DNA from: Zootoca vivipara
Lineage: Eukaryota
NCBI RefSeq assembly: GCF_963506605.1
Contig: NC_083276.1
Coordinates: forward strand, 11,594,001 to 11,658,000
Length of the DNA stretch: 64,000 nucleotides
Reading direction: 5' to 3'
Below, in pieces: positions 1 to 64,000 of the stretch. The notes under the pieces are model-generated. The model did no database searches, was not told the origin of the DNA, and was given only the letters and a program-made list of their open reading frames with translations. Position numbers and translations under genes: made by a program. Each line of letters opens with the position of its first letter. Within the stretch, counting starts at the first letter, position 1.

Positions 1-680
1 TGAAAATTTGTAGGCACTTTTTTTGTGTCCCTTTCACCACATTTTTCCTATGCAATTTTGCCTAATAAACACTTTTATTGTTTGCAAGCACTCCCCCCCC
101 CATTTGATGCTTTCTTGTGCACTGATAGAACCGTTTTGTCTCCTCGCTTTCCCCAATGTACACTTGTTTAATAAAGCATTTTTTGCTGGTGGGAGAGCTG
201 TATCGCAAAGTCCGGTGAGCGGCTGGTTCCAAAGGGTACCCCTGTCACGTTTTGCGTATCTGCGTGTAAAGGGCGAGCTGGGTAGCTACATGTTAAATTG
301 CGAACTGAACACATTTTCCCCCTTCCATCCCTGGAGAGATGCAAACAAACTTAAGAACTGTCTGGAAAAAAGGGTGAACTGAGCAGTGAGCTGAATAGAA
401 AGAGGTGTGCAGAATGCCTTGTGCTATTTTGACAGTTTCCCTGTGAAAATTTGACTAAACCTAATGGGGGGTGTTGGGAAAAGGCCTCAAGATTTTGGAG
501 TGGCTAAGGCTGAAAAGACGCATGACATAGGAATGCCGTGGAAAGTGTCGCTGCATCGGTAATCTGTTCTTCCCTACCGTGATGGGATGTCCCATCACAT
601 TATGAGTTTTTCTTGCAGTTGCAGCTGGTGTTGTCAAACTGGGGCAGGAAAACAGGCTGTACGATGTCATTGGGTTACAT

Positions 681-1075
681 CAGGGGTCCCCAGACTTACC
701 CGGGTTTGGGCCGGTGCCCGCCGCGCCAATCGCGCGGCGGTCCGGAGGGCGGGGGAGTGCGCGCCCGTGTGCATGCGCTCACACACTTACTGGCGCGGTG
801 GCGTGCTTCCAGGTCGGAAAAATAGCCGAAAATCATTTGTGCGCATGCGTATGGGCCTCCCCCCGACCCGGAAGTGCACCGGAAATGACCTCTTCTGGGT
901 TGGGAGAGGCCCATACGCATGCGCACAAACGATTTTTGGCGCTTTTTCCAATCTGGAAGCGCGCCGCCACGCTGCGTGCCGTAAGAGCGGGCGGCGGCAG
1001 CGGGCGGCAGGGCTCGTCGCGGGCCAGATTGGGAGGTCAATTGGGCCACATCTGGCTGTAGTTTGGGGACCCCTG
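681..1075. mobile_element. hAT (Charlie-type) non-autonomous DNA transposon/MITE, CpG-rich
   Basis: TIRs CAGGGGTCCCCAGACT...AGTTTGGGGACCCCTG; perfect 8-bp TSD GGTTACAT at 673-680 and 1076-1083; ~70-bp internal inverted repeat. Confidence 0.9.
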
Positions 1076-1291
1076 GGTTACATGGAGGGTGTTCGTACGC
1101 ATTAAAGAGGGAAAGAACTAGAGGTGGGGCTGCCATTTTCAGGCACGTCCCTGTAGTTCAGCCTAGATGAAGCAGGGCGTAGTGTTCACCTATGTCAAGC
1201 ATGCCCAAAGTCTGTTTCGGGGGCTTAATCGAGTCTGCCGGTCGGTTTAATCCGTCCCTTGTGGCAGTTTATTCCAGGGGCAAAATCCTAA

Positions 1292-1687
<396 letters not shown>

Positions 1688-1982
1688 TAACACCTGCCAG
1701 TCACATGACGTCGCTTAGAGCACAGTGCTAGGCAAGCTGATCAGCTGATCCCCAGGGCATGTAGGGAAGGTGGGCGTGGCTCAGGCAAATGGGAAGGTCT
1801 TGTGTTCTAATCAGGCCCACGGACCTGGAGGTTTCCAACTGCTGTTGTAGACAGTCATTTGGGAGCAGCACATTAGTATTAAAAATGACAGCTCTTCAAA
1901 AATAAATAAATTGTGCCTGACTTATCTGGAGCTTGTTTTAATTCACGAATGGGGAACCTGTGACTTTCTAGATCCTGGACTC

Positions 1983-2341
1983 TAATAATAATAATAATAA
2001 TAATAATTTATTGTTTATACCCCACCCATCTGGCTGGGTTTCCCCAGCCACTCTGGCTGGCTTCCAACAAAAGATTAGAAATACATTAACATATCAGTCC
2101 TTAAAAACTTTCCTGATGAGGGCTGCCTTCAGGTGTCCTCTAAATGTCAGATAGTTGTTTATTTCCTAGAAAACATCTGGTGGGAGGGTGTTCCACAGGG
2201 CAGGAGCCACTACCAAGAAGGCCCTCTGCCTGGTTCCCTGCAACCTCACTTCTTGTAGTGAGGGAACCGCCAGAAGGCCCTCGGAGCTGGACCTCAGTGT
2301 CCGGGCAGAATGATGGGGGTGGAGACGCTCCTTCAGGTATA
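1983..2341 (-). mobile_element. L2-clade LINE 3' fragment with (TTA)n tail
   Basis: Same sequence family as the copies at 5335, 14178, 17140 and 32526; family encodes ...LRSSTEGLLAVPSL...RAFSVVAP.LWN.LP (ORF2 C-terminus). Confidence 0.7.
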
Positions 2342-2757
2342 TCAAGCCCAGCCAACATGATCCAGTGGCCAGGGATCATGGTAGTTATAATCTAGAAGGC
2401 CACAGATTTCCTATCCATGTTTCAGTTTAGCTGATTGAGTAGTAGCCTTTTTTGTGATTATTTTTTTAATAATTCTTTTTAAAATCATGGAAGGGCTTCA
2501 GGAAGCTTCAGCGGATTAAAACCAGCTTGTGTGAAAAAAGTACATTGGCTAGGATCCTATGAAGCTCTAAATGTATACACCAAGCCCATTGGCACTTATC
2601 ATATCAGGCTATAATCTGCCAGTGAAGTTCGACAAGAAGACCTGATCCCTTCCCTGTTGTTATCAGAAACACAAAACAGTGTTTCCTTTGGGAAAACACC
2701 ATGAATATACCCTCCAAATGCAGGGGTCTAATCCTGTTGTGATATCACTTCTGATAA

Positions 2758-2898
<141 letters not shown>

Positions 2899-3272
2899 TG
2901 AGTGGATGCCCTCAGTCTAAACTTCACAATGGTGAAGCTGTGGAGGAACCCCAGGCTCCTGGTCTGGAGGAGATGACTGATTCAACTAGCTAGTTGTTGT
3001 TGTTTTTGCCGAGATCTGCACATTTCCCAAGGCCTGTTGGAGATAATGTATACTGACTGGGAAATGTGGACAATTTACTCTTCGTGGATAGATTATGTGC
3101 ACATTCAAGGCCTTCTGAATGTGCGCTGTAGCTGGTCGTTATGCATTTTAACCCCTCCCTCCCTTTATAATGTAGTTTCTGTGGGCTCATTTAGAAGCCT
3201 AAACTGGAACTGCTGCCTCCCTCCCAATGCCCCTGACTTCAGAACGCAGGGGAGCTCAGAGAACGGTCTTTG

Positions 3273-3515
3273 ATAGAATCATAGAATTATAAAATTGGAA
3301 GGGATTCCAAGAGTCATCTAGTCCAACCCCCTGCAATGCAGGAATCTCAGCTAAAGCATCCGCGACAGATGGCCATCCAACCTCTGATAAAAACTTCCAA
3401 GGAAGGAGAGTCCACAACCTCCTGAGGGAGACTGTTCCACTGCCAAACAGCAAACAGCTCTTACTGTCAGAAAGTTCTTCCTGGTGTTCCTTTGAAATCT
3501 CCTTTCTTGTAACTC
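3273..3515 (-). mobile_element. CR1 LINE 3' fragment
   Basis: atagaatcatagaat tail in reverse; similar to the 3' end of the CR1 at 16400-16594. Confidence 0.7.
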
Positions 3516-3789
3516 AGGATTATCTCAATGTATCGGCAGATGTGGGAGGTGGAAATCTATAAGCCAAGGGTGGGGAATCTGTGGTTGCCCGGTTGTTGTT
3601 GGACTACAACTCCCATCACCCCCATCATCAGCTTATTTAATTTAATTTTTAATTTATTAAATGTGTAGACCGTCCTTCACCCAAAGATCTCAGGGCGATT
3701 CACAGCATACAAATACAAAAGAAGAAGATAAAATACATAATAAAAAAAAGAGAGCGAAGACCACAAAGGCCACAGGTTCTCTATCCTAG

Positions 3790-4026
<237 letters not shown>

Positions 4027-4828
4027 TAGACTTCCATGCACAAACCTACCTACCTTCCTTCTTTTGTTTGTTTATGGCACGGTTGAGATGAATGCAGGGC
4101 ACTAGAATGAGTGCAGGGGGGGGCATGATAGAGGTGTTATAAAATTATGCGAGAACTCCTGGACAACTAACAAAACGAAGCTGAATGTTGGAAAGTTCAG
4201 GACACACAGAAGAAAGCAATTTCTTAATGGAGCACATCGTTAAGCTATATGCTTCCACTAGATGTAGTGATAGCCACCAACTTGGGTGACTTCATAAGAG
4301 GATTATGCCTCTGGAAATCACAATTGGAGAAAGTGCTGTCACATTCAAGATCTTCCCCTAAGCATCTTTTCTGCCACTGTGAGAAAATGATGTTGGACTA
4401 GGCAACTTCTTCTTCTGTTACGTTCATTGAAATGTGCACCTGAAGCGGAAATCTCGAAACTTGGCTCGTTACAGATTTTGGTTCTTAATTTTGTCTCCTT
4501 TTTTCACACTTTTTAAATAAAGGAGACTGGTACGTGGCTGCTCTTAAATGTCAGCAGAAATATCTGCCCATTTGTAAGGTCAAAATATTGAGTTTTACTA
4601 CTACAAGGGGGCGGGTGGGGTGAAGCTTTCAAAAACCAAATGTAACTTTAAAAACCTTTAAATAGAAAAGGGGGGGGGCAAATGTAGAAACTTTGCCCCA
4701 GTTTATGTTTTAATATGGGAAGTTGAACAGATCTGGAACTAAACAGAAATTGCTATCACTGATAGAATAAACACATTCTCAGACCCTTGAGTATTTGAAT
4801 TACTAAACCTATCGTTCTTTATTACTAG

Positions 4829-4880
4829 GAAATCAGCTCTATTTTGAAGGAGCTCCGTCGAGTCCAGAAACAACTTGAAG
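4829..4880 (+). CDS. CEP170B: CEP170B coding exon (EISSILKELRRVQKQLE)
   Basis: tag acceptor, GT donor at 4881; conserved coiled-coil peptide of the CEP170 family. Confidence 0.92.
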
Positions 4881-5248
4881 GTTTGCCTTATTTTGACTTC
4901 CCTGTTTCTCTTTGGTTTGCGTTAAATGCAGTTTATTGTACTAAGAGCCGGGCTTGATCTACACTGACCTTTTTAAACGTCATTAGAGCAATATTACCTA
5001 TGCCGTTCTAAAACGTCACAAGGCATACTGCAAAGATTACATTCGTTACCTTATCGTTATTCCTCTGTAACAGCAGTTCCCCTTACTGCCCGGTTCCTGG
5101 TTGCTCTGCAGTGCCCTCTGGTGTCACATTTACTTTATTAACGTTCTTAGCAGAAAGTAACGTGACCCTTACGTTTTGAAAATCATCTCTTAACTCTTTC
5201 TTAACGTTATAAGAAATCCAGGCAGATGGGTGGGGTGTATAAATAATA

Positions 5249-5288
<40 letters not shown>

Positions 5289-5334
5289 CAGGAGTGTAGA
5301 TCTACCCACAGATAAAAGGGAAAGAAGAATGTAT

Positions 5335-5720
5335 GTACGTTTCCGAGCACAATTCAGAGTGTTGATGCTGACCTAATCAGAGCACGTCCCAGAATACCTG
5401 AAGGAGCGTCTCCACTCCCATCGTTCAGCCCGGACACTGAGGTCCAGCACCGAGGGCCTTCTGGCGGTTCCCTCACTGAGAGAAGTGAGGTTACAGGAAC
5501 CAGGCAGAGGGCCTTCTCGGTAGTGGCGCCCTCCCATCCGATGTCAAGGAAATAAACAACTACAGTATCTGACTTTTAGAAGACATCTGTTTAGGGAAGT
5601 TTTTAATGTTTGAAGTTTTATTGCTTTCTATTTATTATGATGATTAATCTTCTGCTGGAAGCCACCCAGAGTGGCTGGGGAAACCCAACCAGATGGGCAG
5701 GGTATAAATGATAAATTTTT
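5335..5720 (+). mobile_element. L2-clade LINE 3' fragment
   Basis: Reverse complement of the L2-family fragments elsewhere in the window. Confidence 0.7.
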
Positions 5721-5888
5721 ATTATATTATTATAGCGCCACCTGCTGCCCAGCTCCCTGCATTCTGCCCTACTAATCCCAACAACCTCCAGGTTTGGGAG
5801 ATGATGATAATGATGATGATAATAATAAATTTATTTATACCCCGCTCATCTGGTTGGGCCTCCCCAGTCACTCTGGGTGGCTCCCAAC

Positions 5889-5938
<50 letters not shown>
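5889..5938. repeat. (AAT)n microsatellite
   Basis: Direct reading; source of the poly-N and poly-L ORFs in the track. Confidence 0.95.
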
Positions 5939-5939
<1 letters not shown>

Positions 5940-6126
5940 CGATAAAACAGATAATACTTGACAAACAAAATAAAATAGAAGCCATTCATCTGCTTGACTG
6001 CCAGCCATCAAGTGTGAAGTAACTGGGAGAGAGAGAGGGAGAGGGAGAGAATGAGAATGTGTAGCCCTGTAGCCCTATAAATCCATGTTAAGGCTGCCTT
6101 GGCTTTCTCCCCCTTTTTTTCTGCAG

Positions 6127-6365
6127 TTATAAATGCCATCATTGACCCGAGTGGAAACTTGGATGTGCTCGCCAATAACAAAATGTCTTCTGCTACGCCA
6201 CAGTCTGTGGCGGCTAAAATCAGGACTGCTAACAACATTTCCGGGTCCATGTTGGAGGCGTTGTCGCCTGTCAAGAAGAGAAATTACGTGCAGAAATCAA
6301 ACTTTGGCTCTGCTAGCCTGCAGGATGCTACGTTTGTTCCAGATGGGGAGAAATACGTGATCTAG
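6127..6365 (+). CDS. CEP170B: CEP170B last coding exon (VINAIIDPSGNLDVL...FVPDGEKYVI*)
   Basis: Pyrimidine tract plus cag acceptor; G+TT=Val join; TAG at 6363-6365; ending resembles human CEP170B ...FLPDAERFLI. Confidence 0.93.
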
Positions 6366-8518
6366 CAAGAAAGTTTTCTATCGCTTTCCCTCTTGTATGT
6401 AATTTGCCGTGGCGTTAGTGTTGTGTACGAGTGGTTGTGGGCAAGTCCTTGTGGAGCAGTTGTTTAGATTGCTAACACATTGCACAAAAGAAAAGACAAC
6501 AAAACGAAAAGGTGCAATCTCTGATGTGTGAGCACAAGTGGCAGGCCTATGTATACGCCTTTTGGAAGGGGCAAAAATGGACGAGCACTGTGGAACAGCA
6601 CATATTCAGCACAGAGGCAAAAAGCAAGTGATGCATAATTTCTCCAATGTGCCATAGCAAACAGGCTTTGCGTATTCTTCACACTGTACTGCCGAAGCTC
6701 TGATATGTTATTGTATTTAGCCTGTTTATAGCTGTCTGTTTTAGTTGTATAGAGGCTCCATTTTGAAAATGTACCTTTTGGGGGCAGTGGCTGGCTGTTG
6801 CTGTATATTTAATTTTAAATACAAATCGTTAAATGGTTCAGCCAAAACTGATTCCCCCTCCCATGCTTGTCAGCTGAGCAATGCAGCGTGGAAGTCTTTT
6901 TTTCTTTTTCATTTCAGAGATCCAAGAGCAGTTAACTTGCAAACATCTCCAAAAAGGAAACCAAGATGACATTGAATCATTCCACTTCCAATCACACAGC
7001 TTTTATGATTCCACTGGGAATGAGTAATAAAGATTACAGATGATGGAGAGGCAGTGATTAAGTTTGCATTTTTGATTCCCTTATTGTAATCAGTAAAAAA
7101 AGAGAGAGAGAGAGAGAGGATGAAATTCAGGTGCAGAGGAGGAGGCAAATTAGTCACAAGGTCAGGATTTTGTATAGTGAAGTTGCCAAATTTGTACTAT
7201 TTCATGGCAGCTGCTTCATAACTAAGTTTTCAGGTGGTCAAAATGTGTTTTTAATGCAGTCCACAAAGTCTCCTGTTTACTGCATAGAATTCTGAAGGCA
7301 CTAAAGAATTGAGTATTCCATGTGCGAGCAATTAAGATTTTGATCATAACTCACCATCCTGTGCTTCTAAATCTCATTGACATGCATAGGAAGTTTAAGA
7401 GTGTAGGAGTTGAGCTGCTTTTTGCACTCATAGGAATCCTGTCTTGAGCCTCGTTCCTCACCCTGCGATGCATGCTAAATGGAGGCCTCCTTAATAGAGC
7501 TTTGTCTTGTGTTGCCTCCAACTTCCTTGGGTTTTCTCATGCAGATCTGTTGAGCCAGCAAGACCCTGGACTACACTCTTTTGTGAATGGCCAGCTTGTC
7601 AATCATTTGGTGATGGCCAGCAGGGCAGCGATATCACCGATCGCAGGCACGGCAGCTTCTGCAGTAACTCCTGGTCTCCCCAAAATGCAGGCTGGCACTA
7701 ATAAAAGTTGCCGCAAATCGTGGTGAGATTCCAACTTTTTACTGCCTTACGTTGATCGCATGAATGTGGATTTCAGGAGTCCGTCTTAGAAGCATCCCAC
7801 CTGGGGTTTCCATAGGTGGGTTGAGAGTTCACCCTCATGTTGTCTCTGTTACCTTATTTGCTCCCATTTTGTACGTTGTGTCAAGCATTCCTACCAAGAT
7901 GAATGGGGAGCTGGCAAATCCGGGCAAGCTACTGTATAATGGTGAATGTATTGCTCTCGCTCTCTCCCTGCACACGCACAAACAGCTGAAACCTCAGTTT
8001 ACTTCAAGCACTGTGGCCACCCTGTGACTGTTGAATCCAGATATGTGAGCTCTTCTGGCTAGTAAGAATTAAGTGAGTTGAGTGGCTGGCTTTTAAATAC
8101 AGTATTATTGAAATGATCTTATACTTCCACCAATGCAATCTCGGATAATGCCAAGGATAGTTTTGCAACAATTCTGAGGTGCATGCTAATAAAAACACAA
8201 TTTTAAAATTAATAATAATAATTTTAAAAATTCATTGTTTTCCACTCCCACTTGCCAAATTAGTGCTTGCTGACTGGGAGGGGGGGTGCACTTATTGAGA
8301 TGCCAGTTAATTTTTTTCTATTATAAAATTCCTCTTTTGCCTAAGTAGCTAAAAAAAATAAGGAACGTGCGTCTTTATTGTGAAAAAGACAGTACTGAGC
8401 TCTGCAGACATTTTGTGTTACAACTCCTGGGGGTTGATAGGAGTTGTAGGCCAAAACATCTGGAAGGCTGGTGAAGGCTAAGCTAGGTGGACTAATGATG
8501 CAAACCAGCACCACCTAT

Positions 8519-8608
8519 CATAGCTGCCAAGTTTTCCCTTTTCTCGCGAGGAAGCCTATTCAGCATAAGGGAAAATCCCTTAAAAAAAGGGATAACTTGG
8601 CAGCTATG
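8519..8608. mobile_element. 90-bp hAT MITE
   Basis: TIR CATAGCTGCCAAG...CTTGGCAGCTATG; perfect 8-bp TSD CCACCTAT at 8511-8518 and 8609-8616. Confidence 0.88.
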
Positions 8609-8650
8609 CCACCTATGATTTCTGGTGGTAGAAAGATAATTCTTTTTAGT

Positions 8651-8785
8651 TATAGGTAGGTAGCCGTGTTGGTCTGACGTAGTCAAAACAAAATAAAAAA
8701 AATTCCTTCCAGCAGCACTTTAGAGATCAACTAAGTTTGTCATTGGTATGAGCTTTCGTGTGCATCTAGGTATCTGAAGAAGTGT
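8651..8785. mobile_element. Penelope-like element pseudo-LTR fragment, truncated by a SINE
   Basis: Matches in reverse the pLTR at 31850-31963, including partial hammerhead sequence. Confidence 0.7.
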
Positions 8786-9128
8786 GGGACGCAGGTGGCA
8801 CTGTGGGTTAAACCACTGAGCCTAGGGCTTGCCGATCAGAAGGTCAGCGGTACGAATCCCTGCGATGGAGTGAGCTCCCATTGCTCGGTCCCAGCTCCTA
8901 GCAGTTCGAAAGCATGTCAAAGTGCAAGTAGATAAATAGGTACCGCTCCAGCGGGAAGGTAAACGCCGTTTCTGTGTGCTGTTCTGGTTCTCCAGAAGCG
9001 GCTTTGTCATGTTGGCCACATGACCCAGAAGCTGTATGCCTGCTCCCTCGGCCAATAACACGAGATGAGCGCCGCAACCCCAGAGTCGGTCACGACTGGA
9101 CCTAATGGTCAGGGGTCCCTTTACCTTT
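8786..9128 (+). mobile_element. Sauria SINE
   Basis: GGGACGCAGGTGGC head and (ACCTTT)n tail; near-identical family copies at 9689, 37043 and 62267. Confidence 0.88.
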
Positions 9129-9688
9129 AGGTTTTATGTATTCATCCTAAGTCTGGAAAATTGTATGCAAAATATCTTAACGCTGCCAGGTAGTGGATCT
9201 TGTGTCCATCTTTTTGAAAATGAATGGAATGGAATGATTTCCCCGGGGGAGGGGGCGCTGTTAGTCTGATGATCCCCAGTTGCTGTAGATGGGGGTTGGG
9301 AAAGGGGGTGGTTGTTGTTGTTGTTGTAGGTGGGAACCTACTGGTATTGTGGGCCTGGGGATAGTGGATGTACTGTATTCAATAGAGAAGACGGCTAGTC
9401 CATTAAATGGAATTTGTTTAAAGCAATGCTATAAGATGGCAGGAGGCAAAGTGGTCTGGCAAGTGAACAACATATTCAGCCTCCCTATGTTTCTCTAACT
9501 GTGGAAGATCCATGGTTTTAGTTTTATGGCATGCGTCTTTCTTAGATAAGTTGGCTGTGTAACTTAGAATAACAAATGGTGCCATTGCTGTAGAGACACA
9601 GCAGTAAAGATTTCCAAAGCTCTTCTTATTTACAGAAGGATCCAGTAAGTTGCACATTCAGTTATTTAGGTCAAATCCACACCATACA

Positions 9689-10045
9689 GGGACCCAGGTG
9701 GCGCTATGGTTAAACCACTGAGTCTAGGGCTTGCTGATCAGTAGGTCGGTGGTTCGAATCCCTGTGACGGGGTGAGCTCCCGTTGCTTGGTCCCAGCTCC
9801 TGCCAACCTAGCAGTTCGAAAGCACATCAAAGTGCAAGTAGATAAATAGGAACCACTACAGCGGGAAGGTAAACGGCGTTTCCATGTGCTGCTCTGGTTT
9901 GCCAGAAGCGGCTTTGTCATGCTGGCCACATGACCTGGAAGCTATACGCCGGCTCCCTCAGCCAATAATGCGAGATGAGCGCGCAACCCCAGAGTCGGTC
10001 ACGACTGGACCTAATGGTCAGGGGTCCCTTTACCTTTACCTTTTA
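9689..10045 (+). mobile_element. Sauria SINE nested in a PIF/Harbinger-like MITE (~9669-10198)
   Basis: 12-bp TSD CCACACCATACA at 9677-9688 and 10046-10057; host has TIRs GGTC..ATCCACACCATAC / GTATGGTGTGGAT..GACC. Confidence 0.88.
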
Positions 10046-12618
10046 CCACACCATACATTTAAAGGGCATGGCTTTCCGCCGAAGATTCCCGGGAACTGTA
10101 GTTTTACCCTTTCCAGAGGTACGATTCCCATCAAACTGCAGTCCCCAGGATTCTTTGGGAGAAGCCATGTGCTTTGAATGTATGGTGTGGATAGGACCTT
10201 AGTTCTCCCCTCTTCTGTTGCACATGGAGGGGGGGGGTGTTTGCCAACTCAGCTTAGGGTGCATCCAGCCATGTTAGAGAGACGTCAACTGTTGATCTCG
10301 GCATGTGGTCAGCCGATTTGTTCCTGTCTGTGAAATCAATAAACCACGTGGGAATGGTGGGGCACATCAAATTCACCTAAACACCCACATCAGGGCTGTC
10401 CCACAAGAGACTGAGAAGAGGCTGTAACCTGGTCAATGCTTGTCTGTATCCACTTGGTTTTTTTAGGCTAAGATATTTTTTGCCTCCCCCTTGATCAAGT
10501 TATTCAGTAATATATTCCAGGACTTTGAAATAATGGGCAAACCCAGAGGCTGGAACACACAATCTTTTCACTTCCCCAGTTCTTCCCCATGATCAAACAG
10601 AGATGCCACACAACACGGTGTTTGCCAACACCAAGTCTAAATGTGATTCTCTTTTAATATAATGCTGTAATTTTTATTTTTTATTTAAACACAGGCTTAG
10701 TTTGAACAAGCTTAGAAGACTCTTAGGGAAGGAGGATAATATTTGTCAATCTCTTGGATATTCCCACATAGGTTGTAATGCTTTTGTAGGGTCTACAGAT
10801 GTAGACCCAAACTACACTGTAGTTTACCTTTTTTAAAAAAATAAAAAATCTGGGCAGTGATCCTGTTATTCAGATCTAAATGTGAGGTATTTTGTGTGCA
10901 CACATGCTAGGCAGATACTACATTTACATGTGGCTATTCTGTGTACTCTAGCATCTGGGTGGCAAAGGGTGATCCAGTGTGTTTTCCTACTGCACATTGC
11001 AGTATAGGTTAATCCAAACAGGGTCTTTATTCTGAATCCTGCAGTTCGGGCTGTACGGTATTAAATTGTCACATGTAGTTATGCCAAAGAGGAAACCTTA
11101 TGACTCTAAACTCTGTCCAGCTTTGGGTCCCTCCAACATACAGTATACATACGTAAATCCCCAATTTTATGTTGCATACAGTCTTTGTCCTGGTACTTCT
11201 TGAGTAGTCCAGATCCCATTTACTTTAGGGTTTCAACTTTTGTGGTTTGTTTCTTTCCTAGAGTGTTGATCCATTGGCCCTTCTTGTTTTCATGTGCATT
11301 GCCATGCTCTGTTTTCTTCTTCTTCAAATGTTTAAGTTAAACATCTACCTTTGGCTCGTAAATTTTCAGAGAAATAAAAAGCCCATATCCCATTGGAATT
11401 AAGTGGTGAGGTGGGCATCGGTTTGCCTCAGGATTCTTTCTGAAAACTGAGCTTGGTTCTATATGTTGGGAGGAAAGTGAGTTTTCTTTTGGGTATGTTA
11501 ACATGTTACATCCTTGTTGTTTCGTAATGATGGAATGGATGTATTTATCTGAGAGTGAGCGCACTTGGTTGCGTTGAGCATATAATGTGCAGCCTGTCAC
11601 TCTCATGCTGTTGATGACGACAAAGCTGAATTAACCAGGTCAAAGTCTTTGCACAAGTTCGAAACACACTTTTCCAACAGTCCGGCATGTGCCTAGATGA
11701 TGAGCCCAAGATGTTTGAGATTCACTCACCCTGCAAGGATACGTTCTGGAGCTTTGTTCACAGGTTCAGTGAACAAACAATGTCCATTTGGGGGAGGCTG
11801 GAAGTGGAATTGGCTTGTGTTGATTTGAACCTGAGAAAACTTGACCTGCAAATCAGCTGGGGAGAGGGGCATCTTCACACATTACAGGCAAAATAAGTTT
11901 TGTCACAGGAGCGTGCACTGATTGTATTAGCACGGTACACCTCTTTTCCCCTCACACACTTCGTTATTTTGGGATGCACTTAACAGGTCTTAGGTGTACA
12001 CCTAAAACCCATAATGTGTGAATGGCCTGACTCATCCTTCAACGAGTTAAAGAAAACGTTTACAGATGACCTACTTTAAGAATAAAAGTGTATGAGTGCA
12101 AAGATGCTACTGATATTGGTAAATTGATGCGAGGTCTTTCTCTTTTATTTTGAATCCAGCAAATGTATACATTGCAGCTGTAAAATGTACATTAACTACC
12201 TGTTCACTTTCTGATGTGCCCCTTGCTGAATTGTGCCTAACTATATGCTGTTGTTATGCTGCTGAAATCATTTTCTGCTGTTCAAACACACACACACAAA
12301 CTGTTCATGGAGTCATTCATTCCATCTGCATGCGACACAAATGCAAGCTGGGCTGTATAGCAGAAATTCAACTTTGTATAATTCAAAACTGTTTCAGTGA
12401 TTTGTCTTTTTTTGTTTCCATACCCCCTCTTGAAATACTCTGTATAATTTTAATCCGGAATACCCCCGTCAATTCGTACATAGTGGGGCATTTCCCATCC
12501 CCCCTTATTTTTTCCTTTTTTAAAAAAAAATATATGGTAATTTATTTCATTTGGTTGATAGGCAACTTATCTGTATATTTTTGTTCCAAGGTGATGTTGT
12601 GGATGTCTTTAAAAACAA

Positions 12619-12666
12619 AATAAATTGTTATTTTATATAATTTTATCATAAATTTGCTATAATAAA
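12619..12666 (+). terminator. CEP170B: Probable distal polyadenylation signals of CEP170B (AATAAA x2), implying a ~6.3-kb 3' UTR
   Basis: AATAAA at 12619-12624 and 12661-12666, at the end of an AT-rich UTR-like tract and followed by a U/GU-rich stretch; other AATAAA sites at 7026, 8188 and 12081 are alternatives. Confidence 0.45.
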
Positions 12667-13264
12667 TCATTCTTTTTTGTTTTCCACGAGAGGTTTTCTT
12701 TCATCTCCAAAAATATGTTTTTGTAAGTCCTTTCAGGACATAATTTTAATAAATTGAAATAAGGTTGAAAAAGAGGGGGGGGGAAATATATGCACCTCAG
12801 TTCTGGGAGCACAGCCAACCTGGATCCAATGTAGATTGGGGCGAAGGCTTATATGACTACGATGACTAGTGGCCTCATCCTTTGTATCAAAGTGGAAAAT
12901 CTCAGGTCCACGGAACAAGCCTCCCAATCTGGTCCCCAGGGCTTTCTCTAAGCTTTGCTTCCTCTCCCCAAGCCGCCACACTCCTGACTGACCCTGCTTC
13001 ACAACCTTGAGGGCTTGCCAAGAGGAAGGTTGCAGAATTATGATGAAGCTGGGGGTGAAAAGCAATGGATGGGGGAGCGAAAAATAAGTCTGAAGAGAAC
13101 AGCATGCTTAATGTTCACATGTCAATTGTGGTGGTGGTGGGGGGGAGGCAATCCGAGGGTGAGGCAGAATGGAATGGAGTATTCTTGAAAGGGGGATGGG
13201 TGGCTGGGACCCTGAACAGAAGAAGTATTCCACACTTCAACATTTTGTTGCAGGCCCTACTTGT

Positions 13265-25265: not shown

Positions 25266-26057
25266 CAGGGGCGAACCCAGGATCAAAACTGGGGGGGGGG
25301 AGCCATGGTCGTTCAGGTTGTGACATGTCAGCACGGAAAAGGCGAATGAAACCAAAATTTTAAGAAAATTATATATAATTATAGCAGTGCTTTATTATGG
25401 TAGTTATTACAATTATTTGCTTGAATTTTTTTTTAAATTTTTTTTCTAGTTACATGTCTTATACTAATATCATTTTTCTTGGGTTCGAAGAAAACTTGTT
25501 CAAAACTTTCGTTTCAATCCAGTCCTGATTTTCCTTGAAGAATTTCCGATGGACACTCATCAAACACAACTGTCCTCTCCCATTGTACTTCTGAGCCAGG
25601 TCTTTACCCTTTAAAATTTAATTTTCTACAGAAATTACTTAACTTACCTTTTTGGAACCAGTTTCTTATATCCATTTAGGCAGCCGTGATGTCTTCTAAA
25701 TGTAAATAAGAAGATAAACTAATAGTGGGCGGCTCAGTTTAGCGGCGGGCGGCTCAGTTTAGTGACGCGGAACTCACTAGACCCCTCTAGAAGATTCCCT
25801 CTTCTCTCTGCTAGAGCCCGCTAGAGACCTCTCCCTCCCTTGAATCCCAATGGCGGGCTGACATAGATTCCTCTACCAGTCGCTAGGTGGCTCTAGATAC
25901 TTCTCGGTTTTTACACCATTTCAGTGTGGTAAACAACTGATTCTTCACCATTGCCCTACCTAATTTTGTTTCGTTTCATCACTTTATAACCATTTATTAT
26001 AATTTTTTGCTTCTGGGGGGGCAGCTGCCCCCCTGCCCCTCACTGGGTATGCCCATG
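25266..26057. mobile_element. hAT non-autonomous element nested in an older element
   Basis: Perfect TSD GTGTGAGA at 25258-25265 and 26058-26065; imperfect TIR CAGGGGCGAACCCAG / CTGGGTATGCCCATG. Confidence 0.85.
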
Positions 26058-26956
26058 GTGTGAGACGTGGGGTGGCGGGTGGGTGCTGAATTATAGCGTC
26101 GAACAGGGCACTGCTGAAATCTGAGCGCCCAATTCTGCCACTGTTTGGAGACACCCAACATCCCTCTGGTTGCATGTTATGGAGAAAGATCAGTTTCAGT
26201 GGGCAAGTTTGTCCTTCAGGAAAGCTAGTCCATTGTTACTGCTCTTTCCGTGAAGATGGAGTGATTAGGTAGAGAGAGCGAGAGCGTGCAAGGGTTCTTT
26301 AATAGTTTTAAAGAGGATATTTCAACAGGCCTAGATTCTCATGCAACTATTAAGTGTACAAGAGAGCTCTCCTGCACCTGGGCTTACCCTTCTTGGGTGA
26401 CCCCTGACAAGTTCCTGAGAACTCAAGAGTTCTAATATTTCACACACATTATCATAGGAAGCTGCCTTGTGGTCAGGCTGGTTGCCCATATAGCACAGTA
26501 TCGCCTACTCGGACTGGCAGTAGCTCTCCAGGTTACGATCCCCAGAACTCAGGTTGTGCTAAGTGACTGCAGAGGTGTTGAACTGCTGAGCTCCGAAGCA
26601 CTTGTAAAAGGGCATTTCCGCTTTCTGTATTTTGCTCTATGATTTCATTCCAACTTATGGCCTTGCTAGATATACTACCACACCAGTACAAAGAAAGAAT
26701 GAAAGCAACAATTTCCACCCTCCCTTCCCAACAGGTGGGCGGGGTTTGCGACTCCGAGGGGGCTTACCTGGTCTGGTGCCTCCCACCTGGGTCAGAGTGG
26801 CTATCATCCCGCCCCCGGCCTGGGAGAACAATGGACGGCTGGCTGGGGGTGGGGCGAAGGCCAAGGGAAAGAGGCCCTTTGGCCAAACCTCACTTAGTTT
26901 CTTCCTCTTCCAGGTTTGGTTTGGAATATTGGTCTCCAGTTTCTATCTTTCTGCAG

Positions 26957-27157
26957 GTGAAAGAAGTCGGGGTTTTGATCAGCAACTGCAGCTGCTTAGC
27001 TAAGGATCTCTGGAAAACCTTCAAAACCTATTGGGATCTTGGGGAACCAAATGCCACCATCCCAACTCCATGGCCGAGCAATTATTCTACCAATATCAAC
27101 AGCCACAATCCTTTGGAAGTGCAGTTAAATGGAACCAGCACTGAAGCTTATTTTTCT
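26957..27157 (+). CDS. PLD4: PLD4 exon (VKEVGVLISNCSCLAKDLWKTFKTYW...AYFS)
   Basis: AG/GT boundaries; 201 nt, phase 0/0. Confidence 0.95.
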
Positions 27158-27230
27158 GTAAGCAGACAGTTCCTAAGCATGTTTTCCTCAGATTAACCCC
27201 ACTGAATTCAGTGGGATTTACTCTCTAGTA

Positions 27231-27715
27231 CAGTGTTTCTCAACCTTTTTTGGGCCAAGGCACACTTGTTCCATGAAAAAAATCACGAGGCACACCACCA
27301 TTAAAAAAGTTAAAAAATTTAACTCTGTGCCGCCCTATATTGACTATATAATTATGACTGTATGAAACACTTGCCAATTGCTGTGTTGGTTGCAATCTCC
27401 TGTAATAAGGCTTCACAAGCCGCTGATTTCTCTGCCAGCACAATCCTTTGCTCAGCAAGTTTCAGGTTGAGCTCATCCAGCCAGCTTCTTTAAGTTTGTC
27501 TAAAACCACCCTCCCGTGGTGGTGGCTGTTGAGAGCTGCGCTGGCCCCGCGTCGTGACCCGGCCGGCTTCCTTTCCGGCGGGTCAGTGTTGAATATTGGC
27601 GGCCGCCAGGCACGTGACAATGCAAATCGCCCTTCTCGTCGCCGCACGTCGCGGCACACCAGCCAGCGTCTCGCGGCACACTAGTGTGCCGCGGAACAGC
27701 GGTTGAGAAACGCTG
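27231..27715. mobile_element. hAT (Charlie-type) non-autonomous element
   Basis: TIR CAGTGTTTCTCAACC / GGTTGAGAAACGCTG; perfect TSD CTCTAGTA at 27223-27230 and 27716-27723. Confidence 0.92.
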
Positions 27716-27733
27716 CTCTAGTAAGTGTGCATA

Positions 27734-29048
27734 CCGTGTTTCCCCTTTTTTAATACGTAGTCAAAAAGTAAGGCATGGCAGGGTTTTTAATCGTTTGAGA
27801 AACGTAAGACATACCCCGAAAATAAGCCATACTTCCGCGACGTGCGGAGCAAGACCACCTAGCGCCCCAGCCAGCTAGCAGGACCCAGTACGCCGGCCGC
27901 AACAGGAGGAGGAAGCCTGCCGGGTTGGGTCGGTGCCCGGAAGCGGCGGCTGCTGCTGCAGCGCCGATAAAGCGTGCAGCAGTGCCGCACGGAACACTGA
28001 GGGCACAAGCCAGCAGGACCCAGCTCCTGCAATGCCGGCCGTGGCAGGAGGAGGAAGCCTGCCAGGTCGGGTTGGCGCTCGGAAGCGGCGGCGGCTGCAG
28101 CGCTGACAAAGCGCGAAGCAGCACCGCTCTCCCTCTCTGTGTGGGTGTCAGTCTCTTTCTGTGTGTGTGTGTGCGCGCGTCTCTCTCTCTCTCTCCCCCC
28201 CGTGCGTCTTTCTCTCCCCCCCCTGTGTGCGCGTCTGTCTCTCTCTGTTTGTGATCGCGTCTCTCTCCCCCCCCCCGACAGAGAAAAGGTGCCGCGCAGG
28301 TTCCTCTTCGGCTCGTCATTCAGCTGCCCCAGCCTCCTCGCCGAGAGCTGACGCCGCTCCTCTCCTCCTCCTTCCCTTTCCCCCCCCTCCTTCCGTCGGT
28401 CCGTCAGTTGGGGTTGCGCGCGCCAGAGCCGCAGTCCCAAGCCTCGTCCCCCTCGCGCTTCCCTCACTAACATCTCGGAGCAGGACGGGTCCCAGCCTCC
28501 CTCCTCATTCCCCGGCCAGCGTGAGAGAGCCCGGGGAGCAGCCTCTATACCTCTGCGCGCACACACACACGGCCGCCGCTGCCTTCGAAGCCATGGCAGC
28601 AAGCGGCAAGCCGAAGCAGGAGGAGAAGCACCTAAAGCTGCTGAGGGAGATGAGCAGCCTCCCAGTGCTCCCACCCAATCGCGAGTGCTTCGACTGCGAC
28701 CAGCGCAGTCCCACCTACACTGACATGACGGTGGGCAGCTTCGTGTATACCTCCTGCTCCACCTCACAGAGTGAAGTCCCCCCCGTCCCCCCCGTGTGCA
28801 CGTCTGTCTCCTAGGCAGGTGGCCATCCAGCCTCAGCTTAGAAGCCTCCAAGGAAGGAGAGCCCTTGATTCAGGATGGGGGAGGAGGGGAAACGGAGAGA
28901 ATAGAAGAGGCAGAAAATGCGCGCGGGAGAGAGCGCCAAGTTGTACCGGCACTTAAATAAAAAAAGACACCCCCTGAAAATAAGCCACCGTGTGCTTTTT
29001 TGAGGAAAAAAAGTTGTAAGACGGTGTCTTAAAAAGGGGGAAACACGG
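27734..29048. mobile_element. Tc1/mariner-superfamily (Tc2/pogo-type) non-autonomous transposon carrying captured host DNA
   Basis: TA|CCGTGTTTCCCCTTTTTTAA ... TTAAAAAGGGGGAAACACGG|TA; subterminal repeats AAGACA..CCCC.GAAAATAAGCCA near both ends. Confidence 0.9.
28593..28760 (+). pseudogene. AGFG1: Captured AGFG1 (HRB) exon-1 fragment inside the transposon
   Basis: GCCATGG then MAASGKPKQEEKHLKLLREMSSLPVLPPNRECFDCDQRSPTYTDMTVGSFVYTSCS, recognisably the AGFG1 ArfGAP N-terminus; third zinc-binding Cys is replaced by Tyr and there is a 3-aa insertion. Confidence 0.85.
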
Positions 29049-29148
29049 TAGGATTACAATGAAACCTTCTGTAGGAAATGTTTATCCTCATAGAAAAAAC
29101 ATGGGGATCAATAGAGGATGTATTAATTAAACTTCTCCTTTGCTCTAG

Positions 29149-29288
29149 GCTTCTCCTGCTTCCTTTTGTCCAGGGGGTCGCACTTTTGATCTTGTGGCAG
29201 TTCTCGATGTTATCTACGGTGCAGAAAAATTTGTCTATGTCTCCATTATGGATTATTTCCCTACGAGCCGCTTCAGACACCCACCAAG
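29149..29288 (+). CDS. PLD4: PLD4 exon (ASPASFCPGGRTFDL...SIMDYFPTSRFRHPP)
   Basis: AG/GT boundaries; homologous to PLD4 ASPPALCPQGRTRDL. Confidence 0.95.
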
Positions 29289-29455
29289 GTATGAAGCGAA
29301 ACCTGAATATGTGTGCACCCTTTTATATTCTTAGCTAAATGCTAATTGGTTGTATGACCGCTCCCCGCACCATCAGCTCTAAATTACACAGGTTTTGGGG
29401 TGTCGCATTGTAAAAGCTATGTAGGTCAGCCTGGGCTTCATGGGATAATAATGTA

Positions 29456-29697
29456 CAGTGGTACCTCAACTTACGAATTTAATGCGTTCCGAACGCACAT
29501 TCGTAAGTCAAAAAAAAGGTAAGTCGAATCCCATAGGAATGCATTGGGAGAAAAAATTCGTAAGTCGAAGCAACCCTATCTAAAAATTCATAAGTCAAAA
29601 AAATTCTATCTAAACCGCATCCAAGATGGCGGACGGAGCTCCGTTCGTAAGTAGAAACATTTGTAAGTAGAGTTATTCGTAAGTCGAGGTACCACTG
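29456..29697. mobile_element. Tigger/mariner MITE
   Basis: TA|CAGTGGTACCTC...GAGGTACCACTG|TA; inverted copy at 37938-38180. Confidence 0.9.
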
Positions 29698-30088
29698 TAG
29701 TTAAAGACAGCTAGCTAGCACCAGAAGCTGTTACTTCTCTGCTTTAGTAGGAAGCCCCAAACCGAATAGTTCTTGTGTCTATAAAGCTGTTTGTGGCTGC
29801 TGTTCACTTGGACTGGTGAGGTGTAAGGCAGGAGGCCAACAGTAGGTGGAGCTAGAGCCAATGCTAGGCAGAGCCAAGGAATTATAGTTTCCTTCCCATG
29901 CTCCTCCCGAGTTCTACAAGGGCAATTGAGATGGAGGAGGAGGAAGCTGACAGCTAGTACCACCCTCTGGTTTGGTTGTGAGCAAGAAGACAGGCGGGTG
30001 GGGTGGGGGGCTGAAACTGAGGTTAATGGGGCAGTACCCATTTGCCCTTATGGTCCAACCTTCACTAATTACAACGTTGTTTTTGTAG

Positions 30089-30254
30089 ATACTGGCCACC
30101 CATCGACAATGCTCTGAGAAGTGTGGCGTTCCACCAAAATATACACATACGGCTTTTAATCAACTGCTGGGTCCATACTGATCCTTCCATGTTTCGTTTC
30201 TTGGAGTCACTGAGTGTCCTTACCGATCCACATGCCAACATCACAATCGAAGTG
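30089..30254 (+). CDS. PLD4: PLD4 exon (YWPPIDNALR...ANITIEV)
   Basis: AG/GT boundaries; phase-2 join AG+A=Arg. Confidence 0.95.
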
Positions 30255-31176
30255 GTAAAACAAGCATGCTTTTGGGCCATGGGCTCCTTACAGATGCATG
30301 GGGCTCCTTACACATGTATCATGTTCCTGGTATTGACAGTGACTTATGTAGCTTGTACACCAAGTTTTAAGGGTCTTTTCTGGGTCATATACCATAGTGT
30401 CAAATGCGAACATGACAACCCTCAGACTCTCTTGCTTTTTCTGCACCTATAAAGCCAACTTTTAAAAAAATCTACGATGGCTAGAACTGGACTGCAGTTT
30501 TAAAATGCTTTTCTTCTGTTTCCTATCCATGTAGGATGTCTTCCCATAGGAATAATGGGAGTGATGCACAAATGCACTTTTTGTGTTGTGTGTGCTAATG
30601 TCACAAGAAGGAAAGAGGAAGTGTTACATGGCTAGATGGGAAAAAAAATCTCAGGATGAAATGGGCTGAAAAGTTATTTCTCCCTACTGTAAAAACTGTA
30701 AACATCAACAATGATGTTGGGGAAATGTCAACAATCCAATTAATAAATTTTAAAATGTAAACAAATTTATAGATTGCTAAACCTAAAGTGCGTTCCCCCC
30801 TCCCCCAGTAGGAAATAAATCACAATTTAATAAACAAAAATTTCTTCTCACAGTTAAGAAGAAAAAATAAATTTTGGTTAAAATTAGTAATATGGATCGT
30901 TTTCCATTCATGTAGCAGAGCCAAAATAGAAATGAGCTTAAAGCACATTATAGTGCTAACAGTTGTGTTGCTATGGGTTTTCACTGTGTTGATATAAATG
31001 ACAATTTTACCATATGATGTGCAGTAAAATCAGTCTTGCTCTTTGATGATACAGATAGTGACTACAGACAGTCTCTACATGTATATTTTAGCCTGCCATC
31101 ATCTTTTTTTGTAAACCACATTGAGGTTTCTTTTCCTATAATCAAGTGGTATATCAATTAAATACATTCTCTTTCG

Positions 31177-31761
31177 CAAAATAGAAAAAAATTCCTTCAG
31201 TAGCACCTTAAAGACCAACTAAGTTTTTTGTTTTGGTATGAGCTTCAGCTCTCTATATTGGACAAACAGGCCAAACCCTACGCCAAAGGATAAATGGACA
31301 TAAATCTGACATCAGGAACCATAAGACAGAGAAACTAGTAGGAGAACACTTCAATCTCCCAGGACATTCTATACAAGATCTCAAAGCAGCTGTTTTATTA
31401 CAGAGAAATTTCAGGAACAGACTGGAAAGAGAAGTTGCTGAATTGGAACTCATTACCAAGCTTAAAACCATGGAGCCACCTAGGATGAATAGGGACATCA
31501 GATTCTTATCTCATTATGCATGATCAAGCTTTCTTTAGCGCCTCAGCCCTTGCTTCCCCCCCCCAGGACTAATTGCAGTAATCAGCAGTCGTTAACAGCC
31601 ATCTCAGGTTTACCACTCCCATCAGCCCATCACCCATTCCCACCCACCCCCACCACCCTCTGTATATATATATATATAAGACCAACTAAGTTTTTGTTTT
31701 GGTATGAGCTTTCGTGTGCATGCACACTTCTTCAGATACACTAGAAACAGAAGTGTCAGAC

Positions 31762-31811
<50 letters not shown>

Positions 31812-31963
31812 GTCTGACACTTCTGTTTCTAGTGTATCTGAAGAAGTGTGCATGCACACGAAAGCTCATACCAAAACAAAAACTTAGTTGGTCTTTAAGG
31901 TGCTACTGAAGGAATTTTTTTCTATTTTGCTTCGACTCAGACCAACACGGCTACCTACCTGTA
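31177..31963. mobile_element. Penelope-like element: GIY-YIG endonuclease fragment and inverted pseudo-LTR segments
   Basis: + strand 31251-31523 reads LYIGQTGQTLRQRINGHKSDIRN...GEHFNLPGHS...; 13-bp flanking duplication ACATTCTCTTTCG at 31164-31176 and 31964-31976. Confidence 0.9.
31834..31871 (+). ncRNA. Minimal type I hammerhead ribozyme motif of the Penelope pLTR (mirror copy on - at 31702-31739)
   Basis: GTAT-CTGAAGA-a-GTGTG CATG CACAC-GAAA-GCTC-ATAC: stem I, CUGANGA core, stem II, GAAA and palindromic AGCU stem III. Confidence 0.75.
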
Positions 31964-32525
31964 ACATTCTCTTTCGTTAGCCATGCTGCCATGGGAGTTG
32001 CAGTTGAGGGCCCCATGTTGCCTACCTCTGCTCTATGCTACAAATGACCAATTCAGTCATGGCCACCTGATCTGTGGCAAAAAACCCCCTCTTTACCGCT
32101 TGACAGGACAACCGTCTTGGTTTGGCCACTGACAGAATCAGAGAGTGGCAGAAGGTCTTGTAGGCCATCCATTTAGTCTCTGCTTGAAGATATCCAGTGA
32201 CCAGTGCTTTTTCCCCCCTTGAAAAAGAGGCGCAGGTACTCACCATTAAGTTGTTACAGTAAGTGCCACACTTTTTAACAACAACAAAAAGAGATGCTGG
32301 TACTGCGTACCTTTGAGTATGCCCTGGGGGGAACCACTGTCAGTGATGGAGAGCCTACCTCCTCTGTAGGGAACCACTGGTTCCATTGCCAAACTTCTGT
32401 AACCAGGATTCTTCTAAATCTATCCTCCGGTAGCTCAAGCCCATTAGATGAAGTCCTACCATCTGTGATAGCAGGGAACAAGTATTTGCCCTCGTGTCGT
32501 GTAGAGAGCCAGTGTGGTGTAGTGT

Positions 32526-32526
32526 A

Positions 32527-32582
<56 letters not shown>

Positions 32583-32940
32583 TATTATATATACCCCGCC
32601 AATCTGGCTGGGTTTCCCCAGCCACTCTGGGTGGCTTCCAACCGAATATTAAAAACAGTACAGCATCAAACATTAAAAACTTCCCTAAACAGGGCCGCCT
32701 TCAGTTGTCTTCTAAATGTAAAATAATTGTTTATTGCCTTGACATCTGCTGGGAGGGCGTTCCACAGGGCGGGTGCCACTACCGAGAAGGCCCTCTGCCT
32801 GGTTCCCTGCAACTTGGCTTCTCGCAATGAGGGAACCGCCAGAAGGCCCTCGGTGCTGGATCTCAGTGCCCGGGCTGAATGGTGGGGGTGGAGATGCTCC
32901 TTCAGGTATACAGGACTAAGGCTGTTTAGTGCTTTAAAGT
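32526..32940 (-). mobile_element. L2-clade LINE 3' fragment inserted into the head of a SINE
   Basis: ORF 32666-33058 region reads FKALNSLSPVYLKEHL...RAFSVVAPALWNALP; (AAT)n tail. Confidence 0.78.
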
Positions 32941-33190
32941 GTAAAAGCGGTAGTCTCGTAATCTGGGGAACTGGGTTCGCGTCTCCGCTCCTCCACATGC
33001 AGCTGCTGGGTGACCTTGGGCTAGTCACACTTCTTTGAAGTCTCTCAGCCCCACTCACCTCACAGAGTGTTTGTTGTGGAGGAGGAAGGGAAAGGAGACT
33101 GTTAGCCGCTTTGAGACTCCTTCAGGTATTGATAAAGCAGGATATCAAATCCAAACTCCTCCTCCTCCTCCTCCTCCTCCTCCTCCTCCT
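32941..33190 (+). mobile_element. tRNA-derived Squam3-like SINE (5' end at ~32505-32525, split off by the L2), with (CCT)n tail
   Basis: GAGCCAGTGTGGTGTAGTG...CTGGGTTCG box A/B-like head; second copy on - at ~63373-63620. Confidence 0.65.
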
Positions 33191-33554
33191 CTTTTTATGT
33201 TTGAAGAGTACTTCTCCAGGCTAAATACAACAAACTCTTCCAAGCTTTCCTCATAGGTCTTCTTTCCTGTACAGTTGACCATCTTCGTTGCCCTCCTCAT
33301 CTGTGCCTATTGAGATGATGTGCACCCAAAAGGCACTATTAAATGCAAAGCTCTCTTGTTATCTTTAGCAGTGGCTTTTTCCTTTTCCTTTTACTGGCGA
33401 ATATAAGTGGAAAGTCTGCTCTACCTTAGCCAAAAGCTATTCCTACTTTATTTCCATTATTTGGAAAAGGCAGGCAATTGTTGGAAACTCATAAAGTCAT
33501 CTGTGTTTAATTCCCACTCATGGTAGACATGTTTTCATATTTACATCTTACCAG

Positions 33555-33651
33555 AAAATCTTCACTGTTCCAGTTGGAAATCACACAAACATCCCCTTTG
33601 CAAGGCTGAATCACAGCAAATATATGGTGACTGACAAGGCAGTCTATATTG
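33555..33651 (+). CDS. PLD4: PLD4 exon with second catalytic motif (NHSKYMVTDKAVYI)
   Basis: ccag acceptor, GTAAGT donor; HxKxxxxD. Confidence 0.96.
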
Positions 33652-33741
33652 GTAAGTGTTGTGGTCTGGTAGAGATTGTGGTCCATGTAGAAGTCAGCTA
33701 TACAGCTGCAAATATAACATTTTAAGTGCATTATACAAATG

Positions 33742-33901
33742 CAGTGCTCCCCCCCTAAAAATATATATATTTAGGGGTACTCTCTTTTCCTACTCAGGAG
33801 TACTCTCATTTTCCTACTCATATTGAAATACTGCCCCTCAAATACGCCAAACTTAGATTCACAAAATGCGTACCCCTGCATCCCCCCAGAAAAAAGCACT
33901 A
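33742..33901. mobile_element. hAT MITE nested in an older repeat
   Basis: TSD TACAAATG/TACAAATC; the empty-site version of the host repeat is visible at 62064-62230. Confidence 0.72.
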
Positions 33902-34308
33902 TACAAATCTGACACTAGATGGCGATGGTGAGCTTATGGCAAATTCAATATATTTTTCAAAATGTTTTTTTTAAAAAAAGCATTTTCACAGCATTTTAAA
34001 ATATGTGTCTAGATTCCACCCTGGAGCACATTGCAATAATCAAGTCTTGAGGTTACTAGTGCATGAATCACCACGTCCAAGAATAGCCATAAGCTGGTAA
34101 AAAGCACTCTTAGCGATTCACATTAGTTTTGTGGGTCCTTATTTTAAGGTCTTTACTCTGCAGGGGATTCCTTGGGGCTTTTCTTGACACTGGATCCTGC
34201 CTGTTTCAATCTCTTCCCTTTCCCTCTCCCTCTCCCTCTGCAGCTTTAGCATCAAGTGAATATGCTAGCAATAGTGCTTTCGATTGTTCGAAACCAGAAC
34301 TCTTATAC

Positions 34309-34505
34309 CACGGGTAGGCGAACTAAGGCCCGGGGGCCAGATCCGGCCCAATCGCCTTCTAAATTCAGCCCGTGGATGGTCTGGGAATCAGCGTGTTTTT
34401 ACATGAGTAGAATGTGTACTTTTATTTAAAATGCATCTCTGGGTTATTTGTGGGGTCTGAGGGACAGTGGACCGGCCCCCTGCTGAAAAAGTTTGCTGAC
34501 CCTTG
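34309..34505. mobile_element. hAT (Charlie-type) MITE
   Basis: TSD TCTTATAC/TCTTACAC; imperfect TIRs. Confidence 0.75.
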
Positions 34506-34604
34506 TCTTACACATTTGCCATAACAGGGAAATTTGACCTCTTTTTTGTGTGACTAAAATAAAATTGCACCCTTATATACACTCTGTATTTTATACATCT
34601 CTAG

Positions 34605-34813
34605 GAACTTCTAACTGGTCAGAAGAATACTTCAGCGTCACTGCAGGTGTGGGACTGGTTGCCAAGCAGTCTTCAGCAGACGCCACAAAGAGAAACCCTA
34701 CAGTACAGGAGCAACTGAGGACTCTCTTTGAACGAGACTGGAATTCCAAATATTCGGTAAAAATGGAAGACCTGCCTGGGCAGAAAGACTGTGCTTGGGA
34801 AGATGGATTTTAA
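34605..34813 (+). CDS. PLD4: PLD4 last coding exon (GTSNWSEEYF...FERDWNSKY...KDCAWEDGF*)
   Basis: ctag acceptor; GTSNW motif; TAA at 34811-34813. Confidence 0.95.
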
Positions 34814-35022
34814 AGTTATTTTAAAAGCTAAAATATTATTATTATTTATTGCTAATGGGAATTCAGTTACAGTATGAGCTTTCTGCATGTGAAATTTAGG
34901 ATTGTTGCGGATTTGCCAGATGATGAATGTTCAGTTTGTCTCAAACCTTGATCACGGAGTAGTCCTGTTCACAAATTTCATTTTTATGGAATTGTATAGC
35001 TGGAAGGAAATTTGGGTGTCAT

Positions 35023-35413
35023 CAGGGCCGTCTTTAGCACATGTGCTGCTGGGGTGCAAAGATCTGCCCTGAGCCCCCCAAATTAACTTTAACTGAGCTT
35101 TTTTGGGGAGGGGGGAAGCCAAAATTATTGACATTTTTTTAGGGGGGTGAACTTTTTTTGGGGGGGGGAACTGCTCACCTGTAACAATGATGCAGCAGGG
35201 AAAAACTGCTTGTGTTACCTGACTCGTCGGGAATATTTGACGCTACCGAGTAATAGAGCGGAGGAGGAGGGGGGCGGGGACTTTCGCTCCATTGCTTTTC
35301 ACTGCTGCTGATTGAGAGGGACTGATATACAGTCGGTATAAATACTTGCCGCCCCCAGAATTTGGCGTCTGGGTGCCTTGCTCCACTTGCACCCCCGGGT
35401 AAAGACGGCCCTG
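35023..35413. mobile_element. hAT non-autonomous element inserted in a CR1 remnant just downstream of the PLD4 stop
   Basis: TIR CAGGGCCGTCTTTA / TAAAGACGGCCCTG; degenerate 8-bp TSD. Confidence 0.8.
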
Positions 35414-37042
35414 GATGTCTTTTAGTCCAATACACTGCTCAGTGCAGGATCTACAATGCAGGATGCAACCGCAGTGTCCCTGGCAGGTGACCATTAAACA
35501 TCAACTTAAATGCACTCAGTGAATGATGGCCTGTTGCCTCCCAAGAGAGTCTGTTCCTAACAGTAAGAGCTATTTGACAGTGGAAGTTTTGCCTAATGTT
35601 CAGCTGAAACATGCTTCCCTGCAATTTCTATTCATTGGTTATATTCATGCTGTACAAAGCAACAGAGAACCTGTCTGCTCCATCTTCTGCACGGCAGTCC
35701 TTCAGGTATTTGAAGACCACTATAATGACTCCTCTTAAATCTTATCCTCTCCAGGCTACGCATATCTGCAGCGTTGATCCACTATTGTGTATTGTGGAAT
35801 AGCTAGGTCAGAAGATGTATTGTAAGAGGGTACATGAGAATTGGCCATCCTTCTCGACACTTGATCCTTATCCTTATTAATTGACAATAAATGCTATTCT
35901 GTGGTGTGGTGTGCCTTTTAGTCTGCACCCTTTAAAGAGTGATTTCAAGGCAGCACACTAAAAAACAAACAAACCCCAAGAAGGGAAAGTTAATTCTTTA
36001 GTTGTACTGAGCTGAAACTGTGCAAATACTCATTGGTTGTACAATTTCAAATTACAGCCCAGAGATCAAAATAGTTATTCAACCGGGCAATTGTTGCATT
36101 TGCAAAATTCCACAAGGTGGCAATGTTTGAGAAAATTATGGCCTGGTTTACTCTGCTCCCCACCCCATTAAAAGCTGTGCTTCATAAACCACTAACATTC
36201 TGTTTCTCAGTTCAGAACTGACTTCATCAGCACTGCTCCAGAAAGGTTTGAAGACTGTACCCTCAATTCTGCCTGAAAAAGGCAGCTGCAGAATAGCAAT
36301 TTTAAAAAGCTTTGTCCGCTGTTGCCAGCAACATTTGCTTAATAAATTATATTTCTATGGCCCTCTGTATTACTGTTCCTTGAATTTCAAGGTGGCTAGT
36401 AACATTAATTGTTATATCTGCCTTGTATTGGAAGTCATTTCTATTTTGCTTTTAAAAATAGGGAACTGAGGCTACCAAGTGAATTGACCCAGGCCTGCCT
36501 AGTAAATCTCTGTCCAAGCTGGTTATGGGCTTGAATATGGACATTTTATTATGTTTTCTGTATACATTAATGTGGGATATAATTATGTAAATATAGCTAA
36601 ATAAACAGTTTGGTGTGGGTAATGTGCATATTTATATTGTCACCAACTACTTGTAAGGCCGCTTTACACTTATTTTATCCACATGGAAAAATAGGACATA
36701 TATATCTGTGTTCAGCTTTCTGTGTTAATATCATATGAATATATATTTTGCTTTGACGAGTTGTGTTTGGGAGGCACAGTGCAGAATGAGCCTCAACCAA
36801 GCAGATGTGTTTTCGATCACATGACCCATCTTCCTATTGCTCCAGAACTATGGCCAGAGTGAATCCATCTTCTAGTTTCCTGGTTTGAATGATTACTCTT
36901 TACTGTAGTTCTTTCCTTGGCATGGGCATATGTGGACAACATATCTTGGGTTTTGCAAATGGTAAAATTTCTAAATAAATGGAGAAATAAATAAAATCCG
37001 GATATCTGGGGATTATGGTATGTCTACATAGGGTGGAATGGA

Positions 37043-37396
37043 GGGACGCGGATGGCGCTGTGGTCTAAACCACTGAGCCTAGGGCTTGCCGATCAGAAGG
37101 TCAGCGGTTCAAATCCCCGCGACGGGGTGAGCTCCCATTGTTCAGTCCTAGCTCCTGCCAACCTAGCAGTTCGAAAGCACGCCAAAAAGTGCAAGTAGAC
37201 AAATAGGTACCGCTCCGGCGGGAAGGTAAACGGAGTTTCCGTGCACTGCTCTGGCTAGTCATGCTGGCCACATGACCTGGAAGCTGTCTGCGGAAAAACG
37301 TCGGCTCCCTCGGCCAGTAATGCGAGATGAACACCACAACCCCAGAGTCGTCCACGAGTGGATTTAACTGTCAGGGGTCCCTTTACCTTTACCTTT
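37043..37396 (+). mobile_element. Sauria SINE
   Basis: Family head and (ACCTTT)n tail. Confidence 0.88.
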
Positions 37397-37531
37397 GGTT
37401 GGAAGATCCTGTCCCAAAGTTAATTTCTGTGAAAGCCAGGAATTAACTTTGGACCACAACTTATGGTTGTCTAACAGGCTGAATTCCTGCCGGGTGATCC
37501 TCAGCTTCAATGTCCGGCTCTGGCTTAGAGG

Positions 37532-38645
37532 CAGGGCCGGATTTAGGTTTGATGAGGCCCTAAGCTACTGAAGGTAACGGGGCCCTTTATATGTCCAGCT
37601 GCCCTTTGTCAACAACAAATTGTTGCTGTTTTTTGTGTTAAATATACAGTATGCCATATGGTAATTTATGGACCTAATAGGTATCTAAAGCCATTTGCAC
37701 ATGAATAATGTAGGCACCCTATATATAGAAATGAGAAAACCAGTGATATTTTAAGGAGCAGGCTAGCAGGCGGGGCCTATTAGTTACATCATAGGAGCCT
37801 ACACAACACAAAAAAGCGGTTGCTGTATGTAGGTTTTATTTTATTTGCTTTTAATATTATATTTTGGAAATGTACGTCTAGGGTTTTTTTCCTTTAATTT
37901 TTTTGGGGGTCCCCCAAGAGGGTGGAGCCCTAAACTACAGTGGCACCTCTACTTACAAATAACTCTACTTACGAATGTTTCTACTTGCGAATGGAGCTCC
38001 GTCCGCCATCTTGGATGCGGTTTAGATAGGATTTTTTCTACTTACGAATTTTTAGATAGGGTTGCTTCGACTTACGAATTTTTTCTCCCAATGCATTCCT
38101 ATGGGATTCGACTTACAATTTTTTTCGACTTACAAATGTGTGTTCAGAGCGCATTAAATTCGTAAGTAGAGGTACCACTATATAACTTGTTTAGCATATA
38201 TGTAAATCCAGCGCTGCCGCTGGCCTGTGTCCCTCAGGAAGTTGTCCATGAAGGAACGTTGTCCTTGGGCTTAAAAAATATTCCTCCACCCCCCCTTATG
38301 TATCTATTTAATTTATAAAAGTATTTATATACCACCCTCCCATGAAATATCAGGTCAGTGTACAGCAATATAAACACATTAAAAAGTAGTACCCCCCCAA
38401 AAAAACATTTAGCTTATACAGTGGTACCTCGACTTACGAAGACGATCCATTCCACGGCCGTCTTCGTAAGTCGAAGTCTTCAGTTGTCGAAGCGCCTGTT
38501 CTGCGCATGCGCAAAGCGCGATGCGTGGAACGCACATGCCGCACGCGGAGAAAAGACTTCTGGGGTTGTCGACTTCGGGAGTCGAAACCTTCGGAAGTTG
38601 AGTCGTTCGGATGTCGAGGTATGACTGTACGTAAATCCGGCACTG
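37532..38645. mobile_element. Composite hAT element with two right ends and two nested Tigger-type MITEs (37938-38180 and 38419-38627)
   Basis: Left TIR CAGGGCCGGATTTA; right TIRs ending at 38216 and 38645; TSD CTTAGAGG/CTTGGAGG matches only the outer end; both MITEs are TA-flanked. Confidence 0.78.
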
Positions 38646-39183
38646 CTTGGAGGCCAACAAGTGACACAACTTTCCTCACCGTGAAACGACTACGGTGTCT
38701 ATCATCGGTGGAATATCCAAGGAGAATAAGGATATCCATTTGCGCACATTGTGAAGCTGTAAAAAAATGCACAGAGGCCTAATGGAAATTGGACTGCTAG
38801 GCTCTGACGGCGGAAAGACCCACGGCAAATTCTGTTAACTGTGAACTCAGAATGCTGAAAATATGTTTATTGTTCTTTTGTCTTAACTGTGCTTGTAGGT
38901 TTGGTGTGGACATTTGTGATAAATTAATGGGCATTTATTTAAAAAATGGAGGAAGGGTACAACTGATAAGGAAAGCTGAACCTGCCTCTCTGTAATTCTT
39001 AGCTGGGAAGCAATAGACATAGCTTTATATATATATAAAGTGACAATATACTGCTTCTACTAGGCCTGGGGTAACTTTTTCAGGAGTAAAATCCCTCACC
39101 ATGCATACTGTGTGGATGGGACTGCTTGAAATTGAAGAAGCTCCTTCAGATAGCCTAGTCCCAAGCTTAGTCCCAAGAGAAAC

Positions 39184-39240
39184 TACTGAAGAAGCCCGTC
39201 ATATGGGCGAAACAGGCGAAAAACGCCGGCAGCCTGTCTA
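39184..39240 (+). ncRNA. Hammerhead ribozyme-like motif (type I topology, weak stem I)
   Basis: CTGAAGA-a-GCCC..GGGC-GAAA-CAGGC...GCCTGTC with a GUC cleavage triplet at 39236-39238. Confidence 0.5.
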
Positions 39241-39537
39241 TCATTGACACTTCGTTCGACCTGCTGCCACTTTGCTGACCGCTATATAGCCTCAAAGACC
39301 ATAAAGACTGGTTTGCCTTTCGGTATTTATTTGTATATGTTATCTGCTTGACGTTTGGTTTTGGCTTCTGTGTCAGCACTTGTATATGGTTCTCTTATTG
39401 TTTTCTTTTTGGATTAATAATACTTGATTGAAACTTGATTGAATCTTGTGCCCTTGCGTGCTGCTTGTTTTGTATTGGACTTTTGAAGAAATTGGCAGCA
39501 TTAGCCCATTATTTCTGTTTTTGTTTTACTCACAAGA

Positions 39538-39539
<2 letters not shown>

Positions 39540-39568
<29 letters not shown>
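39540..39568. repeat. (CAG)n microsatellite
   Basis: Direct reading. Confidence 0.9.
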
Positions 39569-39570
<2 letters not shown>

Positions 39571-40654
39571 GGGGGGTGGGGGCAGCCCTGGGAAGGTAAG
39601 CACAATGGCTGGGGCTGGGGGGTGGGGAGGAGGACTACTTGCCCCCCTCTCCACTTCTTCCAGCTCCCCACCCCCACCCCGGTGCTGCTTCTCCGGCCAG
39701 CCACAAGGTCTAAGGGGCAGTGGACTGGCCCGCAGCTAACTTTTTTTGCCAACCCCTGCCACAGGGCAACCCAGCCAGATGGTGGGCATAGAATTAAATT
39801 GTTGTTGTTGCTGCCAGCATCAGGGGGTGACATCCTAACAACCAGAGATTCCTCGCTCCCCAACTTTCCCAGACATTTTACATAGCCACATCGGCATGTT
39901 AGCATGGATAGTACAGTATTTCTTTAGAATCAGAATGACGATCACGATACTAATGGTACTTGTACTTTTATTTCTGTATCAGGAGGAGCATAGCCAGGAT
40001 ACAATCAACATTATTGCCGTACATAAGCACAATGTTTCACAGGCATGTGTGTACCATCTTGTTGGCTGCATACGTGTAGCAAGCATTCATATAATCCAAA
40101 AGGCAAACAATAATTATTTACAACCTATATCCTTAGGAAAGTCAAAGCCACTTACATATACTCCCTTCCATCTCTTATCCAAGCACTAAACTCCTGACTA
40201 GTAAGTTTTGTTTCTGAAGTCACTTGAACGCCAGTTTACAATCCAGTCACACTGAAGTACACAAACTTAACCCACTTCAGCCCCCATTCTGTAGGGGTAC
40301 TGTTGTGGTCAGAAGGTCCTCTTTATCAAGACAGTTGGATCTTATGACCCTTGTCTTAAGATTGAAGTCAACGAATACCGCTTTTGAATGGTTAGATGGA
40401 TTAATGAATGTGACAGCTTTGGTCTGCCCAACACATTTCTTTGGACGGAGAGTGACTACTCGTGATCATGTGGCTACATATCTGTACCTGGCCTGTGGGG
40501 GAGTTTCTCTTTAGTGCTCAGCAGAAGGGTACAAAACAACACTGGGGTGAACGAGTCACACTGGGGTGAATGAGTGTCAACAAATGAATACAGATTACGG
40601 TTGACAAGTCATAACTTATGATGTAGGCATTTTTACATCAACTAAAGCCCTCTT

Positions 40655-41075
40655 CAATACTTTGGCCACCTCATGAGAAGAGAAGACTCCCTGGAAAAGA
40701 CCCTGATGTTGGGAAAGAGAGAAGGGGACGACAGAGGATGAGATGGTTGGACAGTGTTCTTGAAGCTACCAACATGAGTTTGACCAAACTGCAAGAGGCA
40801 GTGCAAGACAGGAGTGCCTGGCGTGCTCTGGTCCATGGGGTCACGAAGAGTCGGACAGTAAGAGCTGTTCGGCAGTGGAATTTGCTGCCAAGGAGTGTGG
40901 TGGAGTCTCCTTCTTTGGAGGTCTTTAAGCAGAGGCTTGACAGGCATATGTCAAGAATGCTTTGATGGTGTTTCCTGCTTGGCAGGGGGTTGGACTGGAT
41001 GGCCCTTGTGGTCTCTTCCAACTCTATGATTCTATGATTCTATGATTCTATGATTCTAGGACTAAACAACAACAA
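40655..41075 (+). mobile_element. RTE-BovB 3' fragment interrupted by a CR1 3' fragment (~40855-41057)
   Basis: BovB-type YFGHLMRREDSLEKTLMLGK...MRWLDSV...WRALVHGVTKSRT and (CAA)n tail; the inserted piece matches 16412-16594 and ends in (ATTCTATG)4. Confidence 0.85.
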
Positions 41076-42826
41076 AGCAACTGGCACCATTGTCCTCCAC
41101 GTTTAGAAAAATACTTCAGCACCAGGATCCTTCTGCATTCCTTGCACAATTTAGAACACTGGCGAATCCGGTGCTCTAAATCACACGGGCAGCCTAAATG
41201 TGTACAGGAAGGTCCCTAAGGTTGGCTCTGCCATTAGGCAGAGTGGAGAGATTGCCTCAGGCAGATACTAGGTGGTGGAGACAAGCAGCAAGGTGCTGGA
41301 GGACAGAGCTGTGTGTGCCACAATATTGCCCTGTGTCCCCCCCTAGGTGAGCCCGCTGCCCTCAGGTGCACTGTTCTGCCTGCTGACAGTGTTGAAGTAA
41401 AGTTCAGTCAGCAGGAATAGGAGAAGGGGGGGCATCTTGTCTTTCACCTCAGGTAGCAAGTCTTGAGCTGGCTCTCCTCCATCACACAATAATGAGGGAA
41501 GAACAGCAGGAGAAGCTTGTTTTGTCTTGCAAAATTGCACGAGGAATTCTGCCTCGTTTCTCTACCTGGTTAGAAATGTGAGGAAGCGTGGGTCAGGACA
41601 AAACAGACACCAATTAAGTATGCACCGTGGCAGGTTTTCAAATAGTAAGGTGAGCAGTCCTTTGTATTCATCCTCTATCCACCATAAAACACATGATCTG
41701 CTCACGCAATCAGTTACACAGTTACACAGGAATTTTGTGTGTGTGTTGGCCTCCAGTTGGTAGGAAGCTGGCTGTGTGCAACATGTACCGGGTTCAACTT
41801 TTGACACCCCAGTGCAAAGGTTTGGAAAAAAAATATCTTTGCAGGGACATAGCTGAAACTGCTTCTTCTGTACAGTGGCAAATACATTTACCCAACTTGC
41901 CACAGGACGAGCATGAAGGCAAGCAACATTTTTCTTACAGCTACTTTTCACCCAGGTGACCAGATGTTGGCTAGTCCTGATATTATACATATATAAAACT
42001 TCAAAAGGCACGTTAACACATATCTTAAGACACTGGTGCTAAGATTTTTGTCATTAAACAGAAATTTCAGAAGTAACCCTTAGATATGCTGTTCTGCAAA
42101 ATGTTTAGGACTGATATGCAATTTCTTTTAGGTGTTGATACTTCAGTTTAACTGATAGTCTTGAAAACTGGCAAGATGCTTCGTGACTGGAAAGGGAAGA
42201 ATAAGCATTTGTAACATTTACAGTATTATTTCCATTTGGTCTATGTTTCAAAACGATCCTGAAATATGCCTATTGCTCAAAGATAATGAAAATATATTTA
42301 TATATACTTTTCATAAGACAGCAGCAGAAATACAGTTAAAAAAATAAAATCTAAAAAAGAAAACATCTCCTAATTCTCCCAGCACTAGCTTCCTAATACT
42401 CTGCAAATAATCTAGAACAAAATCATTGCTGTGATTTGATTCTCAAATGATTATGTTTAAACTTTTGTCCAGTCTTTATTCCTCTAAGTAGGTTTGAAGA
42501 AAGAACACTTGCGGAAATTAATAGAAAGGTTCTTTGTTGGTTTCACTAGAACTATGGATGTCTCTTGTCAGTAGCTTCCTTTGTCTATTTTTGTTTCCTT
42601 ACGATCCCATGCAACAAGTGTTTTTGTTAGGAACTATTTTTCTATATTTCAATGAGCTTGAAAACAGTACTGTAATTTTAAACAAAACATTTCTTCGATC
42701 CTTTTAATGCAATGTTTTATTTTCTTGCTGGAAAGAAGGCAACGAGTTTCCTAATTCTCCCCTGCCTAGAAAAGAGTTGCATCACATTTTTATGTATGCT
42801 TGAACTTTGAAGGAAAAGAAACCATC

Positions 42827-45595
42827 TTATTTTTGTGCCTCTTCAGGAATGCTTTGGGGCGGGGCTTTCCCTTTCTCTAGCAGTATCAATTCAGTTCTCG
42901 CAGAAGATGAAACAATGGTTGTGGTCTCTGAGGCTTCACTCTCTGCCATTGTCTCATTAGGTGGCAAGGATTCTTGCGCATCAAAAAAAGTTTCTGATTT
43001 TTCCGTCGGGCTTTCCTCATCCTGAGGTTTTTCTTCTTTTGGATCTGTCTCTTCTACTTTATCAGTTTCCCTACCCTTTTTTGTTGGAGATGAAAAACCT
43101 AACTTAGGGAATCTAAACCATCCAGCTTTTTCAGTTTGTTTGGCAGTGTCACTGTCTGATGTGGATGGGACATCGACTTGTGTCTCTTCTTGAAATGGTT
43201 TTTGAACTTCAGGTTTGGAATCTGCGCCTGTGTCATCAACAGAGGAAGAAAACCCAATACTTGGAAGCCAAAATTTAAACTTGCCAGAAGATCTCTTACT
43301 ATCAGATTTTTCCTTTGGCTCTGTTGTAGACTCTTCTTCAGCACCTGCGACTTCAGTTTCTTCGGTAATTTCTACAGCAGATTCGGACATCATCGAACTG
43401 TCTGCAAACTCATCAAAAGATTGTACTTCAACTGCAAATGCTTTCAGCTTTGCCAGCTTAGTAGTGGACGATGCTTCTTCAATAAGTTCTTGGCCTTTGT
43501 CTGATACTTTCAGTTCAGCAAAGCTGGTTGTTTCTCCTTCCTTTTCACCTGAAGGTTGGTGATCTTTACTCTCAAACATTTCATTCGTATATTCTGTAGA
43601 AGACAGTTTGACTGGCACATCCAAGCTCACAAGTGATTCCTGAATTTTCACTTTCAAAAGAGAAAACCCATAGGTGGCAGTTTGAACTTCTGATGGAGGA
43701 ATCTCTGATTCTCTCACTATCTGAGTTGAGAAAGATTCCTGACTTTCAGAATCGCAGGAGTCAAACGCAGATTTACCTTGTAGCCTTTTTCCGTTTCCTT
43801 CAAAGTATGGTCCTTCAATGTGCAGTGATGAACTTTGAATAAATGACTCAGTTGATGGAAGTTTACACTCAAGTTGTGTTGTCTGAATATCTGGTTCCGT
43901 CAGTGTTGTAATTTTAGCTACTGATTTTTGGATTTTACCGTTCATGGTGTCTATTTTTTCTGTAGGAAACTTAATGTTGAATTCCACTGGCCTCTGTGTG
44001 AGTGTTGTTGTCTCCTCAAAAGAAGGATCTGTAGATGGCAGTTTAGTTTCCACTTGTGTTCTTTGGATGTCAGACAATGTTGTAATTCTGACTGTTGATT
44101 TCTGGATATTACAACCAATGTCTTCTACCGTCTCACTGAGGAATGTGGTTCTGAATTCTTGTTGAGGGGCACCATCACCATCCGTATCAGTAGCAGCACA
44201 TTTCATGTGTGTTGTGTCTTCTGAAGTCAACACTTGTCCTTCAGCTACAGATGTGCTGTATGTGAACTTGGGTATTTTAAGCTTGCGAATATGGAAACTT
44301 AGCTCTGAATCTTCAAAAACTTGTTTGCCCGTGGTGTCTCCTGGTTTCCCCGCAAAGTCGAGTTTTCTACTTTTCATGTCAACAAACTCTTCTGCTTTTT
44401 GAGGCTGGATTCCGAATATCTCTCCTTCAGTTTTATCTAGTGACACCTCAGCCTCTGTCTTTGGTGGATCGGCATCAACTTCTGCACTTCGTGATTTGGT
44501 ACGTAAACTGCCAAACTTTGGCATCTTGAATTTTGATGATTTTGTTTTACTTGAGCCGTCTGTCTCTTCTGCTTTCACTTCTCCTTCCACGGGCACATCT
44601 TTTTCAAAGCCTTCTATTGGGTACTCTATTATTTCAAAGTCTTCATCGGTGACTGAAACATCCATTCCAACTTCTGGCGGTCTAACATCAGGCTCTTGCA
44701 AGTCAGATGCAACATCATCAGCTTTCTTGGTGGTTTTTGTGGTTGACCACCCAAAAGAAGGCACACTGAACTTTGGCATTTTGAATATGCTTTCTTTTCC
44801 TTGAGTATCTTTTTTGGGTGATTTTATTTGGCTCTCCTTTTCAGTCTTTGCATCAGGACTTTGCTCAGCGACGTTTGCCTCTGTAGTGATAGCATCAACT
44901 TTTTTCTCTGTTCCAGCCACAGTAATTTCAGTGGCAGGTGTCTCAGACACAGTTATGTCAACATCCACATTTGGGACACTGATTTCTGATGTAGGGGCAG
45001 TGGATGAAGTTTGGTGTGTCTGTACAATCTGTCCTTCAGCACCATGTTTAACTACATCAGCATATGTTGTAGTTATTCTATCACCAGCTTTTCCTGGGGA
45101 CTGTGATAAACTGCCTTCCCCCATCAATAGGCCAGTGCTGAAGTCCTTTTCCTTCTGTATTGAAACTCCATCTTTTGTAATGTCCTCTTCAGGAAACATG
45201 ACTTTCCCTTCTAAAATGTCCTGTCCAGAATACAATTCACTAACCACATGGGGAGACTGGGTTGCCATTTCAGGAGCTTCTATTTCTGCTTCAGCAAGAG
45301 GAGCTTTTCCTGTACTGCCATCTCCTTCAGCATCACCTCTTTTCCCCTTTGAAGATGATCGGCCAAATGAAGGCATCCTAAACTTTGGCATTTTAAACCA
45401 ACCTGGAGACTCCTCAGTATGAATCTCTCCAGACTTTGCTTCATGTTCTCCTAGTTCTTTTATATCCTGCTCAGCGGGGCTGCAAACAGATATGTCAGAG
45501 ACTTTGATGTCAACTCCGGGCATTTGAATTTCTCCAGCTGACAACTTTATTTCTGCATCAGTGGGTTCAGCTTTTACTTCCAAGGTTGGAGCTTC
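42827..45595 (-). CDS. AHNAK2: AHNAK2 giant exon, C-terminal 922 aa in a shifted frame
   Basis: Conserved C-terminal motifs FSTQIVRESEIP, TYGFSLLKVKI, FWLPSIGFSSSV, WFRFPKLGFSSP, FFDAQE and ARTELIL; TAA at 42829-42827. Confidence 0.9.
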   Translation of the reverse strand, partial: EAPTLEVKAEPTDAEIKLSAGEIQMPGVDIKVSDISVCSPAEQDIKELGEHEAKSGEIHTEESPGWFKMPKFRMPSFGRSSSKGKRGDAEGDGSTGKAPLAEAEIEAPEMATQSPHVVSELYSGQDILEGKVMFPEEDITKDGVSIQKEKDFSTGLLMGEGSLSQSPGKAGDRITTTYADVVKHGAEGQIVQTHQTSSTAPTSEISVPNVDVDITVSETPATEITVAGTEKKVDAITTEANVAEQSPDAKTEKESQIKSPKKDTQGKESIFKMPKFSVPSFGWSTTKTTKKADDVASDLQEPDVRPPEVGMDVSVTDEDFEIIEYPIEGFEKDVPVEGEVKAEETDGSSKTKSSKFKMPKFGSLRTKSRSAEVDADPPKTEAEVSLDKTEGEIFGIQPQKAEEFVDMKSRKLDFAGKPGDTTGKQVFEDSELSFHIRKLKIPKFTYSTSVAEGQVLTSEDTTHMKCAATDTDGDGAPQQEFRTTFLSETVEDIGCNIQKSTVRITTLSDIQRTQVETKLPSTDPSFEETTTLTQRPVEFNIKFPTEKIDTMNGKIQKSVAKITTLTEPDIQTTQLECKLPSTESFIQSSSLHIEGPYFEGNGKRLQGKSAFDSCDSESQESFSTQIVRESEIPPSEVQTATYGFSLLKVKIQESLVSLDVPVKLSSTEYTNEMFESKDHQPSGEKEGETTSFAELKVSDKGQELIEEASSTTKLAKLKAFAVEVQSFDEFADSSMMSESAVEITEETEVAGAEEESTTEPKEKSDSKRSSGKFKFWLPSIGFSSSVDDTGADSKPEVQKPFQEETQVDVPSTSDSDTAKQTEKAGWFRFPKLGFSSPTKKGRETDKVEETDPKEEKPQDEESPTEKSETFFDAQESLPPNETMAESEASETTTIVSSSARTELILLEKGKAPPQSIPEEAQK

Positions 45596-48500
45596 ACTTC
45601 TCAAAGTCTGTTGTTGCTTGCAGGTGAGAAACTTCAGTTTCCATTTTGGGTAAGGGGACCCCAGTCTCTGGCAATTTTCCTTCTGGAATTGAAATTCCAA
45701 ACTTTGGCATTTGGAGTTTTAGAATTCTAATCGTCCCCTCCGTAACATCAGTTTCCATACTTCCACCATCCACATTGATTTCACCTTCAGATCCTATTTC
45801 TGCACCCTTCAGTTCAACTGAACTATCTATGGTGGCCTCCTTAATATCAACTTTAATATCGGTATCTACTTCGGGAGCTTTGATTTCCACTTTTGATGTG
45901 CCCTTTGGCATTTTTATGCGTATTTCAGTTTCTTCTTCTTTCTGTGTGGTAAAACTGCTCTCTATATCAGGTATGTGTACCAAAGCCCCATCTCTTTCCT
46001 CAGTAATATCTGCCCCCACTTTTGGCAGGCTAACCTGCGATTTTGGTAGCTTTGGCCTGTGAAGGGAGATTTTGGGCATATTAAAATGAGGCCTTTTCAT
46101 CTGACCTTTTTGGGTAGATATTTCAGCATCTAGCTCCACGTGGACTTCTTGATCTTCTGACAGAACTGCTGTTAGTTCTGCATCTGTATCATCTGATAAG
46201 ATAGTCAGTTTAGGCTCTTCCAGATGTTCTTTTGCAGTAGTTTTAAGACTTGCCTCCTTTTTAGGTGACCAATTAAATGATGGCAATTTGAATTTTGGCA
46301 TTTTGAAATGCCCTTCTTTTTCTTCTGCATCTATAGTTCCAGCCTTTATATCTCCCTCAAATTTAGCATCTTTAGCTGCAGCAACTACATCCTGAGCCTC
46401 TGTCTCTGGCTGTGCCACAGAAAGACCCACTGATGGTAATTTTATGTCTGTTGCTGGAATCTTCATGTCAGCTCTAGGAATTTGGGGCATTTTAATTTTC
46501 CCTTCAGGACCGGTTTTTCCTGAACCAGCTACGTCACCTTCACCTTCAAGTGTTGGAGCCTCTACTGCAATATCCGCAATATCTGCAGTCGTTTTCAGCT
46601 GAGGAACTTTTGCACCTTCAGATGGCAAACTAATCTCGGCGTCTGGAGTTTTTCCTTTAGAAAATGAGATTCCAAACTTAGGCCTTTGGAATTTAGGCCT
46701 TTTCATCTTCCCATCCATGCCTTCGGTTTTTATGTCTGTTCCATCTACATAGATATCAGTGGACGGTCCTTCAATTCCTACTTCTAGGCCTTTCACCACA
46801 GGGACTTTAATCTCTGCCATTGTTTTACTAATATCACCAACATCAAGTGATTTTAATTCTGGTTCTGAAAGACTGGCATCAGGTATAGGAAGTTTGACAT
46901 CACTTTCAGGTAAGCTGATATCCATGTCCATTCTTGGACCTTTAAGTTCTGGTTTGGAAAGTTCTAGGCTTGGAAGTTTAACTTTGGGCATTTTAATGCC
47001 TTTTCTGGGATCACCAGCACTGATATCTGTATCTGGCATTTGTAGTGACATCTCTCCGCCATCCTCTATAGTAGATACTGTCATATCAGTATTCAGCTGT
47101 GGTACAGATATTTCTGCTTTATGACTTTTCATTTTTGGAAGGGATATCTTTGGCATGCTAAAATGATGCCTTCTGATTTTGATTTTCTCACTGTCTTTAT
47201 CAAAAGACATATGTCCCTCTAGTTCTTCAATGGGGATTTCACCTTCCTCTATAGTGAGTGTTAATTCAGATTCAATTTCACTTCCTGGAACTGTAACTGA
47301 GGGATCTTCTAAATTTGCATGAATGTCAGTAGAAACACTTGCTTCTTTCTTTGGAGACCAGCTAAAAGATGGAAGCTTGAATTTTGGCATTTTGAATTTG
47401 CTTTCTTTTTCTACAATTTCTTTTTCATAGGTTTCACGTTTAATATTTTTGCTTTCTGAATCTGGTCCTTGGGGGTCAGCATCTGATTTCAGAAGAGAAA
47501 TATCCACAGATGGACAGCTGATATCCTCGTCCGCAGCTTTCACTTTGGGAAGCGAAATTCCAAATTTGGGAGCTTGGAGTTTGGGCATCTTAAATTCACT
47601 TTCCAGGCCCCCCATCCTTGCCTCAGCACCATCCAGAGTAACCTTAGCAGAAGGTACCTCTATTTGTAGGTCTGCAGATCTCAGTTCCAAGGAAGGCTCC
47701 CCCTTTGGAATCTTCACGTCGGGGGCCAAAAGGCTGATGTCTTCTGAAATGTCACCTGCTTTGAGCTCTGGCTTGTTTACACTGACATCTGGAAGAGCAG
47801 TGTCAACCTTGGGTGCGCTGACATCCACATCGACTTTGGGACCTTTGATTTCTGGTTTGGAGAAACCCATGCTAGGCATCTTGAACTTTGGCATGTGTAA
47901 CTCCACACTAGGTGCCTCCATTTCAGCTCTGGGCAATTTCACGTCAGTCTCAAACCCCACAGAGGGCAAGGTCACTCCCCCTTTCAGTTCTGGTTTGGAA
48001 ATATCCACTTCCACAGAAGGTAAGGTGATTTCTCCCTCTGCAACTGCTTTCCCTTTGGGATGTGACATTCCAAACTTGGGCATATGGAATTTCGGCATTT
48101 TAAATTTAGTGTCAGTGCCCTCCAGCTTTGCTTCAACTTCACCTAGAGTGACATCTGCCGATGGTGCCTCAACCTTTAGGTCTGGAGCCTTCAATTCCAA
48201 GGAAGCCTCCCCCTTTGGAAACTTCACGTCGGGGGCTGAGAACTTCATGTCTGCTGAAATGTCACCTGCTTTGAGCTCAGGCTTGGTTACACTGACGTCC
48301 GGAAGACCAATGTCAACCTTGGGTGCGCTGACGTCCACATCAACTTTGGGACCTTTGATCTCTGGTTTGGAGAAACCCATGCTGGGCATCTTGAACTTTG
48401 GCATGTGTATTTTCATGCCGCCACTCTCGATGCTTCCTTCTGCTTCAGGCACCTTAACGGAGATCTGTGCCTCCGGAACTTCCACTTTTGCTTTGGGAAC

Positions 48501-51500
48501 AGAGATGTCTGCTTCAACCTTTGGCATCGAGACTCCCACTTGAGGAGTCTTCATTTTGGGAACCTTGACGCTTGGCATTTTGACATCAGGCATTTTGATT
48601 TTGCCCTTCTCAGCGACCTCCAGCTCTACACTAGGTGCCTTCATTTCAGCTCCGGGCAATTTCACATCAGTCTCAATGTCCACAGAGGGCAGGATCACTT
48701 CCCCTTTCAGTTCCGGATTGGAGATATCCACTTCCACAGAAGGTAAGGTCATTTCTCCTTCTGCAACTGCTTTCCCTTTGGGATGTGACATTCCAAACTT
48801 GGGCATATGGAATTTGGGCATCTTAAATTTTCTGTCCGTGCCCTCCAGCTTCGCTTCCACTCCACCTAGAGTGATATCCGCCGATGGTGCCTCAACCTTT
48901 AGGTCTGGAGCCTTCAGTTCCAAGGAAGCCTCCCCCTTTGGAGACTTCATGTCGGGAGCTGTGAACTTGATGTCTGCTGAAATGTCACCTGCTTTGAGCT
49001 CAGGCTTGGTTACACTGACGTCCGGAAGACCAATGTCAACCTTGGGTGCGCTGACGTCCACATCAACTTTGGGACCTTTGATATCTGGTTTGGAGAAACC
49101 CATGCTGGGCATCTTGAACTTTGGCATGTGTATTTTCATCCCGCCACCCTCGATGCTGCCTTCTGCATCAGGCACCTTAACGGAGATATCTGCCTCTGGA
49201 ATTTCCACTTTTGCTTTGGGAAGGGAGATGTCTGCCTCAACCTTTGGCATCGAGACTCCCGCTTGAGGAGTCTCCAGCTTGGGTACCTTGACACTTGGCA
49301 TTTTGACATCAGGCATTTGGATTTTGCCCTGCTCAGCGACCTCGAACTCCACACTAGGTGCCTTCATTTCAGCTCCGGTCATTTTCACATCAGTCTCGAT
49401 GCGAACAGAGCGCAAGGTCACTCCCCCTTTCAGTTCTGGTTTGGAAATATCCACTTCCACAGAAGGTAAGGTGATTTCTCCCTCTGCAACTGCTTTCCCT
49501 TTGGGAAGTGACATTCCAAACTTGGGCATTTGGAATTTTGGCATCTTAAATTTACTGTCCATGCCCTCCAGCTTAGCTTCAACTTCACCTAGAGCGACAT
49601 CTGCCGATGGTGCCTCAACCTTTAGGTCTGGAGCCTTCAGTTCCAAGGAAGCCTCCCCCTTTGGAAACTTCACGTCGGGGGATGAGATACTCATGTCTGC
49701 TGAAATGTCACCGGCTTTGAGCTCAGGCTTGGTTACACTGACATCTGGAAGAGCAATGTCAACTTGGGGTGCGCTGATGTCTGCATCAACTTTGGGACCT
49801 TTGATTTCTGGTTTGGAGAAACCCATGCTGGGCATCTTGAACTTTGGCATGTGTATTTTCATCCCGCCACCCTTAATGCTACTTTCTGCATGGGGCACAT
49901 TGAAAGAGGCGGAAGCCTCTGGAATCTCCATTGTTGCTGTGGGAAGAGAGATGTCTGCTTCGACTTTTGGCAGTGAGACTCCCAGTTGAGGAGTCTTCAT
50001 TTTGGAGACCTTGACGCTTGGCATCCTGACATCAGGCACTTTGATTTTTCCTTTTTCAGAGACCTCCAATTCTGCACTAGATGCCCATATTTCAGCTCCT
50101 TGCAATTTCTTATCAGTCTCGATGCTCACAGAGGGCAGAGTGACTTCGGCTTTGTGTTCTGGTTTGGAGACATCCACTCCCACAGAAGGTAGGGTGCCCA
50201 CTCCATCTTCACTGGCTTTACCTTTGGGAAATGAAATTCCAAACTTGGGCATTTGGAATTTAGGCTTTTTATATTTAAGGTCCATGCCTTCCACCTTTGT
50301 CTCAACACCTCCCAAATCAACATCGACTAGTGGTGCCTCAACCTTTACATCTGGTGCCTTCAGTTCCAAGGAAGCCTCTCCGGTTGGAATTTTCACATTG
50401 ATTGCTGAAAGGCTGATGTCTTCTGAAATGTCACCTGCTTTGAGCTCAGGCTTGGTTACACTGACATCCGGAAGACCAATGTCAACCTTGGGTGCGCTGA
50501 CATCCACATCGACTTTGGGACCTTTGATTTCTGGTTTGGGGAAACCCATGCTGGGCATCTTGAACTTTGGCATGTGTATTTTCATCCTGCCACCCTCGAT
50601 GCTGCCTTCTGCATCAGGCACCTTAACGGAGACCTCTGCCTCTGGAATTTCCACTGTTGCTTTGGGAACAGAGATGTCTGCCTCAACCTTTGGCATTGAG
50701 ACTCCCACCTGAGGAGTCTTCATCTTAGGGACCCTGACACTTGGCATTTTGACATCAGGCATTTTGATTTTGCCATTCTCAGCGACCTCCAACTCCACAC
50801 TAGGTGCCTTGATTTCAACTCCGGGCAATTTCACATCAGTCTCGCTGTCCACAGGGGACAGGATCACTTCCCCTTTCACTTCTGGTTTGGAAATATCCAC
50901 TTCCACAGAAGGTAAGGTGATTTCTCCCCCTGCAGTAGCTTTTCCCTTGGGATGTGACATTCCAAACTTGGGCATATGGAATTTGGGCATCTTAAATTTA
51001 CTGTCGGTGCGTTCCAGTTTAGCTTGAACTCCACCTACAGCAATATCAGTCGATGGTGCCTCAACTTTTAGGTCTGGAGCCTTCAGTTCCAAGGAAGCCT
51101 CCCCCTTTGGAAACTTCACATCGGGACCTGCGAACTTTATGTCTGCTGACATGTCACCTGCTTTGAGCTCAGGCTTGGTTACACTGACATCTGGAAGAGC
51201 AATGTCAACCTTGGGTGCACTGACATCCACATCGACTTTGGGACCTTTGATCTCTGGTTTGGAGAAACCCATGCTGGGCATCTTGAACTTTGGCATGTGT
51301 ATTTTCATCCCGCCACCCTCGATGCTGCCTTCTGCATCAGGCACCTTAACGGAGACCTCTGCCTCTGGAATTTCCACTGTTGCTTTGGGAACAGAGATGT
51401 CTGCTTCAACCTTTGGCAGCGAGACTCCCACTTGAGGAGTTTTCAGCTTTGGGACCTTGACACTTGGCATTTTGACATCAGGCATTTTGATTTTGCCCTT

Positions 51501-54500
51501 CTCAGCGACCTCCAACTCCACACTAGGTGCCTTCATTTCAGCTCCGGTCATTTTCACATCAGTCTCGATGCCAACAGAGGGCAGGATCACTTCCCCTTTC
51601 AGTTCTGGTTTGGAAATATCCACTTCCACAGAAGGTAAGGTGATTTCTCCTTCTGCAACTGCTTTCCCTTTGGGAACTGACATTCCAAACTTGGGCATTT
51701 GGAATTTTGGCATCTTAAATTTACTGTCTGTGCCCTCCAGCTTTGCTTCAACTTCACCTAGAGCGACATCTGCTGATAGTGCCTCAACCTTTAGGTCTGG
51801 AGCCTTCAGTTCCAAGGAAGCCTCCCCCTTTGGAAACTTCACGTCAGGGGCTGAGATCTTAATGTCTGCTGAAATGTCACCTGCTTTGAGCTCAGGCTTG
51901 GTTACACTGACGTCCGGAAGACCAATGTCAACCTTGGGTGCGCTGACGTCCACATCAACTTTGGGACCTTTGATCTCTGGTTTAGAGAAACCCATGCTGG
52001 GCATTTTGAACTTTGGCATGCGTATTTTCATCCCGCCACCCTCGATGCTGCCTTCTGCATCAGGCACCTTAACGGAGATCTCTGCCTCCGGAACTTCCAC
52101 TTTTGCTTTGGGAACAGAGATGTCTGCCTCAACCTTTGGCAGCGAGACTCCCATCTGAGGAGTCTTCAACTTGGGGACCTTGACGCTTGGCATTTTCACA
52201 TCAGGCATTTTGATTTTGCCCTTCTCAGCGACCTCCAACTCTACACCAGGTGCCTTCATTTCAGCTCCGCTCAATTTCACATGAGTCTCGATGCCAACAG
52301 AGGGTAGCATCACTTCCCCTTTCAGTTCAGGTTTGGAGATATCCACTTCCACAGAAGGTAAGGTGATTTCTCCCCCTGCATCGAGTTTCTCCTTGGGAAG
52401 TGATATTCCAAACTTGGGCATTTGGAGTTTTGGCATCTTAAATTTACTGTCAGTGCCATCCAGCTTCACTTCAACTCCACCTAGAGTGACATCCGCCGAT
52501 GGTGCCTCAACCTTTAGGTCTGGAGCCTTCAGTTCCAAGGAAGCCTCCCCCTTTGGAAACTTCACGTCAGGGGCTGAGATCTTAATGTCTGCTGAAATGT
52601 CACCTGCTTTGAGCTCAGGCTTGGTTACACTGACGTCCGGAAGACCAATGTCAACCTTGGGTGCGCTGACGTCCACATCAACTTTGGGACCTTTGATTTC
52701 TGGTTTGGAGAAACCCATGCTGGGCATCTTGAACTTTGGCATGTGTATTTTCATCCTGCCACCCTCTATGCTGCCTTCTGCATCAGGCACCTTAACGGAG
52801 ACCTCTGCCTCTGGAATTTCCACTGTTGCTTTGGGAACAGAGATGTCTGCCTCAACCTTTGGCATTGAGACTCCCACCTGAGGAGTTTTCAGCTTTGGGA
52901 CCTTGACACTTGGCATTTTGACATCAGGCATTTTGATTTTGCCCTCCTCAGCGACCTCCAACTCCACACTAGGTGCCTTGATTTCAACTCCGGGCAATTT
53001 CACATCAGTCTCGCTGTCCACAGGGGGCAGGATCACTTCCCCTTTCACTTCTGGTTTGGAAATATCCACTTCCACAGAAGGTAAGGTGATTTCTCCCCCT
53101 GCAGTAGCTTTTCCCTTGGGATGTGACATTCCAAACTTGGGCATATGGAATTTGGGCATCTTAAATTTACTGTCGGTGCGTTCCAGCTTAGCTTGAACTC
53201 CACCTACAGCAATATCAGTCGATGGTGCCTCAACTTTTAGGTCTGGAGCCTTCAATTCCAAGGAAGCCTCCCCCTTTGGAAACTTCACGTCGGGGGCTGA
53301 GATCTTAATGTCTGCTGAAATGTCACCTGCTTTGAGCTCAGGCTTGGTTACACTGACGTCCGGAAGACCAATGTCAACCTTGGGTGCGCTGACGTCCACA
53401 TCAACTTTGGGACCTTTGATTTCTGGTTTGGAGAAACCCATGCTAGGCATCTTGAACTTTGGCATGTGTAACTCCACACTAGGTGCCTCCATTTCAGCTC
53501 TGGGCAATTTCACGTCAGTCTCAAACCCCACAGAGGGCAAGGTCACTTCCCCTTTTAGTTCAGGTTTGGAGATATCCACTTTCACAGAAGGTAAGGTGAT
53601 TTCTCCTTCTGCAACTGCTTTCCCTTTAGGAACTGACATTCCAATCTTGGGCATATGAAATTTGGGCATCTTAAATTTACTGTCTGTGACGTCCAGCTTA
53701 GCTTCAACTTCACATAGAGCGACATCTGCTGATGGTGCCTCAACCTTTAGGTCTGGAGCCTTCAGTTCCAAGGAAGCCTCCCCCTTTGGAAACTTCATGT
53801 CGGGAGCTGTGAACTTGATGTCTGCTGATATGTCACCTGCTTTGAGCTCAGGCTTGGTTACACTGACGTCCGGAAGACCAATGTCAACCTTGGGTGCGCT
53901 GACGTCCACATCGACTTTGGGACCTTTGATCTCTGGTTTGGAGAAACCCATGCTGGGCATCTTGAACTTTGGCATGTGTATTTTCATCCCGCCACCCTCG
54001 ATGCTTCCTTCTGCATCAGGCACCTTAACGGAGACCTCTGCCTCCGGAACTTCCACTTTTGCTTTGGGAACAGAGATGTCTGCCTCAACCTTTGGCAGCG
54101 AGACTCCCACTTGAGGAGTCTTCATTTTGGGAACCTTGACGCTTGGCATTTTCACATCAGACATTTTGATTTTGCCCTTCTCAGTGACCTCCAACTCCAC
54201 ACTAGGTGCCTTCATTTCAGCTCTGGGCAATTTCACGTCAGTCTCCATGTCCACAGAGGGCAGGATCACTTCCCCTTTCAGTTCTGGTTTGGAGATATCC
54301 ACTTCCACAGAAGGTAAGGTCATTTCTCCTTCTGCAACTGCTTTCCCTTTGGGTAGTGACACTCCAAACTTGGGCATTTGGAGTTTTGGCATCTTAAATT
54401 TACTGTCAGTGCCGTCCAGCTTTGCTTCAATGCCACCTAGAGTGACATCTGCCGATGGTGCCTCAAGCTTTAGGTCTGGAGCCCTCAGTTCCAAGGAAGC

Positions 54501-57500
54501 CTCCCCCTTTGGAAGCTTCACGTCGGGGGCTGAGATCTTAATGTCTGCTGAAATGTCACCTGCTTTGAGCTCAGGCTTGGTTACACTGACGTCCGGAAGA
54601 CCAATGTCAACCTTGGGTGCGCTGACGTCCACATCAACTTTGGGACCTTTGATCTCTGGTTTGGAGAAACCCATGCTGGGCATCTTGAACTTTGGCATGT
54701 GTATTTTCATCCCGCCACCCTCGATGCTGCCTTCTGCATCAGGCACCTTAACGGAGACCTCTGCCTCTGGAATTTCCACTGTTGCTTTGGGAACAGAGAT
54801 GTCTGCCTCAACCTTTGGCAGCGAGACTCCCACTTGAGGAGTCTTCATTTTGGGAACCTTGACACTTGGCATTTTGACATCAGGCATTTTGATTTTGCCC
54901 TTCTCAGTGACCTCCAACTCCATACTAGGTGCCTTCATTTCAGCTCCGCTCAATTTCACATCAGTCTCGATCCCAACAGAGGGCAGGATCACTTCCCCTT
55001 TCAGTTCAGGTTTGGAAAGATCTACTTCCACAGAAGGTAAGGTCATTTCTCCTTCTGCAACTGCTTTCTCCTTCGGAAGTGACACTCCAAACTTGGGCAT
55101 TTGGAATTTTGGCATCTTAAATTTACTGTCAGTGCCGTCCAGCTTCGCTTCAACGCCACCTAGATTGACATCTGCCGATGGTGCCTCAAGCTTTAGGTCT
55201 GGAGCCTTCAGTTCCAAGGAAGCCTCCCCCTTTGGAGACTTCATGTCGGGGGCTGAGATCTTAATGTCTGCTGAAATGTCACCTGCTTTGAGCTCAGGCT
55301 TGGTTACACTGACATCAGGAAGAGCAATGTCAACCTTGGGTGCGCTGACGTCCACATCAACTTTGGGACCTTTGATCTCTGGTTTAGAGAAACCCATGCT
55401 GGGCATTTTGAACTTTGGCATGTGTATTTTCATCCCGCCACCCTCGATGCTGCCTTCTGCATCAGGCACCTTAACGGAGACCTCTGCCTCCGGAACTTCC
55501 ACTTTTGCTTTGGGAACAGAGATGTCTGCCTCAACCTTTGGCAGCGAGACTCCCACCTGAGGAGTCTTCAGCTTGGGGACCTTGACGCTTGGCATTTTGA
55601 CATCAGGCATTTTGATTTTGCCCTTCTCAGCGACCTCCAACTCCACACTAGGTGCCTTCATTTCAGCTCTGGGCAATTTCACGTCAGTCTCGATGTCCAC
55701 AGAGGGCAGGATCACTTCCCCTTTCAGTTCTGGTTTGGAAATATCCACTTCCACAGAAGGTAAGGTGATTTCTCCCTCTGCAGCGAGTTTCTCCTTAGGA
55801 AGTGACACTCCAAATTTGGGCATTTGGAATTGTGGCATCTTAAATTTACTGTCAGTGCCGTGCAGCTTAGCTTCAACTTCACCTAGAGCGACATCTGCTG
55901 ATGGTGCCTCAACCTTCAGGTCTGGAGCCTTCAGTTCCAAGGAAGCCTCCCCCTTTGGAAACTTCACGTCGGGGGCTGAGATCTTAATGTCTGCTGAAAT
56001 GTCACCTGCTTTGAGCTCAGGCTTGGTTACACTGACATCAGGAAGAGCAATGTCAACCTTGGGTGCGCTGACGTCCACATCAACTTTGGGACCTTTGATC
56101 TCTGGTTTAGAGAAACCCATGCTGGGCATTTTGAACTTTGGCATGTGTATTTTCATCCCGCCACCCTCGATGCTGCCTTCTGCATCAGGCACCTTAACGG
56201 AGACCTCTGCCTCCGGAACTTCCACTTTTGCTTTGGGAACAGAGATGTCTGCCTCAACCTTTGGCAGCGAGACTCCCACCTGAGGAGTCTTCAGCTTGGG
56301 GACCTTGACGCTTGGCATTTTGACATCAGGCATTTTGATTTTGCCCTTCTCAGCGACCTCCAACTCCACACTAGGTGCCTTCATTTCAGCTCTGGGCAAT
56401 TTCACGTCAGTCTCGATGTCCACAGAGGGCAGGATCACTTCCCCTTTCAGTTCTGGTTTGGAAATATCCACTTCCACAGAAGGTAAGGTGATTTCTCCCT
56501 CTGCAGCGAGTTTCTCCTTAGGAAGTGACACTCCAAATTTGGGCATTTGGAATTGTGGCATCTTAAATTTACTGTCAGTGCCGTGCAGCTTAGCTTCAAC
56601 TTCACCTAGAGCGACATCTGCTGATGGTGCCTCAACCTTCAGGTCTGGAGCCTTCAGTTCCAAGGAAGCCTCCCCCTTTGGAAACTTCACGTCGGGGGCT
56701 GAGATCTTAATGTCTGCTGAAATGTCACCTGCTTTGATCTCAGGTTTGGTTACACTGACATCAGGAAGAGCAATGTCAACTTGGGGTGCGCTGATGTCCG
56801 CATCAACTTTGGGACCTTTGATCTCTGGTTTGGAGAAACCCATGCTGGGCATCTTGAACTTTGGCATGTGTATTTTCATCCCGCCACCCTCGATGCTTCC
56901 TTCTGCATCAGGCACCTTAACGGAGACCTCTGCCTCCGGAACTTCCACTTTTGCTTTGGGAACAGAGATGTCTGCCTCAACCTTTGGCAGCGAGACTCCC
57001 ACCTGAGGAGTCTTCAGCTTGGGGACCTTGACGCTTGGCATTTTGACATCAGGCATTTTGATGTTGCCCTTCTCAGCGACCTCCAACTCCACACTAGGTG
57101 CCTTCATTTCAGCTCCGGTTAATTTCACATCTGTCTCGATGTCCACAGAGGGTAGGATCATTTCCCCTTTCAGTTCTGGTTCGGAGATATCCACTTCCAA
57201 AGAAGGTAAGGTGATTTCTCCTTCTGCAACTGCTTTCCCTTTGGGAAGTGACACTCCAAACTTGGGCATTTGGAGTTTTGGCATCTTAAATTTACTGTCA
57301 GTGCCGTCCAGTTTTGCTTCAATGCCACCTAGAGCATCATCTGCCGATGGTGCTTCAAGCTTTAGGTCTGGAGCCTTCAGTTCCAAGAAAGCCTCCCCCT
57401 TTGGAAACTTCACGTCGGGGGCTGAGATCTTATTGTCTGCTGAAATGTCACCTGCTTTGAGCTCAGGCTTGGTTACACTGACGTCCGGAAGACCAATGTC

Positions 57501-64000: not shown

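What the first reader, a model, noticed from the sequence alone, without database searches (positions are those of the whole stretch)
27732..29050. Pack-TIR: a Tc2/pogo-type DNA transposon carrying the CpG-island first exon of AGFG1, inserted sense inside PLD4
Seen: a 1315-bp element with ~20-bp TIRs (CCGTGTTTCCCC...), TA duplications and paired subterminal repeats. It has no transposase. Its interior is CpG-rich and contains a Kozak ATG (28593) opening a 73-aa ORF whose first ~56 aa are the AGFG1 ArfGAP N-terminus. Homology stops about where AGFG1 exon 1 ends, and there is no exon 2 and no poly(A), so this looks like DNA-level capture rather than a processed pseudogene. The cargo is a mosaic: a ~140-bp internal duplication (27866-28115) and a CR1 scrap (~28819-28864) are also inside. 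The third zinc-ligand Cys is now Tyr. Known: gene-fragment capture by TIR elements (Pack-MULEs) is common in plants and rare in vertebrates. Inference: this family may be spreading a housekeeping promoter/first-exon module. Here it ends 100 bp upstream of PLD4 exon 8 in the same orientation and could drive chimeric or truncated PLD4 transcripts.
Basis: partly seen in the sequence, partly recalled or inferred. Interest (0 to 1): 0.85.

Follow-up and report, generated by a model that had tools for sequence, protein, structure and literature searches.

The report
Lizard transposon carrying spliced AGFG1 start
A 1.3-kb cut-and-paste transposon in a PLD4 intron of a lizard carries a dead, intron-less copy of the start of the AGFG1 gene, so the piece came from RNA, and it appears to have multiplied to tens of copies, which is rare in vertebrates.

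Summary
The element is real. It is 1315 bp, with 23-nt terminal inverted repeats (25 nt counting the TAs; 23 of 25 pair), TA on both sides and no transposase. It lies in sense orientation in a PLD3/4-type (PLD4) intron, 98 bp upstream of the next exon. Its GC-rich interior holds the AGFG1 N-terminus (PDB 2olm, E 1.6e-20), with the third zinc Cys changed to Tyr.

Directly after exon-1 residue 53 come the exon-2 residues PPHRVKS, frame-shifted across a 23-nt deletion and with no intron between (chance about 5e-6). The cargo therefore passed through spliced RNA.

AGFG1 similarity covers only 28283-28779, from about 310 nt upstream of the ATG to the start of exon 2. The CpG-rich sequence further upstream is not AGFG1. 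Part of it (27832-28055) is kept by shorter, more abundant family members.

Read data show thousands of copies of the arms. The AGFG1 block sits at about 50-130 times single-copy depth, with at least 17 distinct contigs. No RNA evidence links this copy to transcription or to PLD4 exons. The Tc2/pogo assignment could not be tested.

The scan had already found a sister AGFG1 copy on other DNA of this genome (s1-848836), read the same way, plus many other gene-start captures.

Verdict: a decayed passenger, and a new variant (RNA-derived, amplified) of the known animal Pack-TIR kind.

The parts
27732..27733 (.). Left TA (target-site duplication typical of Tc1/mariner/pogo-type elements).
   Evidence: In one search, 99 RNA reads from many family copies stop matching exactly before 27732, with diverse flanks (agreement 0.54).
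27734..27831 (+). Left arm of the transposon backbone. The terminal inverted repeat is 27734-27756. A subterminal direct-repeat unit lies at 27806-27829.
   Evidence: I1, D4; summed depth 337,000 against 58 in the unique flank. Joints 27831->28959 and 27831->28965 in DNA contigs and 52 RNA reads define the end of the arm.
27832..28127 (+). GC-rich block of two roughly 120-nt tandem units (27873-27988 and 28008-28127). It is not AGFG1. Its first part (27832-28055) is also kept by more abundant, shorter family members.
   Evidence: depth 15,000-59,000. Joints 28055/28056->28959. 110 RNA reads end before 28959 with a consensus resembling 28027-28056.
28128..28282 (+). Low-complexity CT/GT-rich stretch made of roughly 85-nt units carrying a 24-nt motif (28132, 28218).
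   Evidence: D2, D3.
28283..28592 (+). Sequence similar to the region 310 nt upstream of the AGFG1 start codon (5' UTR, possibly reaching the transcription start).
   Evidence: a native-type upstream+exon-1 reading frame (P0006) aligns collinearly from -309 nt onward, and nothing credible aligns further upstream; a contig of the related organism B starts matching at 28285 with unlike sequence before it. Strand-specific RNA reads from another locus cover 28412 onward, and 5 of about 10 molecules begin at 28450.
28593..28760 (+). AGFG1 exon-1 coding part, residues 1-53. It carries a 9-nt insertion (PVL), six substitutions, and Cys->Tyr at the third zinc ligand.
28759..28779 (+). First codons of AGFG1 exon 2 (residues 61-67, PPHRVKS), in a shifted frame. 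A 23-nt deletion removes residues 54-60 and the exon 1/2 junction. No intron is present.
   Evidence: genomic ORFs P0002 and P0003 stop after ...SGIL, while P0005 continues RGLNPPHRVKS. P0006 also stops after ...SGIL; 7/7 identity abutting the exon-1 match; chance 1 in 200,000.
28787..28810 (+). Third copy of the 24-nt low-complexity motif (92% to 28218-28241), so the AGFG1 block sits between copies of this motif.
   Evidence: (D3).
28816..28861 (+). 46-nt fragment of a very abundant interspersed repeat. CR1-like by recollection; its class was not tested.
   Evidence: about 150 contigs run on unlike on both sides, at 28816/28820 and 28861; longer relatives at 3366-3413 and 23841-23888.
28862..28958 (+). 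Purine-rich filler of unknown origin.
   Evidence: No match.
28959..29048 (+). Right arm of the transposon backbone. The terminal inverted repeat is 29026-29048. A subterminal direct-repeat unit lies at 28964-28987.
   Evidence: depth 540,000-710,000, with joints into 28959/28965.
29049..29050 (.). Right TA.
26957..27157 (+). Upstream host exon (PLD3/4 family, PLD4 residues 150-216 of chain 9vbj).
29149..29288 (+). Downstream host exon (PLD4 residues 217-263 of chain 9vbj), same strand as the AGFG1 ORF.

Best explanation
This is one decayed copy of a non-autonomous cut-and-paste transposon. It has a TA target, 23-nt inverted ends and a backbone of about 190 bp, and belongs to a family with thousands of copies in this lizard.

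Its interior is a patchwork. Inside that patchwork is a 497-bp piece of AGFG1 messenger RNA: about 310 nt of leader, the first coding exon, and the first codons of exon 2 without intron 1.

Most likely path (inferred):
1. An element copy was broken or incompletely re-synthesised during repair after excision.
2. The gap was closed with filler pieces: a low-complexity sequence, a reverse-transcribed AGFG1 RNA patch, a 46-nt scrap of an abundant repeat, and others.
3. Because both ends stayed intact, the composite was then moved by the family's transposase acting in trans. It multiplied to tens of copies, one of which landed at a TA in this PLD4 intron.

The copy here is a passenger. Its reading frame is broken, a zinc ligand is lost, and no transcription from it was seen.

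Shown: the element, its family, the AGFG1 identity, the missing intron, the multicopy state.
Inferred: the repair-patch mechanism and mobilisation as one unit.
For: Element and family:
- TIRs and TA flanks.
- Arm depth 337,000-710,000 against 57-59 in the unique flanks.
- 99 RNA reads break off at 27732 with diverse flanks.
- Shorter members join 27831 to 28959, and 28055/28056 to 28959.
- No transposase domain.

AGFG1 identity: PDB 2olm E 1.6e-20, Pfam ArfGap.

Missing intron:
- ORFs P0002, P0003 and P0006, read as genomic because they stop there, end right after ...SGIL. P0005 continues RGLNPPHRVKS.
- In the element PPHRVKS abuts residue 53. The chance of that is 1 in 200,000.

Limits of the AGFG1 block: 28283/28285 from two independent sources (organism B contig; P0006 collinear from -309 nt).

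Patchwork: 24-nt motif on both sides of the block, a 46-nt repeat scrap, no poly(A), no clean duplication.

Multicopy cargo:
- Depth 2,900-7,800 over 28244-28747, which is 50-134 times the flank.
- Up to 17 distinct contigs at one variant place.
- Deletion variants inside the cargo (28568->28852, 28650->28732).
- A sister copy on another piece of the genome (not checked by me).

Precedent for RNA-derived patches without poly(A) or duplication at repaired breaks: PMC5110952.

Excision activity of CCG...CGG-ended elements: TACCGGTA occurs 2 times against 0.16 expected.
Against: - In this copy the exon 1/2 junction itself is deleted (23 nt), so the splice is inferred from its two sides, not read directly.
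- The native AGFG1 locus and mRNA of this species were not available. The exon boundary comes from ORFs of other species.
- Summed contig depth is only a rough proxy for copy number. No contig was shown that links the AGFG1 block to both arms at a second locus.
- Shorter members could be either parents or deletion derivatives.
- Strand-specific RNA reads pile up from 28450. If that is the main start site of the native gene, 28283-28449 would lie upstream of it, which fits DNA-level copying better unless the promoter has dispersed starts.
- The direct cDNA-patch route cannot be told apart from copying a pre-existing retrocopy.
Confidence: 0.6

Rival explanations
1. The RNA step was separate and earlier. 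A retrocopy of AGFG1 already lay somewhere in the genome, and the transposon copied its 5' part at the DNA level, by the same template switching that gave this genome's other gene-start captures.
For: - The intron-less state fits equally well.
- Other elements noted in this genome carry exon 1 plus part of intron 1 of other genes, that is, DNA-level captures (unchecked notes).
- Animal Pack-TIRs are thought to arise by DNA-templated gap filling or fork switching (PMC8277862).
Against: - LINE-made retrocopies are usually truncated at the 5' end and keep the 3' end.
- A silent retrocopy lacks the open promoter chromatin that might explain a 5'-end capture bias.
- No such retrocopy was seen, though none could be searched for.
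Confidence: 0.25
2. Genomic DNA of the AGFG1 promoter and first exon was captured, and the family spreads a working housekeeping promoter and first-exon module that can drive chimeric PLD4 transcripts.
For: - The interior meets CpG-island sequence criteria.
- Similarity to a native-type locus reaches 310 nt upstream of the ATG, beyond the place where strand-specific RNA reads begin (28450).
- Sense orientation, 98 bp before a PLD4 exon.
Against: - Exon-2 codons follow exon 1 without intron 1.
- There is no similarity to the native-type locus further upstream than -310.
- The RNA run has depth 0 on both PLD4 exons and no listed joint into 29149.
- Every RNA read listed at variant positions 28457-28580 carries differences from this copy.
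- The ORF is broken.
Confidence: 0.07
3. The composite never moved as a unit. An AGFG1-derived patch and other filler were inserted in place into a transposon already sitting in this intron. The extra depth comes from unrelated AGFG1 retrocopies and GC-rich look-alikes.
For: - No contig shown bridges the cargo and both arms at another site.
- Most animal Pack-TIRs are single-copy (PMC8277862).
Against: - Depth is similar (5,300-7,800) across the non-coding parts of the block, 28244-28579.
- Deletion variants join the leader to the filler beyond the repeat scrap (28568->28852), an arrangement specific to this composite.
- A TIR-flanked AGFG1 copy of 1372 nt was noted elsewhere in the genome.
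Confidence: 0.05

Closest known systems
Animal Pack-TIRs (Tan et al. 2021, Nat Commun, PMC8277862)
   Same: A TIR DNA transposon with a host-gene fragment between intact ends. TcMariner-type elements account for 115 of their 370 cases, and 5' UTR fragments occur among their examples. They often lie in introns of host genes.
   Different: Their pipeline discarded intron-less copies of multi-exon genes, so RNA-derived cargo is outside their set. Only 4 of 370 were multicopy, with three copies in the example shown. Here depth suggests tens of copies. No lizard is mentioned in their main text.
Rice and other plant Pack-MULEs (e.g. PMC5861414)
   Same: Non-autonomous elements that package gene fragments, prefer GC-rich sequence, build mosaics and amplify.
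   Different: They belong to the Mutator superfamily with 8-11-bp duplications and long TIRs, occur in plants, and their capture is generally DNA-level.
Class 2 templated sequence insertions: RNA-derived patches at repaired double-strand breaks (Onozawa and Aplan, PMC5110952)
   Same: A short reverse-transcribed piece of a transcript, sometimes with spliced exons, inserted without poly(A) tail or target duplication.
   Different: Those are insertions at ordinary chromosomal breaks in human cells and genomes. Here the patch lies inside a transposon that afterwards multiplied. The link is by analogy only.
Processed pseudogene (LINE-mediated retrocopy)
   Same: Loss of intron 1; decayed reading frame.
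   Different: No poly(A), no 3' part of the mRNA (only the first roughly 500 nt), no flanking duplication of its own, and it is enclosed by TIR-element arms.
Sister copy in this genome (scan note s1-848836) and other gene-start captures there (TRIM24, ATXN7L2, IQSEC2, BMP8-like, OSBPL10, EPB41L4B)
   Same: Same species. The sister is a TA-type element with an AGFG1 5' end, read by another agent as intron-less and multiplied. The other captures also carry CpG-rich first exons.
   Different: I could not read those loci. Several of the other captures are reported to include part of intron 1 (DNA-level), unlike AGFG1.

Membership tests
Tc1/mariner/pogo superfamily, non-autonomous member | TA target-site duplication | tested here: met
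   TA on both sides. Reads from many copies match from the T of the TA at 27732 and diverge before it.
Tc1/mariner/pogo superfamily, non-autonomous member | Terminal inverted repeats shared by a multicopy family | tested here: met
   The repeat arms pair at 23 of 25 positions, counting the flanking TA. Arm depth is about 5,800-12,000 times the unique flank.
Tc1/mariner/pogo superfamily, non-autonomous member | An autonomous partner with a DDE/D transposase and matching ends | not testable with these tools
   No host-genome collection was available. None is present in the window. The metagenome scan gave 7 chance hits and the viral scan gave 0.
Tc1/mariner/pogo superfamily, non-autonomous member | Excision footprints (TA + end bases + TA) | tested here: inconclusive
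   TACCGGTA 2 against 0.16 expected. TACCGTA 4 against 1.27 expected. Suggestive, but not tied to this family.
   No repeat library and no autonomous copy were available.
Pack-TIR as defined by Tan et al. 2021 | TE sequence with TIRs on both sides of internal non-TE sequence | tested here: met
Pack-TIR as defined by Tan et al. 2021 | An identifiable parental gene elsewhere | tested here: met
   AGFG1 by protein and by its upstream region. The native locus of this species was not seen.
Pack-TIR as defined by Tan et al. 2021 | Captured piece is not an intron-less copy of a multi-exon gene (their filter against retroduplicates) | tested here: not met
   Exon-2 codons follow exon 1 without an intron. 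It works like a Pack-TIR but would be filtered out of that catalogue.
Processed pseudogene | Intron loss | tested here: met
Processed pseudogene | Poly(A) tail, 3' end of the mRNA, flanking target duplication | tested here: not met
   The AGFG1 match ends at 28779 after 7 exon-2 codons. No A-run follows. Only an imperfect 24-nt motif recurs, 44 nt before and 8 nt after the block.
CpG island | GC above 0.5-0.55, CpG o/e above 0.6, length above 500 bp | tested here: met
   27832-28958: GC 0.65, o/e 0.75, 1127 bp. Methylation state was not tested.

The most novel reading that the evidence does not exclude
In this lacertid lizard, active TA-targeting (and hAT) miniature transposons behave like a vertebrate counterpart of rice Pack-MULEs. 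They repeatedly package GC-rich gene starts and amplify them to tens of copies, seeding CpG-island-like sequence into other genes. In the AGFG1 case the packaged piece is an RNA-templated repair patch.
Probability: 0.35. Interest if true: 0.75.

Novelty: new variant of a known kind. Interest (0 to 1): 0.55.

Why it matters
Gene-fragment capture by cut-and-paste transposons is known in animals, but it is reported as almost always single-copy. The one large survey filtered out intron-less cargo by design.

A TIR element whose cargo came from spliced RNA and then multiplied would join two duplication routes usually treated apart, RNA-based and DNA-transposon-based. Together with the many sister captures noted in this genome, it would make this lizard a natural system for studying how transposons acquire and spread gene starts and CpG-rich sequence.

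For PLD4 itself, the insertion is most likely neutral intron ballast.

Tried and rejected
- **Metagenome scan** for the terminus (20-nt pattern): 7 hits, none with a TA flank, a partner repeat or further similarity. These are chance matches.
- **Viral contig scan:** 0 hits.
- **Rfam** on 27100-29200: only sub-threshold noise.
- **Pfam** on the long GC-rich ORFs of both strands: nothing except ArfGap and one sub-threshold UreF hit.
- **First protein search** with the 73-aa ORF: only native AGFG1 exon-1 fragments from other vertebrates, no sister-copy ORFs.
- **The search of earlier findings by sequence:** blank, which means nothing according to the operators.
The DNA of the native-type contigs behind P0002 and P0006 could not be fetched, so the upstream comparison had to be made at the level of translated frames.
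- **Chimeric retrocopy idea** (reverse transcriptase jumping from a CR1 RNA to AGFG1 mRNA): considered and dropped. The repeat scrap is an internal 46-nt piece, not a 3' end.
- **Clean target duplication around the AGFG1 block:** not found. Only a recurring low-complexity motif is present.
- **Empty site in the relative (organism B):** no contig covers the intron flanks, so nothing can be said.
- **Strand calibration of the RNA run:** impossible, because the PLD4 exons have no reads.

The two PLD exons were searched separately by reference. I did not build or search a joined spliced model.

Full report
**1. What is there**

Window 27732-29050 reads TA, then a 1315-bp element, then TA.
- The two ends form the longest inverted repeat in the region: 25 nt counting the TA, with 23 of 25 positions complementary.
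- The 12-nt terminus occurs nowhere else in the 64 kb.
- No ORF on either strand carries a transposase domain.
- The interior, 27832-28958, has GC 0.65 and CpG o/e 0.75. The window as a whole has 0.45 and 0.41.

**2. Host context**

- 26957-27157 translates to PLD3/4-family residues. It matches PLD4 chain 9vbj residues 150-216 at E 5e-17, and PLD3 chains score marginally better.
- 29149-29288 translates to the next residues, 217-263. PLD4 scores E 5e-14 and PLD3 2.6e-10.
- These are therefore consecutive exons on the + strand, and the element lies in sense orientation in the intron 27158-29148.
- I searched the two exons separately by reference and did not join them.
- The same intron holds a second transposon, 27231-27715. 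It has hAT-type ends and a perfect 8-bp duplication (CTCTAGTA at 27223-27230 and 27716-27723), read, and it is extremely abundant.
- Without the two insertions the intron would be about 180 bp instead of 1,991 bp.

**3. The AGFG1 piece**

- The ORF from 28593 matches the N-terminus of AGFG1. PDB 2olm ('nucleoporin-like protein RIP') gives E 1.6e-20, and Pfam ArfGap scores above its cut-off.
- Against sauropsid-type AGFG1 fragments it is 86% identical over residues 1-53. It has a 3-residue insertion, and the third zinc-binding Cys is replaced by Tyr.

**4. Exon 2 is present and the intron is not**

- Three reading frames stop immediately after ...SCSGIL (residue 56): P0002 (seen on 65 contigs), P0003 and P0006. 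I take them to be called on genomic contigs because they stop there.
- A longer model, P0005, continues RGLNPPHRVKSISM.
- This places the exon 1/exon 2 boundary after residue 56. That is an inference from other species.
- In the element, residues 1-53 end at 28760. PPHRVKS (residues 61-67) is encoded at 28759-28779 in a shifted frame, at 7/7 identity.
- In 200,000 random 60-nt sequences with the cargo's composition, an exact 7-residue match to the next 40 AGFG1 residues occurred once.
- So 23 nt spanning the junction are deleted in this copy, both sides of the junction are present, and intron 1 is absent.
- The fragment therefore passed through spliced RNA.
- It agrees with what another agent concluded for a sister copy on another piece of this genome (s1-848836). 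That note prompted me to look. I could not read that locus.

**5. Limits of the AGFG1 block**

- *Downstream:* the match ends at 28779. No poly(A) follows.
- *Upstream:* P0006 is a reading frame running through the upstream region of a native-type AGFG1 locus into exon 1. It aligns collinearly to the element from 309 nt before its ATG, which corresponds to window 28283 (E 2e-37 and 6e-5 in two frames). Its 127 further-upstream residues find nothing credible.
- *Independent support:* a contig of a related organism (B) starts matching at 28285, with at least 255 unlike letters before it.
- The block is 28283-28779. Whether -310 is a transcription start is not known.
- The CpG-rich 27832-28282 is not AGFG1.

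**6. The rest of the interior is a patchwork**

- Two roughly 120-nt tandem units lie at 27873-27988 and 28008-28127.
- A CT/GT-rich stretch follows. Its 24-nt motif recurs just after the AGFG1 block, at 28787-28810 (92% identical).
- A 46-nt scrap sits at 28816-28861. About 150 contigs continue unlike on both sides of it, so it comes from a very abundant repeat. Longer relatives lie at 3366-3413 and 23841-23888. The label 'CR1' rests on my recollection only.
- The last 97 nt are unassigned.

**7. Family and copy number** (one DNA contig set, one relative, one raw RNA run, one probable RNA contig set; likeness 80 or more)

| Region | Summed contig depth |
|---|---|
| Unique flanks | 57-59 |
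| Left arm | 337,000 |
| Right arm | 540,000-710,000 |
| 27824-28243 | 15,000-59,000 |
| 28244-28747 (AGFG1 block and its lead-in) | 2,900-7,800 (50-134 times the flank) |

- Up to 17 distinct contigs cover one variant place (28331).
- Joints show shorter members: 27831 joined to 28959 or 28965 (contigs plus 52 RNA reads), and 28055/28056 joined to 28959.
- 110 RNA reads end before 28959 with a consensus resembling 28027-28056.
- Deletion variants occur inside the cargo (28568->28852, 28650->28732).
- Summed depth is only a rough proxy for copy number, as the tool warns. Together these results indicate a backbone family of thousands of copies, a sub-family of hundreds that keeps 27832-28055, and tens of copies with the AGFG1 block.
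- Whether the shorter forms are parents or deletion derivatives is open. This copy's second unit is more complete than theirs, which hints at deletion.

**8. Expression**

- In the raw RNA run both PLD4 exons have depth 0, and no joint into 29149 is listed. The idea of chimeric PLD4 transcripts has no support there, but it is not excluded for other tissues.
- Reads over 28412-28747 all have the same mate orientation.
- At every variant position listed between 28457 and 28580, all of these reads differ from this copy. That is 12 positions in 124 nt, and six of them are absent from all DNA contigs.
- Five of about ten molecules begin at 28450.
- I read these as transcripts of one other locus, probably the native AGFG1 gene. 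This is an inference. The library's strand convention could not be calibrated.
- A 120-nt contig of a probable RNA run matches 28602-28720 with 2 differences. That may be a sister copy or DNA carry-over.

**9. Mechanism**

- *Shown:* an intact-ended non-autonomous element, patchwork filler, an RNA-derived piece without poly(A) or a duplication of its own, and a multicopy state.
- *Inferred:* the filler was acquired while a broken or half-copied element was being repaired, and trans-mobilisation followed.
- *Precedent:* RNA-derived patches, some with spliced exons and with no poly(A) or duplication, are described at repaired breaks in human cells and genomes (PMC5110952).
- *Main rival:* DNA-level copying from a pre-existing retrocopy.
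- TACCGGTA occurs twice in the window against 0.16 expected. TACCGTA occurs 4 times against 1.27 expected. This fits excision footprints of elements with CCG...CGG ends, as other notes of the scan suggest, but it is not specific to this family.

**10. Comparison with what is known**

- Tan et al. 2021 (PMC8277862) catalogued 370 Pack-TIRs in 100 animal genomes, 115 of them TcMariner-type.
- They found only 4 multicopy cases, and they discarded intron-less captures by design.
- This element works like a Pack-TIR but fails that one catalogue criterion, and its copy number is unusual.
- Rice Pack-MULEs share the preference for GC-rich sequence (PMC5861414).
- The scan holds some 70 notes on similar captures in this genome. 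The phenomenon is genome-wide there, and this particular family was already found on other DNA.

**11. Limits**

- No host-genome collection was available.
- The Tc2/pogo label, the exon number, the empty site in relatives, methylation and the autonomous partner remain untested.

**Verdict.** The feature is real. It is wrong in mechanism: the cargo is RNA-derived, promoter inclusion is not shown, and there is no sign of activity. I class it as a new variant of a known kind, of moderate interest.

Noticed in passing
window 27223-27723: A second non-autonomous transposon lies 9-16 bp upstream. It is 485 bp (27231-27715), has hAT-type ends (CAGTGTTTCTCAACC...) and a perfect 8-bp duplication, CTCTAGTA. 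It is the most abundant sequence in the stretch, with summed depth up to 1.6 million against 58. Common internal-deletion variants join about 27377 to about 27571. It looks SPIN-like by recollection only.
   Followed up: partly
window 27158-29148: The PLD4 intron is 1,991 bp, of which about 1,810 bp are the two transposon insertions. The ancestral intron would be about 180 bp.
   Followed up: partly
window 18833-18840 and 63729-63736: TACCGGTA occurs twice against 0.16 expected from shuffles (0 of 100 shuffles reach 2). TACCGTA occurs 4 times against 1.27 expected. These are candidate excision footprints of TA-targeting elements with CCG...CGG ends.
   Followed up: partly
window 28412-28747 (reads, not the window copy): Strand-specific RNA reads map here. 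About half of the molecules begin at 28450. At 12 positions in 124 nt all of them differ from this copy, and six of those differences are absent from all DNA contigs. They probably come from the native AGFG1 mRNA. Upstream, at 28328-28411, reads lie in both orientations.
   Followed up: partly
window 3300-3500 and 23780-24120: Longer copies of the abundant interspersed repeat whose 46-nt scrap sits inside the element.
   Followed up: partly
window 26957-27157: This host exon scores marginally better against PLD3 than PLD4 structures (E 2.4e-18 against 5.4e-17), while the next exon clearly favours PLD4. The gene name rests on that second exon and on the neighbouring AHNAK2 noted by the first stage.
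   Followed up: no
window 28027-28103: Each roughly 120-nt unit of the GC-rich block contains an ATG in a good context that opens a short basic reading frame (MPAVAGGGSLPGRVGARKRRRLQR). It could be the remnant of an earlier captured gene start.
   Followed up: no
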